From: Candidatus Micrarchaeota archaeon | Lineage (GTDB): Archaea > Micrarchaeota > Micrarchaeia > Micrarchaeales > Micrarchaeaceae | Reading direction: 5' to 3' | DNA length: 64,000 bases | Assembly: GCA_027365565.1 (NCBI GenBank) | Contig: DAHXMI010000004.1 | Span: 71,142 to 135,141 of the forward strand | Shown: in pieces, positions 1-64,000 of the stretch | Position numbering within the stretch: position 1 is the stretch's first letter | Layout of the letters: each line of letters opens with the position of its first letter | Made by a program: the position numbers and the translations under genes | The notes under the pieces: generated by a model | The model's database searches: none | The model's input: only the letters and a program-made list of their open reading frames with translations | What the model was told of the DNA's origin: nothing

Positions 1-615
1 CAGAACTTGGATTATGGGGGATTGTGGGCAGGCTCCACATCAAACGCGCTGGAATACGGCGAATACTGGCCGGCAAACTGGCAGTTCTGCGTAACCCCTT
101 CTGGCGGAATCAACACTGATACATGGTACAATGTGGCCGTTGTAGTCAGAAACTACAACAACGTCACGGTTTACATCAACGGAAAGGAGAGCGCACAATG
201 CGTACTTAGCGGCGTGGTGGGCGTCACGCCGCAGAGGACCTCGATAGGCATAGGCGACAACCCGCCAGGCGGCAACGAGCTAGCCAACGCAATAATAGCC
301 AATGTGCAGGTTTACAACACCGCGCTGGCGCAGAGTAACGTGACAAACATCTACAGAGAGGGCATCACAGGCGCACCGGTAGCCACGAGCAGCCTTATAG
401 GGTGGTGGCCGCTGGATGGCAACGCGAACGATTATTCTACGAACGGGAACAACGGAACCTTCCAGAACGCGGCGTACACAACCAAGCTTGCAGGTAACTA
501 CCTCCCCGCTTCGCTCTTGAATGCTTACCAAGTGAGCAAGGCGACGGCACCGTCATACATCAGCACAAGCACGGCAAACGTGTTGTACAACACGAGCGTG
601 GTATTATGGCACTGA
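1..615 (+). CDS. C-terminal part of a secreted protein with a concanavalin-A/laminin-G-like (LamG) jelly-roll domain; 5' end lies outside the window
   Basis: ORF open to window start (track 7..615). The WYNVAVVVRNYNNVTVYINGKE-type motif is typical of LamG-like lectin folds. Several N-x-S/T sequons are present. The stop overlaps the start of the next gene (ATGGCACTGA), suggesting translational coupling. Confidence 0.5.
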   Translation, partial: QNLDYGGLWAGSTSNALEYGEYWPANWQFCVTPSGGINTDTWYNVAVVVRNYNNVTVYINGKESAQCVLSGVVGVTPQRTSIGIGDNPPGGNELANAIIANVQVYNTALAQSNVTNIYREGITGAPVATSSLIGWWPLDGNANDYSTNGNNGTFQNAAYTTKLAGNYLPASLLNAYQVSKATAPSYISTSTANVLYNTSVVLWH

Positions 616-2168
616 AACGCGGAAAAAAGATTTTCAAGAGCAGCAAGAAGGGCATAATGTTCACGCTGCTCACCATAATACTGTTTGTCCTCATGCTGGC
701 CGAGGTGATAATGTACGTCGTGATAAACAATACGTACAACCAGCAGGCGAGTGAGGCATCGGCAGTCATAGGCGCTGGCAGCATGATCAACACGCTGAAG
801 GACGCCTTAGGACCTTTCCTCATTTCAAGCACGAGCCGCGCGATAGGAGTATACCTACCCGCAAACACCGTGCCGCAGTATCCGCTTAACAATACAGAAG
901 CAGGCGCTTTGTCCTCTCTTGTATTTAACGGGACCATTGGAGGAACCAGCTATCCGGGAATGGACAACGCAACTGTCATGAGCTATGTCGAAGCAATGGA
1001 TAAGCAGGCAGCCTCGCAGAACAGCAACACGGTGATATACAACTCCAGCATCACGATGTATCAGGACTCTCCGGCGTACATAAACGTGAGCTACACAGGC
1101 ATGGCAATCGTAAACACTACGTACGGCGTATTCACGTATCCGCTCAGCATCGAAGTAAGCTATCCCACCCTGCTCGCATATGTTAACATAACCGTTGACA
1201 ACGCGCAGAATGCCGCGGCGCAGGGCCCGTTCCAACAGATGGTCAAGTTCAATCCATCATCATACAGCGCTTATGAGAGTGCCGGGCTCGGCAACATAAG
1301 GTTTTATCACGGTTCTACCGAGCTTTTCAGCTGGTGCGAGAGCGGTTGCAACTATTCTTCGACCGGCAGCACTTTCTGGGTGGCCCTGCCCGGCGGGATA
1401 ACGGCGAATTCGAACACTGTAATAACGATGGGATTCATGCCGAAAAGCATAGGATATGGACCCACGAACTCTCCGGCAGACTACGCGGGCGAGGCCCCGC
1501 AGCTATCGCCTTCTTACGGTGAGTATGACAACGGCGCAAACGTGTTTGATTTCTACGACAACTTCGCCGGAAGTACCTTGAATACTAGCAAATGGCAGGT
1601 AATCACGTCAGGATCGGGAACTTATTCGGTCGATAATGGGATAACGCTCAGCGAGAGCGGTTATACGACGGATATGAGGGTCGTGTCAAAGTCCACCTAC
1701 ACGGGCATAAGCGACGGAATGATTACGTCGCAGAACCTGGGAAGCTTTAGGGGCACAGGCATGGAAATGGCAACCGTTCTACCCACTTCTTCAGGCTTCC
1801 AGAGCGGATACAGGTTCTACGCTTCGGATAACCACCCTACAGGCACGGTGGGCGGATTCATAGATGCGGTCGTCGCCACGAGCGGGACGAATGTCGGGCA
1901 TAATTCAACCAACCCCCCAGGTGCGCCTTATGTTATGACAGTGTACTGGCCGAAGACCGGAATCGAGGGATGGCAGAACAACTATGGGTATTACCTGTCT
2001 CTTACAAACAACACCGTTTCGGCGGCGCCGTACTACCTAAGCCTATACGCGGGTTCCGACGGATCTAACATCGGCACTATCGCATTCTCATATGTAAGGG
2101 TCAGGGCCAACCTGCCGAACAACGTGATGCCTTCTACAACTTTCGGCAGCGTGACAACCGTTACCTGA
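606..2168 (+). CDS. Secreted/membrane-anchored glycoprotein with a pilin-like N-terminus (basic leader ending KKG, then a ~22-aa hydrophobic helix), more than 20 N-glycosylation sequons, and a LamG-like region near the C-terminus
   Basis: N-terminus is MALKRGKKIFKSSKKG followed by IMFTLLTIILFVLMLAEV, resembling an archaeal class III signal peptide. The protein is Asn/Thr/Ser-rich with many NxT/NxS sequons. The segment DNGANVFDFYDNFAGSTLNTSKWQV resembles DUF2341/LamG-like regions. Confidence 0.5.
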   Translation: MALKRGKKIFKSSKKGIMFTLLTIILFVLMLAEVIMYVVINNTYNQQASEASAVIGAGSMINTLKDALGPFLISSTSRAIGVYLPANTVPQYPLNNTEAGALSSLVFNGTIGGTSYPGMDNATVMSYVEAMDKQAASQNSNTVIYNSSITMYQDSPAYINVSYTGMAIVNTTYGVFTYPLSIEVSYPTLLAYVNITVDNAQNAAAQGPFQQMVKFNPSSYSAYESAGLGNIRFYHGSTELFSWCESGCNYSSTGSTFWVALPGGITANSNTVITMGFMPKSIGYGPTNSPADYAGEAPQLSPSYGEYDNGANVFDFYDNFAGSTLNTSKWQVITSGSGTYSVDNGITLSESGYTTDMRVVSKSTYTGISDGMITSQNLGSFRGTGMEMATVLPTSSGFQSGYRFYASDNHPTGTVGGFIDAVVATSGTNVGHNSTNPPGAPYVMTVYWPKTGIEGWQNNYGYYLSLTNNTVSAAPYYLSLYAGSDGSNIGTIAFSYVRVRANLPNNVMPSTTFGSVTTVT

Positions 2169-2180
2169 TGCAGAAAGCGC

Positions 2181-3176
2181 TCACACGCCTCCGGCTATAC
2201 TCGAGAACATGAGCGCTATGACGTGGCCCACTATTATGTACATGCCGATGCCTGCGGCTATGAACACAGGTAGGGTCTTCAGCCCCTTCAGCGGCGATCC
2301 GGAATTTATCGTCGACATTATCAGCGAGGCGAAACCCGTTATTATCAGTATGGCGATAAGGGAGAAGTTCTGGTACTCTGACGGCGTTATCTTAGGCGGG
2401 CTGGGCTTCAGGAACGAGACGCCGGCAGTTGGCAGCCCGCCTGGGTTCGCAGCCAGTATGCCTTTCCAGACCGTATCGGTAACCGTTATCATCTGGCTTG
2501 TGAGGCCATAGAGCAGCGGCGCCGCGATGACTCCGGCGAACGCTATGAATATGCTATACATGAAGAGCTGGCCGGATATCTCCTTCTGCGCTGTCTGCTG
2601 GCTTCTCAGGTCTTTGGAGATCTGGTCCAGCAGGTCCGCCATTGCACCGCCATACCTCAGCGCCTCGCTTATCATCCTCAGCGAGTGCTGCAGTTGGAAC
2701 GACCTATACTTCGCACCGAGCTCCTTCATCGCGGTCTCAAGGGTCTCGCCGCCGAATATCTTCCTGTTCATGTCCCTTATGTCGTCAGAGAAGAACTTGA
2801 ACTCAGGTCTTGCCGCAAGAAGCAGAGAGCGGTCCAGCGCTATCCCGCTCCTCAGGTTCGCCGACGCGATCTGGAAGTAGTCGGGCAGCATGACCTCCAT
2901 CCTGGTCTTCCTGCCGTCTATCTCGTATTCCAGTATCATGACTATTACTGCGATGAAGAGGCCGGCGACCGCTATGCCGGAAAGCACGTCGATTATGGGG
3001 TTCAGCCTTGTCTTCAGGAACATGCCGATGGCGGTCAGAATCAACAGCAGGAACCCTCCCATTATCATTATACCCAGTACCTTGTTTATGTCGGTCTTCA
3101 CGCCTGCGAGGTCGAGCTCGTTCGACAGCCTTCTCACTAGGCCCCTCGACACAAGCCTCTCGAATCTTACAGCCAT
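2181..3176 (-). CDS. Type IV pilus/archaellum membrane platform protein, TadC/FlaJ-like (T2SSF domain)
   Basis: 331 aa, polytopic. It has a cytoplasmic helical domain between TM segments, typical of GspF/TadB/TadC/FlaJ proteins. It is immediately downstream of a second T2SSF gene and of the ATPase. Confidence 0.7.
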   Translation of the reverse strand: MAVRFERLVSRGLVRRLSNELDLAGVKTDINKVLGIMIMGGFLLLILTAIGMFLKTRLNPIIDVLSGIAVAGLFIAVIVMILEYEIDGRKTRMEVMLPDYFQIASANLRSGIALDRSLLLAARPEFKFFSDDIRDMNRKIFGGETLETAMKELGAKYRSFQLQHSLRMISEALRYGGAMADLLDQISKDLRSQQTAQKEISGQLFMYSIFIAFAGVIAAPLLYGLTSQMITVTDTVWKGILAANPGGLPTAGVSFLKPSPPKITPSEYQNFSLIAILIITGFASLIMSTINSGSPLKGLKTLPVFIAAGIGMYIIVGHVIALMFSSIAGGV

Positions 3177-3180
3177 GACA

Positions 3181-4350
3181 TCACGTAGTGAAAACGGGCC
3201 TTGAGGCCCTTATTATGTTCAGGAATATGATTTGCAGGAACAATATACCGACAAGTGCGCCGTAGAGCAGTTGGGGGGTTATGGTGAACAGCGATATGAA
3301 CGTGGTCAGTATCGTGGCGACCGCGAGCCCCATGCTGGGCAGTATCACCCCAAAGAGCATGTAGAACATTGCGAGCGCGTTTAACCTTTGCCCGTACCTC
3401 CTCAGCTCTATCAGCCTTTCCTGCGAGAGCTGGTCGATTGCGGACTGCAGCGCTGATATGACGTCCGAGCCCGACTTTATGCTGACGCTCGCCTGCAGCA
3501 TGACCCTCCTGAACGAGGAGCTGCCTGTCTCGGCTATTGCCCTGTCTATTGCGTCGCCGAGAGGTATGCCGACCTGCACCATCTCCACTATGCGCTTGAA
3601 CTCCGCGCTTGCGTCGCCGTAGCCGGTGCTCACCGAGGTTATCGCGTTGTATAGGGGCATGCCCGACCTAAGCGATATTATTATGTCTCGTACGGCGAAC
3701 AGTATGTCGCGTTCCACGCCCTTACCGGTCTTCCTACCCTTCTGGGCGGGATAGCTGAGGAACATGCCGAACATCATCTTGTATACCGCAAATGCGACCA
3801 TAGCGCCGAGAAGCAGCTCTATTGGGAGCCCGATTGAGGTCTTCTGGAGCACTATTACTATGACTGCGCCGATGAGCACCCCCATCATTATCGCGGAGAG
3901 CAGCATGCGCTTTATGAAGTCTTCCACAGGCGTATGTACGCCGCGCGCGGTCAGTGCGTCCTCGAGCTTGGGATGTTTGAAAGCTATGCTCTGGATGTAG
4001 TTGTGCATGAAGCCGCGCTTGGGCCTCTGCTGGGCGGCGGCCCTCTTCGGCTGTGTTAACGCGCCTGCGCTGGATTGACTCTGCTGTGGCTGCTGCTGCG
4101 AAGGCTGCGGCTGCTGCTGGGGCGCCTGGCGAGGTATTGCAGTCGGGCTGGCCGGTGCCGAAGGCCTGTTTATGATTTCGGAGGGCGCGGCAGGCTTCGC
4201 TGCGCCTTTCTGCGAAGAGCCGAACAGACCCTTCTTCGGCTTTGGCTGAAGCTCTATCTCCTTGCCGTCCACTTTTATTACGCGTGGATTGTCCTTCTTC
4301 TTTTTGAATGGGTTAAGAGACATCAGCACCAACTGCACTAGCTGTACCAA
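3181..4350 (-). CDS. TadB/TadC/FlaJ-like T2SSF-domain membrane platform protein with a Gln/Pro-rich low-complexity N-terminal region
   Basis: 389 aa. The N-terminus is Q/P-rich (QAPQQQPQPSQQQPQQSQ) and is followed by a T2SSF-like helical domain and TM helices. The start overlaps the stop of the upstream gene. Confidence 0.7.
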   Translation of the reverse strand: MVQLVQLVLMSLNPFKKKKDNPRVIKVDGKEIELQPKPKKGLFGSSQKGAAKPAAPSEIINRPSAPASPTAIPRQAPQQQPQPSQQQPQQSQSSAGALTQPKRAAAQQRPKRGFMHNYIQSIAFKHPKLEDALTARGVHTPVEDFIKRMLLSAIMMGVLIGAVIVIVLQKTSIGLPIELLLGAMVAFAVYKMMFGMFLSYPAQKGRKTGKGVERDILFAVRDIIISLRSGMPLYNAITSVSTGYGDASAEFKRIVEMVQVGIPLGDAIDRAIAETGSSSFRRVMLQASVSIKSGSDVISALQSAIDQLSQERLIELRRYGQRLNALAMFYMLFGVILPSMGLAVATILTTFISLFTITPQLLYGALVGILFLQIIFLNIIRASRPVFTT

Positions 4351-4993
4351 CTGGGCCCTGCTTCAGGGCGTTCACCGCATCGATCAGTCTCTGGTCCCTT
4401 AGGTTCCACATCGACTGCTCGAGCGAGTTAAGCTTCTTCTTCTCCTTTACGACCTGTCTTCTCTGGAGTTCTATATAATAGTACAGGCCGTAGACCTCCT
4501 GCTTCACCACGTCCACGTGCTCCTGGTCCAGTACCCCTTCCCTTACGCTCTCTATTATTCTCTCGAGCTCCGAGACCTGATCTGGCATCGAGAGGTTCGG
4601 CAGTACCAGGTCCTTGAAGTTGACCTTCTTTACTCTTATCCCCTTAAGGGCGTCCGGGGTCGACGGCACCTGCAGCTCCGTTTCAGCACCTCCCTGTCCC
4701 GGTGCGACCGCCTTTTCGACCTGCTCTTCGAACGGGGACTTCGCGCCGCGGACTTCAGTCTGCTGCTGCGCCTGCTGCGCCGCCTTCTGTGTACCAAATA
4801 TTATTCTCTTCGATTCCACGTTCTCTATCTTCGTGAGCAGGTCATCGTACTTCACCCGCTGCTGCGGCGCGGCGGCGAACAGGTTTGATACGTCTATTTT
4901 TATAGCAGCGCGTTCGGAGGCCGGACCTGCTGCGTCTATGTCTCCGACCGTCTTGGCCAGTTCGTCATAATCGGGCTGGGTCTCTAGCGTCAT
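4313..4993 (-). CDS. Hypothetical cytoplasmic protein of the pilus operon (acidic N-terminus, coiled-coil C-terminus)
   Basis: 226 aa. It lies in the same operon between the ATPase and the platform genes. Stop/start overlap with both neighbours. I recognise no motif. Confidence 0.4.
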   Translation of the reverse strand: MTLETQPDYDELAKTVGDIDAAGPASERAAIKIDVSNLFAAAPQQRVKYDDLLTKIENVESKRIIFGTQKAAQQAQQQTEVRGAKSPFEEQVEKAVAPGQGGAETELQVPSTPDALKGIRVKKVNFKDLVLPNLSMPDQVSELERIIESVREGVLDQEHVDVVKQEVYGLYYYIELQRRQVVKEKKKLNSLEQSMWNLRDQRLIDAVNALKQGPVGTASAVGADVS

Positions 4994-4997
4994 ACGA

Positions 4998-6536
4998 TCA
5001 CTTGAAGATGTCCGCCGCGAACTTCACGTTATTGCCAATTACGTCAAGCACCTTGTCCTTGTCACTGTAGTAATTCGCGACGACGAACCCCGTGTCGTCG
5101 ACGGAGGTGATGTCGTTCGCGACCATCCAGTTCAGCACCTTGGATTTCTCTTCGATCTCGGTTTTTATGTCGGTCGTGGACAGCCCCGAGTACATGTTCA
5201 GCACCTCTGCGAGCCTCGTCATCGCGCTTATCTGCACCAGCTCATCGGTGTTCATGTTCCATCTATAGAGGACATTGGCGTCTCCGTTCTGCAGTATCTC
5301 AGAGTATTCCAATATCCTCCTTATACCGCGAGCCCTGTGCCTGAAGTTAACTATTATGCCGCCGAGCGAGTTGAGTGTTATCTTCGGCACGCCTATGGGC
5401 GGGTTCGTCATTCTTATTATCGCGTCCTGCGCATTGTCGGCGTGCAGCGTGCCGTATACCGCATGGCCAGTATGTATAGCCTCGAACAGCGTCTCTGCAT
5501 CCTCCTTCACCCTTATTTCTCCGACAAGCATGATGTCGGGCCTCTGCCTGAGCGCGTTGACCATTAGGTCGTGCAGCGTCACCTCTCCCTTGCCTTCCGG
5601 GTTCGGCTGCCTCGTCACCATCGCGATCCACTGCAGAAAGTTGGGCAGCGAGAGCTCCCTTGTCTCTTCGACACTTATTATGCGCCTTGTCGGCGGGTAG
5701 AATATGCTCATGGCGTTAAGGAAGCTTGTCTTTCCCGACGCGGTACCTCCGGCTATCAGCAGGCTTATCTCGTTCTCTATCGCCAGCCATATCTGCGCCG
5801 CCACACCCACGTCTATCGTCTTGTTCTTTATCATCGCGGGCATCGTCCAGGGGTTCTTCGCGAACTTCCTGATGGTTATCGTGTTGCCTACGTGCGATAT
5901 AGGATACAGGGTAGCGTTCACCCTAGAGCCGTCGGCCAGCTCCGCGTCCATGAGGGGCTGCAGGTTGTTTATCTCCCTTCCAACCCTCCTCCCCATACGC
6001 TCGCTCAGGTCATATATTTCCGTGTCGCTCTGCGGCTTGATGTCGGTCTTGCACCAGCCAGCCATCTTATGGAACACCCAGATGAAGTCCTTCGCTCCGT
6101 TTATCGCTATCTCTTCGAGGTTGTCGTCTGCGAGCGGGACCTCCAGCTCGCCGTAGCCGAGCATCATGTTTATTATGTAGGCGGTGAGCAACCTCTTCGT
6201 GTCCTTGCTCATTCCTGGAAGGTGCTTATCTATCAGTATGCTGCTGGCCTCTATGTACCTGTTGTTTAGCTCCTTCTCGTAATCCTGGTCCTCGACCCTC
6301 GAGGGATCTATCGGCACCATGTTGAGCAGGTCGGACCTCAGCGACATGACAAGCAGCTTCGTGGCGTCGCTGATTCCCGTCGTCTTAGTGGTATATCTCG
6401 GTACGAACTCGTCCGTATTCATTATCTTGACGTCTACTGCCAAGCCGTGCACGTCAAGGGTATAGCTGTCGAGCAGCTTGCCTGTGGCTCCCGCGGACAT
6501 GACTCCATCGCTCACCTTTTCATCGTTCCCGGGCAT
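4998..6536 (-). CDS. Type IV pilus/archaellum assembly ATPase, FlaI/CpaF(TadA)/VirB11 secretion-ATPase superfamily
   Basis: Walker A motif GGTASGKTSFLNAMS. An Asp box and a His box (HTGHAVYGTLHADN) are present. Length of 512 aa is typical of archaeal FlaI/TadA-like ATPases. Confidence 0.85.
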   Translation of the reverse strand: MPGNDEKVSDGVMSAGATGKLLDSYTLDVHGLAVDVKIMNTDEFVPRYTTKTTGISDATKLLVMSLRSDLLNMVPIDPSRVEDQDYEKELNNRYIEASSILIDKHLPGMSKDTKRLLTAYIINMMLGYGELEVPLADDNLEEIAINGAKDFIWVFHKMAGWCKTDIKPQSDTEIYDLSERMGRRVGREINNLQPLMDAELADGSRVNATLYPISHVGNTITIRKFAKNPWTMPAMIKNKTIDVGVAAQIWLAIENEISLLIAGGTASGKTSFLNAMSIFYPPTRRIISVEETRELSLPNFLQWIAMVTRQPNPEGKGEVTLHDLMVNALRQRPDIMLVGEIRVKEDAETLFEAIHTGHAVYGTLHADNAQDAIIRMTNPPIGVPKITLNSLGGIIVNFRHRARGIRRILEYSEILQNGDANVLYRWNMNTDELVQISAMTRLAEVLNMYSGLSTTDIKTEIEEKSKVLNWMVANDITSVDDTGFVVANYYSDKDKVLDVIGNNVKFAADIFK

Positions 6537-6550
6537 CCATCAGCGCCTCA

Positions 6551-8008
6551 TCACTTCGTTTCCTCATCTCCCTTTTTCTTCTGCTTCTTATTAGCTGCTG
6601 AAGGCGGCTTGCCGCCGCTGGCCGGCTGATGCGCGTCCTGCTCCGGCACTGATGACATGGCGCTACCTGCGCTCACGTCTTTCTTTCTGATGGCGTCATT
6701 GTCTTCAAGCATCTCACCAGCATTCTGGAGGCCTGAGCTGGCCTTTGATAGGGTAGTATCCACTTCAGATATCTTATTGCCCGCCTCTGTGGACCTCGCT
6801 TTGATTTCATTGGCGAGAGTCATCATCTCATCCGCTTCCATGTCTTTTGATTCGAGAACCGTGTTGACGTCGCTCGACAGCTTCTCGACCATGACTGATA
6901 GTTCCTTTATCGCGTCGGATGCGGTTGTTATCCCCGATCCTATGCCGTGCATCTGCTCATCGAACGCACCTACGACACCATATCCATCCTTGATCGCCTT
7001 CATCGTGGTGTCAACGGTCTTGAGCTTGTCGCGCATCAGCCTGTTGGCGTTGTCCGCCTCCTTCCTGAACTTGTCGTACGCATCCGTGAACGTGTCACGC
7101 TTCTTGACTACCGCGCTGCGGTCCTTCTCCAGTTCTACCCTGAACTTCTTGTACATTTCAGAGAAGCCCTTCGCGGTGTGCAGCTGGTCCCTGGCGCTCC
7201 TTTCGACCTCGTCGAGCTCCTTGCGCTCGTCAAGCAGCTTCTGGGTGAGCAGTTTGCTGTCCTGCTCTATTGAATTCTCAAGCTCATGCAGCTGCGATTC
7301 CACGCTCTTCCTTATGGACTGGACCACGTTGTCCTTGTTCCTCCTCATCTCCTCTATCTGCTTCTCGAGACCATCGAGCTTCGCCTTGAACTCGGCGGTT
7401 TCAGGCAGATTGAGTTCAGTGCCGGCCTCCGCGCTCTTGTCAAGAAACGACTGTATCTTCCTGTCCATCGAGTCTATTTCCTTCACGGACCTCTCATAAT
7501 CGGAGGCTATGACCTTGTACGAAGACTCGACATCCTTTGCGTGCTTCTCGACCCCATCATACAATGAGTTGATTTCGGCCATGCGCTTGTGCACATCCGG
7601 CAGCGTCTTCCTGTACATCTCGTCGACTGCACTGAACTGCACCTTGAGCTGGGACAGCGCTTCGGCAAGATTGCCGAGCTTTATTGTCTGGGTGGTGAGC
7701 AGGTTCTTCGCATTGCTCATCTCGACCTGGGCCTTCTGCTTGGTGAACTGCTCCACTGCCGTAAGCCCCTCCGGCAGCTCCATGAACATGCGTCCGACTT
7801 CGTAGGATATCCTTATCAGCTTCCCTTCCTCCAGCACCTTCGCCCATCCCTCTATTACATTAGGGCTGGTGTTAAGCTCGGTGGATGCCCTGTTGAGATC
7901 CACCCTACCCTTCCTCTTTATCAGTTCGAGGAGAGAGTCGATAGTAGTCTTGGTTTCAGCATTTGCCGCTCTACCTTCGTCTGAGGGTTTGTACTGAGTC
8001 ATGCCCAC
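6551..8008 (-). CDS. N-terminal winged-helix (TrmB/MarR-like) domain fused to a ~400-aa coiled coil; first gene of the pilus operon
   Basis: An HTH-like segment (LLELIKRKGRVDLNRASTELNTSPNVIEGWAKVLEEGKLIRI) is followed by a long heptad-rich E/K/L/Q region. The C-terminal tail is basic (KKQKKKGDEETK). Confidence 0.5.
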   Translation of the reverse strand: MGMTQYKPSDEGRAANAETKTTIDSLLELIKRKGRVDLNRASTELNTSPNVIEGWAKVLEEGKLIRISYEVGRMFMELPEGLTAVEQFTKQKAQVEMSNAKNLLTTQTIKLGNLAEALSQLKVQFSAVDEMYRKTLPDVHKRMAEINSLYDGVEKHAKDVESSYKVIASDYERSVKEIDSMDRKIQSFLDKSAEAGTELNLPETAEFKAKLDGLEKQIEEMRRNKDNVVQSIRKSVESQLHELENSIEQDSKLLTQKLLDERKELDEVERSARDQLHTAKGFSEMYKKFRVELEKDRSAVVKKRDTFTDAYDKFRKEADNANRLMRDKLKTVDTTMKAIKDGYGVVGAFDEQMHGIGSGITTASDAIKELSVMVEKLSSDVNTVLESKDMEADEMMTLANEIKARSTEAGNKISEVDTTLSKASSGLQNAGEMLEDNDAIRKKDVSAGSAMSSVPEQDAHQPASGGKPPSAANKKQKKKGDEETK

Positions 8009-8067
8009 ACAGTTTTAATTAGCAATAAACGCTTAAATACCTTCACGATTGGTATCGAATGAAGAGG

Positions 8068-8778
8068 CTAGAACATGCGCCTGTAGAACAGGGAGAGCAT
8101 GACAGCTATTACTATCATGAAGAGTATGCTGCCGATGGGTATCAGCTTGGTAAAGAGTATCAGCACGAATATCGTGCCCATGGCCAGGGCGTATACGCCG
8201 GGGTTCCAAGCGAGCACCTTGCTGCCGTCCAACGGGTATATCGGCAGCATGTTGAAGAAGGCCAGCAGTATGCTTATGAACATTATGAAATCAAGCGCGA
8301 AGCCCCAGTAGCTCTGCGAAGGTGGATTGAAGATTACAAGCGCCGCGGCGAACACGGCGAATACCGCGAAGTTGGTGAGCGGACCCGCGAGTGAGACAAG
8401 GCCGTTCTGCCTCTTAGTGAACGAGTTCGTGTATATCACGGTCGCGCCGGGTATGCCGAGCAGGAAGCCGAACAGGCTCGTAATCAGCGTTATGGCAAGG
8501 CCGTTCGTAGCGGTCCTGAATGCCGCGAAGGCGCCGAAGCGCTGCGCGACGAACTTGTGCATCATCTCATGCAGTACGAAGCTGAGCGAGACGCCGACGA
8601 ATGCTATGGGAAGCAGAGTTATGAAGAGCGACGCAGCCTTTGAGGAACTTCCGGCCAGGCCAAATATTCCACCTGAGAGGGTTATCGTGAACGCGAGCGT
8701 CAGCACAGCGTCAGCTATAAGTATGTCTCTTATCTCAAGTGCATGGCTCACGTTGTACCTTGCTTGCATAACTAACAA
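8068..8778 (-). CDS. Site-2-protease family (M50) intramembrane zinc metalloprotease
   Basis: HEMMH (HExxH) motif inside a TM helix. The LDG motif (NMLPIYPLDGSKV) is present downstream. The protein is polytopic. Confidence 0.7.
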   Translation of the reverse strand: MLVMQARYNVSHALEIRDILIADAVLTLAFTITLSGGIFGLAGSSSKAASLFITLLPIAFVGVSLSFVLHEMMHKFVAQRFGAFAAFRTATNGLAITLITSLFGFLLGIPGATVIYTNSFTKRQNGLVSLAGPLTNFAVFAVFAAALVIFNPPSQSYWGFALDFIMFISILLAFFNMLPIYPLDGSKVLAWNPGVYALAMGTIFVLILFTKLIPIGSILFMIVIAVMLSLFYRRMF

Positions 8779-8787
8779 TCGGACTTA

Positions 8788-8800
8788 TCATTTATAAAAC
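8788..8800 (+). promoter_or_regulatory. TATA box (TTTATAAAA) about 30 nt upstream of tRNA-Gln
   Basis: A/T-rich TATA-like element at the canonical archaeal distance from the tRNA 5' end. Confidence 0.5.
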
Positions 8801-8823
8801 GTACTGGACAATATATACGTGCC

Positions 8824-8896
8824 AGCTCCATCGTCTAGTGGTCAAGGACGACAGGCTCTGAACCTGTAAACCCCAGTTCGAATCTGGGTGGAGCTA
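8824..8896 (+). tRNA. tRNA-Gln (anticodon CUG)
   Basis: Hand-folded. Acceptor AGCTCCA/TGGAGCT. D-stem GTCT/GGAC. Anticodon stem ACAGG/CCTGT with loop CTCTGAA. T-arm CCCAG-TTCGAAT-CTGGG. Discriminator A. A1:U72 is typical of archaeal tRNA-Gln. Confidence 0.85.
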
Positions 8897-9026
8897 CTTA
8901 TACTTTGGTTGGGTCCGCTTCCGCATTCCGCGCTCTTGGATTGCAGGAGGTGCACGCAGCAAAAGCCCGTACTTATAACGGCATGGTTTTTTATATTCAT
9001 AATGCATGGTTAATTTAGGCGAGCAG

Positions 9027-9479
9027 ATGGATACTGCAGTGGGACGGGCAGGCGGCACAAGCGTGCCGCGCAGGTCGGGACATGTAATCGTGTGCGGCTA
9101 CGGTGGAGTTGGCCAGAACGTCATAGAGGTGCTCGCCGACAAGGGATTGCCCTTCGTTGTCGTGGACCTTGATCCCAACAGGATAAAAAGGGCAATGGAA
9201 CTAGGCCATGACGCGGTGGATGGGGACGCCACGCAATCGAAGATACTCAAGCAGGCAGGCATAGAGCATGCGAAGGCGATCGCGATAGTGATGGACAATG
9301 ACGCTAAGAACCTTTTCACGGTACTGACCGCGAGGAACCTCAACAGGAAGATATTCATAGCGACCAGGGCGAACGACGAGTTCGTCAGGGAGAAGCTCGT
9401 GGAGGCGGGCGCAGACTACATAGTGATGCCCCAGAGGTCCGCGAGCAAAGAGATTATCAGGGAGATAGTAGGACAGTGA
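9027..9479 (+). CDS. Soluble TrkA-N/RCK (KTN) NAD-binding domain protein, K+ transport regulator-like
   Basis: Rossmann motif HVIVCGYGGVGQ. Typical RCK N-lobe. The track ORF starts at 9006, but that ATG overlaps the TATA region, so I chose the downstream Met (MDTAVG). Confidence 0.7.
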   Translation: MDTAVGRAGGTSVPRRSGHVIVCGYGGVGQNVIEVLADKGLPFVVVDLDPNRIKRAMELGHDAVDGDATQSKILKQAGIEHAKAIAIVMDNDAKNLFTVLTARNLNRKIFIATRANDEFVREKLVEAGADYIVMPQRSASKEIIREIVGQ

Positions 9480-9500
9480 ATACACTACAGCGGTGCATGA

Positions 9501-10277
9501 ATGGCTGACGGGCTGGAAAACGCTGAAGAGAGTTTTGCTTCTCGAGCCGTACCTCTCCTGATACTGAGCGTCATGGCCGTCGCGTTCCTCTCCTTCTCGG
9601 TGGTTTACAGCGTGTCCCATATCGCGTACGCGTCATTGTATTATACGCTCTCGGCCCTATTCGATGCTGGCGGAGTAGGCGGATTTGACATGCAGCTTAT
9701 CGGTTCGACTCCCCTTTTCAGCAGCGGGTTCTACGTGCTGTCCGCGATATCGCTGGCTGACGGGGCGGTGAAGATCATCATAGTGAGCTTCCTGATAGCT
9801 TCGCTGCTGGATGTACTCACAGGACTTAACATAAGGTCCAGGATAGTTGCCAGGTCTGCCCGACGGATGAGGGGCCACGTGATAGTGTGCGGCTATTCTC
9901 CCCTAGGGGAGAAGATATGTGATGAGCTCGCCTCGAAGGGGAAGAGATTTGTTGTGGTAGACAAGGACAAAGCGAAGATCGAGGAGATAGAGAACAAGGG
10001 ATATCCGTTCATAGAGGGCGACTTCGCAAACAAGCTGACACTCAAGGGCGCTTCGATAGACAACGCAGAGGAGATTGTGTTCACTACCGAGAATGACTTC
10101 GACAACATGCTCGGTATCGTAACGGCGAGGAACCTGAGCAAGACCGTAAAGGTCGTGTCCAGGGCAAAGGAGGAGGCGGCGAGGGCCAGCATGCACAATG
10201 CAGGGGCCAACCTGTGCGTAGTGCCCGAGCTGCTTGCGGGGCTGGAAATAGGCGAGATGGTGGCCTCGAAGGTGTGA
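9501..10277 (+). CDS. Two-TM pore-type channel fused to an RCK/TrkA-N domain (MthK-like architecture) with a non-canonical filter sequence GGVGGF
   Basis: Arrangement is TM1, a pore-helix-like segment YYTLSALFDAGGVGGFD, then TM2. Downstream is the Rossmann motif HVIVCGYSPLGE of an RCK domain. Confidence 0.6.
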   Translation: MADGLENAEESFASRAVPLLILSVMAVAFLSFSVVYSVSHIAYASLYYTLSALFDAGGVGGFDMQLIGSTPLFSSGFYVLSAISLADGAVKIIIVSFLIASLLDVLTGLNIRSRIVARSARRMRGHVIVCGYSPLGEKICDELASKGKRFVVVDKDKAKIEEIENKGYPFIEGDFANKLTLKGASIDNAEEIVFTTENDFDNMLGIVTARNLSKTVKVVSRAKEEAARASMHNAGANLCVVPELLAGLEIGEMVASKV

Positions 10278-10280
10278 CAT

Positions 10281-11012
10281 ATGGAGAACGGAAGAAGGAA
10301 ATACATCATACTCCCATTCATGGCAGGGATACTGTACGTTACGTCCGTCATACTCACCATCTACGCAGGCGTCAACCCGATCATCGCGCTGCTTTGGAAT
10401 GCGATGGCCTCGTTGCAGGTGTATTACTCGGAGCTGCTGCCGTTTGCGGCCGCGACCAAACCGCTGATAGTGCTAGTCAATGTGATAGACGTCGTGGTGT
10501 TCGCATTCATAGCTTTGTTCCTTGCCACCGAGTTCCTTGCATTCATAAGGAGCATAGATCTCAGGGAGAGGTTCGCGCTGAGGAAGATCAGGTCAATGAA
10601 GGACCATGTCATACTTGTGCCGTACAACGGCTTTGCGGGTGTGCTGATCAAGGATCTGCGCGCCGCGGGATACAAGGATATGGCAGTCATAACCGAGAGC
10701 CACAGGTACGCGCACGAGCTCAGCAAACAGGGCGTATTGGCAGTCATAGGCAAGACCGGCGCGGCAGAGGCGTTTATGCTCGCCGGGGCCGCGAAGGCGA
10801 AGTTCATTGTTGCGTGCGGCGAAGCGGACCTCGACAACGCGCTCATCTCAGTTACGGCCAAGTCAGTAAACAGCAAGCTTAAGGTAATATCAAGGGTGAA
10901 TAAGCGCGAGAACATACCTAAGCTCAGCATGGCAGGCTCTTACATGACAGTGCTGCCTGAGATAGAGGCGGGCAGGATAATAGGAGGGGAGCTGCTTAAG
11001 AGGATGGTCTGA
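10281..11012 (+). CDS. Two-TM membrane protein fused to an RCK/TrkA-N domain (channel-like, no recognisable selectivity filter)
   Basis: Two N-terminal TM helices. RCK domain with HVILVPYNGFAG. Third consecutive RCK gene. Confidence 0.55.
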   Translation: MENGRRKYIILPFMAGILYVTSVILTIYAGVNPIIALLWNAMASLQVYYSELLPFAAATKPLIVLVNVIDVVVFAFIALFLATEFLAFIRSIDLRERFALRKIRSMKDHVILVPYNGFAGVLIKDLRAAGYKDMAVITESHRYAHELSKQGVLAVIGKTGAAEAFMLAGAAKAKFIVACGEADLDNALISVTAKSVNSKLKVISRVNKRENIPKLSMAGSYMTVLPEIEAGRIIGGELLKRMV

Positions 11013-11033
11013 GCCCCCCGTCCGCGGTGCGCA

Positions 11034-11690
11034 TCAGCTCGATGCCGCAATCCTGGAGAATAGCTTCTCTGCTAACAGGCTCGGAATCGTGCCGTTCAGG
11101 CCGCTGTAACCGTCCTCAGCCACAAAGATTGTATAGTTGCCGTACGTGAACAGCGTGGTGTACTGGAATATCGGGAACTCCTCGGAGTACTTCGATACTG
11201 CAGAGAGGTTGAACACCGCCACGTCATAAATATTATACATGGTGACGTTATGGCCTCCGCTCTGGTAATTGAATGACTTCTGGTAGCTGTACTGGCTGGC
11301 AAGTGAGTTAGGCGTGTAAGTATTGGAAAAGTTAAGCAGCAGGAAGTCCTTTTCTATGCTCAACGCCGAGGAGGGGCTGTTTGCCGTGTATATTATTGAG
11401 GTTATGAACTGCGGATAGCTCGTATACTTCACGTCTGATGAGGCATTGAACTCCGACACCATGATGCTCTTGTATCCCTCACTGCTGAAATAGCCGGTCA
11501 GGCTGGTGTTGGTGCTGTTCATTATCGCGTAGCTGGCCTGTGGTACCAACGCCTTTACGTCCCCAAGCGTGATGTTCTGCAGAGGATGGCTGCGGAGCGC
11601 ACCGTAGGCATAAGCGATTGTGAGGAGCACGGCGGCTACCAGCACCGCTGATATGATGTATACTGCTATAGTCTTATTGCGGTTCGTCAT
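11034..11690 (-). CDS. Membrane-anchored extracellular protein with many N-glycosylation sequons
   Basis: N-terminal TM helix IAVYIISAVLVAAVLLTIAYAY. About 14 NxS/T sequons in 218 aa. Tyr/Ser/Asn-rich. Confidence 0.45.
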   Translation of the reverse strand: MTNRNKTIAVYIISAVLVAAVLLTIAYAYGALRSHPLQNITLGDVKALVPQASYAIMNSTNTSLTGYFSSEGYKSIMVSEFNASSDVKYTSYPQFITSIIYTANSPSSALSIEKDFLLLNFSNTYTPNSLASQYSYQKSFNYQSGGHNVTMYNIYDVAVFNLSAVSKYSEEFPIFQYTTLFTYGNYTIFVAEDGYSGLNGTIPSLLAEKLFSRIAASS

Positions 11691-11702
11691 GCGGATCAGT
11701 TA

Positions 11703-12635
11703 TTATTTCTGCAGGAGCGAGTAATAATTCTTCGCCTCTGCTATCGAATAGCTGTCGTTCATCTTTCCCTTCACGCCATATGTTATCATCGATGCGTAGA
11801 AGTTCTTGTACGAGAAGAACGCGCCGTAGTACTGCATCCCATATACCGTGGCGTTGGCCAGGTAGAGCTTGAACGTCGAGTTGGATTCTGCGATAGACAC
11901 CTTCTCGGTAGGTCCGAGGCATCCGCAGTCCGTATGGTAGAGCGCTGCTGCGACAGCCGCCTGCGGACTCTGGAGCACTGATGCGTGTTCCAAGAACATC
12001 ACTGGATAAGTGTAGTTCGAATAACTGGAAGGTATAGGAATGGTCTGGTTCAACGGCACCAACGCGTTGGATTCCAGGTAGTTTGCGGTGAACGGTACGC
12101 CGTATTCCCTGTTGAATATGTAGTACATGTTGGTCGAGTTTGTAAGATTGTACTTCACGGTCAGGTTCTGTGTGAATATACCCAGAGAATCGTTCACATA
12201 ATACATGCCGAGAGAGTTGGAGTTCGGCAGCATCTGTATTAATGCGTTGGAGCTAAGTATGTTCGCGACCTTCGATATGCTGCTGGCATTTATTGGCAGC
12301 GTAGTATTGGCAGGTGCGTTCGAAGTCGATATAGTGGTCGGAGCGCTGGATGTCGAGACTGAGGTAGTCGCGGTCGAAGGCGTGCCCGGTATGTTGAATC
12401 CGTATATCGTTAGGTATGCTATTATGCCGAGTATTATCGCCACTATGACTACTGCAGAAACTATCGTCTTTGCGTGCACACCCCCTTTCGGCTGCGGTTC
12501 AGCCTTGTAATTCGGGCTCTGTCCCTGTCCAGGGGCCTGTCCGGGGTCTGCTCCAGACATTAGACCTGGCGGGAATGCACTCTTTCCCGGCTGGAGTATG
12601 TTATCCATGCCGCTTGGGCCTTGTGGTAAATCCAT
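11703..12635 (-). CDS. Membrane-anchored extracellular N-glycosylated protein (Pro/Gly/Gln-rich cytoplasmic N-terminus, TM helix, S/T linker, sequon-rich ectodomain)
   Basis: TM helix IVSAVVIVAIILGIIAYLTIY. Linker TPSTATTSVSTSSAPTTISTS. More than 15 NxS/T sequons. Confidence 0.45.
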   Translation of the reverse strand: MDLPQGPSGMDNILQPGKSAFPPGLMSGADPGQAPGQGQSPNYKAEPQPKGGVHAKTIVSAVVIVAIILGIIAYLTIYGFNIPGTPSTATTSVSTSSAPTTISTSNAPANTTLPINASSISKVANILSSNALIQMLPNSNSLGMYYVNDSLGIFTQNLTVKYNLTNSTNMYYIFNREYGVPFTANYLESNALVPLNQTIPIPSSYSNYTYPVMFLEHASVLQSPQAAVAAALYHTDCGCLGPTEKVSIAESNSTFKLYLANATVYGMQYYGAFFSYKNFYASMITYGVKGKMNDSYSIAEAKNYYSLLQK

Positions 12636-12660
12636 TTTATCACGTCAAACGTAACTTGTG

Positions 12661-14724
12661 TCAAGTGAGGACGTAACCGTTCCCTATGAAGCTGTATCCT
12701 GGGGATGTTATCACGTCATATAGCCTGAATGCACCCATCTTGCCAGTCTTGACCTGGAGTGCTGTCACAGGCACGTTGAGCCCGGTCAGCGGGTCGTACA
12801 GCGTGTCACCCACTTTCATATTGGCTGCATTCTGCATCGTGCCGTTTATTTCGAGGTACTCGCCACCGTCCACTATGAGTTGGCCGTTGTTTATTATTAT
12901 CTCATTGTTGGTCGGCCTCGGATATATGCCTGAAACCGCTATTGGCGCGACCGATTTGGTATTGATATTGTAACCCAGTATTATCTGTCCGGGCTTCAGA
13001 TTTGATATTTGGGTGGCTACTCCATTCAACCCGTACACGTACGTTGCGCCTCCTGTGGAGCTGCAGGTGTCGGTAACCTTGTCTATCAGGTAGCCGTCAG
13101 CAATGAAGTTGTTGTTGGGTACGGCAAGGAAATCGTACACCGTATGGCCGCTCTGCAGCGTCTTCGCGCTTATCGATGTTATCTCTACGCTTTTGTTCAG
13201 CAGCGGATCGAAGAGCGTGTCGCCCAACTTCGCGGAGCCTGCAGGCTGCCACTGGCCGTTTATGAACATGATCTCATTTTTGTCTACGCTGAGGTTGCCA
13301 TTGAAGGTGTACTGGCTTGTCGTGTTGTGCTGGTATACTGCCACAACTACCGAGGGAGTCAGCTTACCTGTCTTGGTGTTATACGAAAGTATTACCGTGC
13401 CCGTCCTGATGCTTGATGCGTTGGCGATCCCACTGTTGGGGAGCGACACCTGCGCGTTGCCGTAGACCGAGCATCCTCCATCGGAGCTCACAGTAGTCGA
13501 TGTTGTCTTGGTTGTCGAAGTGGTTGACTGGGTCGTAGTGGATGTGGTTGTAGTGGACGTGGTCGTAGTGGTTGATGTAGTGGTCGTAGTGGATGTGGTT
13601 GTAGTGGACGTGGTCGTAGTGGTTGATGTAGTGGTCGTAGTGGATGTGGTTGTAGTGGACGTGGTGGTGGATGTGGTGGTGGAGGTTGTCGTGGTGGATG
13701 TTGTTGTTGAGGTTGTAGTGGACGTGGTGGTGGATGTGGTGGTGGAGGTTGTCGTGGTGGATGTTGTTGTTGAGGTTGTAGTGGACGTGGTGGTGGATGT
13801 GGTGGTGGAGGTTGTAGTGGACGTGGTGGTAGAGGTTGTCGTGGAGGTCGTGGTGGAGGTTGTCGTGGAAGTGGAGGTGGACGTTGTCGATGTTGACGTA
13901 GATGAGACCAGTATGGTAGTTGTTACTGGTATGAACGTGAACGTGGCCGTTAAGGTGGCGTTGCCCAGGCTGTCCAATATGGTATTCTGCGCGTTGGGGT
14001 TCTGCAGCGTCGAAGGCGAGTTGACCGTCCAAGAATTGAACCTGTATCCGCCTGGCGGTATCGCATATAAGCTGTGGTTGCCCTGCCTGAGCAGAATCGA
14101 GGTTGAATTGTGGTATATTGAGCCGTTAATCGAAACAGAGCCGGTCGGCGGGCTTGTAACTACTTTCAATAGGTACAGGTTGTACGACAGCTCTTGAAGG
14201 GTTTGCACTGATGAGCCGGTAGAGGTATAGGACTGTGCAGCGCACGTTGATGAGGATGCACCGCTGCACACCTGATAGCTTATTCCGAAAGACGTGGAGA
14301 ATTCGGTGCCGCTCTGCGCAGTTATGTTTGGTATCTCTGCCCTGCATATGACAGGCGTACCGGTTGGTGCGAACGTAGGCGTACAGTTGCCTAGATAGTG
14401 CGAGGTCGCCGATGATCCTGGTCCACTAGTCACGGTAACATTCATCGAGTTTGCGGTGAAAAGCATGCCCGTGCCTAGATCGTTGGTGAAAATAATGGTG
14501 AATTTCGGCGTGGCCACTGAATTATATGATAGTATGCTCTGCGCGCACGGGAACGAAGGCTGGATGTTGCAAGATGCTGGCAGATAGGTTGAAGGCCTGT
14601 TTAGGTACGATGCGAGGAATATTACGCCGAGGAAAACAGCTATTATTATGAGTACCCATGCATACGTTACTATGAATTCCAAGGCTGACTGCTGTCGCTT
14701 CGAGTGAGCCTTACTTTTGAACAT
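12661..14724 (-). CDS. Large surface protein: pilin-like (class-III-signal-like) N-terminus, Cys-containing Ig-like region, ~135-aa poly-Thr/Ser stalk, and two tandem C-terminal Hint (Hedgehog/intein-like, BIL-type) domains
   Basis: N-terminus is KRQQSALEFIVTYAWVLIIIAVFLGV; the QSALEF motif is typical of archaeal pilin-like proteins. The stalk has repeated TTTS units. Two repeats start with Cys and contain a GDTL(F/Y)DPL block, ending TVYDFLAVPNNNFIADGYLIDK and RLYDVITSPGYSFIGNGYVLT*. These resemble intein blocks A/F/G. Confidence 0.65.
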   Translation of the reverse strand: MFKSKAHSKRQQSALEFIVTYAWVLIIIAVFLGVIFLASYLNRPSTYLPASCNIQPSFPCAQSILSYNSVATPKFTIIFTNDLGTGMLFTANSMNVTVTSGPGSSATSHYLGNCTPTFAPTGTPVICRAEIPNITAQSGTEFSTSFGISYQVCSGASSSTCAAQSYTSTGSSVQTLQELSYNLYLLKVVTSPPTGSVSINGSIYHNSTSILLRQGNHSLYAIPPGGYRFNSWTVNSPSTLQNPNAQNTILDSLGNATLTATFTFIPVTTTILVSSTSTSTTSTSTSTTTSTTTSTTTSTTTSTTTSTTTSTTTSTTTSTTTSTTTTSTTTSTTTSTTTSTTTSTTTTSTTTSTTTSTTTTSTTTTTSTTTTTSTTTTSTTTTTSTTTTTSTTTTSTTTQSTTSTTKTTSTTVSSDGGCSVYGNAQVSLPNSGIANASSIRTGTVILSYNTKTGKLTPSVVVAVYQHNTTSQYTFNGNLSVDKNEIMFINGQWQPAGSAKLGDTLFDPLLNKSVEITSISAKTLQSGHTVYDFLAVPNNNFIADGYLIDKVTDTCSSTGGATYVYGLNGVATQISNLKPGQIILGYNINTKSVAPIAVSGIYPRPTNNEIIINNGQLIVDGGEYLEINGTMQNAANMKVGDTLYDPLTGLNVPVTALQVKTGKMGAFRLYDVITSPGYSFIGNGYVLT
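13508..13905. repeat. Tandem DNA repeat (about 60 to 75-bp units made of 12-bp ACC/ACT-rich subunits) encoding the poly-Thr/Ser stalk
   Basis: Units such as gtggatgtggttgtagtggacgtggtcgtagtggttgatgtagtggtcgtagt recur several times on the + strand. Confidence 0.8.
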
Positions 14725-14835
14725 CGAATCATTTATAGGTTGTATAGATATTAATATAAAACTGTCTTAGGCTCATGTAAGAGATAAAAAGGAGGAGAAA
14801 CCATTAAAAAGCGCAGAAAACAGAGAAGGGCTTCC

Positions 14836-15708
14836 ATGAACAAGATTGTTGCATTTCTGAGGCTTACAAGGATAGAGCATAGCCTTATGCTCGTGATAGC
14901 GGTGCTCGCGGCGGAGCTGATAGCGGGAGGGCTGCCAGGGTACTTCGTGCTAGCCATGAGTATGGTAACGCCTATTTTCGTGAGCATGGCCTCTTTTGCG
15001 ATAAACGATTACTTCGATCTCGAGACAGATAGGGAGAACAGGCATAATGAGAGGCCGCTCGTTTCCGGAGCGATAAGCAAGAGAGGGGCGCTCTACATAA
15101 CCGGTGCCACGCTGGTCATTGGCATCACGGCAAGCGCGTTCATAAACGCGTACGCGTTCGTAATCGCGCTCATGTTCGGGATTCTCGCGATGCTTTACAG
15201 TTACAAGATGAAGGACATGGTGCTGGTCGGCAACGCGTACATAGCACTTTCGATGGTAATACCGTTCATATACGGCAGCTTTGTGGTATCTGACAGCCTC
15301 GGCGCGAACATGATTCTCATATGCTTCATAATATTCTTGAGCGGACTGGCAAGGGAAATGCATGGTATGATGAGGGACTTCAGAGGCGACATGCGTGTCA
15401 GGCATTCCAGGAACGTGGTGTACTACTTAGGCATGCGAAGGACGGGTCTCCTCGCCTTCCTTTTATACATAGAGGCAGTGGTGCTCAGCATCGCGCTGTT
15501 CTTCATGTATTCGCCTTTCGCGTACAACCTGGTGTACGCGGCGCCGATAGCTGTAGTGGATGCGCTGCTCATATATGTGGGCGCAAGCATGACAAGGAAG
15601 AGGATAAGCGCACAGGAATTCTCGCTTGGCAGGAACCTGAGCCTGGCGTCGATGGGAGTGGCGCTGCTCGTGTTCCTGGTATCAGCAGCCGTGTACATAC
15701 ACATATGA
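14836..15708 (+). CDS. UbiA-family membrane prenyltransferase; probable digeranylgeranylglyceryl-phosphate (DGGGP) synthase
   Basis: Asp-rich motif 1 is AINDYFDLETD. Motif 2 is RDFRGD (DxxxD). About 8 TM helices. 290 aa. The DGGGPS assignment is an inference from archaeal context. Confidence 0.6.
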   Translation: MNKIVAFLRLTRIEHSLMLVIAVLAAELIAGGLPGYFVLAMSMVTPIFVSMASFAINDYFDLETDRENRHNERPLVSGAISKRGALYITGATLVIGITASAFINAYAFVIALMFGILAMLYSYKMKDMVLVGNAYIALSMVIPFIYGSFVVSDSLGANMILICFIIFLSGLAREMHGMMRDFRGDMRVRHSRNVVYYLGMRRTGLLAFLLYIEAVVLSIALFFMYSPFAYNLVYAAPIAVVDALLIYVGASMTRKRISAQEFSLGRNLSLASMGVALLVFLVSAAVYIHI

Positions 15709-15759
15709 ACAGCATATGGATGTACGCGCACGGATGCGGCGTGTCTTCGAAGTTAAGGA

Positions 15760-16524
15760 TTAGGATTTCTTTTCCTCTCCGCTTTCGGGATCGGAGCTTT
15801 TCCCTTCCGCTTTCTCTTCCGGTTTCGTTTCCGGCTTTGCCGCAGCGGCCACTTCGGCCGGCTGGGCTGCCGGCTCCTCCTCCTGCATGCGCGCGGGCCT
15901 CGGAGCAGAGGCATCCATCCTCGCCTCGAAGTCTGATATCTTGTACGTGAACTCTTCGTCGGCCTTTATCGCGCCCTTCGCCTTGAGTGTTTCCCTTGCG
16001 AGGAGGTAGTAGATGAACGCGAGCGACCTCCTTCCGCGGTTGTTCGCAGGTATGATCAGGTCCACGTACTTTATCAGGTTGTCCGTGTCGCAGAGCGCTA
16101 TTATCGGGATGTTGACCTTGCTCGCCTCCTTGACGGCCTGCTTCTCGTTCCTGGTGTCGCTTATGAGTATGAGCTTCGGCTCCTGGAAGTCTTCCCTGTT
16201 CGGGTTTGTGAATACTCCGGGCTTGACCCTCCCGCGCATGAATCCTGCGCCTATTATCTGGGCGAGCTTCTCGGCCGCTGCCACCGCGTATATCCTCGAT
16301 GCTGTCACGACTATGTCCTTCGGGTCGTACTTCGCAATCATGTTGGCGGCCAGCCTTATGCGGCTGTCTATCGTCTTCAGGTCGAGCAGGTAGAGTCCGT
16401 CGTCCCTCGTCTTGTATATGAACCTCTTCATCCCCTGCATCTTGGACTTAGACGCGATGTGTATGCCAACCTCGAGGTACTCGTTCTGGTTGGCAAGCAG
16501 CTGTTGCTCTTCTTCAGTCATCAT
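15760..16524 (-). CDS. rps2: 30S ribosomal protein S2 (uS2) with acidic C-terminal tail
   Basis: NEYLEVGIHIASKSKMQGMKRFIYKTRDDGLYLLDL...IPIIALCDTDN is a typical uS2 core. Confidence 0.9.
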   Translation of the reverse strand: MMTEEEQQLLANQNEYLEVGIHIASKSKMQGMKRFIYKTRDDGLYLLDLKTIDSRIRLAANMIAKYDPKDIVVTASRIYAVAAAEKLAQIIGAGFMRGRVKPGVFTNPNREDFQEPKLILISDTRNEKQAVKEASKVNIPIIALCDTDNLIKYVDLIIPANNRGRRSLAFIYYLLARETLKAKGAIKADEEFTYKISDFEARMDASAPRPARMQEEEPAAQPAEVAAAAKPETKPEEKAEGKSSDPESGEEKKS

Positions 16525-16552
16525 TCAACACCGTGATATTTTCGATTTCATG

Positions 16553-16652
16553 TGGGGCCGCCGAGATTTTCAGGCGAGCCTTTTTTTCAGCCTTTTGAAC
16601 TCGGGTCGCTACCACCCCAAGGTAGAAGCCTACCAAGCTAGCAGACGGCCCC
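16553..16652 (-). tRNA. tRNA-Pro (anticodon GGG) with a ~27-nt non-canonical intron inside the T-loop (position about 59/60)
   Basis: Hand-folded on the minus strand. Acceptor GGGGCCG/CGGCCCC. D-loop AGCTTGGTA. Anticodon stem CTACC/GGTAG with loop TTGGGGT. T-stem CCGAG/CTCGG flanks TTCAAA[27-nt insert]T. Removing the insert restores a canonical TTCAAAT T-loop. The intron lies at about 16567..16593. Confidence 0.7.
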
Positions 16653-16674
16653 GCATGCATTATTTTGTCATCAA

Positions 16675-16690
16675 CCTTTAAATTAATTAA
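16675..16690 (-). promoter_or_regulatory. BRE/TATA element (TTAATTAATTTAAAGG on the minus strand) about 30 nt upstream of tRNA-Pro
   Basis: Strong A/T box at the canonical distance from the tRNA 5' end. Confidence 0.55.
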
Positions 16691-16722
16691 CGCCTCCCGC
16701 ACGCTTATTTCTTACTTGCTTC

Positions 16723-16923
16723 CTACTTCCTTCCGAACTTTATTATCTCGTCTATCAGCTCAACGTTGCCGATGAACATACGTCTGCAGCAGTAGCGCTT
16801 AACTCCAAGGGCGTCCAGCACCTTGCCGGAGTCCTCGTGCTCCTGGTTGACCCTGCGGTCGTACTCCTCCCACTTGTCCGCGACTACTGCGCCGCACGTG
16901 AAGCACCTTACCGGAATCATCAT
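16723..16923 (-). CDS. rpoN: DNA-directed RNA polymerase subunit N (Rpb10 homologue)
   Basis: [14 protein letters not shown]...RYCCRRM is a zinc-bundle signature. 66 aa. Confidence 0.9.
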
Positions 16924-16957
16924 TTCATCACACCTACGTCAGAGTTAGCATTATCCA

Positions 16958-17551
16958 TTATCTGTAAGATGTCTGGAACCTCGCACGGGCCTTCGGGCCC
17001 TTGTACTTCTTCGGCTCCACCCTCCTGTAATCGTCAGTTAGAAGGTACTTGCTGTGAGACGCGTAGAGCCTCCTTATAGAGTCGCTGCCCGTGTATTCTA
17101 TTATTCCCTTCGCTATAGCGTTCCTCGCCGCCTGCGCCTGCGAGCTGAATCCCCCGCCGCTCACGCTTACGCTTATGTCGACCCTGTTGGCCAGCTCGGC
17201 CGTTATGTCTGACATCCTTATCGGCTCCATGACAACCGAGACGAGGCTCTTCTGCGGGAACGTGCTTATGTCGAAGCCGTTTATGCGCACCGCGCCGTGC
17301 CCCTCCTTTATCGCGGCCCTTGCCACCGCCTCCTTCCTCTTGGCATGGACCAGCACGTGCTTCACGCCCTTCTGCTTCTTCTTCGCCGGAGCGGCAGATG
17401 TGGATGCTGACGATGCGGCCGCGCCTTTCGCGCGCGGCGTCCTCTTCGCCTTCTTCTCGGGCTGCGCTGCTGCTACCGCAGTTGCCGCGGCTGGCTGTTC
17501 TGCCGCCGAAACCTTTGCCGTTTCAATCGCTTCTTCTGCCATTATCGTCAC
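16958..17551 (-). CDS. rps9: 30S ribosomal protein S9 (uS9) with a ~60-aa Ala/Lys/Pro-rich N-terminal extension
   Basis: The C-terminal core is ...GGGFSSQAQAARNAIAKGI...RRVEPKKYKGPKARARFQTSYR. The N-terminal extension is low complexity, so the true start may be internal. Confidence 0.85.
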   Translation of the reverse strand: MTIMAEEAIETAKVSAAEQPAAATAVAAAQPEKKAKRTPRAKGAAASSASTSAAPAKKKQKGVKHVLVHAKRKEAVARAAIKEGHGAVRINGFDISTFPQKSLVSVVMEPIRMSDITAELANRVDISVSVSGGGFSSQAQAARNAIAKGIIEYTGSDSIRRLYASHSKYLLTDDYRRVEPKKYKGPKARARFQTSYR

Positions 17552-17555
17552 TTCT

Positions 17556-18044
17556 TTATTTCTCGAACTTGTTGTAGCCGAGAGCCTTCGAGAGCTCCGA
17601 GATCCTCGTGTACCTTACATAGAGCTTGTCCGGCTCCTTGCCCTTGTATTCGACCGGCTTCACACCCTTGAACTCGTCCGGCACGCCCATGAACACCCTG
17701 AGCAGCCTGAACGCGGTCTTGCCCTTCGGTCTGTGATAAGGCAGCATGCCCCTCACTACGCGCTTCACGAGCATGTCCGGCCTCCTCGGCCAGTACGGCG
17801 AGTGCTCTGGGTTAGCCTTGTCCTGGAGATCCAGCCTAGTCTTGTACTTCGCCGTGAGCACTTTCGGATCCCCTGTTATTATCGCAGATTCGGCGTTTAT
17901 TATCGCTACCTTCTTGCCTGCCAGCAGCTCCTTCGCCGCGCTCGTCGCAAGCCTGCCGAGCACCTTCTCAGTTGCGTCGAAGACTACGTAGTCGCCGGCC
18001 TTTTCCTTGCCTTCCTTTGGCTTCGTGAGCTTCATGATCATCAC
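17556..18044 (-). CDS. rpl13: 50S ribosomal protein L13 (uL13)
   Basis: VVFDATEKVLGRLATSAAKELLAGKKVAIINAE is a uL13 signature. Confidence 0.9.
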   Translation of the reverse strand: MMIMKLTKPKEGKEKAGDYVVFDATEKVLGRLATSAAKELLAGKKVAIINAESAIITGDPKVLTAKYKTRLDLQDKANPEHSPYWPRRPDMLVKRVVRGMLPYHRPKGKTAFRLLRVFMGVPDEFKGVKPVEYKGKEPDKLYVRYTRISELSKALGYNKFEK

Positions 18045-18433
18045 ACTATGAGTTTTGCGTTCTTCGCCTTCAAGGCCTCCGCGAGGGGGACCAGGCTGCA
18101 GTTCGCCTTCTTCAGCTCTTTCCTTGCCGATTCCGAGAGCTCCATCGCGGCTATGCTCACCTTGTGGTCCATCGAGCCTATCGACAGGACCTTTCCGGGA
18201 ACTATGACCGCGTCGCCCTCCTTCGTGCTTCCGTTTATCCTGAATATGTTGACGCTTGGCCTCTGCCTTGAGGGCTTGCCAGCGAACTTGTATATCCTCT
18301 TCGAGAGGCCTGCGCGCTCCTTTGAAGAGCGCATCGCCTCAAGCTCCGCAAGCCACTTAACTACTACATCCTTTTCCGGTTGCTTCCTCATCAGCTGCAC
18401 CTTTCCTTTGCGGAGGGTGAGATTTGAACTCAC
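18041..18433 (-). CDS. rpl18e: 50S ribosomal protein L18e (eL18)
   Basis: PGKVLSIGSMDHKVSIAAMELSESARKELKKAN is characteristic of eL18. It sits at the conserved position between rpoD and L13. Confidence 0.8.
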   Translation of the reverse strand: MSSNLTLRKGKVQLMRKQPEKDVVVKWLAELEAMRSSKERAGLSKRIYKFAGKPSRQRPSVNIFRINGSTKEGDAVIVPGKVLSIGSMDHKVSIAAMELSESARKELKKANCSLVPLAEALKAKNAKLIV

Positions 18434-18502
18434 GCAGTCACTAAAGACACTGACCCCTCAAGCCAGCGCATTTGGCCGGGCTCTGCCACCTCCGCGTGAA
18501 TC

Positions 18503-19081
18503 TCAGAGCTTCTTGACACCTTTCTCGACGTCCTTGAGCTCTTGTTTTATTACCTCCAAAGCCTTATTAACTATTTCCTTGGGTGGCATCTGGCCAAATG
18601 TCTCAACGTAAAACTCATATGTGTCATCGTTCTTCATTTCATAAGTGATTAGGCCTGGCTGGAACTTAGCATGCTTGATCCCCATGCCCATGACCGCCTT
18701 GCCCTCGAGCCTCAGCTTCTGCTCATCGTCCAGTTTCATTATTGGTATGTCTCCGTTCGCGACCTTGACCACCTTGTCTGCCGTGTCGAGGTCCCTGGAA
18801 TAAGCGGTGCCCTTGCCCTGCTTGTCAAGCGTGAACAGTATCTCGTCTGTATCGCTGTATCCCTTCGAAGGAGTCAGTATTGGTATGAGCCCGAGCCTGT
18901 GCGCTATGTACTCGTCAAACATCGAGGTCGTATTCTCGTGTATCGTCACCTTGTCGATCGCGAATGTCTTGACGCTGTTCATCGCGATCCTTCTCAGCGC
19001 GTTGGCAGTCGCATGGTTCGTGCCGCTGAGCCTGAACCTGAACGTCTTGTCATTGTCCTCGAGGATTTCGATCTTCATCAA
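18503..19081 (-). CDS. rpoD: DNA-directed RNA polymerase subunit D (Rpb3 homologue), short form without Fe-S domain
   Basis: 192 aa. Dimerisation-domain motifs are present (ANALRRIAM, HRLGLIPI). The sequence contains no cysteine at all. Confidence 0.8.
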   Translation of the reverse strand: MMKIEILEDNDKTFRFRLSGTNHATANALRRIAMNSVKTFAIDKVTIHENTTSMFDEYIAHRLGLIPILTPSKGYSDTDEILFTLDKQGKGTAYSRDLDTADKVVKVANGDIPIMKLDDEQKLRLEGKAVMGMGIKHAKFQPGLITYEMKNDDTYEFYVETFGQMPPKEIVNKALEVIKQELKDVEKGVKKL

Positions 19082-19225
19082 GTCACTCTTTCGATAGGTA
19101 GCCCGCGCGGAATACGTAAGCGCAGGGTATTAAGCATGCGTTGATATAAGTAGCTATGCCTATTGCGAATACTATTTATGTTGCGAAGGTTTAAATAGAT
19201 TTATACGTGGGCGGGAGGTGTTTGG

Positions 19226-19834
19226 TTGGGCTTTGAGGAAGTGGTGGCAAAGGAATCTGCGCAGAAGGATTTCGGTTCGGAGCGATACGCAAGGCAATAC
19301 AGGGCCCGCAGCCACATCTCCATCAGCAAAGTGGACGAGTTCGGCTCTTCCGTGTATGTGGGCACGGATGGCTACACATCTGCGAGATACTCTGAATCGG
19401 CAGCGCCCGCATACATCGCGGCCAAGGGGCTTTCGTACGACTGGGTAGTCACGCTGTATGACATAAACAGCAATACGGGAGGGATGTGGAGGTCTTACAA
19501 GGCCGATTTCATGCAGGAGATGGAAACGTTCATGAAGCAGTTGCCGAGGAGCGCCGACGTGGAAGCCAGGATAATAGGGCTGCAGGACGACCAGGATACC
19601 GCGGCACTGAAAAAGACGCTGTCTTTCCTCAATAAACACAAAATAACCTTGATGGAAGCGGATCTGTTCGGAGACGAGATTAGGCATGTCGCGTTCGACC
19701 TCAAGAGAGGCATGACGTTCGACATCCTTCTCGAGAACAGGATATACAGGCCAGGTGAGCTGAAGAACGCCGGGACTGCGGACCAGTTCGAGGCGCAGCT
19801 CAGGACGGAACTCAATGCGAAGCCCGGACAGTGA
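19226..19834 (+). CDS. Hypothetical protein
   Basis: 202-aa ORF with good coding character. No motif recognised. Confidence 0.4.
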   Translation: MGFEEVVAKESAQKDFGSERYARQYRARSHISISKVDEFGSSVYVGTDGYTSARYSESAAPAYIAAKGLSYDWVVTLYDINSNTGGMWRSYKADFMQEMETFMKQLPRSADVEARIIGLQDDQDTAALKKTLSFLNKHKITLMEADLFGDEIRHVAFDLKRGMTFDILLENRIYRPGELKNAGTADQFEAQLRTELNAKPGQ

Positions 19835-20363
19835 AGATATCCGTGTACTCCGGCCCTTCGGGCATTAGCACGCTCCGCTTCAGCTTCACCGAATCGCATA
19901 TGAAGGAACCGAAGTCGTGGTCCCTGTATTCCTTTATGCGTTCCGCCAGCTCCCTGCTGTGCGACTGGTTCCTGACGCGCGCTATGGTTATGTGCGGTGA
20001 GAATTCCCTCTCTTCGACTTCTATGCCTACACCCTTTGCAATATCTCTGAGGCGCGCGCTAAGCTCTTCCAGCTCTTCTCTTCCTTTGGCTACGCCTGCG
20101 AATATTACCCTGGGCCTGTCTGAGAATGCGCTTATGCCTTTGACCTGGACCACGAACTTCCTGAATGAGAAATCCGAGAGTGCTCCTACAAGAGCGTCGA
20201 TCTTGCCCCTTGAGACATTGCCGAGGAATGCGGAAGTGACATGCCTCTGATCGCTCCTCACTTTCCTTAGATATTCCGCATCCAGCCATTCAATGCCAGA
20301 CAGGTCCAGCACCTTTGCAGGGGCCTCGACGGCGAGGAAGAACCTGGTGCCTACACCGGACAT
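19812..20363 (-). CDS. RNA 2',3'-cyclic phosphodiesterase / 2'-5' RNA ligase (2H phosphoesterase, ThpR/LigT)
   Basis: Two H-x-T/S-x motifs: HVTSAF and HITIAR. Confidence 0.75.
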   Translation of the reverse strand: MSGVGTRFFLAVEAPAKVLDLSGIEWLDAEYLRKVRSDQRHVTSAFLGNVSRGKIDALVGALSDFSFRKFVVQVKGISAFSDRPRVIFAGVAKGREELEELSARLRDIAKGVGIEVEEREFSPHITIARVRNQSHSRELAERIKEYRDHDFGSFICDSVKLKRSVLMPEGPEYTDIFTVRASH

Positions 20364-20374
20364 GGCAACACCGT

Positions 20375-21952
20375 TTAGTGCGTGAACATCTCAGCATATG
20401 AGCTGAGCATGCTGACGGAACTGCCGACAAGCGGCACACCGCGCGTCAGGCGCCTTATACCTTTGAGGTCGCCCCTGTCTGCGCCGCCGAAGTATATGAG
20501 GAGCGCAGGATACAGCAGTATCTGCTCGATGAAAGCGGCTGCGAGGAGCATGATGTAATTGCTTACCACGAACATTATAGGCACTATCAGCGCTGCGCTT
20601 ACCGCACCGGCGAGAACCGTCCTGTAGGTCTTGCCGAATGATATTTTCACACCCATGTGCTTCCTTATGCCGTACAGGTACATCACGTTGGCTACGATTG
20701 GGCCGATTAGGTACAGCACGAGCGCGGCACCGATGCCCTTCGTGTAGTATATGAGGAAAGGTATCGATGCCAGCTGCACAAGGCTGACCACGGCACTGTA
20801 CTTGAACAGGTGCCTGGTCTTGCCGTTGCTTACGAACATCACTGATGCATAGCTGCCTGCAAGGCTGAACAGTATGCCCAGTGCCATTATTAGTATGTAA
20901 GTCGGCGCGAGCTTATAGATCCCGCTGAATGCCACATATGAGAACGGCTTCGCCAGCACCGCTATGAACAGCAGCATCGGAGCCGAGAATATCATTGCAT
21001 AGTGCATCGCGCTGTTGTAGAACTCGCTGCTCCTCTTCTTTTTGTTCTTGGATACCGATACAGATGAGAATGCCGATATGAGCGATATGCTTATCGAGCC
21101 GACGACGATGTCCACCATCGAGCCCAGCTTCGATGCCACGCCGAAGTTTCCTACTATCACGCTCGTGGCGAGCAGCCCGAGCACTACCAAAGTCATGTTT
21201 GACACGAGGGATCCAAGGACGTTCGAGCCTGCGATCGGCAGCGCGAAGCGGAATATGCGCGATATCTCCCCGCGGTTCGGTGCGGAAAGGCGTGCCATGC
21301 CGCCGAAGAATATGTAGTATAGTGACATGGCGTTTGCCGCAGCCATGCCAATCATGAGGCCTATGATTGGGCCGAGCGCCCCGAAGCCCAGGAGCACGAG
21401 CGCCACGCTGGCGGTCGATTGGAACGCTGCCTGCGTGATAATCACTACGCCGACGCGCCTGCCATTGCCATAGCCGACCAGGGCTGAATAAGAGACATAG
21501 AAAATCATCGACAGCAGCACTATTACCGATGCGATCTCCACCAGGTATTGGTAGCCCTGCGCATGCATCACCTGGGTGGTGATGGCGCTGCCGAGGGCGA
21601 ATGCAAATACCGTAAGTATGGCGCCGGCCGCGAGAACGATGTAAAGGCTGTTGGAGAGAAGCGGCCCTATCTTCTCCTTCTCGTGCTTTTCGACGTATTC
21701 TGACACGAACTTGTTTGCTGCACTGTCCAACCCGAGGGAACCGAATGCGCTGAATATGCCTATTATCGCAATTGCAAGTGTGTAAACGCCGTACTGCGAA
21801 GGCCCGAGGACCCTGGCGACTACCACGAAAGAGATCGCAAGAAGCACGAACGAGAGCAGCTTGCCGAGCAGCAAGTAGCTCGCCATCTTCGCGGTCCTTG
21901 CTCCAAGGCTTTCCACCTGCTCCTCTTCCAGGTATTCCATCCAATCACGCAA
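20375..21952 (-). CDS. Polysaccharide biosynthesis / oligosaccharide flippase (MOP superfamily, Wzx-like)
   Basis: 525 aa with about 14 TM helices. The N-terminus follows the Polysacc_synt pattern (KMASYLLLGKLLSFVLLAISFVVVARVLGP). Confidence 0.75.
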   Translation of the reverse strand: MRDWMEYLEEEQVESLGARTAKMASYLLLGKLLSFVLLAISFVVVARVLGPSQYGVYTLAIAIIGIFSAFGSLGLDSAANKFVSEYVEKHEKEKIGPLLSNSLYIVLAAGAILTVFAFALGSAITTQVMHAQGYQYLVEIASVIVLLSMIFYVSYSALVGYGNGRRVGVVIITQAAFQSTASVALVLLGFGALGPIIGLMIGMAAANAMSLYYIFFGGMARLSAPNRGEISRIFRFALPIAGSNVLGSLVSNMTLVVLGLLATSVIVGNFGVASKLGSMVDIVVGSISISLISAFSSVSVSKNKKKRSSEFYNSAMHYAMIFSAPMLLFIAVLAKPFSYVAFSGIYKLAPTYILIMALGILFSLAGSYASVMFVSNGKTRHLFKYSAVVSLVQLASIPFLIYYTKGIGAALVLYLIGPIVANVMYLYGIRKHMGVKISFGKTYRTVLAGAVSAALIVPIMFVVSNYIMLLAAAFIEQILLYPALLIYFGGADRGDLKGIRRLTRGVPLVGSSVSMLSSYAEMFTH

Positions 21953-22657
21953 CTATCTGAACGTTGAGTTCAGCACCCTAAGCATATGTATTATCTTAAG
22001 CTTCGACTTGCCGTGCCTCCTGTCCCTGAACGTTGAATATCCTATCTCCTTTATCCTGACAGACTTGTCGAGCATGCGCATCGTATCGAGCAGCACCTTG
22101 TAGCCCTTGTCCACGTATCCCTTCCTATTCTCCCTTATCACCTTCTGGAAGAGGTGCGTGCGTATGCCAAAAAATCCCGACATCATGTCACTGCACGTCG
22201 GCTTCCCGCGCAGCTTGAACACCGTGTATGATATCGTGTTTATGCCCTTGGAGAGTATCCGCCTGTGCAGCCCCCACTCCTTGACGCTGGTCCGTATGCC
22301 TATCGCCATGTCGTTCGAATCCAGGGCGTTACAGATTTTCTTTACGTTCTCTGCAGGATGCTGCATGTCGGCATCCATGACTATTATCTTCCTGGTCTTG
22401 GCATGCATCGCCGCATCGATGACGCTTACGGTCAGGCCGTGCGTCGGCGCCCTTCTCCTGTCCAGGAACATGGCCCTGCCGCCTAGCTCTCCGATCGCCT
22501 TCTCCGCCTCCTTCTTTGTCTTATCTGTAGACCCGTCATCGGACACGATCACGTGCACTCCCGCGTACCTTTTCGCGAGCTCTCTTATTATGCTCGAGAT
22601 GTTTCCCTCTTCGTTTAGCGTGGGAATTATTACTGTAAGATCGGAGTATTCAGCCAT
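21953..22657 (-). CDS. GT2-family glycosyltransferase (dolichyl-phosphate sugar synthase-like, DPM1/AglD-type)
   Basis: LTVIIPTLNEEGNI...VSDDGSTD...VMDADMQH are GT-A DxD motifs. The flanking fold is Rossmann-like. Confidence 0.8.
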   Translation of the reverse strand: MAEYSDLTVIIPTLNEEGNISSIIRELAKRYAGVHVIVSDDGSTDKTKKEAEKAIGELGGRAMFLDRRRAPTHGLTVSVIDAAMHAKTRKIIVMDADMQHPAENVKKICNALDSNDMAIGIRTSVKEWGLHRRILSKGINTISYTVFKLRGKPTCSDMMSGFFGIRTHLFQKVIRENRKGYVDKGYKVLLDTMRMLDKSVRIKEIGYSTFRDRRHGKSKLKIIHMLRVLNSTFR

Positions 22658-22801
22658 TCGAACGCCGGTGCCGCGCGTGCAATCTTTCTGTCTTTTATTG
22701 CTTATGTTGTCTATATTACTATATTGATTCTGGTTGGCGCTGTTTGCGGTTGTAGAATGTTATGATGCGATGCGATTTAAATTAGTGATGCTTGGCGTGT
22801 T

Positions 22802-23536
22802 TTGATGGGTATTTACATAGTGATCCCGGCGTATAACGAGGAAGGTAGGATAACGAAGACCCTATCCGATTATGGAAGGCTGATAGGGAAGGTGGAAGGG
22901 CTCAGGATAATCGTCGTGTCGGAGAGTACTGACGGCACCGACGGCATAGTGCGCAAGCACGCGGAGAGGCACAAGGAGATATCGCTCATCCCGGGAAAGA
23001 CAAAGAGAGGGAAGGGCGGAGCGGTGATGGACGGCGTGAAGATGGCACTGAAGGGCGCGAAGGGAAGCGACATAATAGGGTTCATTGACGCGGACGACGC
23101 CGTGACGTCCAGCCAGTTCATGAGGCTCGTACGCGCCATCAGGGGATACGACTGTGTTATAGGCTCGAGATATCTTGATGGCAGCAGGATCGTCGGCAGG
23201 ATAACCGCGCGAAGGTTTATAGCAAGCAGGGTATACAACGCTCTCGTAAGGCTGCTCTTCGGCATGCATTACCGTGATACACAATGCGGAGCCAAGATAT
23301 TCCGCGCCGACGCGCTGCGCGGCATCGTGCGCAGGATAGAGGTAGACGGCCTTGGGTTCGACGTCAACATGCTCTACGAGCTGGAGCTGCAGGGCAGGCG
23401 CATACGGGAGTATCCCATAGAATATTTCGTCAAGAACACCGGGAGGAGCGTCACGGTAGGTCAGGTTCTTAAGATGTTCGTCAGCACAATATGGTACAGG
23501 ATGGATAGGGGAGGGCGCCGATGGATCTCAAAGTGA
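22802..23536 (+). CDS. GT2-family glycosyltransferase (polyprenol-phosphate sugar transferase-like)
   Basis: YIVIPAYNEEGRI...SESTDGT...GFIDADD motifs. It is divergent from the neighbouring GT2 gene. Confidence 0.8.
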   Translation: MMGIYIVIPAYNEEGRITKTLSDYGRLIGKVEGLRIIVVSESTDGTDGIVRKHAERHKEISLIPGKTKRGKGGAVMDGVKMALKGAKGSDIIGFIDADDAVTSSQFMRLVRAIRGYDCVIGSRYLDGSRIVGRITARRFIASRVYNALVRLLFGMHYRDTQCGAKIFRADALRGIVRRIEVDGLGFDVNMLYELELQGRRIREYPIEYFVKNTGRSVTVGQVLKMFVSTIWYRMDRGGRRWISK

Positions 23537-24168
23537 TAGTGGATCAGCGCGAAAGGAACACCTCGCTGCTGAAAAGGCTTGAGGAAATCGGAGTCTCGAT
23601 AGAGGTCAGGACGCTGCCGATCGCTGACTACATAATATCCGACAGGATAGCCATAGAAAGAAAGTCGCTCCACGACTTCGAGAGCTCAATAATGAGCGGT
23701 AGGCTCTTTGAACAGCTCGGACGGATGAAGGAGCACTACGCATCGCCGATAGTGATTCTCGAGGGGGAGCCTGGCGAGTTCAGGCTGAAAGGCAACGTGA
23801 TATCCAGCGCTATAGCGCACGTGTACGTGGAGTACGGCGCAGGGATACTTGTGTCGTACAGTCCGGAGAACACCGCGGACATGATAAAGAGCATTGCAAA
23901 ATACGAGCAGTATGGAAATGCGAGGGCGCCTTCGCTGAAGGGGAGTGCAAAGGCCTATGCCGACAGCCAGTTCCAGGAATATGTGATAGGCAATCTGCCG
24001 GGAGTCGGGCCGAAGCTGGCAAGATCCCTCCTGAAACATTTCGGCAGCATAAGCAGCATCGTAGGCGCTTCTGTGGGCGACCTGACGAAAGTGGAAAAGA
24101 TAGGGAAGGTGAAGGCTGAGAGGATACATGGAATATTGCATTCCACATATAAGGCGGAAATGGGCTGA
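23521..24168 (+). CDS. Short XPF/ERCC4-family nuclease with C-terminal helix-hairpin-helix pair
   Basis: ERCC4 motifs ADYIISDRIAIERKSLHDF. The C-terminal HhH is IGNLPGVGPKLARSLLKHFGSI. Confidence 0.7.
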   Translation: MDLKVIVDQRERNTSLLKRLEEIGVSIEVRTLPIADYIISDRIAIERKSLHDFESSIMSGRLFEQLGRMKEHYASPIVILEGEPGEFRLKGNVISSAIAHVYVEYGAGILVSYSPENTADMIKSIAKYEQYGNARAPSLKGSAKAYADSQFQEYVIGNLPGVGPKLARSLLKHFGSISSIVGASVGDLTKVEKIGKVKAERIHGILHSTYKAEMG

Positions 24169-24178
24169 TGTCGGCCTT

Positions 24179-25558
24179 TCATACCTGCTTCTTCGGATCA
24201 AGAAGCTCGTCGAGCTCCTTTGCGCTGAGCACCTTCTTCTCGATGCACACCTGCTTTATTGTCTTGTCCTTGAGATACGCTTCCCTCGCTATCTCCGCTG
24301 CCTTTGCGTAGCCGAGTTTCGGGCTGAGAGCCGTGACAATAGAGAGGTTCTTTGACAGCTGCATTTCTATGCGGCGCGTGTTCGGTTTTATGCCTTTTAT
24401 GCACTTGTCGGCGAACGCGCGCATCGCGCCGGACAGGTAGCTTATCATGAACAATAGGTTATAGGCGATTATCGGCATGAAGACGTTGAGCTCCAGCTGC
24501 CCTGCATTGGCAGCCTCGGTTATCGCAGTGGCATTGCCGATCGCCTGGAAGCAGGCCATGTTCATCATCTCGGCCATGCTCGGGTTTATCTTGCCAGGCA
24601 TGATGGATGAGCCTGGCTGCACTTCCGGCAGTTTTATGTCGCCGAAGCCGTTAATCGGCCCGGAGCCGAGAAGGCGCATGTCGTTCGCTATCTTGTTGAC
24701 GATTACCGCAAGCTCCTTCATCGAATCCGCTACGCGAAGCTCCGCCATCTGGTTCTGCATGTATGAGAACTCGTACTTAGGCTGCAAGAAGCGCACGCCC
24801 GTGTACTTGTAGAGATTCTTGAGCACGCCATCCATATAGCCTTTTGAGACGTTTATGCCGGTGCCGACCGCAGTGCCGCCAAGCGGCACGGTTCTCAGCT
24901 TGTCGGCCGCTTCCTTTATCCCCTCTATCGCGAACGCGACTGCGCCATCATAGCCTGAGAACTCTTCTCCTAGAGTTATGGGCACCGCGTCCTGGAGGTG
25001 CGTCCTTCCCACCTTCACGATCCCGGAAAATTCCCTGCTCTTCTTGGCAAGGGCACCGCGCAGCCGCTCCGCTGCAGGGAGCAGCTCGCCCTTTATTTCC
25101 ATATAAGCGGCAAGGTGCACCGCAGTGTGGAACGTGTCGTTGGTCGACTGCGACATGTTGATGTGGTCATTCGGATGCACGACGCTGTAGTCGCCTTTCC
25201 TCCCGCCCAGAATCTCTATCGCGCGGTTTGCTATTACCTCGTTCAGGTTCATGTTGGTGCTTGTGCCGGCGCCCGCCTGGAATATATCGATGCTGAACTG
25301 GCTGTCAAACTTTCCGTTCGCTATCTCGTCGCATGCCTTCATTACCGCGGCGGCGCGCTTGATGCCGATCTTCGATGATAGCGCATTGGCCCCGGCGGCT
25401 GCCTTCTTCAGGATAGCGTACCAGTGGATGAACCCTGCGGGCAGGCTTATGCCCGATATCGAAAAATTGCCAAGGGCGCGCTGCGTCTCCGAGCCGTAAT
25501 AGGCGTCCGCAGGTATGCTGACATAACCAAGCACGTCCTTCTCTTTCCTGTATCTCAT
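24179..25558 (-). CDS. fumC: Class II fumarate hydratase (fumarase C / aspartase-fumarase superfamily)
   Basis: GSSIMPGKINP signature and TNDTFHTA are present. I chose the start at MRYRKEKDVLG (the track ORF extends 7 codons further upstream). The gene is adjacent to sdh genes. Confidence 0.85.
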   Translation of the reverse strand: MRYRKEKDVLGYVSIPADAYYGSETQRALGNFSISGISLPAGFIHWYAILKKAAAGANALSSKIGIKRAAAVMKACDEIANGKFDSQFSIDIFQAGAGTSTNMNLNEVIANRAIEILGGRKGDYSVVHPNDHINMSQSTNDTFHTAVHLAAYMEIKGELLPAAERLRGALAKKSREFSGIVKVGRTHLQDAVPITLGEEFSGYDGAVAFAIEGIKEAADKLRTVPLGGTAVGTGINVSKGYMDGVLKNLYKYTGVRFLQPKYEFSYMQNQMAELRVADSMKELAVIVNKIANDMRLLGSGPINGFGDIKLPEVQPGSSIMPGKINPSMAEMMNMACFQAIGNATAITEAANAGQLELNVFMPIIAYNLLFMISYLSGAMRAFADKCIKGIKPNTRRIEMQLSKNLSIVTALSPKLGYAKAAEIAREAYLKDKTIKQVCIEKKVLSAKELDELLDPKKQV

Positions 25559-25612
25559 GTCTCCACCACCTGAACGCACATACTGCTCTGCGCACTAATT
25601 TATTATGCGATG

Positions 25613-25783
25613 CTACAGCACGATCGAAATGAGAAATACAATGAACCCGACCGACACTGTAGCAACCGTATAAGCAGGAGTGAATGACGGCACGTACCTG
25701 TTCGCGAACCCTGCGGCCACCATAAGCATCAGCCCTATGAAGAAGAGCGGATATCTCAGCGCTTGCGGCAATAGCCTTCTCAT
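25613..25783 (-). CDS. Small (56-aa) hydrophobic two-helix membrane protein, translationally coupled to sdhC; possible SdhD-like anchor or accessory subunit
   Basis: Not in the ORF track because it is under 60 aa. Its ATG is 4 nt downstream of the sdhC stop. Sequence: MRRLLPQALRYPLFFIGLMLMVAAGFANRYVPSFTPAYTVATVSVGFIVFLISIVL. Confidence 0.4.
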   Translation of the reverse strand: MRRLLPQALRYPLFFIGLMLMVAAGFANRYVPSFTPAYTVATVSVGFIVFLISIVL

Positions 25784-25787
25784 CGTA

Positions 25788-26510
25788 TCACAGTTTCAGT
25801 ATGTGGAATATCACATGGTCCAGGGGCATGCCTGCGGACAGCGCCCTCATGTAGAGGTCGGTGAACACTATGAATATCAGGCTGGCCCACGCTATGGCCT
25901 CATGATGCGCGTTGAGCTTCGACTGCGCGTCGTATAGCCTTTTCCTGCCATGTGCGCCGGCCATGCAGCTGAAGCAGTCCTTCCTGCCGCCTATCAGGCT
26001 CCTCAGCGAGTGGCAGGAAAACACGTACATCGTTATAAGCACTGCGTTGACAGCCAGCACTATGCTTCCGAGCCTGAGTATGAGCCCGCCAGAGTATGAG
26101 AGCGAGAGGGCAAGGTCGTAGTAGAAGAATGGCAGTATGGCTATCGCGGCGTAAAGGAAGTACCTGTGCAGATTCTCCACCTTGAACACCGACGAGGTCT
26201 CGCCCGTATATTTTCTTGAGGAGCCGTCCATTCTCCCATAAGCCGGGCATGCTATTGGATGCTTGAACACGTGCCTGTTGTAGTCCTTCCTATAGGCGTA
26301 GCATGTCAGCCTGTACAGCCCCACCAGCGGCAGCACCAGTATGGTCGGCGAGTAGAACGGGTCTATGTAGCCCTTGAACTCGCCAACCGGGAACAGATAG
26401 AGCGCGACCGAGGCGATGGCTATCAGGAATATGAACGAGTACAGGCGCGGATTCAGCTCGAGGAATTCCGATGGTATCAGCCTTGAAGGCTTCCAGTTTT
26501 CCTGCGTCAT
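25788..26510 (-). CDS. Probable succinate dehydrogenase cytochrome b membrane anchor (single-polypeptide, multi-His, 5-TM type)
   Basis: 240 aa. Polytopic with several conserved-looking His residues in TM segments. It is immediately downstream of sdhA-sdhB with overlapping stop/start. Confidence 0.5.
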   Translation of the reverse strand: MTQENWKPSRLIPSEFLELNPRLYSFIFLIAIASVALYLFPVGEFKGYIDPFYSPTILVLPLVGLYRLTCYAYRKDYNRHVFKHPIACPAYGRMDGSSRKYTGETSSVFKVENLHRYFLYAAIAILPFFYYDLALSLSYSGGLILRLGSIVLAVNAVLITMYVFSCHSLRSLIGGRKDCFSCMAGAHGRKRLYDAQSKLNAHHEAIAWASLIFIVFTDLYMRALSAGMPLDHVIFHILKL

Positions 26511-27286
26511 CTGCTTCCCCCTCCTGTGCGGCCGCCTCTTGAAAGTTTCCTGAAGAGGCCGATTATCGGGTCGTAGAAGCCGTCTGCGGCCCTCTCCTTC
26601 TCAGGTATTATCGCGTTGTCTGTTATCTTTATGTGCTCGGGACAGACGTCCTGGCAGCATTTCGTCACGTTGCAGTAGCCGATGCCCTTTTCTTCGGTAA
26701 GTATCTCCGACCTGTCAAGCGAGTCGAGCGGATGCATGTCGAGCGATGCGGCCTTCACAACATGCCTTGGCCCGATGTATGTCGTGTCGTGGTCCCTGAC
26801 GACATGGCAGACGTCCTGGCAGAGGAAGCACTCTATGCACTTCCTGAACTCCTGCGACCTAGTTACGTCCATCTCGTTCATTCTCCACGGCTCCGCGAGG
26901 CCCTCCTTCGGCTTGAACTCCGGCATCGCCTTCTCGATCTCATAGTTCGACGAGACGTCTGTGACGAGATCCTTCACGAGCGGGAATGCCCTCATAGGCC
27001 CAACTGTTATCGTGCCCTCGATCGTGTCCACTCTCGTCTTGCACATGAGCTTTGGCATGCCGTTTATCTCGGCGGAGCATGAGCCGCACCTCGCTGCCTT
27101 GCAGTTCCATCTCACCGCGAGAGTGGGATCCACGCGCTGCGATATGTATGTTATAGCGTCGAGCACGACCATTCCTTCCTCTACCTTGACTTCGAATTCC
27201 TGGTAAGAGCCGCCGCTGCCGTCAGAGGGATCCTCCCTGTAGACCTTGAACTTGCGCACCTCTTCTTTTCCCTTGGGATCTGTCAT
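26507..27286 (-). CDS. sdhB: Succinate dehydrogenase/fumarate reductase iron-sulfur subunit
   Basis: The 2Fe-2S motif is CKAARCGSCSAEINGMPKLMC. Two 4Fe-4S/3Fe-4S motifs are present: CIECFLCQDVCHV and CCQDVCPEHIK. Confidence 0.9.
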   Translation of the reverse strand: MTDPKGKEEVRKFKVYREDPSDGSGGSYQEFEVKVEEGMVVLDAITYISQRVDPTLAVRWNCKAARCGSCSAEINGMPKLMCKTRVDTIEGTITVGPMRAFPLVKDLVTDVSSNYEIEKAMPEFKPKEGLAEPWRMNEMDVTRSQEFRKCIECFLCQDVCHVVRDHDTTYIGPRHVVKAASLDMHPLDSLDRSEILTEEKGIGYCNVTKCCQDVCPEHIKITDNAIIPEKERAADGFYDPIIGLFRKLSRGGRTGGGSR

Positions 27287-29010
27287 GCGTACACTTCCGG
27301 TTTTACTATTGAGCCGAGCCTTTCAGGCATATCGGGAACTGGAACGGTTGTGAGTTTGATGTTTTTGCCATTCATTGTGCAGATTATGTTCAGCTTCCAC
27401 TCCTTGCTCTTGTCCGGGAAGTCGCTCCTTGTATGCGCCCCCCTGCTCTCCTTCCTGAAGAGCGCGCTTCTCACGACGCATTCCGCCGCGATGAGCATCT
27501 TCTCCATCTCTATGCAGCCGAGCAGGCCCTGGTTGAACCGCACCGGCCCTTTCACCGATACGTCTCTTGCCCTTTCCTTCAGCTCGGATATCTTCTGCAA
27601 TGCCAGTGTGAGGTCGCGCTCGTTCCTTATTATGCCGACCCTGTCGCTCATTACCTCCCTGAGATCGTCTATTATCTCGTATGGGTTGGCCCCGCTTGGC
27701 GGTGATTCGGCAATGAAAGAGTTGATTCTGGATATTTCTGCCTCGACTTCCTTGTAGTCTGGCCTCTGCGACCCTGCAGAAGCCGCATACGCGGCCGCGC
27801 TGACCCCTGCCCTTCTCCCAAATACCAGTATATCTGCGAGGGAGTTGCCCCCGAGCCTATTTGCGCCGTGAAGTCCGCCCGCGGCCTCGCCGACGGCGAA
27901 CAGGCCGTCGACATTCGTCTTTGCGGTCTCCGGTTCGACGCGTATGCCCCCCATGAAGTAGTGTACCGTAGGCGCGACCTCCATCTTTTCCTTCGTTATG
28001 TCCACGCCTGCAAACTCCTTGAACTGGTCGTACATGCCGGGCAGCTTCCTCTTTATGAAGGCAGCGCCCTTGTGCGTTATGTCCAGGTAGACGCCGCCGT
28101 GCGCAGTCCCGTTGCCGTTCTGTATCTCATGGTAAATTGCCCTCGCCACCACATCCCTGGCATCGAGCTCCTTCTTCTCAGGGGAGTATCTTAGCATGAA
28201 GCGCTCGCCTTTCGTGTTGAAGAGAAGGCCGCCTTCGCCTCTCACTCCTTCGGTGACGAGCAGCCCTTTCACGCCGGGAGGATACACCATGCCAGTGGGA
28301 TGGAACTGCACCATCTCCATGTCCTGCAGCTCCGCTCCGGACTCGAAAGCCATCGCTATGCCGTCGCCGGTCGTCTCATGTGAGTTGGATGTCACCTTGT
28401 AGATCCTGCCGAGGCCGCCAGACGCGATTATGACAGCCTTGCATTCGAAGGCAATGAACTTGCCCGTCCTAAGAGAGAAGCCTACCGCGCCGCAGATCCT
28501 TCCGCCGCGCTTGAGCAGCCTGGTTACGACCGTCTCGTCGAGAAGCGTTGCGTTGCCTGTGTGGAGCACCTTGTCCTCAAGGGTCCTTATCATCTCCAGG
28601 CCGGTCTTGTCGCCGACGTGGCACAGCCTCTTGTATGTATGCGCGCCGAATGCCCTTTGCATTATCTTGCCGTCCGGTGTCCTGTCAAAGAGCGCGCCGA
28701 ACCTTTCGAGCTCGTAGACCCTTTCGGGCGCCTCCTTAGCAAGTATCTCCGCCATGCGGTAGTCGCCGATATAGGCACCCTCAACTATCGTGTCAGAGAA
28801 ATGCACTTCCCAGCTGTCCTTCGAATCCACATTCGCCACTGCGGCGGCTATGCCGCCCTCAGCCATGACAGTATGCGCCTTTCCCAGGAGGGATTTCGAT
28901 ACAAGGACGGCCTTGAGCCCTTTCGTAACTATTTCCAGCGATGCCCTGAGGCCTGCTCCGCCCATGCCTATTATGAGGACGTCGGTCTCCACCTTATCAT
29001 ACTCCACCAT
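27283..29010 (-). CDS. sdhA: Succinate dehydrogenase/fumarate reductase flavoprotein subunit
   Basis: FAD-binding motif DVLIIGMGGAGLRA at the chosen start MVEYDK. Other motifs: HTVMAEGG, RSHT-type HPTG. Confidence 0.9.
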   Translation of the reverse strand: MVEYDKVETDVLIIGMGGAGLRASLEIVTKGLKAVLVSKSLLGKAHTVMAEGGIAAAVANVDSKDSWEVHFSDTIVEGAYIGDYRMAEILAKEAPERVYELERFGALFDRTPDGKIMQRAFGAHTYKRLCHVGDKTGLEMIRTLEDKVLHTGNATLLDETVVTRLLKRGGRICGAVGFSLRTGKFIAFECKAVIIASGGLGRIYKVTSNSHETTGDGIAMAFESGAELQDMEMVQFHPTGMVYPPGVKGLLVTEGVRGEGGLLFNTKGERFMLRYSPEKKELDARDVVARAIYHEIQNGNGTAHGGVYLDITHKGAAFIKRKLPGMYDQFKEFAGVDITKEKMEVAPTVHYFMGGIRVEPETAKTNVDGLFAVGEAAGGLHGANRLGGNSLADILVFGRRAGVSAAAYAASAGSQRPDYKEVEAEISRINSFIAESPPSGANPYEIIDDLREVMSDRVGIIRNERDLTLALQKISELKERARDVSVKGPVRFNQGLLGCIEMEKMLIAAECVVRSALFRKESRGAHTRSDFPDKSKEWKLNIICTMNGKNIKLTTVPVPDMPERLGSIVKPEVYA

Positions 29011-29170
29011 GAAGCACCAGCCAATTAAACTATACGAAGGTAACGTATATATTCTGATTGTGAACAAAATCGCGCGGAGGTTGTAGACGTCTCCCCGCTT
29101 GAAGAACGTCAGCGTTGCTTTTTCTCTTGAGCTCCGATGAAAACCCACGGGCATTTCCTCCTGGGCGCAT

Positions 29171-29713
29171 CTACTTCTGCATCGTATCATTTCCAGCCAG
29201 GCCGCGTTCCAGTTTTGATAGGGCGATTTTCTGGAGAAGGACACTGTCCAACGACTCATACCCTTTAGCTCTTATTCCCAACCGCCTTGATGCTGCACCG
29301 GATTCCTTCGCTGTCGGTTCGAACTCAGATACGCGGCTTAGATTCTTTCTAAGCTTGCCGTATGCAGACTTGCTATCAGTAAATAACACGAAATCATTAT
29401 TCGTTTTTGCGCCGACTGTTTTTATTGCCGCGCTTATCTGCCTTGTCATTGCAGCAAACAGCAGCATCTCGACGCTGAGGCTGCTTGCCCTGTTCGATTT
29501 TTCAGAGAATGATACTCTTGCGTTTAGGTAGCTTGCCAGCAGGTGATCTCTGCTGACTATGGCCTTAGGGTCGAATATCTGGATCACATGGTTCCCGTAG
29601 GATTTCCGCATATCGGCTATCGCGTCTGTAACCGACTGGAGGGTGCCTATGCCCGATGCCCTTTTTATGATCAGGGATTGCGGTTTGACATTGAGCGAGC
29701 TTTCGGTCAGCAT
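29171..29713 (-). CDS. KEOPS complex subunit Cgi121-like protein (tentative)
   Basis: 180 aa. The pattern ...AIVSRDHLLASYLNARVSF...EMLLFAAMTRQISAAIKTVG fits the Cgi121 family. It is divergent from prs. Assignment is by recall only. Confidence 0.4.
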   Translation of the reverse strand: MLTESSLNVKPQSLIIKRASGIGTLQSVTDAIADMRKSYGNHVIQIFDPKAIVSRDHLLASYLNARVSFSEKSNRASSLSVEMLLFAAMTRQISAAIKTVGAKTNNDFVLFTDSKSAYGKLRKNLSRVSEFEPTAKESGAASRRLGIRAKGYESLDSVLLQKIALSKLERGLAGNDTMQK

Positions 29714-29803
29714 AATCTCAATGTAGATTGCGAAAAGGCATTTATTACTTTATTCCTATCCCTTCTTGTGATAGTCTACAGCATTGAGGGGTGCGGTAGC
29801 GGA

Positions 29804-30676
29804 ATGGCTGATGGCATAGCCTCCAGGCTGGGTGCCAAAAGTGCGGTCATTCACAGGAAAACATTCCCTGACGGCGAGCACTATCTGCAGGTAAGAGATA
29901 GTAAAGAGAAGGATGGCACCGCCGTACTCGTGTGTTCGATGTACCCGGACCAGAACGACAGGTTTCTCGACATACTTCTAGCGTCTGACGCGCTGAGGAG
30001 GTCAGGTGCGGCGGAGATATTGCTTACAGCGCCATACCTGTCCTACGCAAGGCAGGACCGAATTTTCCTTGATGGCGAGGCTCTGTCCGCCAGCGTCGTG
30101 GGCGGCGCATTCAGAACCGCAGGCATATCGAAGGTACTTACGGTAGAGGCGCATAGCAGGGAAGCGCTGGCGGCGTTGGGCGTGGAAACGGTCAATATAA
30201 GCGCCGAAGCGGAGATGGCAGGGTTTCTGAAGGGGGGCGGCACTGTTCCCGAAGTAATCGCTGCGAGCGATATGGGCACGTACGCCCGCGCAAAACGAAT
30301 CGCAGATTCCATCGGCGCGGAATTGATTGCGTTCGAAAAGGAGAGGGACAGGCATACAGGAAAGGCCACGTCTACTCTTAGTACGGACGTCAACCTGGAA
30401 GGCAAGGCAGTGACGCTGATCGATGATATGATAAGCTCAGGGGGCACGATAATGAATGCCGCAACAGAGATACTGCGGCGCGGCGCGAAGGAGGTGAACG
30501 CGCTATGCGTGCATGCCCTTCTTGTGGGCAATGCCGAAGAGAAATTGAAAGGCTGCGGCGTGAAGAGCATTTCAGGCAGCAACAGCATAGAGAACAAGTT
30601 TGCCGCGTACGACGTGGGCGAAGCGATAAGCAGGAGGATAGGGTCAATTCGGCAGATGCAGGAAGCGGGCGTGTGA
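29804..30676 (+). CDS. prs: Ribose-phosphate pyrophosphokinase (PRPP synthetase)
   Basis: PRPP-binding loop DDMISSGGTI and N-terminal NTP-binding region present. I chose the start at MADGIASRLG so it does not overlap the convergent gene. The track ORF 29543..30676 has an implausible 87-aa extension. Confidence 0.85.
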   Translation: MADGIASRLGAKSAVIHRKTFPDGEHYLQVRDSKEKDGTAVLVCSMYPDQNDRFLDILLASDALRRSGAAEILLTAPYLSYARQDRIFLDGEALSASVVGGAFRTAGISKVLTVEAHSREALAALGVETVNISAEAEMAGFLKGGGTVPEVIAASDMGTYARAKRIADSIGAELIAFEKERDRHTGKATSTLSTDVNLEGKAVTLIDDMISSGGTIMNAATEILRRGAKEVNALCVHALLVGNAEEKLKGCGVKSISGSNSIENKFAAYDVGEAISRRIGSIRQMQEAGV

Positions 30677-30726
30677 ACCGATGGAGAAAAATAAGCAGAG
30701 GAATAAACAGGGTACGAAGACTATTA

Positions 30727-31014
30727 CTACCTGTTTTCGAATGGCATATTCTGTATAGGGCATGTAATATAACCTATGCCCTGCTTGCACCGACGCTCCT
30801 TCCTTGCCGCCTCGGATATTGCCGTGCTGTCCCTATCAACACCCACGGCTTTTATCCTAGGATCCTTGCTTTTGAGGACTCTTAGAAACGCACCATTTCC
30901 ACATCCTGCATCCAATACCCTGCCTTTTATGAGTTTGGCAGCACTGCTTGGAGAGGAGACGAACCTTCTTGCATCTGCAAGATACCTGATCCTTTCTTTC
31001 CTTATGTCTCTCAT
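30727..31014 (-). pseudogene. Truncated class I SAM-dependent methyltransferase remnant (motifs I to III only, 95 aa)
   Basis: VLDAGCGNG (motif I), GVDRD, IQNMPF. It ends after motif III with no room for the C-terminal half before prs. Confidence 0.45.
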
Positions 31015-31038
31015 TACGAAACTCCTATTAAAGCCATG

Positions 31039-31500
31039 TTAGTCTTTCAGCTTTACACCAAATTGCCGTTCGTAATTTATTTTTTCTTCATATGTTGGTT
31101 TCCTTAATAGGTGTATAACATCTTTTACAGGTATTTCTTCGATATTTACATATGTGACTGGTTCGCTTGAAACCCATTGTCTTTCTCCTCCACTCTGACG
31201 AAACGTATTGCTGGAGAGCTTGTATACATATATTTGCTCCTGGGCGGGCCAACCTTCATAGGCGATTCCTTGAATTGGTGTTTTATCATAATAGAGGCCC
31301 CCACGCACCATACCTACACATTTAACTAGGGCCATGGCTATCGCAATGTCTTTATTATCCGATGCATAGACCCCAACCTGCACATTTTCTGGAACATTCC
31401 TTATATCCCTACCTTTTCTTGGCAAGAGCATATCTCCTTCTATCTTCTTGGGAGAGCCATGCCATAGGTATTTTGATTTTTCTTCCATACACTCAACCAC
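31039..31500 (-). CDS. Hypothetical protein; possible minimal ADP-ribosyltransferase-fold / Tpt1(KptA)-like catalytic domain
   Basis: YLWHGSP (H-G-S/T motif), GVYASDNKDIA (Y-[AF]-[AS]-D-like), and an AYEGW...IYVY segment. The similarity to ART/Tpt1 motifs is weak and taken from memory. Confidence 0.3.
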   Translation of the reverse strand: MVECMEEKSKYLWHGSPKKIEGDMLLPRKGRDIRNVPENVQVGVYASDNKDIAIAMALVKCVGMVRGGLYYDKTPIQGIAYEGWPAQEQIYVYKLSSNTFRQSGGERQWVSSEPVTYVNIEEIPVKDVIHLLRKPTYEEKINYERQFGVKLKD

Positions 31501-31539
31501 GAAGTTATGATTATATGTAAATTTTGTGATTTGGAATAT

Positions 31540-32361
31540 TCAGAGAAGGAAACTTTTGTATTTTGTGCTCTTCAACGTATCCCAAATAGTCTGCTTGCTT
31601 ATATTTTTGCTGTAATCTTCTGCGATTTCCATTAGATTATCAAAGTCGAATAATTGGCCGCGATGAGAAGACCTTATTTCGCCTCTTATTTTAGTAAGAG
31701 AAGTGTGACGTTCGATTTTGAGTTCCTTACTAATAATACCACGAGGGGTAAAATATCTTATTAGCGCTTCTTCGAAAGCCTTTGCCCCGTCTTTACGGTA
31801 ATCAAGCCTTTTGCTCTTAACCATCATGATGTGCATTAGTTCATGGACAAACTTGTCTATGATGTCATTGTTTTGAAGATCTTGTGGTATACTTAACCCA
31901 ATAATTGGGGGGTCATACGCAAGATTTATGCCTTGTGATGTTATTGCTCTATATAATTCGCAAAGAACCACATTAACTGACATTGGAAGGGTAAAATCAA
32001 ATATCCTTTTTATTAAATCGCTTAGTTCCCCTTCTCTACTTTCCATAAATTTTTCTATCACAAGTTTAGATTTCTCGAACCTAATATCATTTTTGTCTAT
32101 TAAATTGATAGAAAATAAATCGAGCAACTTTTTCAGTTCAGGCGCTTTAGTATAGTCTTCGTTTAAAGCATAGTTATACAATTTAAGCGCAGACGAGTGA
32201 CTTGGTTGATTATGCAAGTAATAAAATAAGTTATACCCTCTGTTGAAAAGGTCTCCAAAAACTTGCGGAAAATGGAGCAGTGTTATCGGTAAATTTCCGT
32301 ACATATGGTCAGTGATAAAAATTTTCCTGATGTCGTTCTTTGTCGTGAATGTAAGTTGCAC
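31540..32361 (-). CDS. Putative zinc metallopeptidase (HExxH...E)
   Basis: The motif FVHELMHIMM is followed by EEAL about 25 aa downstream, a gluzincin-like arrangement. The family is unassigned. Confidence 0.45.
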   Translation of the reverse strand: MQLTFTTKNDIRKIFITDHMYGNLPITLLHFPQVFGDLFNRGYNLFYYLHNQPSHSSALKLYNYALNEDYTKAPELKKLLDLFSINLIDKNDIRFEKSKLVIEKFMESREGELSDLIKRIFDFTLPMSVNVVLCELYRAITSQGINLAYDPPIIGLSIPQDLQNNDIIDKFVHELMHIMMVKSKRLDYRKDGAKAFEEALIRYFTPRGIISKELKIERHTSLTKIRGEIRSSHRGQLFDFDNLMEIAEDYSKNISKQTIWDTLKSTKYKSFLL

Positions 32362-32372
32362 TTCATCACTAT

Positions 32373-33356
32373 CTAAGATTTTATTTTAATTTTCGCCTTT
32401 ATAGATTCTTCCTTTCTTATCAAGTTTTCTGTAGTACATTGGCCTACGCTTGTCCTTAAATTTAGATAACGTTCTCTCGACTTATTCCATATTTCTTTCC
32501 ATGTTTCTTTGTATAGGTTACCGACATTAACATTTCTCAGAAGCAAACACGGCGTTACATTACCGTTTACTAAAACCCCTGCTCTTAGTAATCCAGCAGA
32601 ACATGATTTAAATTCGTACCTGCTTATCAGTGGTTGCTCTTCACCCAAAGTGGTACAATCCAACTTTACTCCTCTTATCAATAAATCCTTATTTTGCTTC
32701 TTAATCTCCTCTGCAATTTTATCATGCAACTCCGACATACTATTATAATCAATTGCCAGGTTACGAAATTCCCTTGGTGATAGAGAAAAGGTGGGTTGTA
32801 GTATTTCCAGATTAAATGATGTTAAATTTTCGTATGATAGTAACTTTCTCGCAGTATTTAGTACGTCAGTATAATTTGCTGATGTAACAACAATACCCAC
32901 GTTAAATTTGATATTGTTTTTTTCTAAAATCTCGATCCCTTTTAATGTTAATTCGCCAAATCCTCTATTTATATTATTTATCTCCGGATTGATGCTATCT
33001 AGCGAAATCTGTATAGCTATGCCTGCATCATCCGTTATGTTTTTAAGCCTAGCAATACTTTCTAAGGATAATTTATGAATCAGAGTTCCGTTTGTACTTA
33101 TTCCGATGCTACTATGAAATTTTTCTTTTGCAAATTCTAGGATGTCTAATATGTCTTTTCTTACGAAGGGCTCACCACCAAGCAAAATTAATTCAAATGG
33201 GTTGGCCTCTCTTTTCGTTTTATCTATTAAGTATTCTATATTGTCTAGTGGAGGTATAATGTTTTTAAAGGGTTTTGCAAAACAGTAGTTGCAACTAAGA
33301 TTACAAACACTAGTTACCTCTATTTCGACCCTGAATGGATATTTAGGAACAATCAA
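32373..33356 (-). CDS. Radical SAM enzyme with C-terminal twitch/SPASM-like auxiliary-cluster domain (peptide/protein-modifying family)
   Basis: CNLSCNYC (CxxxCxxC), GGEPF, STNGTL. C-terminal CSAGLLRAGVLVNGNVTPC (C-x12-G-x4-C) plus a further Cys (GQC). Confidence 0.8.
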   Translation of the reverse strand: MIVPKYPFRVEIEVTSVCNLSCNYCFAKPFKNIIPPLDNIEYLIDKTKREANPFELILLGGEPFVRKDILDILEFAKEKFHSSIGISTNGTLIHKLSLESIARLKNITDDAGIAIQISLDSINPEINNINRGFGELTLKGIEILEKNNIKFNVGIVVTSANYTDVLNTARKLLSYENLTSFNLEILQPTFSLSPREFRNLAIDYNSMSELHDKIAEEIKKQNKDLLIRGVKLDCTTLGEEQPLISRYEFKSCSAGLLRAGVLVNGNVTPCLLLRNVNVGNLYKETWKEIWNKSRERYLNLRTSVGQCTTENLIRKEESIKAKIKIKS

Positions 33357-33367
33357 AAAAGCACCAA

Positions 33368-33775
33368 TTATTTGTCAATCCTTAACACTTCCAAAATGTT
33401 AGGATTTGTCTTCTTGATTGACGCTATGTCTCTTTCCAGTAGGCCACTTAGAACGGTAGTGGCTGCTTCGTTCGCATAATATATACCACCTGTCCTAAGG
33501 TTTCTAACAAACCCGTCACTTCTTACGTTGATGAGGCTTTTTAAAGCAGGGTTCTCCGCCTTTATGCTGAGCATACGTAAATCGTTTTCCTCATCATCAG
33601 GATAATTGCTTTTTCCATCATAGTCAAACCATGCCCCTAGTAAATCATCCTTGTGGACACTAGTGTACTCCTGACTCGGGGAATACGCATACGGGACTAT
33701 CACAGGCTTGTCCGATGCAAGAGCCTTCTCTATTTCCTCTGTTTTCAGTGCTTTCTTTTCCAACCTTGTCTCCAT
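33368..33775 (-). CDS. Protein with C-terminal PqqD-like (RiPP recognition element-like) motif
   Basis: GGIYYANEAATTVLSGLLE resembles the PqqD (G)xxxLNETAAxI(W/L)ELxDG motif. The N-terminal ~80 aa are acidic/aromatic-rich. Promoter-like box upstream. Confidence 0.35.
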   Translation of the reverse strand: METRLEKKALKTEEIEKALASDKPVIVPYAYSPSQEYTSVHKDDLLGAWFDYDGKSNYPDDEENDLRMLSIKAENPALKSLINVRSDGFVRNLRTGGIYYANEAATTVLSGLLERDIASIKKTNPNILEVLRIDK

Positions 33776-33801
33776 GTCACCACTATAATTTATTCTGTTC
33801 C

Positions 33802-33814
33802 ATAAATTTAAAAA
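33802..33814 (-). promoter_or_regulatory. TATA-like box (TTTTTAAATTTAT on the minus strand) about 30 nt upstream of the island cassette
   Basis: It is an A/T box at the appropriate distance from the ATG at 33775. Confidence 0.4.
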
Positions 33815-33914
33815 GGTCGTGCTGGGATTCGGCAGTTGTCGAAAACAGGATGGACAGAGCTCACGCTAAGGCCTTTTTCAAAAGAAAAAAGAAAGATCAG
33901 AGAAGAGATTCGCA

Positions 33915-36750
33915 GATTAGACTTTAGTAACGGTATGTTCGCAGCTCGCGTGAGCTCGCTGCTTACGCACCCGTCCTATCAAAGCCGTCTATTGCGGCCG
34001 TCCTAGTGCCTCGTTTCGGGTAGGGCTTCGTCCTTAGATGCTTTCAGGGCTTATCCCCTTGGCGCGTGGCTACCCGGCAATGCTTACACAACCGGTAGAC
34101 TAGAGGCGCCGATCCCCCGTTCCTCTCGTATTAAAGGGATCTTATCCTCCGGCACTTACACTTCCAGTAGTTACTACCGTACTGTCTCGCGACGTACTGA
34201 ACGCAGCTCACGTGGGTTTTTAATGGACTTCAGTCCAACCCTTGGCTGCTTGTGCACAGCCAGGATAACCCGAGCCCATAACGATGTATCGAACCGCCGG
34301 GTCGATGTGGACTCTTACCGGCGACGAATCGGTTACCTCTAGAGTAACTTGTTTGGCAGACTGGAGCCCCATTAAAAGAGCTACCAGCGATCACATAAGC
34401 CCCTCTTTCGAGTCTGCGCCCCATGCTTTTAGAGGCACAGTCAGCCCCGCATTTGCCTTTATGTTTGAGGGCGGGTTTCCAACCCGCCTAAGCGGAGCAT
34501 AGGACACCTTCGTTTCTTTATAGAAGGCAGCCGTCCAGCCCAACTACCCACCTGCAGCTGTTCCTCACGGTTAGCCACGAGATAAGCTAAGAGTGGTGTT
34601 ACATTGTCGCTCCGCGCGCGCCGCAGCGCGCGCCTCGACGCTCCCACTTACGCTATGCATAACACATCTCATGACAACTACAGGCTGTAGTAAAGTTTCA
34701 TAGAGTCTTCTTTACCCACTGGAAGATCGCGGCATATTCACCGCGTAGTGAGTTCACCAGATCCAATGTTGGGACAGCAGGGGGATCGTTACGCCATTCA
34801 TGCAATCCGCCACTTAAGCGGCTAGGTATTACGCTACCTAAAGAGAGTCAGAGTTACTCCCGCTCTTTGCCAGCGCTTACTCCCGTTGAAACGGGTATTC
34901 ACGTACTGGCGGTGAGCAGGCGTCACCCACTGTACTTAGCGTTTCCGCTTTGCGGTGAGTTGTGTTTTAGATAAACAGTCGTCCCCCTCTTGTCAGTGAC
35001 ATCTGCGCTTCCTAAACGCAGACATGGTTTGTAGAAAACATACACCACTAATTTGCCGATTTCCCTAACATCGGTTATTCTGACACACCTCGGCCTTTTC
35101 AGCCAGCAACACTTTTAATAGATCTAGGTACGGACTTGTGTGATCGTTGCGGATTCCCTTTTCACGGGATCAGGAATTCAGTCCAAGTTCATTTAGTCGC
35201 TTCTCCTCATAACGAGACTCCACGACCATTTGCACGTTCTTTCGGACCTATCCCCAACCGTCAGAAATCTGCCTTGCGTTGCCGCTCCTACACACAAGGG
35301 GCAGGAATATTAACCTGCTTCCCTTTTGCTGCACTGTGGTTGGCGTGCAGCTTAGGATCGCCTAACCCTCCGCTGACAAGCGTTGCGAAGGAAACCGTGT
35401 GCTTAAGGTGTACGGGATTCTCACCCGTATTGGATATTACTAACACCAGGATATTCTCTGCGATACGGTCCACACGTCCTCTCGAACGTGCTTCTTGCCA
35501 TACCGCACGCCATCTTACCTATGCTTTCGCATATCGGGGTCTCGGTACCTGATTTAGCCCCGTATATCTTGAGCTGGAAGAATCTCAATCGGTCCGCTAT
35601 TACGCGTTGTTTAAAGGGTGGCTGCTTCTGAGCCTACCTCCCGACTGTCTATGAAACTTCCGGCCTTTGACACACTCAATCAGGATTTTGGGACCTTAAC
35701 CTCGATCACCGTCGTTCCGGTCTCGCAATGTTGGCTTACCCAGCATTGCCGACTCCAAGGGTCTACACAGCACGTGCATTCGGAGTTTGACAAAGAGGGG
35801 AGGCCTCTCGACCCCTTACCTCCTAATCGGTAGCTCTACCTCACGTGCAAGCTCGCCTTGAGCTATCCTAAAGATACTTCAGATGGGACCCGCTATTGCC
35901 ACGCTCGAATGGTTTATCGCCGCTACCCGCAGCTCGCCCAACAGGTTATACCATGACAGGTGGCGGACCTCCACCAGGCGTTAGCCTAGCTTCGTCCTGG
36001 CCGCGCGTAGTTCGCAGTGGCTTCGGGTCGTATAACAGTGACTTTGGCATTTTCATACCATGCGCCTCGTCTAGGACTGCGCGCTATCGCTTTCGCTCCG
36101 CCTTTCGGCTCGCCACTACCATACACTCCCTGGCTCTTGCTTCAAGAAGAATGATAAGACACTGGTCCATGCGCCTCGCTGGACGCTTTCGCGTCCTAGC
36201 TTCGGCACACTTCTACCCTTTCGTGCCTTACCTGCTTGTAACTGCCTAGTTTCAGATCTGATTTCACCCGCACGCGTGTGCGTTCTTTTTAACTTTCACT
36301 CACGCTACTCGTACGCTATCGGTCTATAGTCAATATTTAGGGTTGGGGTTTAATGCCCCCGTATTCGCACCGAATAATCAGCCGGTACTACTCGCTGCAG
36401 CTATCGCCAACACACTTAACCTACGAGGCTGTCACTCTCTATGGCCGCGCTTTCCAACGCGATCGGCTCATGTGCTGGCTGAATATCGCTACACCACATC
36501 TCCGTACCTTTTACAAGGACGGATTCAGTTCGCCCTGTGCGGCTTTCATTCGCATTACTTACCGCATCGAATGCTCTTTCTTTTCCTGCGGGTACTAAGA
36601 TATTTCAGTTCCCCGCGTGCGCATGCCTGCTTACGCAGGCACAATTCGGCAATCCCGGGTTCAAAGCCTGACTTGCGGCTACCCCGGGCTTATCGCAGCT
36701 TGCCACGGCCTTCATCGCTACTATAGCCTAGTCATCCCCTAGGCAGCTTA
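33915..36750 (-). rRNA. 23S (large subunit) ribosomal RNA, standalone (no linked 16S/5S within the window); ends approximate
   Basis: Conserved LSU blocks on the minus strand: GCAAGCUGCGAUAAGCC near the 5' end (+36700 region), CUGAAAGCAUCUAAG near the 3' end (+34040 region). The flanks can pair as a processing stem (GCGAATCTCTYCTC at 33896 to 33910 and 36765 to 36780). Confidence 0.9.
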
Positions 36751-36912
36751 AATTTTGCGAATCTCTCCTCCTCACATCAATCATGCAAACAGCACGATAT
36801 CACAAAGATTGATACTGCTCAATGCCAAGCTTTCAAATGCAGAAGCATAAAAAGATCAGGCTTCAGCATGTCATGGGCATAAGAGCACCGCAATATATTG
36901 AAGCAACAAGGT

Positions 36913-36920
36913 TTAAATAC
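36913..36920 (-). promoter_or_regulatory. Candidate rRNA promoter TATA (TATTTAAA on the minus strand) about 170 nt upstream of the 23S 5' end
   Basis: The element is TATA-like and precedes a leader containing the processing-stem strand. Confidence 0.35.
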
Positions 36921-37023
36921 GTTTCCTCGATTTGCAGCACTCGGCACGGCTCATGGCAGGATTAACGGAACATTCTCGTGCGCTGCGGCCTAGTGGGAAA
37001 CACGTACTTGCCCGCTCAGATAG

Positions 37024-37034
37024 CTATTTAAATG
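37024..37034 (+). promoter_or_regulatory. TATA box (CTATTTAAATG) for the downstream membrane-protein gene
   Basis: It is about 40 to 50 nt upstream of the MDNLKS start. Confidence 0.4.
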
Positions 37035-37073
37035 AAGCAAGCGCCTTTATGTCAGGTGGCAACGATGTCAATT

Positions 37074-38048
37074 ATGGACAACCTTAAGTCTGCATTCGAT
37101 GTGCTTCTGCACCCGGGCAAGGAAACTAAGAAAGGGATGAGCATCGGAGATGCGCTGAAGTTCTACTACAGCGTGATGATAATACCGCTGATACTCGGGG
37201 TGATAGTAAGCCTGGCGCTGAACGCTTCAAACCTTACCGTAGGGGTAATCTCGGTCGCAGGTATACTGCTGAGCTTCGTGGTGCTCTTCCCGATAGGCAT
37301 ACTTGTCGACGCCGGACTGTACCATCTCGTCATAGGCAGGCTGTTCAAGCTCTACAAGGGCGACTACTCGAAGCCGGTGATGGCGTTCACGTACGCGATG
37401 ATGCCATCAGTGCTGGTGTACTGGCTGGTTGGACCGCTGACTTCCAAGGCGGGTTTCCTGGGCGGCTTGGCGGGCGTCGCGCCGGCGCTTGGCGCGACAT
37501 ACGTAGTTGGCGAGGTACTGAGCATAATATTCGGCATATGGTCGATAGTAATCATGATAATAGCGCTGTCGAACCAGGTCGCGATAAGCAGGCTCAAGGC
37601 CCTTGGCACGCTCCTGCTCGAATGGATAATAATAGGAATAATAGCGAGCGTGCTGGCCATGATATTCGCGGTATCGCTCGTCGGCACAGGCCTTGCGGGC
37701 CCGGGAGGCCCAGGCATACCGCTCGGAAGCAGCTGCATACCTGGCACAGGGTATGCGTGCACAGGCCTTGCGTACTCCAGCAACCACCTGAACTTCACGT
37801 TCGGGCAGGCGACCGGCAGTGACTGGACAGGTACTATACTGTATGCGGTGCCGAGCGGCACTGCGTTCTCGACGTCTGACGGCAACGACGCGATAGGCAG
37901 CCTCGCATCAGGGCAATATGCGCAGGTGAGCATACCTGTACTGACTTCCGGAAGCAGCACCTTCGTGGGCAGCATCTGGGCGGTCTACAACATAGGCAAC
38001 ACGACTGATGAGAACATCGTGGCAACAGTAACGGCTCCCTCAAAGTGA
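37074..38048 (+). CDS. Polytopic membrane protein (Yip1-domain-like) with C-terminal extracytoplasmic Gly/Ser/Thr-rich extension
   Basis: I chose the start at MDNLKSAFDVLLHPGKETKKG by alignment with its downstream paralogue. About 5 TM helices. Confidence 0.45.
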   Translation: MDNLKSAFDVLLHPGKETKKGMSIGDALKFYYSVMIIPLILGVIVSLALNASNLTVGVISVAGILLSFVVLFPIGILVDAGLYHLVIGRLFKLYKGDYSKPVMAFTYAMMPSVLVYWLVGPLTSKAGFLGGLAGVAPALGATYVVGEVLSIIFGIWSIVIMIIALSNQVAISRLKALGTLLLEWIIIGIIASVLAMIFAVSLVGTGLAGPGGPGIPLGSSCIPGTGYACTGLAYSSNHLNFTFGQATGSDWTGTILYAVPSGTAFSTSDGNDAIGSLASGQYAQVSIPVLTSGSSTFVGSIWAVYNIGNTTDENIVATVTAPSK

Positions 38049-38203
38049 GGCGCGCCGCTTCTTTTTCTTTTTCCATTTCCAATTCATTTTTCTTCTTCTC
38101 TCTTCGGTCCTTCGCCTTTCCCGCTCTCTGCAATTCGAGTGTGTATTAGTGTATGCTTTTTAAATATTGCGAGATATTTAGGTCTGGTGATCTATTGTCA
38201 TTC

Positions 38204-38812
38204 ATGGATAACTTCAAGAAAGCCTTCGGAGTGCTGCTGCACCCGGGCAAGGAAACGAAACGGTCGATGGGCATCGGGGATGCGCTGAAGTTCTACTACA
38301 GCGTGATGATAATACCGATGATAATCGGAATAATATTCGGGGCCGTGATGGGCGTGATATCGCCCGGACTCATGGCCGTATCGATTGTCGGCGTGATAAT
38401 CTACTACTTGATAATGTTCCCGCTCAGCATACTGGTTAACGCAGGCATATACCACGTGATAATCGGCAAGCTCTTCAAGATGTACAAGGGCAAATACGAC
38501 AAGGTGGTAAGTGCGTTCACGTACGCGATAATGCCCATGGTATTGGTATACTGGATAATACTACCGATAACGGGAGGGGCTACGGCCCTCAACAGCGGAT
38601 CGGTGCTGGGCTCTGCGGCCACAATCGGCGCTGCATTTGCCTTCGGCCTGGTGCTGGCAATAATATTCGGCATATGGTCTTTCGTTGTGATGGTGATGGG
38701 ACTGTCTAACCAGCTAAACATGTCGAGGCTTAAGGCATTCGGCACGCTGATACTGGAGGGAGTAATCGTCGGCATCATATACATAGTGGTACTGTTGGCC
38801 ACTGGCCTATGA
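38204..38812 (+). CDS. Paralogous polytopic membrane protein (Yip1-domain-like)
   Basis: MDNFKKAFGVLLHPGKETKRSMGIGDALKFYYSVMIIP is nearly identical to the N-terminus of the upstream gene. Confidence 0.45.
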   Translation: MDNFKKAFGVLLHPGKETKRSMGIGDALKFYYSVMIIPMIIGIIFGAVMGVISPGLMAVSIVGVIIYYLIMFPLSILVNAGIYHVIIGKLFKMYKGKYDKVVSAFTYAIMPMVLVYWIILPITGGATALNSGSVLGSAATIGAAFAFGLVLAIIFGIWSFVVMVMGLSNQLNMSRLKAFGTLILEGVIVGIIYIVVLLATGL

Positions 38813-38902
38813 TTAGGTCTGCGCTATTGGGTCAGGCATGCCTGGCCTCTTCCTTTTATTTTTCTTTTCCTTTTGCCTTGAGAGCAGCATACCTGCAGGC
38901 CG

Positions 38903-39589
38903 CTACTTGTTCCCGTTAATCTCCTTGCCCAGAAGGTAGAGCTCTGCCGCGAGCTTAGTGCTCGAGACGCTGTGGAGTATCAGCCTGCCCTTTCCTGTGA
39001 AGTTCGCCAGGAATAGGCCCATGCCGCCGAACATCGCGGTGCGCACGTTGTCTACTCCTCTTATAGAATAGTTGAGCTGCGAGTCGAAAGCGGCTATGTG
39101 CCCAGGATCCACTTCTATATGGTTCGTACCGTCAAGGTCGTGGCTTATCGTGTCTCCTATTACGTGTATGAACACCCTTCCCGGGCCGGAGAACTTCTGC
39201 AGCATGAGGCCCGCCCCTCCCCATATGGCCGCACCGAGGCTCACCCTCTGCAGGGTAAAGCCGACTGTGGATTCGACGGCAAGCAGCGCGTTGTGCTCGA
39301 CCGCGAGCCCCTGGCCGGGATCCAGGTTTACTTCCACGACCTTGCCAGGCAGGGTTCCGCTGACGGACACGATGCCCTCGCCGTTCTTCGACTGGAACTC
39401 GGTAAGCATCGCCGTGGACCCGGTTGCCTTCCTTTCGACGGCTTTCAGCAGGCCGCCAGCGAGCTTCGGAGTCATCTGTATGTTGTCGCTCTTGCTCAGC
39501 AGATGACCCGAATCCGCGTACACCTTCTCACCCTCCTCGAGTATAACGTTAAGGGCCTGCATGTTATCCCCCACTATCTGGTATTTCAT
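38903..39589 (-). CDS. AIM24/TIGR00266-family (DUF124) protein
   Basis: MKYQIVGDNMQALNVILEEGEKVYADSGHLL fits the family pattern. The start is set at Met11 of the track ORF. Confidence 0.6.
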   Translation of the reverse strand: MKYQIVGDNMQALNVILEEGEKVYADSGHLLSKSDNIQMTPKLAGGLLKAVERKATGSTAMLTEFQSKNGEGIVSVSGTLPGKVVEVNLDPGQGLAVEHNALLAVESTVGFTLQRVSLGAAIWGGAGLMLQKFSGPGRVFIHVIGDTISHDLDGTNHIEVDPGHIAAFDSQLNYSIRGVDNVRTAMFGGMGLFLANFTGKGRLILHSVSSTKLAAELYLLGKEINGNK

Positions 39590-39651
39590 TGCCTCACCAC
39601 GGCATGCATTGTCTGCCATGGTTTAAAACCCTTTCAGGGAAATACAATTTC

Positions 39652-40899
39652 ATGCAGAGGTTTTCAAAGTCGCCGCGGCAGGCGGCAGTTTTTAAGGGTA
39701 CGCCGGATGATTTCGTTGTCGAGGAGATAACGAAATCGGGGCACATACTGGAAGTGGGTAGGAGATACGACGCGGATGCGGCCGGAGATGCCCAATCTGA
39801 CGAGGGCAGGTTCGCAGTCTTCGTTTTGCAGAAGAGGGACTGGAACACCGCGCAGGCGCTGATCAGCATAGCCAACGCGTGCGGCCGCGGCAGGAAGTCT
39901 GTGGGCTTTGCAGGCACCAAGGACAGAGCATCAGTATCGACGCAGCTCTGCAGCATATTCGGCGCGGACCCTGATGCAGTCAGCAGGGTCCAGATCAAGG
40001 ACCTCGCAGTAAACGGCGCGTGGAGGGGTAAGGAAGGCGTGAGGCTTGGCGATCTGAAGGGCAACAGGTTCACGATAACTGCTAGGGGGGCGGCCGACGT
40101 GCGCGCGATAGAGGTTATAAACAACGAGCTTGGCGGGATATTCCCGAACTACTTCGGCGAACAGAGGTTCGGCTTCAGAAACAACAACGTGGAGATAGGC
40201 ATTGCGATAATGAAGGGGGATTTTAGGAGCGCGGCAATGTCGTTCCTGACCAATTCCGAGAACGAGACTAAGGCCGAAGCGGTCGAGGCAAGGAAAAGAC
40301 TTGGGGAGGAGCAGGACTTCACGAAGGCGCTGGAGTACTTTCCGAGATACCTGAAGTACGAGCGCACCATTCTGGGCCACCTTGCACAGCATGGCACCGA
40401 TTTCGCCGGTGCGATAAGAAAACTGCCGAGGCAGCTCTCCCTCATGTTCGTGCATTCCGTGGAGAGCGACATGTTCAACAGGGCCATTGAAGCCAGGGTG
40501 CGGAATGGTGCGGTGGCTCCGGACGCCGGCGACACCGTATGCAGCACGGACGGCAACGGCTGGCCGGATATCACGAATGCGCATGCAGCTGCGGCCTCCG
40601 AGAAGGGAGCATTCCTCCTCGGCAACATAATAGGGTACAATACACAGGACGTCGATGCATACGAGAAAGAGGTCCTCGAATCGATAGGTATTGAGCCAGG
40701 CATGTTCAGGTTGAAAGGCATGCCGGAGTTGAGCTGCAAGGGCACGAAAAGAATGCTGTTCGCGCCTTACCTGGATTTCAAGGCGGACGGGGCAGGCACA
40801 GGTTCGGGCGATACTGTGCTCAGTTTCTCCCTGCCGTCCGGTTCATACGCCACGGTGCTGCTCGATGAATTCTTTGAGCGCAAGCCCATGGACATTTGA
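39652..40899 (+). CDS. truD: tRNA pseudouridine synthase TruD (Pus7-like)
   Basis: Catalytic motif GFAGTKDRASVSTQ (GxKD) and the FPNYFGEQRFG motif. I chose the start at MQRFSK. Confidence 0.8.
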   Translation: MQRFSKSPRQAAVFKGTPDDFVVEEITKSGHILEVGRRYDADAAGDAQSDEGRFAVFVLQKRDWNTAQALISIANACGRGRKSVGFAGTKDRASVSTQLCSIFGADPDAVSRVQIKDLAVNGAWRGKEGVRLGDLKGNRFTITARGAADVRAIEVINNELGGIFPNYFGEQRFGFRNNNVEIGIAIMKGDFRSAAMSFLTNSENETKAEAVEARKRLGEEQDFTKALEYFPRYLKYERTILGHLAQHGTDFAGAIRKLPRQLSLMFVHSVESDMFNRAIEARVRNGAVAPDAGDTVCSTDGNGWPDITNAHAAAASEKGAFLLGNIIGYNTQDVDAYEKEVLESIGIEPGMFRLKGMPELSCKGTKRMLFAPYLDFKADGAGTGSGDTVLSFSLPSGSYATVLLDEFFERKPMDI

Positions 40900-40957
40900 C
40901 GTAGGCCCATCGAACGTTTAAATAAGTGGCGCTGAAAATTAACAAGGAGGCGATAGC

Positions 40958-41752
40958 ATGGCACTGATATTCGTAAAGCTTGGGGGCAGCATAATAACGG
41001 ATACGAAAAAGGAGAATACCCCACTGCCTGCGGAAATCAGCAGGCTCGTCTGCGAGATAAGGGACGGCGGTGACGGCTCCAAGATAATACTTGGGCACGG
41101 CAGCGGATCCTTCGGCCACGTAGCGGCGCACAGGTACGAGCTGCAGAAGGGGCTGCATAGGGAGGACAGCGCCATCGGCGCCGCGATAACGCGCAAGGTA
41201 GCAGCGAACCTGAACAGCTACGTCATCGATAGCATGCTCGACAACGGCATGAACGCCCTCTCGTTCCCGCCATCTGCGGGAGGCATTACATCAAACAAGA
41301 GGATTGTGGACTGGAACATAGAGCCGATAAAAAGAGCCCTTGACCACGGGTTCATCCCGGTCGTGATGGGCGACGTTGCAATCGATACCGAGAAGGGCAT
41401 AGCGGTCATACCTACGGAAGAGCCTTTCAGATACCTTGCGGAGAAGCTCAGGCCCGACAAGGTCATAGTAGCAAGCGACATAGATGGTGTTTTCACTGCG
41501 GATCCGCACATGGACAAGGATGCCAGGCTCGTGGGCCTCATAACGCGTGAAAACTACGAAGAGGCGCTCTCGCATACCGGATCGTCGCTCAAGGTAGACG
41601 TGACCGGCGGCATGAGGAGCAAGCTCGCATATCTCTATGACATTTCGGAGAAGTATGGGGCAACGTGCCAGATAGTGAATGCGACCGTGCCAGGAAGGCT
41701 GCGTGATGCGGTGGCGGGAAGGGAGGTCATAGGCACCGTGATAAAGGCCTGA
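40958..41752 (+). CDS. Isopentenyl phosphate kinase (amino-acid-kinase family)
   Basis: FVKLGGSIITDT and ILGHGSGSFGH motifs. 264 aa. Confidence 0.75.
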   Translation: MALIFVKLGGSIITDTKKENTPLPAEISRLVCEIRDGGDGSKIILGHGSGSFGHVAAHRYELQKGLHREDSAIGAAITRKVAANLNSYVIDSMLDNGMNALSFPPSAGGITSNKRIVDWNIEPIKRALDHGFIPVVMGDVAIDTEKGIAVIPTEEPFRYLAEKLRPDKVIVASDIDGVFTADPHMDKDARLVGLITRENYEEALSHTGSSLKVDVTGGMRSKLAYLYDISEKYGATCQIVNATVPGRLRDAVAGREVIGTVIKA

Positions 41753-41784
41753 TTCGTTTTCCTTTTCCACTTTTCCCTTCTTCC

Positions 41785-42678
41785 TTATTTCCAATCGAGC
41801 ATCGCAAGTCCTATCGTGACCAGGAGCAGGCCAGGCACATAGGTCTGCCATGCACCTGGATTGACTATCAGGTAATAGACCACCACAGGTATGAGCTGCA
41901 TGTCTGACAATATGTATCCTGTGGCGACCGCCCCCCTTCCGACGTTCGCGAGCACCTTCATCATCAGGGTCTCGAAGTAGAACGACGCGAGCAGTACGGC
42001 ACCCACTATCACGGTGAGCAACGCGTACCATCCAGTTATGGCAGGCATGTTCGAGGCAGGCACGAACAGCAGGACCGACGCACCGAAGATCAGCACCTGC
42101 GGGGCCTGGATGAAGAACATGGTGGTGAACTTGCTCTTTATGCGCTTTGTAGACAGGTAGTAGAAATATGTAGCTGCGCCATAGAATACAGCGATGAGCA
42201 GCCCAAGCGCTATTAGGCTACCATTTAGAGAATAGATGCCGTTCCTGATTACAAGCGATTCGATTACAAGGCCGGCTGCGATGATCGCCGACGCGAACGA
42301 GTACATCGCCATGTTGACGTCGCGCTTGGTTGTAACCCAGATAAGCAGGGTGAAGATTATTATCTCGGCGGTGCCGAACGCGCTGGCGGCCGGCACTCCA
42401 TTCATGGCTATCAGGATATAGAATATGTAGTTGCCCAGAGCGTATGCTGCGGCAGAGGATATTGGATACTTCAGGTCAGACAGCTTCTCTATCTTTAGGT
42501 CGCCCTTGGCTATGATGAACATCAGCGTAGCGGAGGTCGCCTCTATGAGCATCCACGTGAATATCGGGCTGGTATTAGGCGACAGTGACACAAGCGCGCC
42601 AGACAGTATGTACCACAGCGAGTAGAGCAGCGACACGGCCACCGCGAGCATGTATCCCATGTACTTCTTAGATAACAT
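41785..42678 (-). CDS. EamA/DMT-superfamily membrane transporter
   Basis: About 10 TM helices arranged as two tandem 5-TM repeats. Confidence 0.55.
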   Translation of the reverse strand: MLSKKYMGYMLAVAVSLLYSLWYILSGALVSLSPNTSPIFTWMLIEATSATLMFIIAKGDLKIEKLSDLKYPISSAAAYALGNYIFYILIAMNGVPAASAFGTAEIIIFTLLIWVTTKRDVNMAMYSFASAIIAAGLVIESLVIRNGIYSLNGSLIALGLLIAVFYGAATYFYYLSTKRIKSKFTTMFFIQAPQVLIFGASVLLFVPASNMPAITGWYALLTVIVGAVLLASFYFETLMMKVLANVGRGAVATGYILSDMQLIPVVVYYLIVNPGAWQTYVPGLLLVTIGLAMLDWK

Positions 42679-42714
42679 ATCGCTTACCCTGGTTTCTTGC
42701 GGCGTTGAACGGTA

Positions 42715-42839
42715 CGCCAGGGTTGGGATTTGAACCCAAAAGTCCTTGCGGACACCGGTTTGCCTGTTGCATCACTATTCAGCTCTCGAAGTTTTTGCAA
42801 TCTCGAGACCGGCGCGATACCGGATTCCGCCACCCTGGC
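42715..42839 (-). tRNA. tRNA-Ser (anticodon CGA) with a ~41-nt canonical intron after position 37
   Basis: Acceptor GCCAGGG/CCCTGGC. 3-bp D-stem GCG/CGC with an 11-nt D-loop. Anticodon stem CCGGT/ACCGG enclosing CTCGAG[intron]A. Long variable arm GTCC-GCAA-GGAC. T-arm TTGGG-TTCAAAT-CCCAA. Discriminator G. Confidence 0.8.
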
Positions 42840-42988
42840 ATTTAATGCTCCGCCTGCCTATGTTATCGGTCGGATGCACAGAAACCTTACTGCACCCATA
42901 GAATTTATAGGCTTGGGGTAGCAATATCTATAAGTCTTAAGCCTTTATAGACTTTATTCATAACATTCAATTAGCAAAGACTGGAAAT

Positions 42989-44551
42989 ATGGTCCCTATG
43001 GCAACCGATCTGTTCAACAAAGGTTTCATCGTGAGGATGTTCAGTGTAGCGCTGTTCGTGTTCCTCGCAATTGCAGGCCTTGGCTTTGTGCTTTACCTGT
43101 TCGCGATAGCCGCGACTGCTTACATGTTTGCGCTGGCGGTCGCCTTTGCCGCGCTCACCTTCGTGGCGGGATTCTTCAACATATTCGCAGCGCTGGCATA
43201 CTACAGATCCTACTTCTATGACAGGTACCTGGACAAGATAAACAGGACCCTGAAGCGCGGAGGCAGGAAGCCGACCATCGCAGTTGTGATGCCCGTATTC
43301 AACGAGGACGCATCGCTTGTGGAGAGGAACATGCTCAGGCTAAGGGAGATGAAGTATCCCAAGAGCAAGCTTAATTTCTATATGGTGGACGATTCGACTG
43401 ACGCGGATACCGCCGATGAGCTGAAGAGGTTCAGCGAGAAGCACGGCGTAATTTACATTCATAGGGGCGTCAGGAAGGGTTACAAGGCCGGAGCGCTCAA
43501 CAACATGCTCAAGGACGCAAAGGAGGAGCTGATCGCGATATTCGATTATGACGAATATCTCACCAACACGAATTTCCTGCTTGACCTCATACCCTATTTC
43601 AACGACGACAAGGTAGCGTATATACAGACGGAAAAGAGCACGTTCAACGGCAACTTCTTCGCCAACGCGGTCAAGCTGTTTGACGGCTTCTTCTTCAGGT
43701 TCATACAGACGGCCAGGGCGCTGAACAACACCGCGATATACGCGGGCTCGTGCGGCCTCATCAGGAGGAGCGCACTTGAGACGATAGGCGGCTTCCCTGA
43801 ATACATAATAGAGGACACCTTCTTCAGCTTCGAGTCAGACAGGAAGCACTTCAAGAGCATATATGTGCCGAAGATATATGCCTACGGCAAGCCGATAACG
43901 ACTTTCACCGCGCTCGCGAAGCAGCAGTGGAGGTACAACTACGGCGACACGCAGTTCATCAGCTACTTCTTCAGGTTCCGGAAGTCGATGAGGAGCTCCC
44001 CTCTCACGCGCATGGACTACATAACGCACGGCTTCGGGCTGAACTACCTTTCGATAGTGCTGATACTGTTCACCCTGGTATCGGTGCTGATAGTGTTCTC
44101 GTCCCTGCCGTTCCTACACATGACCATAAGGCACTTCTTCAACCAGACTTACATAGGCCTTGACCTTGAGATAATAGGAATATTAGCGTTCATGGCTTCA
44201 CTGCTGGCGCCGATAATGCTCGCAAAGATATATTTCAAGTCCACCACGAAGGGGTTCATGGTGTTCGTGCTCAACTTCAGCCTTGCAATAATAAGGACCA
44301 AGGCGGCGATAGCCGCGCTCAGGCACAAGAACCCCTCGTTCGTCTGGAACAGGAAGAACGAGAACCCGAAGCCGCACAACATAAGGCTCAGCCTGCTCAA
44401 TACGAAGACGGAAATCACGATGTCGCTGAGCCTGTTCTCGCTCGGCATGCTCTCTGTGCTCTACTTCCACAACATCGCAGGGGGGCTATGGCTTGTTTGG
44501 TACGGCGTAATGTACAGCGCCGCCACACTGCTCTTCTACAGGTATGGATGA
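42989..44551 (+). CDS. Integral-membrane GT2 glycosyltransferase (processive CesA/chitin/hyaluronan-synthase-like architecture)
   Basis: N-terminal TMs, then VVMPVFNED, DDSTD, FDYDEY and QQWRY motifs, then about 6 C-terminal TMs. Confidence 0.7.
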   Translation: MVPMATDLFNKGFIVRMFSVALFVFLAIAGLGFVLYLFAIAATAYMFALAVAFAALTFVAGFFNIFAALAYYRSYFYDRYLDKINRTLKRGGRKPTIAVVMPVFNEDASLVERNMLRLREMKYPKSKLNFYMVDDSTDADTADELKRFSEKHGVIYIHRGVRKGYKAGALNNMLKDAKEELIAIFDYDEYLTNTNFLLDLIPYFNDDKVAYIQTEKSTFNGNFFANAVKLFDGFFFRFIQTARALNNTAIYAGSCGLIRRSALETIGGFPEYIIEDTFFSFESDRKHFKSIYVPKIYAYGKPITTFTALAKQQWRYNYGDTQFISYFFRFRKSMRSSPLTRMDYITHGFGLNYLSIVLILFTLVSVLIVFSSLPFLHMTIRHFFNQTYIGLDLEIIGILAFMASLLAPIMLAKIYFKSTTKGFMVFVLNFSLAIIRTKAAIAALRHKNPSFVWNRKNENPKPHNIRLSLLNTKTEITMSLSLFSLGMLSVLYFHNIAGGLWLVWYGVMYSAATLLFYRYG

Positions 44552-44560
44552 GATGATAGG

Positions 44561-44872
44561 ATGATGTTTCTCAAGATACACAATAGTGACAACGGCGACA
44601 TGGTGGCCATGTGCGACGAATCGCTCATCGGCGAGGTCATAAGCGAGGGAGCGATTGAGATAAACATACGCGACTACTCCGATTTCTACAAGGGCGACCT
44701 CGTCTCGAAGGAAGACGCGAAGAGGATGATAGATTCCGGAAGCGTCTACACGGCCAACATTATAGGAAAGGAAGCGGTAGACGCCGCGATAGAATGCAGC
44801 ATCATAGACCCTGAAAGCGTCAGGAACGCGGGCAGCGTGCCCTATGCCCAGGCCTTCAGGGTAAGGAAATAG
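44561..44872 (+). CDS. Conserved archaeal protein of unknown function (DUF424-like)
   Basis: 103 aa. The VAMCDESLIGEV motif is recalled from that family. Confidence 0.4.
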   Translation: MMFLKIHNSDNGDMVAMCDESLIGEVISEGAIEINIRDYSDFYKGDLVSKEDAKRMIDSGSVYTANIIGKEAVDAAIECSIIDPESVRNAGSVPYAQAFRVRK

Positions 44873-44884
44873 TAATTGATGCCG

Positions 44885-45244
44885 TTAGACTCCATCTCCC
44901 TCCTTCAGGCGCATGATCGCGCCCGCTATGTCGCCATTGCTGGCCTCGAGAGCCGCCCTTACCTTTCCTTCGTCGAAGACGCCGCTCTGCTCCATCACGA
45001 GCCTGATATCGTCCTCGCCTATTTCCGCCTTAGCGTCGGATCCGCGCTCTTCCTCGCTTACGCTTCCCGCCACGCTGAACGTGACCATACCCTGTGCGTC
45101 TATCCTTGTAACCTGCGGGTCGGATATGACTATGTGCCTGTCTGGGCACTCTATGACGACCCTGAGCGCTACGACGTCAGTGGACTTTATTCCCATCTTC
45201 TCCATTATGTTCTTCATCTGCTTCGGATCCATGTTAGGCAGCAT
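44885..45244 (-). CDS. nac: Nascent polypeptide-associated complex alpha subunit (NAC domain plus UBA domain)
   Basis: N-terminal KQMKNIMEKMGI. NAC beta-barrel. C-terminal UBA EGKVRAALEASNGDIAGAIMRL. Confidence 0.8.
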   Translation of the reverse strand: MLPNMDPKQMKNIMEKMGIKSTDVVALRVVIECPDRHIVISDPQVTRIDAQGMVTFSVAGSVSEEERGSDAKAEIGEDDIRLVMEQSGVFDEGKVRAALEASNGDIAGAIMRLKEGDGV

Positions 45245-45394
45245 ACAATCACGCTATTATCATCGTTTAACCTATTGTAGCACATTGTCTTTTATGCCCT
45301 TCTGCATAATTGCAGGCGATTCGGCGTTCCATTAATCCCGCTTTGCATGGAAAGCCTAAAAACTTTCTTCGGGCAAATGTCGTTTGGCGATTAG

Positions 45395-45706
45395 ATGGTG
45401 GATCTCGCAAAGGAGAATTACAGGAGGCTAAGGAAGGTGAACTTCTACAAGCGCATCCTGGACAGGCTTGCATATCTATCGCTAGGCGCCGACATAATAA
45501 TAGCCGTGATCACCCTCGCTTCACTGTACATATACGCATCAAATATATCGTTCGTGCTGAAGTGGGTGGAGTACGCGCTAAGCGGCATCGTCGCGATAAC
45601 GGTGTTCGTCTTCGTGCTTTTCGCTTTCGAATCGAACTACCACAGGAAGATCATCTCGATCATAACGCTCACCGGGCGGCTGGCGAGAAGGTCAATCAGG
45701 AGATGA
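45395..45706 (+). CDS. Small two-TM membrane protein, upstream of the SPFH gene
   Basis: 103 aa with two hydrophobic helices. Its position is where NfeD-like partners of stomatins often sit, but no OB-fold is evident. Confidence 0.35.
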   Translation: MVDLAKENYRRLRKVNFYKRILDRLAYLSLGADIIIAVITLASLYIYASNISFVLKWVEYALSGIVAITVFVFVLFAFESNYHRKIISIITLTGRLARRSIRR

Positions 45707-45764
45707 GAGCGGAATGCCCTGCGGCTGGAAGGTTTAAAAGAGATGACAGCGTTAGCTATTACGT

Positions 45765-46766
45765 ATGGGGTCGAATAGTGATAGCATGCAGGACAAACAA
45801 TCTACTTCAGGCGGATCAAGGGTATACAAGGGGGGCGTCGCCGCGCTTGCCGACATTCTCATCTTCGTGATATTCACAGGCGGCGGATATTACGTTGGCA
45901 GTATACCGTACGCTTTCGCGGGCTTCGTGCTCAGTTTCATACTGGTACTTTCGCTTTCCATAAGGGTTCTCAGCGAGTGGGACAGGAAGGCAGTGCTCAG
46001 GTTCGGCAGGTACGTCGGCATAATAGGGCCTGGCATATTCCTGATAATACCGATAGTGGACAGTACTATGCCCACGATCGATACCAGGGTGCTCAGCACT
46101 TCTTTCAGGGCAGAGAAGACGCTGACCAAGGACAACGTGCCTGTGGACGTCGATGCCATACTCTTCTGGCAGGTAAAGGACGTGGAGAAGACGGTGCTTA
46201 ACGTTCAAACGTACTACAATTCCGTTCTGCTTGCATCGCAGACCGCGATGAGGGACATAATAGGCAAGAGCGAGCTGTCGACCATGCTTGCAGGCAGGGA
46301 CATAATAGGCAAGGACATAAAGGATCTCATAGAGGAGAGGATACAATCATGGGGCATCGATGCGATATCGGTAGAGATACGTGATGTCACCATACCGCCG
46401 GAACTGCAGAGTGCGATGGCAAGGGTCGCAACCTCCGATAGGGAGAAGCAGGCAAGGGTGATACTGGCGGAGAGCGAATCGCTCGCCGCTGACAAGATGC
46501 TCGAAGCATCGAGCAAGTACGAGAAGGACCCGTACGCCATGCAGCTCAGGGCGCTGAACATGATGTACGAGGTAAGCATAGCGGGCAAGAACGCGATGAT
46601 CTTCATACCAACGGAAACGAAGGGGCTTGCCCTGCCCATACCGTTCGGCGTGAAGGGCATCAACGAATTCCTGAAAGAGAAGCAGCTCAATGAACAGCAG
46701 GCACAGGCACAAGCCCAGAAGAAGCAGAAGCAGCAGAAGAAGCCTGATGATGACGACAGCCAGTGA
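45765..46766 (+). CDS. SPFH/band-7 (stomatin/prohibitin-like) membrane protein
   Basis: N-terminal TM region, then an SPFH core (ISVEIRDVTIPPELQSAMA...), then a C-terminal Q/K-rich coiled tail. Confidence 0.8.
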   Translation: MGSNSDSMQDKQSTSGGSRVYKGGVAALADILIFVIFTGGGYYVGSIPYAFAGFVLSFILVLSLSIRVLSEWDRKAVLRFGRYVGIIGPGIFLIIPIVDSTMPTIDTRVLSTSFRAEKTLTKDNVPVDVDAILFWQVKDVEKTVLNVQTYYNSVLLASQTAMRDIIGKSELSTMLAGRDIIGKDIKDLIEERIQSWGIDAISVEIRDVTIPPELQSAMARVATSDREKQARVILAESESLAADKMLEASSKYEKDPYAMQLRALNMMYEVSIAGKNAMIFIPTETKGLALPIPFGVKGINEFLKEKQLNEQQAQAQAQKKQKQQKKPDDDDSQ

Positions 46767-46780
46767 GTGCCGGCGCGTCA

Positions 46781-47914
46781 TCACATCCTGCTTACCTTCC
46801 TCGCAAGAGGGTCGAACTTGGTGAAGAAGGCGTCCCACGAGTAGTGCTTCTCAATTCTTCTCCTGCCTTCCCTGCCGATGCTCTCCGCGAGCTTGTCGTT
46901 ATCCGCGACAAGCCGCATCTTCTCGGCCATCGCGCGCGGACTGCCCACCAGGAAGCCGGTCTTGCCATCAACTACCGTTTCCCTTGGGCCGCCCTCATTG
47001 ACCGATATCACTGGCTTGTAGCTCGCCATACCCTCTAGAGGCACTATGCCGTAGTCCTCGTTTATCGCTGCGAACAGCACTGCGGTAGATCTCGCATACA
47101 GGTTCCTGAGCTCCTTGTCCGTGGGATTGGGCCTGAACACGACATTCTTAACATTCATACCCTTCAGCTTCTCGTAGTATCTCTTGAAGTCCGCGTACCT
47201 CTCGGACATGCTCCCGGCGAGTATCAGCTTGTAGCCCCTGTACTTCTTCTCCCGGGAAAAGATCGAGAACGCCTCTATCGCGTACTCCTGGCGCTTCTGC
47301 TCAGCTATCCTTGACGGGTAGATGAAGTACTTGCCATCCCCGCCGTCATGGAAATCCTTGTAGTCTATCCCTGGATTTATTATCTCGGCGCTCCTGCCGA
47401 ATATCCTCTTGATGCGGCCGTTCGTCACGCCACTGTTGGTAGCTATGGCCTCTATCTTATCCACTATCCTCTTCTCCATTGTGGAGTATACCCTGCCGAA
47501 GCCCTTGTACATAACCCCTTCGACGAGCGATTTCTTCCTCAGCCCGGAAACCGTCGGATCATAGAGCTCCCTCGGCGGCGTATGGCAGTACCACAGTACT
47601 CTCGGGTTCCTGTTGCGCACCCACTCGCTAGGTGACATGTGAGGGTTAACAACGTCGTAGTCTTCCTTTATCTTCAGGTTGTAGAAGTTGTAGCCGTAAT
47701 GGAGCGCGTTGGCCACCCTTTTGGGGAACAGGCTTCCCGCACGGCCCCTTTTGCCGAACACCCTGATGTCGATGTCGCTGAACTCGTCGAAAGTCCCCTT
47801 CGGGTCGTATCCGAGGGTGTATATCGTGGCGTCGTACTTCTGCGCGATTTTCAGTATGACCCTCTCCGCTCCGCCGCGGTCGTTTATGCTGTGCTGGGTT
47901 ATCGCTAGCTTCAT
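46781..47914 (-). CDS. GT4-family (GT-B) glycosyltransferase
   Basis: The EX7E-type motif is EDYGIVPLEGMASYKPVISVNEGGPRETV. Confidence 0.8.
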   Translation of the reverse strand: MKLAITQHSINDRGGAERVILKIAQKYDATIYTLGYDPKGTFDEFSDIDIRVFGKRGRAGSLFPKRVANALHYGYNFYNLKIKEDYDVVNPHMSPSEWVRNRNPRVLWYCHTPPRELYDPTVSGLRKKSLVEGVMYKGFGRVYSTMEKRIVDKIEAIATNSGVTNGRIKRIFGRSAEIINPGIDYKDFHDGGDGKYFIYPSRIAEQKRQEYAIEAFSIFSREKKYRGYKLILAGSMSERYADFKRYYEKLKGMNVKNVVFRPNPTDKELRNLYARSTAVLFAAINEDYGIVPLEGMASYKPVISVNEGGPRETVVDGKTGFLVGSPRAMAEKMRLVADNDKLAESIGREGRRRIEKHYSWDAFFTKFDPLARKVSRM

Positions 47915-49161
47915 CGGAATACCCTCTTCTGGTACTTATCGAGCTTCGACATTCTCCTCTTATCCACGCCGTTGATGTTGGATATGTTCGCAGGTATGCT
48001 GAACGTCTCGGTTATAGCGGCCTTTCTTGTCAGCTTTGATATCGCATCCTTGTCTCCTTCGACCGCCGCGCGTATGAAGTCGGGTATGTTGATAAGGGAC
48101 TGGTATCCCTTCACCTTTCCGCTGCCCGTGAAGCGCTTCGGCGCTATTACGAGCAACGGCACCTTCACCATCTCGTTGGGTATCATAGTGCCATGGCCTA
48201 TGAACCCGTGCTCGCCGAACAGCTGGCCGTGATCCGATGTCATTATTATTATCTGGTCATCGCCGAACCTCTCCATCAGGTCCCTGATCAGTTCAGTACC
48301 GTACCTCATAGCCCTGCCGGCCGCCTTGGCGTAGAGAGACTTCCACGCCGATATGAGGCTCTCGTTCGGGCCATCCTTCAGGAAGGGCGTAGCCCAGTTG
48401 AAGTCCTTGCCCTTCTTGCCGATGTAGGGGTCGTGGGCCTCCATGAAGTTGACGAAGAGGAAGAACGGCTCTTCCAGCTTCAGGTTCCTTATGGTCTTCA
48501 GCATGTTCTTTCCGCCCTTCTCCACAGGCCAGCCGTCTATCAGCTTCGCCTTGAGCTTCTTGTACGCAGCCCTGGGGGTCAGCTTGCCTGCGCTCAGCGC
48601 AAGCTCGAAGAAGAGGTTGGGGTCCTCCTTCATTATTGCGCGTGTCAGCTTCAGTATGTCATTGCCGTACCTGTTCCTGTACTTCGACACGCGGGGCTTC
48701 AGGTCGTCGGATACCTCTATCACGCTTCCGAATATGTCCGTGAAGTAGGACTCGGCGACATAGGTGTCGAAGCCCTCGAAGCCATAAATGGGGTGTATGT
48801 ACGGGTTCGCGGAGATCCCGTACGTGGAATATCCGCTGCCTTTCAGCTCTTCGGTGATGGTTCTCTTGGTGAGCCTTATGTTGTCTATGTCAAGGGACTT
48901 GACCTTCTTTGTCTCATGGCATCCGTGCTCTGATTGGCTCATCCCGGTGAACAGGGAGGCGTGCGAAGGGAGCGTCCACGATCCTGGCGATATGCACCTG
49001 TTGAACCGAGTGGCATTGAGGCCGCCGATCAGCTTGGGATTCTCGGCGATGAGCCTGTCGAACATGTCCAGCCTCATCGTGTCCAGCACTATTATCGTAA
49101 TGTTAGGAGTCCTGCCCAATCCAGCACCGTATTTTTTTCTCATTACCATTAGCACCGGCAA
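47911..49161 (-). CDS. Sulfatase-like / alkaline-phosphatase-superfamily hydrolase
   Basis: Metal-binding motifs DTMRLD and MTSDHG. SPGSWTLPSHASLFTG. No canonical C/S-x-P-x-R formylglycine motif. Confidence 0.65.
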   Translation of the reverse strand: MPVLMVMRKKYGAGLGRTPNITIIVLDTMRLDMFDRLIAENPKLIGGLNATRFNRCISPGSWTLPSHASLFTGMSQSEHGCHETKKVKSLDIDNIRLTKRTITEELKGSGYSTYGISANPYIHPIYGFEGFDTYVAESYFTDIFGSVIEVSDDLKPRVSKYRNRYGNDILKLTRAIMKEDPNLFFELALSAGKLTPRAAYKKLKAKLIDGWPVEKGGKNMLKTIRNLKLEEPFFLFVNFMEAHDPYIGKKGKDFNWATPFLKDGPNESLISAWKSLYAKAAGRAMRYGTELIRDLMERFGDDQIIIMTSDHGQLFGEHGFIGHGTMIPNEMVKVPLLVIAPKRFTGSGKVKGYQSLINIPDFIRAAVEGDKDAISKLTRKAAITETFSIPANISNINGVDKRRMSKLDKYQKRVFR

Positions 49162-49694
49162 TGCTTAAAACACATGCTCACCGGCACGAAAACGCTTTAA
49201 TATCCGGCATAATAATACCAGTCATGGAGGAGAAGGAGAGAGGGAAGGAGGAGAAGGAGAAGGAAAATGGAAAGGAGACGGTCGTATGCGTATCAGGCTA
49301 CTTCGACCCGATACACAGGGGCCACATCGAATATCTGAGGATGGCATCCGACCTCGGCGACAGGCTTATTGCCATACTGAACAATGACAAGCAGGCGATT
49401 GCGAAGAAGGGATTCGTCTTCATGCCGATGGATGACAAGATTGCAGTGCTCAAGGCGATAAGGTATGTGGATGAAGTTGTCGTGAGCATCGATGAGGACC
49501 AGACGCAGTGCAGGACCCTCGAGATGCTGAAGCCCGACATATTCGCGAAGGGCGGAGACAGGTACGCATACGAGATCCCGGAAGCGGAAGTGTGCAGGAG
49601 GTTAGGAATAAGGATAATAGACGGATTGGGACCAAAGATTCAGAGCAGCAGCGAACTGGTGAAGAAAGCCGCTGAAAGCAAGAAGAATGGTTAG
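49161..49694 (+). CDS. Cytidylyltransferase-family nucleotidyltransferase (TagD/RfaE-II/RibL-like)
   Basis: HxGH motif VSGYFDPIHRGHIEYL. Lys/Glu-rich N-terminal segment. The start is uncertain (Met1 or Met22). Confidence 0.6.
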   Translation: MLKTHAHRHENALISGIIIPVMEEKERGKEEKEKENGKETVVCVSGYFDPIHRGHIEYLRMASDLGDRLIAILNNDKQAIAKKGFVFMPMDDKIAVLKAIRYVDEVVVSIDEDQTQCRTLEMLKPDIFAKGGDRYAYEIPEAEVCRRLGIRIIDGLGPKIQSSSELVKKAAESKKNG

Positions 49695-49876
49695 GTATGA
49701 GATATGATTAGTCTCTATAAACCCTTCTTAGTCACAGGTTCTTGAAAAATGGGAATGGGTAAAAAAGTGCGCCGCAATACATAAGGAATACTTCCCCTCT
49801 CCGTATATATTTCTTGTCGGGTTGCTCAAATGTTATATTTTCAATGCTTTTGACGCCAATGTTTATTGCACTCCCG

Positions 49877-50917
49877 TCAACTTATTCCCACTTCGATATT
49901 TTGCAAGATACTATTGAACGTCTGCTGCGTGCATAGAGGCCCTGAGCAACTTACTATAGCTAGGAAATTGGACTGCTGTACCATAGTAGTGTAAGAGTTA
50001 GGATTCACTGTCAAGTCTTCAATATACTGAAGATTTGCCACAGAACCTGATTGCTGCGCATGTGGTGCTTGATTCGCAAGTATGATGCTAGCCTGTGGCG
50101 TTTCTACCACCAACTCTGTGAAGTTAGATGCGTATGTGCGGTTGTAGTATGTTATGTAATATGAGTATGCCACATTAGTGTTCTGAAATGTGAAGTTGAA
50201 CAGTAAAGTCTGGATAGGTGTTGGAAATAGCAAGTTAAGCGACCCTATTGGTAACTCACCTGCGTTGAGTGCAGACTCGCTGTATGTGCCACTACCGTAT
50301 ACACTCTGTAGCTGCTGCTGCGTCAAATACGGCTTGTTGAGATTTATTGTGTTGCTGGATGGAGGAGTATAGTAGTTTGAGTTGGCAAGGACAATGTATA
50401 TTGCCCATATTATGAACAGGAATGCAATAGAGCCACTTATTGCCTTTGTCATGCCTTTCTGCTTGAAGCTTACTTGTCTCAACGATGCTCCAAGTACCAA
50501 GCCAACTAGTATCAAGATGAAGGCCGCTAACACGAGCAGGACATTGAATGTAAGGCTTGCAAGTAATATGAACACCAGCAACACTGAGATAATGTTCTCA
50601 ACTGCCCATACTCTATGTGATGTAACGAAATCATATATGGAGAACAGAATGAATAGCACGATGAAGCTGCCTAGGAACAGCGGAGAACTGAACGCTGTTA
50701 CCAGCCCTATGTTGGTTATTGCATTGAACAACTTGATAGAAGGTAGTGTCAGAATAAACAGGACTACTGTCATTATTACTGCTTTTATGAGCAACTTCGG
50801 CAGTGCAGTCTTTAGTATACTACTTACTGCCTGGTTCTGTTGTGCTTGCTGTACTTTGTTATATTGAGGTGGCACGCGGTATCCACGCCGTCTATAGTAT
50901 CTGTGTCTTCTTGGCAT
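49877..50917 (-). CDS. Membrane protein with Arg-rich N-terminus, 4 TM helices and an Asn/Thr/Tyr-rich extracellular domain
   Basis: MPRRHRYYRRRGYR. TM block. Multiple NxT/S sequons. About 42% GC. Confidence 0.4.
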   Translation of the reverse strand: MPRRHRYYRRRGYRVPPQYNKVQQAQQNQAVSSILKTALPKLLIKAVIMTVVLFILTLPSIKLFNAITNIGLVTAFSSPLFLGSFIVLFILFSIYDFVTSHRVWAVENIISVLLVFILLASLTFNVLLVLAAFILILVGLVLGASLRQVSFKQKGMTKAISGSIAFLFIIWAIYIVLANSNYYTPPSSNTINLNKPYLTQQQLQSVYGSGTYSESALNAGELPIGSLNLLFPTPIQTLLFNFTFQNTNVAYSYYITYYNRTYASNFTELVVETPQASIILANQAPHAQQSGSVANLQYIEDLTVNPNSYTTMVQQSNFLAIVSCSGPLCTQQTFNSILQNIEVGIS

Positions 50918-51017
50918 ATGAAAGTATACTTTAGCAAGATTTTTATATATTTATTAAATGTAATTTATTCAGTAGAGTATTAGAAAATTTATATTTCACT
51001 TCTTTGTAAACAGGATT

Positions 51018-51031
51018 TGGACTCGGTGGGA
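51018..51031 (+). repeat. Direct repeat of the tRNA-Ala 3' end (TGGACTCGGtGGGA versus TGGACTCGGcGGGA at 53296..53309): candidate attachment-site copy
   Basis: 14-nt match with one mismatch. It lies 2.26 kb from the tRNA, and the sequence between is about 30% GC. Confidence 0.5.
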
Positions 51032-51183
51032 ACTACGCCAGCACAGTAAGTAAAAACCAGAGATAAAGTAATAGGCGCACACCGTACAGTTGATTTTTAG
51101 TCACCCGTAAAGGCTTATAAAGTAAGAAGGTTCAAGTTACATAAATTTAAAGTATTTTGTTTCTATATTTATAGGATGATAAA

Positions 51184-51543
51184 ATGGTTGAAAAGGTACA
51201 GGATATTAAAGCGCCTAAATTTAATAAAACACGTGTCTATTATACGAAATCGCCAGATTATGATACAATATATGCCGATGCTGCAATGATTGCACTTAAT
51301 GAAGATGGTGTTGATTCGTTAAAGATGGATTTTTGGGTATCACATGCTGATTTATATGATGAGATTTGGCATAATAAACCAGAAGATATACCAGAAATAG
51401 AAGTAGGAGAGGTACAATCAATAAATAGAGAGATTAAAGTTAGAATTGCAATGTCGGTAGCAAATGCAAAAAGATTTTATACTGTTCTTGGTACATTTTT
51501 AAATAATAATGAAAATAAAAAGGAGGATAAAAAGAGGGATTGA
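51184..51543 (+). CDS. Hypothetical protein (element cargo)
   Basis: 119-aa ORF whose stop overlaps the next start. Confidence 0.35.
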   Translation: MVEKVQDIKAPKFNKTRVYYTKSPDYDTIYADAAMIALNEDGVDSLKMDFWVSHADLYDEIWHNKPEDIPEIEVGEVQSINREIKVRIAMSVANAKRFYTVLGTFLNNNENKKEDKKRD

Positions 51544-51833
51544 TTTTTATGTATTTGTATGGAAATAAAACTTTTATTCAACCGCAGGGTTTTGGGATAC
51601 AAAAACCTTTCGAAGTCAATAGACCAAAATTTCAATTAACGTCAAAACTGAAGTCAACTGAGGTGAATCCCCTCGTAGAGAAAAATCCAGTAATTGTTAG
51701 TAATGGAGAAATTTTGTTCAATGAAAATAAGTTGATAATTAATGAGTACTATGGATTTGAATATCAGGATAAAAAGTATGTTCTCCACAAATCAGATAAA
51801 AAGACTATTGAGTTATATGAGGTAATTGAATAA
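51540..51833 (+). CDS. Hypothetical protein (element cargo)
   Basis: 97-aa ORF coupled to the upstream ORF. Confidence 0.3.
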   Translation: MIFMYLYGNKTFIQPQGFGIQKPFEVNRPKFQLTSKLKSTEVNPLVEKNPVIVSNGEILFNENKLIINEYYGFEYQDKKYVLHKSDKKTIELYEVIE

Positions 51834-52093
51834 CTACTAATCCCTTAGTAAATGTTGATATAGAATCACCTATACGGAAAGAATATAAGCGATTGGAACT
51901 CGTCTATCGTATAGAAACGGAAGAGTTTGTAGTTTGCCACCCAAAAGAAGTAAGGAAGAAGAAATTATTTTGGGAAGAAATTTGGCTTGTACATTTAAAG
52001 GAAGACGATAGTTGGAGAATTAAAAAATTAGATAAATAATTTATATATTATGCACGACCTCGCTTCGTTTCTTTGGTCTGGTTACTTATTTAC

Positions 52094-52903
52094 TTAACTC
52101 TTAGTTTTGGTACTCTTTTTAGAGAGTTTGGCAGTATTTAAAAAGCGGATATATTTTATGTTTTGCCATTCTATATTACATAGGCCTGTCTTATTTTCCA
52201 ATAGCAGGTACTCTCCAATACCCACTAATTTTCCATAAAGTTTAGATGAAGCATTTATTTCTAAGTAAATATTATTTATCCGCTTTTTATGGAATAATTC
52301 ATTTTCTAAAAACTTTGGATCGGGTAAAGTTATAAACAAGGTCAAAGAGAGAAATGAAGCTAAAATTAATAATTCAATTATTGATGTTGAGGGGTAGACT
52401 ATCGAACCTATAATAAGAGTTACAATAACTGCACTTATTAGATAAACATGTGATTTAGCTAATTGATAGGTTAACTTTGTGTGATGTTTTACCATACCGT
52501 CTGATGAAATAAATATTTGAATCGCTGATATAAATAGAGATGATTCAAGTACTAAAAGTACAAATATTTGTGCTGTGCTATCAATTGAGATTATAGTTGA
52601 TATGGAAACAATTAATATTGAAACTACTGCAATAACCAGCTTTACATTGCTTAATCTTAAACTGTCATAAAAATTTGAAAATATTTTAACATTAAATGCT
52701 AATCGTTCATATGTGTGATACCTTGCATGTTCTTTTGCTTGTACGCTCAAAAGGTATGCACCAAAAATAGGAGACATTGCTGTAGAGATGAGTGTAATAA
52801 AATCTGAAATTTGTGGAGTAAACTCCGAAAAGAAAGTAGAAAGAAAGTGTGTAGAGGGAAGAGTAATAATTATAGTAAATATCGCGCCTTGTTGGATTAA
52901 CAT
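52094..52903 (-). CDS. Hypothetical polytopic membrane protein (element cargo)
   Basis: 269 aa with about 7 TM helices. AT-rich codon usage. Confidence 0.35.
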   Translation of the reverse strand: MLIQQGAIFTIIITLPSTHFLSTFFSEFTPQISDFITLISTAMSPIFGAYLLSVQAKEHARYHTYERLAFNVKIFSNFYDSLRLSNVKLVIAVVSILIVSISTIISIDSTAQIFVLLVLESSLFISAIQIFISSDGMVKHHTKLTYQLAKSHVYLISAVIVTLIIGSIVYPSTSIIELLILASFLSLTLFITLPDPKFLENELFHKKRINNIYLEINASSKLYGKLVGIGEYLLLENKTGLCNIEWQNIKYIRFLNTAKLSKKSTKTKS

Positions 52904-52907
52904 AGTA

Positions 52908-53192
52908 TTACCTAAGTTTCAGTAGATAATATATGAGAAAGATAATCGTCGTGATGATTAAAGGTAATAATATTAAAACTGTGCGTAAAACAAAAAGACT
53001 TGATATATTTAGATTTAGTAATACAGTTATCTCGAACGTTGCAGTAAAAATTACTATAATCTCGAACAGAAAAATTACTATTTTGTTTACCATTATATTC
53101 CCTGTTAAGTTAAAATATCTTAGATAATATTGATGCGTAAATTTTTTACTCTTTCCTTTTATTTTCTTATTTGAACAATCTAAGAATTCCAA
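52908..53192 (-). CDS. Hypothetical small membrane protein (element cargo)
   Basis: 94 aa with two TM helices. It sits 4 nt upstream of the next ORF. Confidence 0.3.
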   Translation of the reverse strand: MEFLDCSNKKIKGKSKKFTHQYYLRYFNLTGNIMVNKIVIFLFEIIVIFTATFEITVLLNLNISSLFVLRTVLILLPLIITTIIFLIYYLLKLR

Positions 53193-53295
53193 GGGTAGAA
53201 GTAAAGCCTAAAGCTACCAGAAAGTGAACCTACTCCGCTTTTTATACTACTCCACGATATTAAACTTGATATTATGGGAGCGTTCGAGAAAACTG

Positions 53296-53367
53296 TGGAC
53301 TCGGCGGGATTCGAACCCGCGACCCCCCGCTTGCAAAGCGGGTGCACTACCCCTGTGCTACGAGCCC
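53296..53367 (-). tRNA. tRNA-Ala (anticodon UGC) with G3:U70 identity pair
   Basis: Acceptor GGGCTCG/CGAGTCC. D-arm GCAC-AGGGGTA-GTGC. Anticodon stem CCCGC/GCGGG with loop TTTGCAA. T-arm GCGGG-TTCGAAT-CCCGC. Discriminator A. Confidence 0.9.
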
Positions 53368-53388
53368 AAGTACAAGAGAGATTCTACG

Positions 53389-53405
53389 CTTAATTATAAA
53401 TAATC
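53389..53405 (-). promoter_or_regulatory. TATA box (TTTATAATTAAG on the minus strand) about 30 nt upstream of tRNA-Ala
   Basis: A/T box at the canonical distance. Confidence 0.5.
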
Positions 53406-53460
53406 GCTGATTTGTCGATGGCGTGCGCGGTGCGCACTGCGAGCAAGGGATATGATTAGG

Positions 53461-53862
53461 TTACCTTCGCTTCTTGCCATTCGCGGACTTGCCTTTTTTG
53501 TTTTTGCCGCCTACAGCCTTCGTGCTGCTCTTGATCGCGTGTATGTGCTGCTTTATCCTCGGCTTCTGGCCGTTCCTCGAAAGGCTTACCTTCCTTTTCT
53601 TGTCTATCCTCTCGCCCTTCTCTATCTTGCTGCTCTTCTCCACGTACTCAAGCTCCTTCCTCTCGTTCGGCGAGGCACCCTTGCTGACCAGCTTAGCCAT
53701 CATTGTCTCGAACAGCTCATCATCCGCCGGATCCTGGTCCCCCCTGGACGTGCTGTAGAGCAGCGCGTTCTCGGCTTCGCTCCTCTGTATTATGTCGCTG
53801 ACGGACTTGAACCTCTTCAGCTTCTCCAGCTCCTCCTGCAACTTCTTGCTGTTCTTTGCCAT
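53461..53862 (-). CDS. Highly basic Lys-rich protein of unknown function (possible nucleic-acid-binding)
   Basis: 133 aa. It has an N-terminal coiled segment and a C-terminal KKRKVSLSRNGQKPRIKQH...GKNKKGKSANGKKRR tail. Confidence 0.4.
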   Translation of the reverse strand: MAKNSKKLQEELEKLKRFKSVSDIIQRSEAENALLYSTSRGDQDPADDELFETMMAKLVSKGASPNERKELEYVEKSSKIEKGERIDKKRKVSLSRNGQKPRIKQHIHAIKSSTKAVGGKNKKGKSANGKKRR

Positions 53863-53995
53863 CTATTCCCCCTCCCCTTTGTACAGATTTCATATGAATA
53901 GAAGCGACATATATAAATTATATTGCCCCGCATACGTCATTCGGCGAACAAGATTGCATCCGAACCCTCAGAGCAGGGATAGTGTGGTTGGGAAG

Positions 53996-55309
53996 TCACA
54001 GGGTGTGGGTGCTCCCTATGCTCGGAACCGTCGCCTTGTACTTCTTAGAGATGTCCTCCCTGAACTGCTCGGACTTGACCTTCTCGCCATGCACCACGAA
54101 CACGTTCCTCAGCCCCTTGACCTTCGTGAGAAGGCTGAGCAGCTGCGGCCTGTCCGCGTGCGCAGACAGGTGGTATGTCTCCACCTTCAGCTTTACCGTG
54201 ACCTTCTTATCGTCTATCTCAACCTCTTTGGCCCCTCCCTGCAGCTCACTGCCCAGGGTGCCCTTCGCCTGATAGCCGACCATTATCAGCTTGTTGAGCG
54301 GGTTTTTCGAGAGATGTGTCAGATACTCGAGCACAGGCCCTCCAGAGAGCATGCCGCTCGTGGTCACTATTATCTTCGGCGTGCCATCCCTGATGACCTT
54401 CATTCTCATGGCCTTCTTGTCTACCGGCCTGTAGTTGCTGCTTTTGAACGGGTCATACTCGCTCACGAGGATCTTCATCTGCAGCTCCTTCCTGCAGCTT
54501 AGTATGTTGTGCCTGTGTATCCTCATTATCTTGTTTATCATACCGTCTATGTATATCGGCACCTTCGGTATCTTGCCGGAGTTCATGTAGTCGTCCAGTA
54601 TGAGCAGCACCTCCTGCGCCCTCCCTACCGCAAAGCTTGGCACGATCACGGTGCCGTTCTGCAGTATCGTGTCCCTTATGCTGTCCACCATCTTCTTTAT
54701 AGTGGAATTCTCAGGCGGGAACTTGTCCTCCCTGCCGGCATAAGTGCTCTCGGTTATCAGGGTATCCGCCTTCAGGGTTCTCGTATCCGCGCCCTCCATG
54801 AGCCTGGTCGACGCCAGGTTAATGTCGCCCGTGTAGAGCAGCGTGTGCTTCCCGTCGCTCACGCTTATCAGCGCGGAGCCCAGTATGTGCCCTGCGGGTA
54901 TGAACTTTATCGTGAGGTCCTTCAGCTTTATCGCCTTCATGTAATCCGCCACGACATAGTTCCTCATCAGCCTCTTGAGGCCCTCCTTCGTGACGTTCTT
55001 CGGCTCGGCGAGGCGCATGTAGTCGCTTATCATGACGTTGACGATCTCCATAGTCGCCTGCGTCGCGAACACCTTGCGGTCGTATCCCGCGCTGTAGATG
55101 TGCGGCAGGTAGCCGCAGTGGTCCATGTGCGCATGGGATATGAATATCCCGTCAAGGGACTTCAGCTCCGCATCCGGTATTGTCGGATACGGGTTCTCTT
55201 CTTCCTTTACCTTTATGCCAGCATCGAGAAGTATCTTGGCCTGATCTGAAATTATCATTATGCAGCTCCTGCCTACCTCTTCCTGGCCTCCGTAAAATTT
55301 TATCTTCAA
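53996..55309 (-). CDS. Beta-CASP metallo-beta-lactamase ribonuclease (archaeal CPSF-like, aCPSF2-type without KH domains); TTG start
   Basis: HAHMDHCG motif, beta-CASP motifs, C-terminal His. The N-terminus MKIKFYGGQEEVGRSC is typical. The start codon on the minus strand is TTG (no in-frame ATG upstream before a stop). Confidence 0.8.
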   Translation of the reverse strand: MKIKFYGGQEEVGRSCIMIISDQAKILLDAGIKVKEEENPYPTIPDAELKSLDGIFISHAHMDHCGYLPHIYSAGYDRKVFATQATMEIVNVMISDYMRLAEPKNVTKEGLKRLMRNYVVADYMKAIKLKDLTIKFIPAGHILGSALISVSDGKHTLLYTGDINLASTRLMEGADTRTLKADTLITESTYAGREDKFPPENSTIKKMVDSIRDTILQNGTVIVPSFAVGRAQEVLLILDDYMNSGKIPKVPIYIDGMINKIMRIHRHNILSCRKELQMKILVSEYDPFKSSNYRPVDKKAMRMKVIRDGTPKIIVTTSGMLSGGPVLEYLTHLSKNPLNKLIMVGYQAKGTLGSELQGGAKEVEIDDKKVTVKLKVETYHLSAHADRPQLLSLLTKVKGLRNVFVVHGEKVKSEQFREDISKKYKATVPSIGSTHTL

Positions 55310-55591
55310 TTTAACACCTTTTATTTTTCAATTCTTTTCTTTTTTGTTTGTTTTTAGATTTGTATTCTGTATTTCTGTCGTATGTTTTTGTTGTATTCTT
55401 GTATTCCATATACTGTTCTATGTTCTGTTTTTCTCGCATGCGCGCCCCTCATTCGGTACGTGCGTGCCTGTCTTTCTGGTCGCCTGCTGAGCTTCGCCTT
55501 TCCCATACATGTGTGGGGCTTTTAAAATCCCTTGCGGTGCCGCAGTGCAAAGCGCTTCGCAAAAAGTAGACTGTCCTGGCGCTCACGCGCG

Positions 55592-56263
55592 TCAGGAGCT
55601 CTTCTTCTTCTTTATTACCGCTATGTCCTCGAAGTTTATCTCGGCCTGCTGCTGTTCCTTGAACGGCTGCCTCTTCTCCCTCGGTTCGCGCCTCTCGTAC
55701 TTCTCGCCCGGCTCCCTGCGCTTGCCGCGTTCTATGCCCAGCAGCTTCCTGAGCGCGTTGTACTTCTCGTCAAGCTTGGAGTCTATCTCGGTTATCTTCT
55801 TGGTGGCGCCATCTATCTCTTCCGTGTACCTCTTTATGTCGCCCTCCACGAACTCGATCTTCTTCTCGAACCTGACGCTCTTGTAAAGCTCCCTGAGCTT
55901 TGAGTTGACGTCGGCTATCTCCTTGATGAATTTCTTCTCCTCGTTGAGCGACCTAGCTTCTGTCGATACCCTGAATTCGAGGCTGTTCTTTATCCTCTTC
56001 ATCTTGCCTATCTGCCTCCTCTGTTCGGTAGTATCCGTCTTGTTCTGCTCCATGGTTCGCTTTACGTCTTCGCGCTCGTGCTCCTTGTACGCGAGCCTTT
56101 TCCTCGCAATCTTTACCTTTATTATCGCCTCTATCCTCTCCTTCTTCAGGGCATCTATCTCCTCCTTGAGCTTGGCCGCCTCAGGGTTGCCCGATTCTGC
56201 GACAAGCCTGGCCATGACATCTTCGCCCCTGGGCTTCTGGTGCTGCTGGGCCTGGCCCTCCAC
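55592..56263 (-). CDS. Charged coiled-coil protein of unknown function
   Basis: 223 aa. It is K/E/R-rich and heptad-like throughout. Confidence 0.4.
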   Translation of the reverse strand: MEGQAQQHQKPRGEDVMARLVAESGNPEAAKLKEEIDALKKERIEAIIKVKIARKRLAYKEHEREDVKRTMEQNKTDTTEQRRQIGKMKRIKNSLEFRVSTEARSLNEEKKFIKEIADVNSKLRELYKSVRFEKKIEFVEGDIKRYTEEIDGATKKITEIDSKLDEKYNALRKLLGIERGKRREPGEKYERREPREKRQPFKEQQQAEINFEDIAVIKKKKSS

Positions 56264-56453
56264 CTTCCTGCCCCTGCCTTCGGCAGAGTGCTGCTGCTCA
56301 TGCGTCGCAGCCGCTGGTATGGGCTGCGCATGCGGTACTTCGGTCGCCTTTGCTGCAGGCTCCTTGACGCCTTTTTCTGCTGTAGACTCTACTGGGTCTG
56401 ATTCAACCAGACAATCGCCTTTGCTTTTACTGCTTACTCTGTCTTTTGATTAT

Positions 56454-57632
56454 TCAATCAAAACGAGCATATTCGTTGCTCATTGACTTCTTGTAGAAGC
56501 CAAGCAACCTGTCGGTAGCGCTGGAAACTGAGTATTCCTTTGTTACCCGGTCAGTTATCTTATATGCATCAGTATTATTTATAACTTTTTCTATCTTCCT
56601 TGCGCAGTCCATGCTATCCCCAGGCCTGAACTTCTCCCCGTTCTTGCCGTTGATTATGAGGTCCGAGAGCGCCAGATAGTCGGCCGCCACCACCGGTTTG
56701 CCTGAGGCGAGCGCCTCGAGAGACACTATGCCCTGGGTCTCGAACGTGCTAGGCATGCAGAACATGTCCGAGGCAGCATAGTACTTCGGCAGCATCTTGT
56801 CGTTCACATAGCCTTCGAAGATGAATCTGTCTGACATACCCATGCGCTCAACCATGTTCCTATAGTGGTTCTCGAACGGGCCGGTCCCGACCATGATAAA
56901 CCTGACATCCTTGTTCTTGACGCGCCTCGCGGCCTTGACCAGCGTGTCTATCCTCTTCTCCTTGCTCATCCTTCCGGTGTAGAGGACGATCTTCTTGTAT
57001 TTCTGGCCGAGCAGCTTTTTCCTGAGGGCGCGGCCGTCGACATCAGGGTTGAACCTCTTCAAGTCGACGCTGTTCGGCACGACTGTGACGTTGTTTATGC
57101 CATGCTTGGCAAGCACCCTCTTCACGCTCTCGCTTGGAGCAATGACGCCGTTGCACCTGTTGTAGAAGAACTTTGCGTACGGCCACGCGTACTTCGTGAA
57201 TACCCTCTGCATGTACTTGTTCTTCGAGGCGTACTCCTTTATGACCGATTTCTCGGTGAAGAACGTGTGGAAAGTGCCGACGAACGGTATCCTGTTGGTC
57301 CTCGCTATTATCATGGACGAGAAGCCCATCATGAAAGGTGTCTGTGCGTGTACTATGTCTATGCCCAGCCTGTTCACGTCGAAATGCGTGAGGAACGGGA
57401 ATGCCGCCAGCGTGTACTGGGGGTAGTTCTTGAACTTTATGCCGCGCACGATGTACACGTTGTCTCGCTCCTTCGTTATGAACCTGGAGTTCGGGTCGCC
57501 GCTGGTGAATATGTACACCTCATGGCCACGCCTCTCGAGCTCCTTCTTGAAGTTTAGTATCGACGTGACAACGCCGTCGACAGACGGCTTGTACGTGTCG
57601 GTGTAAAATGCGATCTTCAGGGATTCGGACAT
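56454..57632 (-). CDS. GT4-family (GT-B) glycosyltransferase
   Basis: ETQGIVSLEALASGKPVVAAD is the EX7E motif. 392 aa. Confidence 0.8.
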   Translation of the reverse strand: MSESLKIAFYTDTYKPSVDGVVTSILNFKKELERRGHEVYIFTSGDPNSRFITKERDNVYIVRGIKFKNYPQYTLAAFPFLTHFDVNRLGIDIVHAQTPFMMGFSSMIIARTNRIPFVGTFHTFFTEKSVIKEYASKNKYMQRVFTKYAWPYAKFFYNRCNGVIAPSESVKRVLAKHGINNVTVVPNSVDLKRFNPDVDGRALRKKLLGQKYKKIVLYTGRMSKEKRIDTLVKAARRVKNKDVRFIMVGTGPFENHYRNMVERMGMSDRFIFEGYVNDKMLPKYYAASDMFCMPSTFETQGIVSLEALASGKPVVAADYLALSDLIINGKNGEKFRPGDSMDCARKIEKVINNTDAYKITDRVTKEYSVSSATDRLLGFYKKSMSNEYARFD

Positions 57633-57660
57633 AGAGTGACCTATGTGTATGCGACAGGCT

Positions 57661-58071
57661 TCAGAACTGTACTGCCTTCCCGCCTGCCTTCTCTATCTTC
57701 TCGCGGGCTTTCTGTGAGAAAGCGGACGCTTTTATCTCGGCAGGCTTGGTCAGCGCACCGTTGCTCAGCACCTTGTACTTCCTGAGCTCCAGCTTGCCGC
57801 TCGCCTTTCCTGACTCGAGCATCGCGCTTATCTCTCTGAGGTCTATCTCCTTAAGCTTGAGCTGGTTCCACTTCGTGAAGCCCTTCCTCCCGAGCATCCA
57901 GGGAGTCTTGGCGGTCATGTAGGTGAAGTTGTGCTTCTTCCTCACGAGTTTGCCGCCGACGCCTCCGCGGTCTCCGGCACCTCTGGCGTTCTTTATGTTG
58001 CCTACGCCCCACCTCCTCGTGCCGTGGTACTTCCTGTTCTTCTTCTGATGCCTTATCGCCATGTTAAACAC
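57661..58071 (-). CDS. rpl15: 50S ribosomal protein L15 (uL15)
   Basis: KKNRKYHGTRRWGVG...GDRGGVGGK...KVLSNG...ASAFSQKAREKIEKAGGK matches the uL15 pattern. Confidence 0.75.
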   Translation of the reverse strand: MFNMAIRHQKKNRKYHGTRRWGVGNIKNARGAGDRGGVGGKLVRKKHNFTYMTAKTPWMLGRKGFTKWNQLKLKEIDLREISAMLESGKASGKLELRKYKVLSNGALTKPAEIKASAFSQKAREKIEKAGGKAVQF

Positions 58072-58102
58072 TGTGTTATTCCATTAGGGTATTTTATATT
58101 GA

Positions 58103-58549
58103 TTATAGCATGCGCTTGAGCAGGCTGTTTATGTCATCCCCAACGAAGCCCACCACGCCCTTCTGAGTCGCGTGCTTCTTCGTGCTCTTCCTGAACCCGT
58201 GCCTTGGCGGATGGAGCCTGAATGGCATGTTCTCCCTGATCTGCTTTATCGACTCGATGCTGGCGGTCGCCTCCTTCGGATCCTTATCCACACCGTTCTT
58301 CTTGAACAGCGCCGCGAGGTTCGCGTCATCTATGGTGCCGAATGTGACGTAGTCGCTGCACCTGTTCAGCATGCCCAGGTACGCGGCATTGGCCCTTATC
58401 AGGGTGCAGTTGTTCACCCTGTTCAGCCTAAGCCTTTCGAGAGTATTCGCTATGTCATGGTCGACGTTGACCCTTCCCCTGATCCTTATGACGACTACGA
58501 GCTTGTCGTTCAGTGACTTGTAAGATTGTTCAGCCATAAAAACACGCAC
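58103..58549 (-). CDS. rpl30: 50S ribosomal protein L30 (uL30, long archaeal form)
   Basis: LVVVIRIRGRVNVDHDIANTLERLRLNRVNNCTLI is typical of uL30. It is adjacent to uL15. Confidence 0.8.
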   Translation of the reverse strand: MRVFMAEQSYKSLNDKLVVVIRIRGRVNVDHDIANTLERLRLNRVNNCTLIRANAAYLGMLNRCSDYVTFGTIDDANLAALFKKNGVDKDPKEATASIESIKQIRENMPFRLHPPRHGFRKSTKKHATQKGVVGFVGDDINSLLKRML

Positions 58550-58666
58550 TTTGCTTTGCCGTACTGCACGTATTATCGGTAATCCTGACTCAAGGATTTG
58601 TTACAAGCTAACTTTTGTAGCAACAATATATAAATTCTTTGCTGTTGGGGTGGCAGTAGCGCGAAA

Positions 58667-59941
58667 CTAGCCAGTGAAGTCGGAGAGGCCCTTCTGCCTC
58701 ACCGAGTCCTGCTTTGAGCCCTTCTTCCTGTTGAGCAGGTCCAGCACGCCGAAGACGCCGTTGTACCCTGGCGTTATGCCTATGTTCTCGTTCCTGACGT
58801 TCATTACAGCAGCGGCTATATCTTCTCCGGCAACAGCCGCTATCCTCTCGGCAGGCACATCTAGGAGTATGTCGAACTCGGGGCCGAGCGCAGATACCAT
58901 CGCCGTGTAGGTATCCTCTGTCTTTCTTGAGTATGAGGTCTTGCCGCTGACATATGCTATGATCTCCATGAGAGGCACTGCATGCACGTATGGTATGCTA
59001 CCTTGCGGCACGGTTCCGGGCGGCCTGTCGGCAAGGTCGTTCACCCTGTGCAGCACGCCTATTACAAGGCGTTTGCCGCAGACCGGGCACTTCTCTATAT
59101 GGGAAGTGTCTGGATTAACTGAGAAGTGGCAGTTCCTGTGGCCGTCATAGTGATACTTGCCCTCCTCCGGATAGAATTCTATGTTCCTGACCAGCCTGCT
59201 CCTGTCCTTGCTGTTGATTATTTCGGCTACAGTCCGATAATCGAAATGGCTGCCGTCTATCTCCATCACGTTGGCCTCGCGGCCCATCTTTGGAAGCGAG
59301 TGCATGTCGCTGTTGCCGAGCAGCGTATACCTGTCCAGCTTCGATATGCGCCAGTTCATCGGCGAGTCGGAGCTGAGCCCCATCTCAAGCGCGTGTATGT
59401 GCTGCGCCTGGTCGCCGTACGCCTCTTCTATCGAGTCGAATCCGGAGAATGCGCCGAAAACCCCGAAGAATGGGGTCCATGCATGCGCAGGAAAGACTAT
59501 CGCGTCCTTCGTGACGCCGCGAACCTTCTCCACCAACTCTGCAGGGCTTATGCTCAGCGTTGGCCTGCCATCTGAATCCATAGCGCCATGCTTCGAAAGG
59601 GATTCACGCACGGCTTCGGCATGCTCCACGCTGGGAAGCAGTATGCAGTGGTGCACTTTCTTCACCGTGGTGGGATTTACGTTGAACACCGTGGATACCT
59701 CGGCACCAACTACGAACCTGACGCCCGAGTCGGACCCTTTGACATTGAGGAGGCCTTTCCCGTCGGGATCCTCCAGATCCCTCTTCATCTCCGCGAGCCA
59801 TGCGCTATGGGTAAAATCGCCGGTGCTGACCAGGTTTATGCCCTTCTCCAGCGCTGCCGCCTCCATGCCTTTTATCGTAATGCTGCTGCTGCACGCCATC
59901 GCATACCTTGAATGGGTATGCAGGTCCGCTATGACTTTCAT
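58667..59941 (-). CDS. PHP-domain metal-dependent phosphoesterase-family protein
   Basis: N-terminal VIADLHTHSRYA (PHP His motif) with further His/Asp motifs. 424 aa. Confidence 0.65.
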   Translation of the reverse strand: MKVIADLHTHSRYAMACSSSITIKGMEAAALEKGINLVSTGDFTHSAWLAEMKRDLEDPDGKGLLNVKGSDSGVRFVVGAEVSTVFNVNPTTVKKVHHCILLPSVEHAEAVRESLSKHGAMDSDGRPTLSISPAELVEKVRGVTKDAIVFPAHAWTPFFGVFGAFSGFDSIEEAYGDQAQHIHALEMGLSSDSPMNWRISKLDRYTLLGNSDMHSLPKMGREANVMEIDGSHFDYRTVAEIINSKDRSRLVRNIEFYPEEGKYHYDGHRNCHFSVNPDTSHIEKCPVCGKRLVIGVLHRVNDLADRPPGTVPQGSIPYVHAVPLMEIIAYVSGKTSYSRKTEDTYTAMVSALGPEFDILLDVPAERIAAVAGEDIAAAVMNVRNENIGITPGYNGVFGVLDLLNRKKGSKQDSVRQKGLSDFTG

Positions 59942-60077
59942 CCAATCACCCCTGTTTTCGGAAGAGGATTCGTTTCACTGCTGATGCATGCAGCTCTACT
60001 TCCCCATCACGGTCTGGATTGTCATGATACATATTTATCCGTTAAGCACGTATCCATTTATTGTTAGGTGCAGCACC

Positions 60078-60737
60078 GTGAGCAAAGCGGATGAGAAGGT
60101 ATACGTAGGCAAAATCCTTAGGCTGCTTAAGTCGAGGTACAAGGCGCAGATGAAGACGTCGCTGGACCATGCGACGCCGTGGCAGCTTCTTGTCGCCACG
60201 ATACTTTCTGCACAGGCGCAGGACGCCCATGTGAACGAGATAACTCCAAGGCTGTTCAGGGATCTGCCCCGCGCAGACATGTATGCAAGACTGAAGCCAA
60301 CCGATCTCTACAAGTATGTGAAGAGCGTTGGCCTTTTTCGGGCGAAATCCAAGAGTATAGTCGGTGCCGCAAAGAAGGTGACGGGCGATTTCAGGGGAAA
60401 GGTGCCGCGCAGCATCGATGAACTTGTTACCTTGCCGGGAGTCGGAAGGAAGACAGCAAACGTCGTACTGTCGAACGCATTCGGAATAAACGAGGGCATT
60501 GCGATAGACACGCACTGCATAACCGTAGCGAATCGCCTCGGTCTTGCGCATGGCAGGGATCCAGCAAAGATAGAGAAGAAGCTGGTCGGCCTGGTGCCCA
60601 ACCGCGATTGGGCCAATGTGACGCACCTGTTCATAGCCTTAGGCAGGGATGTATGCACCGCCAAGGAAAAACGCTGCGGACGTTGCGTGCTGAACAGGAT
60701 ATGCCCGTCGAGCACGGTGGATAATCATGGTGGATAA
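60078..60737 (+). CDS. nth: Endonuclease III (HhH-GPD base-excision glycosylase with 4Fe-4S cluster)
   Basis: HhH LVTLPGVGRKTANVV. Catalytic Asp in GIAIDTH. Fe-S motif CTAKEKRCGRCVLNRIC. I chose a GTG start at VSKADEKVYVGKIL; the track ORF 59988.. has an implausible hydrophobic extension. Confidence 0.8.
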   Translation: MSKADEKVYVGKILRLLKSRYKAQMKTSLDHATPWQLLVATILSAQAQDAHVNEITPRLFRDLPRADMYARLKPTDLYKYVKSVGLFRAKSKSIVGAAKKVTGDFRGKVPRSIDELVTLPGVGRKTANVVLSNAFGINEGIAIDTHCITVANRLGLAHGRDPAKIEKKLVGLVPNRDWANVTHLFIALGRDVCTAKEKRCGRCVLNRICPSSTVDNHGG

Positions 60738-61420
60738 TGGTAGATAATATGATAGCTGCGCTATTCAGTGGAGGGAAAGACTCGACGCTTGCAGTGCACA
60801 GGGCGCATGACATGGGAAAGGATGTCGAGCTGCTTATAACGATGGTCCCGGAGAACGAATACAGCTACATGTTCCACAAGCCAGCAATACAGTTTACCCC
60901 GATGCAGGCGGAAGCCCTCGGCATCAGGCAGGTGATGTCGGTAACCAAAGGCGAGAAGGAGCTCGAACTAGAGGATCTCGAGAGGGTGCTGAAGGAGAAT
61001 AATGTCACGGAACTGTTCACCGGCGCGGTGGCCAGCAGCTACCAGAAGGAGAGGATAGATGCGATATGCGGCCGCCTGGGCATAACGATGCGATCGCCGC
61101 TCTGGCACATAGAGCCGCTCGAGGAACTGCGCGAATTGTCTTCCAAGTACGACGTGATAATAACCCAGGTTGCAGCGGAGGGATTTGACGACAGCTTACT
61201 CGGCTCGCGCCTTGACAGCGCGATGATAGATAAACTGATGGCCCTCAAGGACAGGTACCGGATAAATCCGCTATTCGAGGGAGGCGAAGCCGAGAGCTTC
61301 GTACTGGATGCGCCGCTGTTCAGGAAGTCGATCAGGGTTACAAGCGCGCGGAAGGAGCGCGACGGCCAGGTAGGAAAATACATCATCGAGCATGCCGAGC
61401 TGGTGGAGAAGATCGCGTAA
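60737..61420 (+). CDS. Diphthine-ammonia ligase-like PP-loop ATPase (Dph6/MJ0570 family)
   Basis: PP-loop SGGKDS at the N-terminus. EGGEAESF motif. 227 aa. Confidence 0.65.
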   Translation: MVDNMIAALFSGGKDSTLAVHRAHDMGKDVELLITMVPENEYSYMFHKPAIQFTPMQAEALGIRQVMSVTKGEKELELEDLERVLKENNVTELFTGAVASSYQKERIDAICGRLGITMRSPLWHIEPLEELRELSSKYDVIITQVAAEGFDDSLLGSRLDSAMIDKLMALKDRYRINPLFEGGEAESFVLDAPLFRKSIRVTSARKERDGQVGKYIIEHAELVEKIA

Positions 61421-61481
61421 GATAGTGCGACACAAGGCATTTTATTATGTCGCTGCAACTGAATATTCCTGTGGTGGTTTG

Positions 61482-62708
61482 ATGGACCTGCTCTCGAAAA
61501 GAAGCGCGTTCGTTTACAATCCTATACTTGAAGAGGACGACGATGCTGCAAAGTTGGCTAAGCGCGGGATAAATGTGATGAAGCTCAATAGGGGCGATCC
61601 CGCATACTATTTCCCAACGCCGAAGTACATGATAGATGCGTACGTGGATGCGCTAAGGGCGAGCAAGACATACTATTCAGACAGCATAGGCGTACGGGAA
61701 CTCAGGGAGGCCGTGGCTGGCAGGTACAAGAGGATGTACGGCGTCAACGCCAGCCCAGACAACGTGATAGCGACAGCTGGCATTACGGAGGGGCTCGCGT
61801 TCATAAACAGCGCCCTGATAAACAGCGGTGACAGGGCCGTGATATTCAAGCCCTATTACGTGCAGTATATAACCAACCTCAGGGAATACGGAGGCAGGCC
61901 CCTGTTCGGCATCTACAACGAAGGCGAGGGCTGGAGCATACACCTTGACCACATAAGAGGCGAGCTCAGGAAGATGAAGCGCGCGGGCAGGATAGGCAGG
62001 GTAAAGTACATGATAATAACCAACCCGAACAATCCGACAGGCACGGTGCTGAAACGCAAGGTGCTTGAGGAAGTCGTTGACATCGCGAATGAGAATGGCA
62101 TAGTGCTGATCAGCGACGAGATATATGACGAGATTGTCTACAACGGCGCGAAGTTTACCAGCGTAGGGCAGGTGGCAAAGGGCGTGCCGCACATACTCCT
62201 GCACGGGGCATCGAAGGTGTTCGACGCGACCGGATTCAGGATGGGATATATGGTTTTCCCAGAGCAGGACAGGAAGTCGATGGCGATAAGGGACAAGATA
62301 GTCGACTACGCACGGATGAGGCTGTCGCTCAACACGCCAGCGGAATATGCGCTGGCCGAGGGCATAAGCAACAGGAAGGAGCATGACAAGGCGATAGGAG
62401 GCATGGTGTCGAACATCGCGAAGAGGGTCAACTCCGTGACGGACATACTAAAGCGCAACGACGCGATAAGCGTGGTCAGGCCGAACGGCGCATTCTACGT
62501 GTTGCCAAGGCTGAAGATGTCAGGACTGCGCATCAAGGACGACAAGGAGTTCATAAGGAGAGTGCTCGAGGAAGAGCATGTGCAGATAACGCGCGGATCC
62601 GGATTCGGGAGCCCAAACCACTTCAGGATAGTGGCCCTCGCTCCGGAAAAGGAGCTGGCGGATGCGGTAGGCAGGATAGAAGCCCTGCTGACAAAGTACG
62701 CGAAGTGA
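61482..62708 (+). CDS. Class I/II PLP-dependent aminotransferase (aspartate/alanine aminotransferase-like)
   Basis: I chose the start at MDLLSKR. The PLP Lys is in the HGASKVFDATGFRMGY region and the motif NPNNPTG is present. Confidence 0.8.
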   Translation: MDLLSKRSAFVYNPILEEDDDAAKLAKRGINVMKLNRGDPAYYFPTPKYMIDAYVDALRASKTYYSDSIGVRELREAVAGRYKRMYGVNASPDNVIATAGITEGLAFINSALINSGDRAVIFKPYYVQYITNLREYGGRPLFGIYNEGEGWSIHLDHIRGELRKMKRAGRIGRVKYMIITNPNNPTGTVLKRKVLEEVVDIANENGIVLISDEIYDEIVYNGAKFTSVGQVAKGVPHILLHGASKVFDATGFRMGYMVFPEQDRKSMAIRDKIVDYARMRLSLNTPAEYALAEGISNRKEHDKAIGGMVSNIAKRVNSVTDILKRNDAISVVRPNGAFYVLPRLKMSGLRIKDDKEFIRRVLEEEHVQITRGSGFGSPNHFRIVALAPEKELADAVGRIEALLTKYAK

Positions 62709-62730
62709 CGACAGGCGCGGTATGCCAAAG

Positions 62731-62743
62731 CATTTTATATATG
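62731..62743 (+). promoter_or_regulatory. TATA box (TTTTATATATG) about 27 nt upstream of the tRNA-Val gene
   Basis: A/T box at the canonical distance. Confidence 0.5.
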
Positions 62744-62764
62744 TTCGGGCGAAAGATTTACCAT

Positions 62765-62856
62765 GGGCTCGTGGTCCAACGGTATGATGCCAAGTTCTTT
62801 CTGAACGCATAAGCCTTACACGCTGGAGACAGGGGTTCGACTCCCTTCGGGCCCAT
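62765..62856 (+). tRNA. tRNA-Val (anticodon UAC) with a ~20-nt non-canonical intron in the anticodon stem (position about 29/30)
   Basis: Acceptor GGGCTCG/CGGGCCC plus A. D-arm GTC-CAACGGTAT-GAT. T-arm AGGGG-TTCGACT-CCCTT. Removing about 62793..62812 gives anticodon stem CCAGC/GCTGG with loop CTTACAC (U33, A37). The overall pattern matches archaeal tRNA-Val. Confidence 0.6.
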
Positions 62857-62892
62857 TCAGGTTTTAACATGCCGGACTCAGGCACAACTACT

Positions 62893-64000
62893 ATGAATTC
62901 GGTGCGCAAAGAAAACAGCAATGTGATTTATGACAGTATCGAATCCTTCAACACATACATGAATGAGATGCTTCCCCGCGCCATTATGGGCAGGTTGCAC
63001 TCAAGGATCCATGCGATTGACGACGAATACGCCGACAGCGAGGCGATGAAGGGGACTGTCGACAAGCTGGAGAAGATGATCACGGACTACCCCAACAGGG
63101 AGAAGGCAGGCCTCCGGAGGTCCAAGCTCATGTGGCTCGTAGGCAAGATGTACGGTGTCAGTGAGGAAGAGATGCTCCTGCCTGCAGTAGCGATAGAACT
63201 GTCGCAGGACGCGATACTGATAGCTGACGACATAGAGGACGGAGCGCTGCTGAGGCGCGGAGACAAGGCGCTGCAGCGCAAGTACGGCGTGAGCAATGCG
63301 ATAAACGTTTCGCATTACCTCAACAAGGAGGTATGGCTCGCGCTTGAGGAGTACACGGAGACGTATGGTAAATCCAAGGGACGCTCGGTCCGCAAGATAT
63401 TAGACAGGTACGCAGACAAGACCCTTGAAGGCCAGACGATGGAGCTGGAGTTCTCGGACCTCGAGACGCTGACATTCGACATGTGCGAGCGGCTGCTTAA
63501 ATACAAGACTGCGGGTTATAGCACCGCAGCGCCTGCCCTAATAGGCGCAACGATGGGAACGAACGGGCTGGACATCCTCGGCGTACTGGAGGATATAGGC
63601 ATACAGATAGGCATGTCATTCCAGATAAGAGACGACATAGAGGACATTGAAGAGGATGTGTACAAAGGCACGCCCACGCTGCTTATATACAAGGCATACA
63701 CGGACGCCACATTAGACGAGAAGGAGAAGCTGCGCGCCATCTATGAGAGCGTGAATGACAGAAGGAAGGAGGGCTATACCGATGCAAGGCTGCGCGAGCA
63801 GGATTTCAACTACGTGCTCGATATGATGAAGAAGTACGGCAGCCTGGAATACGCAAGGCAGCAGAAGGACGGCCATTTCGACAGGGCGAAGGAACTTCTG
63901 CTCAAAAACATAGGCAATGGGATAGGCAAAGCCATACCAGACAACAAGTTCACGAGCATGATCGCGGCGCTATATTATGATTATGCCAATGGCTTGAAGA
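62893..64000 (+). CDS. Polyprenyl (geranylgeranyl) diphosphate synthase, 3' end beyond the window
   Basis: It is not in the ORF track because there is no stop before the window end. My translation shows FARM LIADDIEDGALLRRG and SARM FQIRDDIEDIEED. Confidence 0.8.
   Translation, partial: MNSVRKENSNVIYDSIESFNTYMNEMLPRAIMGRLHSRIHAIDDEYADSEAMKGTVDKLEKMITDYPNREKAGLRRSKLMWLVGKMYGVSEEEMLLPAVAIELSQDAILIADDIEDGALLRRGDKALQRKYGVSNAINVSHYLNKEVWLALEEYTETYGKSKGRSVRKILDRYADKTLEGQTMELEFSDLETLTFDMCERLLKYKTAGYSTAAPALIGATMGTNGLDILGVLEDIGIQIGMSFQIRDDIEDIEEDVYKGTPTLLIYKAYTDATLDEKEKLRAIYESVNDRRKEGYTDARLREQDFNYVLDMMKKYGSLEYARQQKDGHFDRAKELLLKNIGNGIGKAIPDNKFTSMIAALYYDYANGLK

Follow-up and report, generated by a model that had tools for sequence, protein, structure and literature searches.

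Introns in the T-loop of Micrarchaeota tRNA-Pro(GGG) have been known since 2011, when Fujishima et al. (NAR 39:9695, Fig. [quoted passage not shown] In the same work, the three-unit epsilon2 splicing endonuclease (EndA) of ARMAN-2 cut the 13-nt 59/60 intron of pre-tRNA-Cys(GCA) in vitro; in the phylum, direct biochemical evidence on such substrates is limited to this cleavage (PMC3239211). A review places 29/30, 53/54 and 59/60 among the known non-canonical intron positions (PMC4090602); the tRNA-Thr of Aeropyrum pernix offers one example of a non-canonical intron (PMC3241643). In Crenarchaeota/Thermoproteales and in Nanoarchaeota, too, introns at positions such as these depend on a bulge-helix-bulge (BHB) and on endonucleases of broad specificity (PMC4090602). 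However, the endonuclease there is an (alpha-beta)2 heterotetramer rather than the three-unit epsilon2 form of Micrarchaeota, and the phyla are unrelated.

The gene described here is a single-intron relative of the published ARMAN-2 case. It was found in a window of 64 kb (the whole stretch of DNA that was analyzed), where it occupies the 198-nt gap at 16525–16722 between two minus-strand genes: rpoN (RNA polymerase subunit N; 16723–16923, PF01194, E = 4.7e-30) upstream and rps2 (ribosomal protein S2; 15760–16524, PF00318) downstream. According to the ORF list, the Pfam matches and the tRNA calls, the surrounding operon reads, on the minus strand throughout, rpoD (18503–19081), tRNA-Leu(GAG) (18409–18495), L18e (18041–18433), L13 (17556–18044), S9 (16958–17551), rpoN, tRNA-Pro and S2. 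The position of tRNA-Leu before L18e agrees with the order in other archaea (PMC10833476).

Some details of the neighboring genes deserve a mention. The best homologues of the S2 protein are from Micrarchaeota/Micrarchaeia (DPANN); its Pro/Glu/Ala/Lys-rich C-terminal tail of ~50 aa is absent in most relatives, which cover ~80% of the query. S9 is extended at its N-terminus by ~70 aa rich in Ala and Lys, and its Pfam match begins at residue 71. The mechanically predicted L18e ORF (GTG start at 18433, minus strand) shares 25 nt with tRNA-Leu(GAG), which makes a start further downstream probable for L18e.

The minus-strand sequence of the gap has the form ...TTAATTAATTTAAAGG...GGGGCCG...CCGAG TTCAAA[AGGCTGAAAAAAAGGCTCGCCTGAAAA]T CTCGG CGGCCCC A. 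The pre-tRNA-Pro(GGG) within it is 100 nt long (16553–16652, minus strand), from G1 to the discriminator base A73, with CCA not encoded: GGGGCCG UC UGCU AGCUUGGUA GGCU U CUACC UUGGGGU GGUAG CGAC CCGAG UUCAAA [27 nt] U CUCGG CGGCCCC A. Direct reading of the sequence gives the acceptor stem, GGGGCCG/CGGCCCC, and the anticodon GGG (16616–16618), whose loop is U32 U33 G G G G37 U38. The 5' exon (positions 1–59; 16594–16652) supplies the 5' strand of the acceptor stem, the D-arm, the anticodon arm, a 4-nt variable loop, the T-stem strand CCGAG and the T-loop bases U54–A59, while the 3' exon (16553–16566) supplies U60, the T-stem strand CUCGG, the acceptor strand CGGCCCC and A73. The initial annotation had proposed a tRNA-Pro(GGG) in this gap, with a T-stem CCGAG/CTCGG and a T-loop TTCAAA[insert]T opened by a 27-nt insert, and every one of these elements is present as claimed.

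Neither ARAGORN (with and without the -i option) nor the Rfam tRNA model (E ≤ 10) called a tRNA in the raw, unspliced gene. This is a limit of the tools and does not count against the tRNA: ARAGORN -i and the Rfam model miss the gene because its intron lies in the T-arm. Upon removal of the insert at 16567–16593, ARAGORN called a 73-nt tRNA-Pro(ggg) with a normal cloverleaf (stems of 7, 4, 5 and 5 bp, 7-nt anticodon and T loops, U33, G37 and A73). The joined exons proved identical at 73 of 73 positions, including bases 1–59 contributed by the 5' exon, to an intronless gene found at the same rpoN–S2 locus in another Micrarchaeota genome (locus L030). When both strands of the window were scanned for cloverleafs, the tRNA-Pro gene was the only additional match of its type outside coding sequence, and the scan returned no further non-coding candidates.

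The bases of the archaeal ProRS identity set (G35, G36, A73 and the pair G1:C72, together with anticodon GGG and G37) are all found in the window tRNA. The gene is a tRNA-Pro(GGG) with a T-loop intron, and its product would presumably be charged with proline. Position 10 of a tRNA is usually G; here the D-stem contains a U10·U25 mismatch (window positions 16643 and 16627), which is shared by 17 of the 18 tRNA-Pro(GGG) genes aligned from Micrarchaeota. The mismatch recalls the weak D-arms reported for the tRNA-Pro(CGG/UGG) of ARMAN-2 (PMC3239211).

The 27-nt intron, AGGCUGAAAAAAAGGCUCGCCUGAAAA (16567–16593, minus strand), was placed at tRNA position 59/60 by splicing in silico, by comparison with relatives and by its BHB geometry. 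From the window sequence alone, runs of A leave the junction ambiguous from 56/57 to 59/60. However, relatives whose introns start with T permit only 59/60 or 60/61, and the BHB geometry also requires 59/60, which is therefore the intron site. The predicted spliced junction joins ...GAGUUCAAA to UCUCGG....

Around this junction, the precursor can form a strict hBHBh' motif. The outer helix is the 5-bp T-stem CCGAG/CUCGG itself. On top of it, the central helix H consists of four Watson–Crick pairs between U54 U55 C56 A57 of the exon (16596–16599) and U22 G23 A24 A25 of the intron (16569–16572), and the inner helix h' of three pairs (GGC/GCC) between G2 G3 C4 (16590–16592) and G19 C20 C21 (16573–16575) of the intron. 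Two opposed bulges of 3 nt each separate the helices: A58 A59 | A1 on the 5' side (16593–16595) and A26 A27 | U60 on the 3' side (16566–16568), where the bars mark the predicted cuts, after A59 and after intron base A27. In archaeal BHB cleavage, the cut falls after the second base of the bulge. The gene thus displays the structural features of a BHB tRNA intron, i.e., a 4-bp central helix, opposed 3-nt bulges, flanking helices of at least 2 bp and exons that rejoin to a tRNA; the BHB-compatible structure that the initial annotation had asked to be looked for at the junctions is there.

The precursor folded better than shuffled sequences (z = −2.4). The minimum free energy structure obtained with ViennaRNA favored a symmetric 6×6 internal loop over the two bulges, by ~2 kcal/mol, and the BHB fold appeared among the suboptimal structures, ~2.3 kcal/mol above the minimum for the T-arm segment. 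We nevertheless take the BHB fold, and not the 6×6 loop, to be the relevant structure: the two are within ~2 kcal/mol of each other, and the BHB fold is the one conserved in relatives.

The intron is longer than the 13–24 nt seen at 59/60 in the GGG genes of relatives. It resembles a 15-nt intron of the type found at locus L021 (AGGCGTGCCTGAAAA) plus a 12-nt internal repeat; the motif CTGAAAA occurs twice. In the closest relative (L001), the intron is only 16 nt long.

The two-intron form of the ARMAN-2 pre-tRNA-Pro(GGG) matches that of 33 related loci, Ca. Micrarchaeum sp. A_DKE (L059) among them. By contrast, the window gene has no 53/54 intron, since CCGAG runs straight into TTCAAA. Its intron shares position 59/60 with that of the ARMAN-2 pre-tRNA-Cys(GCA) (Figs. 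1B and 4B of PMC3239211), but the latter forms a relaxed hBH structure devoid of an inner helix, whereas the window intron forms the full strict motif. The arrangement also parallels the canonical intron at 37/38, despite lying in the T-arm. Because the T-arm and the anticodon arm share one layout, with 5 bp in the stem and 7 nt in the loop, 59/60 is the exact counterpart of 37/38: the T-stem (49–53/61–65) takes the role of the anticodon stem (27–31/39–43), loop bases 54–57 pair with the intron as do 32–35, and the cuts fall after the sixth and before the seventh base of the loop.

For comparison, we scanned a collection with one genome for each species and obtained 80 loci, all from Micrarchaeota, of which 77 show both rpoN and S2. 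In nearly all the loci fetched, rpoN lies directly upstream of S2. ARAGORN detected a tRNA in the rpoN–S2 gap at only 10 loci; anchoring the search on the acceptor stem, we recognized a tRNA-Pro at 74 of the 77. An intron at 59/60 is present in 61 of these 74 genes, and about half of the 61 (33 loci) have an intron at 53/54 as well. The state of the window gene, with 59/60 only, is that of 28 loci; six have the 53/54 intron only (39 relatives with a 53/54 intron in all), three are intronless on the strand of the flanking genes and four are intronless on the opposite strand. Across the 74-gene set, introns at the two sites measure 12–35 nt.

We scored the BHB for 59 of the 59/60 introns. All 59 had the central helix intact (4 of 4 bp, with UGAA, UGGA or UGAG against UUCA) and bulges of 3 nt, and in 52 of the 59 the 3' bulge was AAU. 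Elsewhere these introns are diverse, with 44 distinct cores and total lengths of 13–31 nt. When 18 single-intron genes were aligned, with the cloverleaf and the BHB imposed, 95.2% of the cells paired, versus 33–52% with slid partners. The central helix was 100% paired, all three h' pairs changed on both sides, and none of 500 shuffles reached the observed level of covariation. The identity of the exons at 73 of 73 positions, together with a structure kept through compensatory changes in 18 aligned relatives, excludes chance.

In a neighbor-joining tree of S2 and RpoN, which is rough and only indicative, the window falls next to L001, which also has a single 59/60 intron. The tree further points to an old 59/60 intron in the phylum, lost in a patchy manner, and to a 53/54 intron that is patchy as well.

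The comparison set also contained some unusual loci. The gap before S2 generally spans from 83 to ~240 nt in relatives, and in five loci (L022, L026, L029, L032 and L037) it is enlarged to 0.3–2.6 kb. In L022, L029, L032 and L037, the enlarged gap harbors an intronless tRNA-Pro(GGG) on the opposite strand; we considered whether rpoK or eno might be found there, and by eye the ORFs look unrelated (one is, e.g., short-chain-dehydrogenase-like). The gap of L026 contains only a short, probably spurious ORF. In L073, L078 and L079, we recognized no tRNA in the AT-rich gap of 83–190 nt, implying that in those genomes tRNA-Pro must be elsewhere. Finally, five deep-branching loci (L061, L067, L071, L072 and L075) present the anticodon loop UUAGGGA, i.e., a tRNA-Pro(AGG) with A34, at the same place. 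In the first four, the 59/60 intron measures 31 nt, its inner helix is long and its 3' bulge reads GC|U, while L075 has both introns, the one at 59/60 being 19 nt long. An A34 tRNA-Pro has been reported in ARMAN-4/-5 (PMC3239211).

As for transcription, the tRNA could be expressed from a promoter of its own or by read-through from rpoN. A 16-nt A/T-rich box, TTAATTAATTTAAAGG (16675–16690, minus strand), is a candidate archaeal TATA/BRE element and a plausible promoter for tRNA-Pro. Within it, TTTAAA occupies positions −29 to −24 relative to G1, a spacing well suited to an archaeal TATA box and in accord with the BRE/TATA box noted in the initial annotation 30 nt upstream; in relatives, A/T 8-mers begin most often at −36 to −30. 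In several relatives, the tRNA starts ~10–15 nt past the rpoN stop codon, implying that a separate TATA box is not needed in all of them and that operon read-through is at least as likely.

On the other side, a Shine–Dalgarno-like GGTG for S2 (16529–16532, minus strand) lies 21–24 nt after the 3' end of the tRNA and 4 nt before the S2 ATG. Most relatives start S2 13–28 nt after the tRNA, with GGTG ahead of it, and the sequence aaGGTGttnaaATG directly following the tRNA in most of them argues for co-transcription of the tRNA with rps2. Judging from this spacing, tRNA-Pro is likely co-transcribed with rpoN and rps2 and would be freed by RNase P/Z.

Very probably, then, the gap contains a functional, intron-containing tRNA-Pro(GGG) gene, whose transcript would be spliced by way of the BHB motif. 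Cleavage by EndA, ligation by RtcB and addition of CCA constitute the established route of archaeal tRNA splicing. Following that route, the motif would be built on top of the T-stem by pairing of U54–A57 with the UGAA close to the intron's 3' end. A splicing endonuclease, presumably of the three-unit, broad-specificity epsilon2 type, would cut both bulges. An RtcB-type ligase would then join the exons and, with CCA added to the 73-nt tRNA body, the mature tRNA would read CCC and CCU codons. Neither EndA nor RtcB was found among the 30 ORFs of the 64-kb window scanned by Pfam; both enzymes, like the remainder of the tRNA set, would be encoded beyond the window. Nonetheless, the genome must possess a splicing machinery, because two further tRNA genes in the window are split by introns.

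Could the 27 nt inserted into the T-loop instead have disabled the gene, leaving a pseudogene that has fallen out of use? The silence of the standard tRNA finders and of the Rfam tRNA model might be read this way, and so might the partly duplicated look of the insert, with its two copies of CTGAAAA. However, the exons match an intronless orthologue perfectly, and the geometry needed for excision is exact and is kept in all 59 scored relatives, whereas elsewhere the intron sequence varies, with compensatory changes. From base-pairing odds, we estimate that a random insert would provide both the central helix and an inner helix of 2 bp in only ~0.2% of cases. Decay of the gene is accordingly very improbable, and we give similarly little credence to the idea that the insert is never removed, be it that a tRNA with a 34-nt T-loop is functional as such or that the transcript is a mere processing signal between rpoN and rps2. 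It is true that 28 nt, containing no terminator or clear promoter, separate the tRNA from the S2 start, and that in relatives the tRNA often abuts both genes, so that its processing must shape the mRNAs. But a role of this kind can go hand in hand with normal splicing and does not compete with it. A 34-nt T-loop would destroy the core formed by the T-loop and the D-loop; the intronless orthologues (L025, L030 and L043) have a normal 7-nt loop, and the ARMAN-2 endonuclease does cleave a 59/60 intron in vitro (PMC3239211).

There remains the reading of the gap as a protein gene. A 62-aa ORF with a GTG start (16514–16702, minus strand) appears in the ORF list and spans the gap on the gene strand, so that one might suspect a small protein, e.g., a divergent RpoK. 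This is the least credible of the explanations considered. The ORF had no Pfam match at E ≤ 0.01, and specifically none to PF01192 (RpoK/Rpb6); it is wholly overlapped by the tRNA, and the variable gap length and the differing sequences and lengths of the introns in relatives would shift its frame, which is not conserved. We regard it as spurious, and the view taken in the initial annotation, that it does not look like RpoK, was borne out. Outside the tRNA, the gap offers only 70 nt and 28 nt, too little room for an RpoK of at least ~55 codons. Six-frame searches of the window for enolase and for the RpoK core motif (a regular expression) returned no enolase match and no credible RpoK match, and Pfam detected neither rpoK nor eno among the 30 window ORFs. 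The rpoK homologue that might have been sought in the gap is therefore not there by any of these measures.

The same annotation had described the tRNA as sitting where rpoK and eno are expected. That the gap contains only the tRNA is correct, but the arrangement is not a stand-in peculiar to this genome, since rpoN–tRNA-Pro–S2 is the rule in the sampled Micrarchaeota (74 of 77 loci). Having rpoK after rpoN is a fair expectation for some archaea, given the rps9-rpoN-rpoK operon of Methanococcus maripaludis (PMC10450193). In another archaeon, however, the order is S13-S4-S11-rpoD-tRNA(Leu)-L18e-L13-S9-rpoN-S2, with rpoN adjoining S2 directly (PMC10833476). Considering both this junction and the Micrarchaeota rule, the tRNA is no replacement for rpoK and eno: these sit elsewhere in Micrarchaeota, and tRNA-Pro is a resident of the locus.

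Spliced as proposed, the intron may simply be tolerated. It is conceivable, albeit unlikely, that the T-arm introns of this tRNA-Pro gene are under selection for some further role, such as a release of the tRNA coupled to splicing, or a shielding of the T-arm from integrating elements. An unspliced intron would lock U54–A57 in the BHB helix and block the T-loop/D-loop core, perhaps delaying release of the tRNA by RNase P/Z. If so, tRNA splicing would set the separation of the rpoN and rps2 messages and be coupled to the output of RNA polymerase and of a ribosomal protein. The persistence of the 59/60 intron in nearly all of the sampled phylum, its patchy loss and the tight gene spacing are compatible with such a role, albeit no proof of it.

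The tRNA-Pro gene of the window is genuine but ordinary for its lineage, and it adds nothing new in kind to the biology, since T-loop introns of Micrarchaeota tRNA-Pro(GGG) and the responsible enzyme were described in 2011. Its practical import lies in annotation: a standard pipeline would list this genome as devoid of tRNA-Pro(GGG) and tRNA-Val(UAC), although both are present in split form. Moreover, the 74 orthologues at one fixed locus, with no intron, either intron or both, make up a clean natural series for intron gain and loss, in which the exons of the window gene have an exact intronless counterpart in at least one orthologue. The series could also help to define the smallest BHB that the epsilon2 endonuclease accepts as a substrate, though its value is modest.

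The window contains six tRNA genes. Three of them are split, a figure that matches ARMAN-2, and two of the three are invisible to ARAGORN. The tRNA-Val(UAC) gene (62765–62855, plus strand) carries a 20-nt intron (62793–62812) at 29/30. The raw gene elicited no ARAGORN call and only a weak match of the tmRNA clan in Rfam (62765–62858, 15.7 bits); after removal of the intron, ARAGORN called Val(tac). Inspected by hand, this intron has a central helix AUGC:GCAU and an inner helix GUUC:GAAC. The third split gene, a class II tRNA-Ser(CGA) with a long variable arm (42715–42839, minus strand), was recognized from its Rfam score (43 bits) and by hand, and its 41-nt intron occupies the canonical site, 37/38. 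With ARAGORN -i, the gene is read out of register and reported as Ala(cgc). The central helix of the intron contains a single C/A mismatch, which makes this BHB less perfect than that of the T-loop intron.

A few other features of the window may be recorded. The only enzyme of tRNA maturation found in it is TruD (tRNA pseudouridine synthase D; 39589–40899, plus strand; PF01142, E = 4e-95). The 23S rRNA gene (33906–36764, minus strand; 2260 bits in Rfam) has neither a 16S nor a 5S gene beside it within the 64 kb analyzed, which suggests that the rRNA genes are unlinked. Lastly, a 687-aa ORF (12661–14724, minus strand) with no Pfam match contains a Ser/Thr repeat of ~190 residues, of the form (S/T)TTT...; judging by this composition, it probably encodes a surface or secreted protein.

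Follow-up and report, generated by a model that had tools for sequence, protein, structure and literature searches.

An AT-rich island beside the 23S rRNA gene of a Micrarchaeota archaeon carries a candidate RiPP-like modification system whose precursor may contain its own recognition domain

The window analyzed here, a stretch of 64,000 nucleotides from a Candidatus Micrarchaeota archaeon, contains a low-GC island at about 31.0-33.8 kb that lies beside an archaeal LSU (23S) rRNA gene (Table 1). By composition count, the GC fraction is 0.364 at 31039-33775 against 0.524 in the remaining window, which bears out the GC drop next to the 23S 3′ end that a preliminary description of this DNA had reported. 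The four tightly spaced, co-directional genes that it had placed inside the island are likewise present as minus-strand open reading frames, here called A to D, with GC fractions of 0.426, 0.335, 0.353 and 0.405, respectively. Genes A and B are separated by 11 nt, B and C by 11 nt, and C and D by about 50 nt; a methyltransferase fragment follows D after a further 24 nt. The start of gene A, at 33775, is 130 nt beyond the 3′ end of the 23S gene. About 30-37 nt 5′ of the A start codon we read an A/T box, TTTTTAAATTTAT, that is a candidate archaeal TATA element; if it functions as one, the cassette would own its promoter downstream of the 23S gene. A sigma-70 promoter scan is not relevant to archaea. 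When related loci were compared, the same cassette was found in other archaea amid unrelated neighbourhoods. The AT-rich island was thus probably imported horizontally, an origin that had been proposed earlier and that is consistent with both its composition and these unrelated neighbourhoods.

Table 1. Features of the island and its border, listed in the direction of transcription (positions are those of the window).
Feature	Position	Strand	Description
LSU (23S) rRNA gene	33906-36764	-	archaeal
A/T box TTTTTAAATTTAT	33802..33814	-	putative archaeal TATA element
Gene A, 135 aa	33368..33775	-	proposed precursor-plus-recognition protein
A residues 24-37, PVIVPYAYSPSQEY	33665..33706	-	conserved N-terminal motif
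A residues 38-76	33548..33664	-	variable aromatic/acidic middle region
A residues 77-135	33371..33547	-	C-terminal part, proposed RRE-like docking/recognition module
Gene B, 327 aa, TTG start	32373..33356	-	radical SAM enzyme, proposed maturase acting on A
B residues 18-25, CNLSCNYC	33282..33305	-	CxxxCxxC, binds radical SAM [4Fe-4S] cluster
B residues 252-307, C252-x12-G265-x4-C270 ... C307	32436..32603	-	twitch-type auxiliary cluster site
Gene C, 273 aa, GTG start	31540..32361	-	zincin-fold HExxH metalloenzyme
C residues 173-177, HELMH	31831..31845	-	metal-binding motif
C residue E198	31768-31770	-	candidate third metal ligand
Gene D, 149 aa (ATG) or 153 aa (GTG at 31500)	31039..31488	-	orphan
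Methyltransferase fragment, 95 aa	30727..31014	-	class I SAM methyltransferase, N-terminal part only

Gene D contains the H-G-S and Y-A-S-D strings for which it had been called ADP-ribosyltransferase (ART)-like (WHGS, with H10 in the 149-aa form, and GVYASD, with Y41), together with the string EQIYVY. Its only Pfam match is DUF6886, at E 0.004 and below the cut-off; NCBIfam, PADLOC, PHROGs, phages and plasmids gave nothing, and no ART family or solved ART was matched in Pfam, NCBIfam, PADLOC, PHROGs or the PDB sequences. The strings suggest that D is possibly a small ADP-ribosyltransferase, and a precedent for ART tailoring exists in MicD, a small ART that modifies a triceptide (PMC12912966). 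We place D outside the conserved cassette because none of the related loci examined contains a homolog, and whether it belongs to the system is uncertain. In the methyltransferase fragment, matches to Methyltransf_25, Methyltransf_31 and Methyltransf_11 cover only the first ~60 profile positions; the reading frame stops at TAG-TAA-TAG, leaving about 50 nt to the Prs gene that converges on it, and its GC fraction of 0.476 lies between island and host. It is either an island-edge remnant or a decayed tailoring gene. D and the fragment appear to be local additions of uncertain relevance.

Gene B encodes a radical SAM enzyme with an auxiliary cluster domain. It matches PF04055 (Radical_SAM) at E 1.2e-18 and 68.2 bits (cut-off 29.5), and PF13186 (SPASM) at E 1.3e-8, over the Pfam cut-off, with profile positions 1-52 of 67 covered. 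Among 20 family members, C18, C22 and C25 are invariant, and the only invariant auxiliary cysteines are C252, C270 and C307. The CX2CX5CX3C part of the full SPASM seven-cysteine motif is absent from B; since only three auxiliary cysteines are invariant, we assign the domain as a twitch-type half-SPASM. The Pfam matches and invariant cysteines thereby substantiate the twitch/SPASM domain and the C-x12-G-x4-C motif recognized earlier in B. The closest solved relative in a PDB search is the RiPP maturase SkfB (E 1.1e-18) and not MoaA or BtrN, in line with the earlier grouping of B with RiPP enzymes, and in a full-length alignment the three auxiliary cysteines of B align with the SkfB twitch cysteines. 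SkfB carries an RRE at its N terminus (residues 12-105), followed by the radical SAM and twitch domains, and forms a Cys-to-C-alpha thioether (PMC6231123). B shares the radical SAM core and twitch domain, aligning to SkfB residues 108-390, whereas the RRE and the thioether chemistry set SkfB apart; judged by this alignment, B has no RRE of its own. Thioether chemistry is ruled out at this locus because the window's A has no cysteine.

About 20 close B homologs share 38-52% identity, and all named ones are archaeal. None of the 20 family members reaches a curated NCBIfam family cut-off, and B itself scores far below all of them. The best curated-model matches of B include the RiPP maturases ScmE and WgkB, with WgkB second-best at 80.7 bits (cut-off 650); DynA scores 48.8 (cut-off 450), and the match between B and the radical SAM domain of ChlB is only E 6e-4. 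By these scores, B belongs to no characterized cyclophane-synthase family (XyeB, ChlB, WgkB, DynA and similar). The heme enzymes AhbD and NirJ are equally close to B in the curated models.

The small protein encoded by gene A accompanies B. With a family HMM, an A homolog is found as the gene immediately 5′ of B in all 9 loci of the set (E 1e-12 to 1e-55), and L176 is a tenth locus with this arrangement. The A-B loci, all with the upstream flank present, are the window and L006/7, L008/9, L010/11, L092, L093 and L172-L176, while an A homolog was found in none of about 160 unrelated radical SAM loci. A travels with B wherever the upstream flank is present, which upholds the pairing of a small protein with a radical SAM enzyme put forward previously, and the A-B gene pair is the conserved core of the cassette. 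The preliminary description had found no precursor-peptide gene, and a six-frame search of 30.6-34.0 kb agrees: no free precursor ORF exists in any frame outside the coding genes. Nor does any small ORF recur next to A or B across 11 loci (the window and ten related ones). The lack of any transporter or immunity gene counts against a RiPP-like reading.

A family proteins are 122-208 aa long, and searches of Pfam, NCBIfam, PHROG and PADLOC gave no family match for A. Three parts can be distinguished in the protein. The N-terminal motif PVIVPYAYSPSQEY has the consensus (V/I)-x-P-Y-x-x-x-P-(D/S)-Q-E-(F/Y/W), kept in alignments A1, A4 and A5, and AlphaFold predicts a strand at residues 26-30 within a block of pLDDT about 80; we propose that residues 24-37 may form a leader or recognition strand. 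The C-terminal part is the best-conserved portion of A. Here AlphaFold predicts three strands (82-84, 89-92 and 98-101) followed by three helices (103-112, 117-123 and 125-130) in a block of pLDDT 76-89, and this predicted secondary structure agrees with the RRE criterion of PMC12710340. We therefore regard residues 77-135 as a putative RRE-like docking or recognition module. A had been called PqqD-like on account of a motif that indeed sits at the beta3-alpha1 position, the site of the PqqD L-N-E-T-A motif. This positional likeness and the predicted RRE secondary structure stand, but a sequence match to PqqD or an RRE does not: neither A nor the 10 family members searched gave a PF05402 (PqqD) match with E up to 1, the A profile found no RRE among PDB sequences, and hhalign of A against a PqqD-domain protein gave E 0.39. 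A also departs from PqqD in the size of its domain, only about 59 residues, and in the leader-plus-core-like segment of ~75 residues that precedes this domain in the same protein.

Between these two parts lies the variable middle region, which in the window's A holds W49-F-D51, Y52-D-G54 and Y58-P-D60. Across 12 family members, an aromatic residue in the middle region is followed two positions later by Asn, Asp or Gln in 42 of 64 cases, compared with 16.0 +/- 3.2 in shuffled sequences (z 8.1; reached in 0 of 5000 shuffles), while neither other offsets nor the N-terminal parts of A are enriched. The region ranges from 27 to 99 aa across the family, and one close pair of A proteins is 31% identical in the middle and 85-86% in the flanks. 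The triplet WDN recurs 3-4 times in A proteins from several archaeal lineages. Triceptides are defined by an Omega1-X2-X3 motif, an aromatic followed by any residue and then by the one that is crosslinked, in which radical SAM enzymes install aromatic-to-C-beta crosslinks (PMC11499958). The family-wide enrichment fits this motif, as do WFD and YPD in the window's A, with YDG and FDY in addition. We propose from these patterns that residues 38-76 may be the core, the site of modification; the suggestion that the acidic/aromatic part of the 135-aa protein might be the substrate is thus the reading that the triplet enrichment favours. Against A as substrate, WFD and YPD are the only two aromatic-x-N/D/Q triplets in the window's A, and triplets are few in some other members (L010 0/3, L175 1/2).

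Gene C contributes a metalloenzyme. H173, E174 and H177 are invariant among 36 C homologs and E198 is kept in at least 90%, which confirms the HExxH...E pattern noted before. HELMH is in helix 164-183 and E198 in the following helix, 193-204, both preceded by a three-stranded sheet; this is the gluzincin pattern, in which a Glu ligand about 20 or more residues downstream of HExxH sits on the helix that comes next, and a small beta-sheet comes before the motif. None of the 36 homologs matches an HExxH-domain model, NCBIfam and Pfam hold no family match for C, and the peptidase families M48, DUF2268, SprT, M78 and M91 gave scattered single-member matches at E above 0.008, below cut-offs. In structural comparison, C has the fold of its best match, ChlH, an alpha-ketoglutarate HExxH hydroxylase that is fused to the triceptide synthase ChlB. 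C therefore shares the invariant HExxH and the ChlH fold with the alpha-ketoglutarate-HExxH enzymes (IPR026337; ChlH, BpmH, PflC/PosC and PesO), without membership in their sequence model. C had been taken for a leader peptidase; the zincin fold agrees with this, but the best structural match is an alpha-ketoglutarate-dependent hydroxylase, so a peptidase is one of two readings. There is about an even chance that C is a hydrolytic peptidase that would trim or release a crosslinked segment; an alpha-ketoglutarate/Fe-dependent beta-hydroxylase or oxidative cleavage enzyme, like ChlH and PflC, is plausible at slightly lower probability. C occurs in four of the loci, and its occurrence without A-B at L177 counts against the cassette reading.

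We suggest, as an evenly balanced judgement, that the island is a mobile archaeal RiPP-like modification system with a precursor that contains its own recognition domain. The modification of A, its chemistry, the binding of the N-terminal strand in cis and what C does are all inferred, as follows. A would serve as both substrate and recognition module, and B would supply the radical SAM cluster and one auxiliary (twitch) cluster. The N-terminal strand motif would act as a leader that probably packs in cis on the C-terminal domain; its pairing with the C-terminal sheet is suggested by the predicted secondary-structure string alone. The middle loop with its aromatic-x-Asn/Asp/Gln triplets would be the core, in which B would most likely take a side-chain hydrogen from the third residue and link the carbon that carried it to the aromatic ring two positions before. 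The products would be small cyclophane rings, each with a mass change of -2 Da, as made by triceptide, WGK and WPR maturases, and C would act after B. That A is a self-contained precursor, with leader-RRE binding in cis and a loop presented to B for cyclophane formation, is a tentative proposal with somewhat less than an even chance. A precursor fused to its own recognition element is an architecture absent from the RRE survey, and we did not find the arrangement described. An internal core between two folded or conserved parts of a 122-208 aa protein is atypical for a RiPP precursor, which counts against the proposal.

The closest characterized analogue is WprABC, in which three W-P-R motifs are crosslinked by a twitch radical SAM enzyme that depends on WprC, a separate ~100-aa chaperone without sequence similarity to PqqD (PMC11851443). 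WprABC and WgkABC (tryglysin) resemble the A-B cassette in that the radical SAM enzyme (twitch in WprB) lacks an RRE, acts on repeated aromatic-x-X motifs and needs a small ~100-aa recognition/chaperone protein. In WprABC and WgkABC the precursor and the chaperone have a gene each, whereas the leader-like motif, core and recognition domain would here reside in one protein; the third motif residue is Lys/Arg there and Asn/Asp/Gln in A; and the hosts named so far for the A-B cassette are archaea. The triceptide systems (XyeB, ChlB, HtkB and other 3-CyFE maturases) share the Omega1-X2-X3 logic, often with several copies per precursor, and have HExxH partner enzymes, ChlH among them. The other cyclophane maturases compared with WprB carry a SPASM domain with two auxiliary clusters (PMC11851443), whereas B keeps only three auxiliary cysteines. 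Triceptide precursors are short with a C-terminal core, in contrast to the internal putative core of A, and the window and ten related loci hold no separate short precursor gene.

The existence of discrete ~100-aa chaperones that radical SAM cyclophane synthases need, some of them, like WprC, without sequence similarity to PqqD (PMC11851443), gives some weight to the view that A is a recognition/chaperone protein only, an N-terminally extended counterpart of PqqD or WprC, and that the true precursor lies elsewhere or is unnoticeably short or unusual. The conservation of the C-terminal domain and the few triplets in some A proteins point the same way. We nevertheless consider this unlikely, since 11 loci show no recurrent small ORF near A or B, the window offers none that is free, and a mere linker would explain neither why the motif is so strongly enriched at this position nor why the middle varies in length. 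In known systems, moreover, the precursor gene is normally adjacent.

It is improbable that B instead modifies the conserved N-terminal motif (aromatic-x6-Q-E-aromatic), crosslinking or otherwise altering its conserved Glu and one aromatic residue as PqqE does on PqqA, with C excising a small cofactor-like product. E36 is invariant in the A alignments, positions 29 (Y/F) and 37 (F/Y/W) are always aromatic, and the mycofactocin maturase model gives a low-score match to 20 of 20 B family members. However, the variation at positions 29 and 37 does not specify one defined cofactor, the strand predicted at 26-30 suits a recognition sequence better than a flexible core, the triplet enrichment in the middle is left unexplained, and the downstream genes of PQQ or mycofactocin biosynthesis are absent. 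Equally improbable is a non-peptide substrate for B (tetrapyrrole, lipid, nucleotide or sugar), with A as an accessory, scaffold or regulator in a cassette that is not RiPP-like: B does score on the AhbD, NirJ, Tes and MoaA models about as well as on RiPP maturases, Tes, MoaA and viperins come after SkfB in the PDB search, and PADLOC pVip models hit B's radical SAM core at E 5e-21. Such matches, however, are far below family cut-offs and for the most part cover the core that radical SAM enzymes have in common, the best match over the full length, twitch domain included, is a RiPP maturase, an obligate small, variable, motif-rich partner has no counterpart in those pathways, and the neighbourhoods differ from locus to locus and contain no heme, lipid or nucleotide-pathway genes.

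To our knowledge, archaeal ribosomal peptide natural products are poorly charted, and no paper on archaeal triceptides came up in our literature search. If the proposed modification of A by B is true, the cassette would represent, as far as the literature found goes, the first archaea-specific cyclophane-type (triceptide-like) RiPP family, horizontally spread among Thermoplasmata, Marsarchaeota and Parvarchaeum-type lineages. It would broaden the repertoire of known peptide maturases of the twitch radical SAM type, and would bring about 56 HExxH proteins into the debate on RiPP-associated peptidases versus alpha-ketoglutarate oxygenases. If A carries a built-in recognition domain, the two-gene system would be a compact tool for introducing cyclophane crosslinks into protein loops. 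The cassette also illustrates how small biosynthetic gene sets move between very different archaeal genomes.

The GC content of the whole window is 0.52 and dips to 0.32-0.40 at ~30.8-33.8 kb; positions 31039-33775 average 0.364, as compared with 0.524 in the remainder of the window. The preliminary description of a sharp GC drop with four minus-strand ORFs (A to D) following the 3' end of the 23S rRNA gene is accurate by composition, ORF structure and Rfam. A, B and C are separated by 11 nt each. The methyltransferase fragment that follows D ends in TAG-TAA-TAG, ~50 nt short of the convergent Prs gene at the far edge of the island, and its GC content of 0.476 lies between the island and host values. 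ApyS, a RiPP methyltransferase, is one of its weak, generic NCBIfam matches (29 bits against a cut-off of 400), and the fragment looks like a decayed gene at the island edge. Within the 64-kb window, Rfam detected the 23S gene alone and neither a 16S nor a 5S rRNA gene, which indicates that the rRNA genes of this archaeon are unlinked, at least at this scale. Only three tRNA genes occur in the window: Gln-CTG (8824-8897), Leu-GAG (18409-18495) and Ala-TGC (53295-53367).

Features of the AT-rich island and the adjoining rRNA gene (window coordinates)
Feature	Position	Strand	Remarks
LSU rRNA (23S), archaeal	33906-36764	-	Rfam
A/T box TTTTTAAATTTAT	33802-33814		~30-37 nt upstream of the A start codon
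A	33368-33775	-	135 aa ORF
B	32373-33356	-	327 aa ORF
C	31540-32361	-	273 aa ORF
D	31039-31488 or 31500	-	149 or 153 aa ORF
Methyltransferase fragment, class I SAM	30727-31014		95 aa, N-terminal part; after D

The radical SAM enzyme B matches the Pfam families Radical_SAM (E 1.2e-18) and SPASM (E 1.3e-8) and stays below the cut-off of every curated NCBIfam family, its best scores being those for ScmE (87 bits), WgkB (81), AhbD (78) and NirJ2 (75) against cut-offs of 400-650. In a database search, ~20 close relatives share 38-52% identity with B, beyond which identity falls steeply to ~30%; those that carry a name derive from Marsarchaeota, Parvarchaeum and Thermoplasmata MAGs. The invariant cysteines of the family alignment are C18, C22 and C25 (CxxxCxxC) and otherwise only C252, C270 and C307. 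C252, G265 and C270 form the C-x12-G-x4-C auxiliary motif that had been noticed from the sequence, and this assignment as a radical SAM enzyme is borne out by the Pfam matches and invariant cysteines. By this pattern, the auxiliary domain is a twitch-type half-SPASM with a single auxiliary-cluster site. As for the subfamily, the closest solved structure in a profile search is SkfB (E 1.1e-18), a twitch-domain RiPP maturase; B aligns to SkfB residues 108-390, with the three auxiliary cysteines coinciding. Since the RiPP recognition element (RRE) of SkfB spans residues 12-105 (PMC6231123), B corresponds to a maturase core without a recognition domain.

Among the matches listed in a B-profile scan of genome and metagenome contigs, most were generic radical SAM genes and only those at loci L092 and L093 belonged to the B family; neighbourhoods of the family were obtained via exact-protein look-ups of its members. 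A homolog of A lies directly upstream of B in 9/9 loci (family HMM, E 1e-12 to 1e-55), and L176 is a tenth such locus. We left L179 out of this count, as its contig starts 28 nt before B. No A-like sequence was found in ~160 unrelated radical SAM loci serving as a negative control. The conserved unit is A plus B. The preliminary description had found no precursor-peptide ORF, and our small-ORF search likewise turned up none that is free in the cassette of the window; across 11 examined loci, no recurring small ORF adjoins A or B. An anti-phage, viperin-like function of B, suggested by its match to PADLOC pVip (E 5e-21), was rejected, because this match is limited to the shared radical SAM core and leaves the twitch domain and the obligate small-protein partner unexplained.

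Several loci vary on this theme. At L010 (5594-7954) and L011 (5648-7954), one A homolog precedes a tandem pair of B paralogs, both with ~38% identity to the B of the window and with Radical_SAM and SPASM matches, which suggests a two-maturase version of the A-B system. An APH-family kinase gene adjoins on the opposite strand, and another APH gene lies by the lone C homolog of L177. In L172 (6006-6926, minus strand) and L174 (3435-4358, minus strand), both of which lack C, homologous ~306-aa proteins (28% identity, E 6e-24) adjoin A-B on the opposite strand in very different hosts (57% and 30% GC). They match no Pfam family; G-x-x-H strings near both ends presumably resemble those of the TraB/PrgY/Tiki family.

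Two word-indexed homolog searches for A yielded only 3 and 7 proteins, and in Pfam, NCBIfam, PADLOC and PHROGs none of A, C and D had a match beyond sub-threshold noise. The JGI label "acyl-CoA-binding ..." on P0083, the A homolog of the Marsarchaeota locus L008, has no supporting Pfam domain and is probably a spurious automatic annotation. Members of the A family are 122-208 aa long and consist of three parts: a conserved N-terminal motif, (V/I)-x-P-Y-x-x-x-P-(D/S)-Q-E-(F/Y/W), in which E36 is invariant; a middle variable in both length (27-99 residues) and sequence; and a conserved C-terminal segment of ~60 residues. Trp/Tyr and Asn/Asp/Gln abound in the middles and keep a fixed register: in 12 proteins, N, D or Q stands at +2 after an aromatic residue in 42/64 cases, whereas 5000 composition-preserving shuffles gave 16.0 +/- 3.2 (z 8.1; 0/5000 reached the observed value), and no comparable enrichment occurs at offsets +1, +3, -1 or -2. 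The same +2 test gave z 0.1 for the N-terminal parts and z 2.8 for the C-terminal domains, the latter probably due to conserved columns such as the Y-A-D of "FYAD". WDN is present in 3-4 copies in A proteins of different lineages (L006, L008, L093), and the window's A contains WFD and YPD, plus YDG and FDY. This pattern is that of the Omega1-X2-X3 motif defining triceptides, in which a radical SAM enzyme links the aromatic ring and a carbon in the side chain of the third residue (PMC11499958). In the homologs P0086 and P0089, the N- and C-terminal parts are 85-86% identical and the middles differ in length and are only 31% identical; judging from these alignments, the middle of this pair behaves as a putative hypervariable core, whereas those of two other close pairs do not. 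Thioether chemistry of the sactipeptide or ranthipeptide kind is ruled out at the window's locus, because its A contains no cysteine.

The proposal that the 135-aa protein A is PqqD-like was rejected at the sequence level: no A member matches PqqD PF05402, the PDB sequence hits of the A profile include no RRE, and hhalign against a bona fide PqqD domain gave E 0.39. An AlphaFold model of A built from 10 sequences has a mean pLDDT of 70, rising to 76-89 in the C-terminal part, where strands 82-84, 89-92 and 98-101 are followed by helices 103-112, 117-123 and 125-130; Foldseek found nothing with this model. A confident strand (26-30) lies within the conserved N-terminal motif, and apart from it only the C-terminal sheet contributes strands of more than one residue; the simplest reading is that the motif pairs with that sheet. 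Leader peptides pair with beta3 of RREs, and we infer from the model that the N-terminal motif of A may dock on its own C-terminal sheet in the same way.

The HExxH protein C belongs to a family of 56 cluster representatives in an exhaustive HMMER search, all ~270-300 aa long, and C matches no Pfam or NCBIfam family. H173, E174, H177, P126 and Y250 show no variation, and E198 is almost invariant, in keeping with the HExxH...E arrangement first described. The AlphaFold model (pLDDT 94) places a three-stranded sheet before the HExxH helix and the Glu helix, a predicted zincin core. In structural comparison, a ChlH-type match has a small lead over true peptidases, with no membership at the sequence level. 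For the activity of C, a peptidase is about as likely as not and an alpha-KG oxygenase somewhat less likely. C follows B in the window, L008/L009, L176 and L179, and occurs without A-B in L177. At L175 (1885-2598; contig 25-30% GC), a 237-aa protein with HELIH lies downstream of B; it is not recognised as a C homolog by blastp or by the C-family HMM, and its sole hint is a weak SprT-like match (E 0.028). The position after B may thus have been filled by recruitment of a second, unrelated HExxH protein.

The orphan D does contain the ART/Tpt1-like strings reported for it (within WHGS and GVYASD), and also EQIYVY. Its sole match is to DUF6886 (E 0.004, sub-threshold), and no relatives were found in PDB, phage or plasmid sequences, nor a homolog in the related loci. 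The small ART MicD (His7, an aromatic at 41, Glu101) ADP-ribosylates a cyclophane-bearing triceptide (PMC12912966), which gives the idea of D as a candidate ART a precedent.

Horizontal acquisition of the island had been proposed from its composition. Cassette GC is also below that of the flanks in L008 (0.342 vs 0.461) and L176 (0.449 vs 0.525), and beyond the A-B pair the loci share no genes: A-B neighbours 23S/Prs in the window, tRNA synthetases and ribosomal proteins in L008, enolase in L006 and two HhH-GPD genes in L176. Lower GC in several hosts together with unrelated neighbourhoods supports the proposal and fits a small mobile cassette. A near-identical Prs gene occurs on one other contig only, which is from the same strain and ends within the methyltransferase fragment, and this comparison revealed no empty insertion site. 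The only flanking repeat found, a 23-nt direct repeat (30647-30669 / 33827-33849; 74% identical, first 9 bases identical, ATTCGGCAG), brackets the whole island, from the Prs end to just before the 23S 3' end. Its position is that expected of an insertion scar, but the repeat may mean nothing, since 3.7 kb should contain ~26 such 9-mer matches by chance alone; we make no claim for an attachment site here. The closest relative of B (52% identity; L179, 29-1872) lies on a contig of 25% GC, so the donor of the island could plausibly be a lineage very rich in AT. In L179 the B stop overlaps the start of the C homolog by 4 nt, suggesting translational coupling, and no D-like gene follows.

B has no RRE of its own. 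We propose that A supplies an RRE-like domain; it also bears a motif resembling a leader and a middle that is variable and rich in motifs, and near A-B no further precursor is encoded. All functional statements on this system are predictions. A precursor-RRE fusion was not described in the broadest RRE survey accessible to us, and our literature search brought up no publication about triceptides of archaea. Among characterised systems, WprABC/WgkABC comes closest: its radical SAM enzyme, of the twitch type in WprB, forms crosslinks in W-x-K/R triplets and needs a separate ~100-aa chaperone, WprC having no similarity to PqqD; the WprB cluster includes six archaeal sequences (PMC11851443). By comparison, the system described here resembles an archaeal version in which precursor and chaperone are fused and Asn/Asp/Gln take the place of Lys/Arg.

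Follow-up and report, generated by a model that had tools for sequence, protein, structure and literature searches.

The question raised by this locus is what a 2,264-bp AT-rich segment represents at the 3′ end of a tRNA-Ala gene of a micrarchaeote, and by which route it may have arrived there. The micrarchaeote is a tiny symbiotic archaeon of the DPANN group. That elements integrate at tRNA 3′ ends and subsequently decay is textbook knowledge. The stretch of DNA that was analysed (the window) is 64 kb long and carries the tRNA-Ala(TGC) gene on its minus strand (53295/6-53367). The gene is intact according to ARAGORN and the Rfam tRNA model (71.2 bits, 53296-53367) and has the same sequence as that of the relative L006. 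The AT-rich segment (51032-53295) abuts the 3′ end of this gene, which is its low-coordinate end, and the tRNA is the proposed integration target. We assign a probability of roughly 0.6 to the interpretation that the segment is what remains, after decay and loss of the integrase, of an integrative element resembling a plasmid or virus. The locus as a whole is best read as two decayed integrative elements in tandem at tRNA-Ala, of which the AT-rich segment is the younger.

The segment is bounded by two copies of the tRNA terminus, both on the minus strand. The tRNA-proximal copy, an att-type core with the sequence TGGACTCGGCGGGA (53296-53309), is the reverse complement of the final 14 nt of tRNA-Ala(TGC) (...TCCCGCCGAGTCCA on the tRNA strand) and covers part of the T stem together with the discriminator base and the acceptor stem's 3′ strand. 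The distal copy (51018-51031; TGGACTCGGtGGGA, also given as TGGACTCGGTGGGA), a putative displaced tRNA 3′ fragment, is in direct orientation and matches the proximal copy at 13 of 14 positions, in agreement with the single mismatch reported by an initial sequence-only reading. It is the sole match of the tRNA terminus in the 64 kb when up to two mismatches are allowed, and the search for a longer att match ended at the 14-nt core, with no extension of identity on either side. The distal copy lies in the intergenic space from which the 119-aa and 346-aa genes diverge and coincides with a step in GC content from 30% to 42%; the other boundary of the segment is the tRNA end itself. The occupied left junction reads ...AACAGGATT / TGGACTCGGTGGGA / ACTACGCC...

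The significance of the repeat varies with the test chosen. For a 14-mer with at most one mismatch, anchored at the tRNA end and located within 10 kb, the analytic chance expectation is ~0.0016. Under a looser test, which accepted any piece of the 3′ 40 nt of the tRNA in the 10 kb downstream and used composition-preserving shuffles, the score of the repeat is matched in 7% of shuffles. Taken alone, the repeat is weak evidence; it becomes convincing because the same footprint recurs in related genomes. The same region also contains an unrelated, inverted 15/16 match whose score is higher than that of the 13/14 repeat, an observation that counts against integration. Further tRNA-Ala fragments bounding older layers were sought at 49,700 and 46,760 and none was found at either place; the best extra fragment, a 10/11 match at 48747 inside the sulfatase gene, was treated as chance.

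The terminal 11-34 nt of the local tRNA are repeated at seven independent tRNA loci of Micrarchaeota. Each repeat matches its own tRNA, and all of them (11/11) are direct and downstream, none being upstream or inverted; an exact 12-mer is expected ~6e-4 times within 10 kb. At tRNA-Thr there is a 34-nt repeat in L195 (33/34), a single 12/12 repeat in L198 and two copies of 12/12 each in L208, while tRNA-Ala(CGC) of L206, with L204/L205, is associated with three copies of CGCCGAGTCCA, and 17-nt and 16-nt repeats accompany tRNA-Leu in L056 and L165. Three tRNA-end fragments lie in tandem in L205 and two in L208. The 12-nt core CCGCCGAGTCCA of the tRNA-Ala repeat in the window also recurs downstream of tRNA-Ala(CGC) in L204/L205. 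The footprint of site-specific integration, an intact tRNA followed by foreign DNA and a displaced direct copy of the tRNA 3′ end, is thus a recurrent arrangement in related Micrarchaeota. In L206/L204/L205 the order is tRNA-Ala(CGC), integrase, a 282-aa protein, a 996-aa InlB-repeat protein, a 203-aa protein, a 343-aa membrane protein and, further on, the CCGCCGAGTCCA repeat, ~10 kb in all. An intact tyrosine integrase (PF00589, E 8e-17) is positioned beside tRNA-Ala(CGC) in L206, the integrase of L208 is truncated to its N-terminal SAM-like domain, and L195, whose repeat bounds a 1.8-kb remnant, has no integrase and keeps a DNA-methylase fragment (PF01555, E 1.7e-8) together with a piece of the 203-aa gene known from the L206 element. 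The loss of the integrase, which the sequence-only reading had proposed for the window, is therefore a process directly visible in relatives. Integrase-less repeat-bounded segments, 72 nt to 4.2 kb in size, are common in the lineage. A 546-aa neighbour in L208 is labelled Fsx1 (PF28161), a fusexin, in a precomputed table; a Pfam search did not reproduce this label, which thus serves as a lead only. No description of L206-type Micrarchaeaceae elements was found in the literature searched and, to our knowledge, mobile elements of DPANN archaea such as Micrarchaeota are barely described.

The composition of the segment sets it apart from the host. GC content is 25-35% within 51032-53295 as against ~53% in the host, with sharp steps at both ends, and GC3 is 0.19-0.31 for the island genes, 0.47 for the 346-aa gene and 0.67 for the host gene. 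The GC profile and the domain searches agree with the earlier description of 2.26 kb at ~30% GC that lacks an integrase and encodes small hypothetical and membrane proteins. Open reading frames of 269, 119 and 94-97 aa reach lengths attained in none of 2000 shuffles, and the segment carries real ORFan genes. The largest (52094-52903, minus strand; a 274-codon open run, 0/2000 shuffles) encodes a 269-aa multi-pass membrane protein with several hydrophobic segments, for which Pfam, PHROGs, NCBIfam and PADLOC return no family match. A small membrane ORF (52908-53192, minus strand), of 61 aa from an ATG at 53093 or 94 aa from a TTG, sits 5 nt upstream of the 269-aa gene; its coding strand is uncertain because the public gene call instead picks an opposite-strand 64-aa ORF (52933-53127). 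On the plus strand, a 119-aa soluble acidic protein (51184-51543; a 122-codon open run, 0/2000 shuffles) is followed in the same operon by a 94-aa ORFan (51549-51833), the start of which is 6 nt past the 119-aa stop. A doubtful 48-aa gene (51893-52039) on this strand has a TTG start and no database gene call. Among 5.8 billion proteins the 269-aa and 119-aa proteins match only themselves. The 119-aa protein displays a weak, sub-threshold DUF3467 match (Pfam E 8e-4) and, in an exhaustive HMMER search, one remote relative (P0003, 37% identity, E 2.6e-6), which is encoded on an uninformative 1.4-kb contig of 37% GC. Cargo relatives are absent from IMG/VR and from phage and plasmid collections, NCBIfam and PADLOC give nothing above noise, and the phage and plasmid collections contain no DNA match for the segment. 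No gene of the cargo in itself points to a mobile element and the island genes have no relatives within the related Micrarchaeota elements, two findings that count against integration. A role of the cargo at the membrane, such as exclusion, is only a guess.

The integrase is absent from the segment by Pfam, PHROGs, NCBIfam and PADLOC, six-frame translations included, and neither PF00589 nor another recombinase is found in the ORFs or six-frame translations of 49,700-53,400. The L206 integrase used as a tblastn query has no match in the window; no integrase was found in the 64 kb, and the fragments that the sequence-only reading had envisaged at 49.7-53.4 kb did not emerge from either the six frames or tblastn. 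The same reading had offered a split integrase of the SSV type, an idea that finds no support: no ORF abuts either repeat, no ORF of at least 40 aa crosses the distal copy at 51018-51031, the ORFs across 53296-53309 are of 55-59 aa with no integrase similarity, and in related elements the integrase is unsplit and lies outside the att core.

A tyrosine recombinase would have brought the proposed element into the chromosome by recombining its attP with the terminal ~14 nt of tRNA-Ala(TGC). The tRNA 3′ end would have been rebuilt from element DNA, with the original 3′ end displaced to 51018-51031. Related elements normally have their integrase as the first gene past the tRNA; here it would later have been deleted along with most other genes, leaving two ORFan gene sets, one formed by the minus-strand small membrane ORF and the 269-aa membrane protein and the other by the plus-strand 119-aa and 94-aa soluble proteins. 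The insertion would have taken place ahead of an older remnant of which the 346-aa gene is the sole survivor, and the resulting accretion array would read tRNA, young remnant, tRNA fragment, old remnant and host DNA. The element is probably immobile in its present state. For the DNA before insertion and for the excised form, the predicted sequences are AACAGGATT / TGGACTCGGYGGGA / TTCGAACCCGC at the empty site and CGAGAAAACTG / TGGACTCGGYGGGA / ACTACGCCAGC at the circle junction.

The gene on the tRNA-distal side of the repeat (49877-50917, minus strand, 42% GC) encodes a 346-aa membrane protein that combines a basic tail at its N terminus, ~5 transmembrane helices and, at the C terminus, a conserved domain that contains Cys; structure prediction for the family from a 28-sequence alignment gave an unusable model (mean pLDDT 43). 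It has 35 homologues, at 56-86% identity and in differing contexts, and at four element-bearing loci these adjoin tRNA-Thr or tRNA-Ala within repeat-bounded segments. A homologue is also present on the 11,529-bp wrap-around contig L197 (JGI 3300005861, Ga0080006_1137938), whose ends overlap over 3,958 nt with 0 mismatches; no attP-like core for Ala, Thr or Leu tRNAs was found in L197 and no Rep or integrase was recognised there. By tblastn and tblastx this is the only gene common to the window and L194-L210, and the other element genes (integrase and the 996-aa InlB-repeat, 203-aa and 323-aa proteins) were not found in the window. The gene falls just outside the repeat-bounded 51032-53295. The extent of 2.26 kb given by the sequence-only reading therefore holds for the repeat-bounded segment, but the foreign region continues past 51018. 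Because this 42%-GC gene past the repeat belongs to a mobile-element family, the locus has the appearance of a tandem array or else of a larger remnant, and only if the locus is one or the other does the gene fit the Micrarchaeaceae element class. An older distal att is expected in the spacer that separates the 346-aa gene from the cytidylyltransferase gene of the host (49695-49876), since the distal repeat of L195 and L198 lies ~190 nt past the stop of the homologue. No such repeat is detectable in the spacer, which counts against the older remnant; the site may have been lost.

A single larger remnant, comprising the whole low-GC block of ~49,700-53,295 (3.6 kb) with both the AT-rich ORFans and the 346-aa gene, is an unlikely account that nevertheless draws on several of these observations. 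Its true distal att, ~190 nt past the 346-aa stop, would have been lost, and the match at 51018 would be due to chance or represent a secondary or internal site. The homologue is indeed the final gene ahead of the distal repeat in L195 and L198, ORFans occupy the space from the tRNA to the homologue in L198, and the repeat is reached in 7% of the permissive shuffles. In addition, the homologue of L197 has 44% GC within surroundings of 35%, so a GC step need not mark a separate insertion. In contrast, this account requires a lost att plus a coincidental 13/14 match, and the coincidence has to be anchored at the tRNA terminus, correctly oriented, intergenic and located at a composition step. Tandem arrays of tRNA-end fragments exist in relatives (three in L205, two in L208), and contig L089, described below, suggests that the AT-rich part can be exchanged without the 346-aa gene.

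The preferred reading, a younger remnant inserted ahead of an older one, was confronted with the corresponding region of relatives and of the populations. L006, whose neighbouring beta-CASP gene is 86% identical at the amino-acid level, is syntenic exactly up to the tRNA 3′ end (window 53296) and again from 46756, and in L114 a degenerate tRNA-like sequence is directly followed by the sulfatase gene. The AT-rich genes are absent at tRNA-Ala in both nearest species-level relatives, in line with the sequence-only reading, but the flanks of L006 and L114 also differ in host-like genes (cytidylyltransferase, sulfatase, glycosyltransferase). At least 10 population contigs cover the locus, all identical to the window; an empty site, a circular junction or an island-free allele is found in none of them, which counts against integration, and the predicted empty-site sequence has no match in JGI metagenomes. 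In L089 (contig k141_223161 of ERZ27236914), from another sample, the promoter of the 346-aa gene is joined at 50958 to a different AT-rich coding sequence. This suggests that the AT-rich module is exchangeable, although the junction is 60 nt off the repeat instead of at it and to that extent counts against integration. The ends of other contigs (L002 and L098 at 51036, the start of L088 at 51054) were initially taken as a population branch at the att; this was dropped, as there is a 19-nt overlap between the two sides and the recurrence of one end with different assemblers fits a coverage gap in the same reads. Logan contig breaks at 53316/53344 fall inside the tRNA, where k-mers are shared with other tRNAs, and are uninformative on the island.

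That no site-specific integration took place, and that illegitimate or homologous recombination at a strain-variable stable-RNA hotspot left a coincidental match, is improbable. The variation of the tRNA-Ala 3′ flank among relatives, host-like genes included, would suit such a hotspot, as would a cargo with no mobile-element genes and a match that the loose test shows to be weak. The window contains another AT-rich island (31.0-33.8 kb), which adjoins the 23S rRNA gene, and no repeat of the 23S rRNA 3′ end flanks it; AT-rich DNA can therefore enter this genome and leave no such footprint. Against recombination of this kind stand the own-tRNA terminal repeats at the seven related loci, 11/11 direct and downstream and some with integrases, and the family of the neighbouring 346-aa gene, which is carried by such elements.

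A comparably doubtful extension of the integration model is that Micrarchaeaceae tRNA 3′ ends are serial gene-capture platforms and that the segment is an active cassette, not dead DNA. A tyrosine integrase specific to the lineage may reuse short cores of 11-17 nt at the acceptor-stem terminus, so that modules that are small, mostly ORFan and free of an integrase (72 nt to ~4 kb) may accumulate and be exchanged in trans; selection may maintain the conserved 340-aa membrane protein, which could act in exclusion or cell contact, for instance. Least probable is a still-mobilisable, non-autonomous, att-flanked cassette moved in trans by a co-resident L206-type integrase. In its favour, the two att-type copies are both retained and almost the same, the tRNA-Ala terminus is also the target of related integrases, small segments bounded by repeats and lacking an integrase (72 nt to 4.2 kb) are frequent in the lineage, and L089 holds other AT-rich cargo in another sample. 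Against it, no integrase was found in the 64-kb window, the 14-nt core contains a C-to-T mismatch, neither population contigs nor JGI metagenomes yield an empty-site or circular form, and the island is identical and fixed across all sampled populations. Mobilisation in trans is demonstrated for cis-mobilisable elements (CIMEs) in the accretion-mobilisation of streptococcal ICESt1/ICESt3. Similarly to the proposed remnant, CIMEs are att-flanked deletion remnants that have no recombination module and lie in tandem at a tRNA or gene 3′ end. They belong to another domain of life and depend on another integrase family.

A decayed remnant at a tRNA is ordinary in kind, and related genomes reveal its repeated occurrence in a little-studied lineage. 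The locus provides a precisely mapped probable mobile-element remnant in a DPANN (Micrarchaeota) genome, and the recurrent footprint could serve as a starting point for cataloguing Micrarchaeaceae integrative elements systematically. AT-rich ORFan genes of reduced genomes would, on the preferred reading, be traceable to element traffic and not to annotation noise.

Among known systems, the tDNA islands collected in Islander are the closest in architecture. These tyrosine-integrase elements split and regenerate a tRNA gene and leave the displaced 3′ fragment at their far end, tandem arrays at one tRNA are known, and an integrase gene is a required filter (Hudson, Lau & Williams 2015; PMC4383910). 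The intact tRNA, the displaced direct 3′ fragment and the DNA of foreign composition between them are shared by the window, which differs in having no integrase, a 14-nt block with one mismatch and a size of 2.3 kb, far below the typical one. Under the Islander definition the segment would be classed among damaged or inactive islands and not among active ones. The SSV-type (suicidal) integrase elements of Sulfolobales and Thermococcales (Badel et al. 2020; PMC7253208) have their att inside the integrase ORF, so that each repeat is directly adjoined by an integrase fragment, Int(N) or Int(C). Integration at an archaeal tRNA gene and an apparently "integrase-less" state after insertion are common to both, whereas the window has no Int(N) or Int(C) ORFs and no integrase similarity, and the integrase of related elements is unsplit. 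From the L206 elements the window differs in an AT-rich cargo that shares no gene with them and in a 346-aa gene placed outside the repeat-bounded segment. It shares with them the CCGCCGAGTCCA target terminus, a short core located on the acceptor stem's 3′ strand and the 340-aa membrane-protein family beside or inside the element; among the relatives, L208 and L195 make a decay series visible.

The tRNA-Ala(TGC) gene occupies 53295/6-53367 on the minus strand, and its last 14 nt, TCCCGCCGAGTCCA (53296-53309; TGGACTCGGCGGGA on the plus strand), recur in direct orientation downstream of the tRNA as TGGACTCGGTGGGA at 51018-51031. The two copies agree at 13 of 14 positions, which confirms the 14-nt direct repeat with one mismatch described in the sequence-only reading. 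With as many as two mismatches allowed, the 64 kb contain no match to the tRNA-Ala terminus other than the distal copy, and the match lengthens into neither flank at either copy. An anchored 14-mer with at most one mismatch is expected ~0.0016 times per 10 kb. A looser test admits any part of the tRNA 3' 40 nt at any position in the downstream 10 kb; 7% of composition-preserving shuffles then score at least as high as the real sequence, and a nearby unrelated inverted match (15/16) outscores the repeat. Taken alone, the repeat is suggestive, not decisive.

The 2,264-bp segment enclosed by the copies has a GC content of 25-35% and is flanked by a 42% GC block (49,700-50,900) and by host DNA of ~53%. 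Open runs of 274, 122 and 100 codons, reached in none of 2000 shuffles of the segment's AT-rich DNA, mark the main genes. A 269-aa multi-pass membrane protein is encoded on the minus strand (52094-52903), with a small two-helix membrane ORF upstream of it, and both converge with a plus-strand pair encoding 119 and 94 aa (51184-51833), listed together with a doubtful 48-aa ORF. The GC3 of the segment genes is 0.19-0.31, against 0.47 for the 346-aa membrane-protein gene beyond the distal copy (49877-50917, minus strand) and 0.67 for the host cytidylyltransferase. The cargo proteins are ORFans. Nothing exceeds threshold in Pfam, PHROGs, NCBIfam or PADLOC, and the sole family signal is a sub-threshold DUF3467 match of the 119-aa protein. 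The AT-rich composition and the small hypothetical and membrane proteins noticed from sequence are borne out. The proposed search for integrase fragments returns no recombinase, either in six-frame translations of 49,700-53,400 or, with a related element's integrase as tblastn query, anywhere in the window. An SSV-type split integrase, offered as the alternative, is rejected, since no ORFs abut the repeats as in such elements.

The 346-aa protein has 35 homologues (56-86% identity), mostly in Micrarchaeaceae and in unrelated gene neighbourhoods. At each chromosomal homologue locus (L195, L198, L208 and L206/L204/L205) the end of the local tRNA is repeated downstream. The L195 homologue lies 580 bp downstream of tRNA-Thr(CGT), and a 34-nt repeat (33/34; 12 nt of tRNA and 22 nt of flank) bounds 1.8 kb holding the homologue together with fragments of a DNA methylase (PF01555, E 1.7e-8) and of the 203-aa gene of the L206 element. 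In L198 and L200-L203 the homologue sits within a 33-38% GC block beginning at the tRNA-Thr(TGT) 3' end, with a 12/12 repeat 196 nt past the homologue stop in L198. The L208-L210 homologues adjoin tRNA-Thr(CGT) and an ORF consisting solely of the N-terminal SAM-like part of a PF00589-type tyrosine integrase, and L208 carries two 12/12 copies. The L206 homologue closes a unit that begins with tRNA-Ala(CGC) followed by a tyrosine integrase (PF00589, E 8e-17), and L204/L205 show three copies of CGCCGAGTCCA after the L206 tRNA. L206 (1-8088) with L204/L205 represents an apparently intact ~10-kb integrative element at tRNA-Ala(CGC). Its genes encode, in order, a 394-aa tyrosine integrase, a 282-aa protein, a 996-aa InlB-repeat protein, a 203-aa protein and a 343-aa membrane protein, beyond which lie small ORFs and then the CCGCCGAGTCCA repeat; two further CCGCCGAGTCCA copies, 4 and 4.5 kb on, enclose NUDIX, tRNA-synt_1b, PIN/RHH and methyltransferase genes. 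Among a control set of 18 tRNAs in ~2.2 Mb of loci gathered for other reasons, tRNA-end repeats occur only in the window and in two other independent Micrarchaeota-like loci, L056/L153 (17-nt repeat, 72 nt away) and L165 (16-nt repeat, 611 nt away), which also shows a GC dip. Across all loci, every repeat corresponds to its own local tRNA and is direct and downstream, with none upstream and none inverted; the expectation for an exact 12-mer is ~6e-4 per 10 kb.

Preferred integration positions within tRNA genes, 3'-end sites included, were reportedly classified by Williams in 2002. Judged from these sequences, tyrosine-integrase elements appear to use Micrarchaeaceae tRNA genes repeatedly, with an identity block formed by the last 11-17 nt and sometimes flank, and appear to decay to integrase-less remnants of 72 nt to several kb. 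The 13/14 repeat fits this decay series and on that ground is accepted as a real att-type footprint; the site-specific insertion minus its integrase first proposed proves largely right. The streptococcal cis-mobilisable elements (CIMEs) offer a parallel for att-flanked remnants that lack an integrase and stand in tandem with intact elements. The value of the window locus lies mainly in the lineage-wide pattern to which it points, and the literature consulted on viruses of DPANN archaea and on archaeal proviruses holds no description of this element family. In the Islander principle an island restores the tRNA that it splits and a displaced fragment marks its far end, and tandem arrays are also recorded (PMC4383910); the window island differs in failing the integrase filter and is therefore a damaged island.

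The most economical reading of the tRNA-Ala locus, to which we give a probability of roughly 0.6, is a tandem array. Its order would be tRNA-Ala, a young AT-rich remnant (51032-53295), the displaced tRNA fragment (51018-31), an older remnant from which only the 346-aa gene with its promoter survives, and host DNA. Such an array would require just one loss, that of the older distal att; by analogy with L195 and L198 this site should lie ~190 nt past the 346-aa stop, where none can be detected. A single 3.6-kb remnant is unlikely, as it requires not only the loss of the distal att but also a 13/14 match placed perfectly by coincidence. The sequence-only reading understates the extent of foreign DNA, which continues past the repeat.

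The window, part of a metagenome-assembled genome of a Candidatus Micrarchaeota (DPANN) archaeon, is identical to ENA ERZ27233560 k141_1184651 and GCA_021796075.1 JAJYOR010000002, and the next-nearest genomes carry a Micrarchaeota label. In the related locus L006, where the beta-CASP protein beside the tRNA is 86% identical, nucleotide synteny stops exactly at the tRNA 3' end (53296) and restarts at the Band_7 gene (46756); 367 bp alone separate the two in L006. In L114 (87%) the sulfatase gene comes immediately after a degenerate tRNA-like sequence. That sequence (L114 1789-1860, VFSW01095726) occupies the tRNA-Ala position, receives no ARAGORN call and reflects either decay of the tRNA or a fault in assembly. 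L006 and L114 both lack the AT-rich genes, the 346-aa gene and the cytidylyltransferase, which marks the AT-rich segment as apparently lineage-specific. The suggested comparison with related strains thus finds the segment missing, but the whole tRNA 3' flank is variable so that neither locus can serve as a clean empty site. At the species level, at least 10 contigs, which come from various samples and assemblers, match the window exactly and include no island-free allele, and the predicted empty-site sequence has no match in JGI metagenomes. Mobility of the AT-rich segment in trans is argued against by this fixation across all samples, by the mismatch within the repeat core and by the absence of an integrase from the 64 kb.

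In other samples, two contigs depart from the window, each by ~120 nt of end sequence. L089 (1-123) joins window position 50958, in the 346-aa promoter, to a non-window AT-rich stretch that has one open frame, and L101 (1-119) joins position 50561, within the 346-aa gene, replacing its C-terminal two-thirds. Each may represent genuine strain variation or a chimera at the contig end. Positions 46,757-49,694, which separate the remnants from Band_7, hold glycosyltransferase, sulfatase-family and cytidylyltransferase genes of host-like GC. This block is absent in L006 and partly present in L114; the tRNA-Ala flank is therefore also a variable cell-surface glycan-gene locus.

Another 346-aa homologue (80% nucleotide identity) lies on L197 (JGI 3300005861, Ga0080006_1137938), a 17-kb contig of 35% GC that repeats itself with a period of 11,529 bp and zero mismatches across 3,958 nt. 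It also codes for a 915-aa protein and for one of 713 aa that has three Big_1 domains. No Rep, capsid or integrase gene is recognised, and the contig is putatively a plasmid or virus in circular form, or else tandemly repeated. The homologue P0008 (79% identical) carries the NCBI label of a MAG of Thermoplasmata, the usual host lineage of Micrarchaeota, which reflects either a binning error or host-symbiont transfer. In L208 (4652-6292, minus strand) and L209, a 546-aa protein encoded two genes away from the 346-aa homologue has a precomputed Pfam match to Fsx1 (fusexin, PF28161), not reproduced with a separate Pfam search; archaeal fusexins are reported within integrated mobile elements (PMC9259645).

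A second AT-rich island (31,039-33,775; 29-43% GC) lies directly past the 3' end of the 23S rRNA gene (33,906-36,764, minus strand), with neither a 23S-end repeat nor a tRNA in its flanks. Three of its four minus-strand genes encode proteins with no significant family match; the fourth encodes a radical SAM/SPASM maturase (PF04055 E 1e-18, PF13186 E 1e-8), and the island resembles a peptide-modification cluster.
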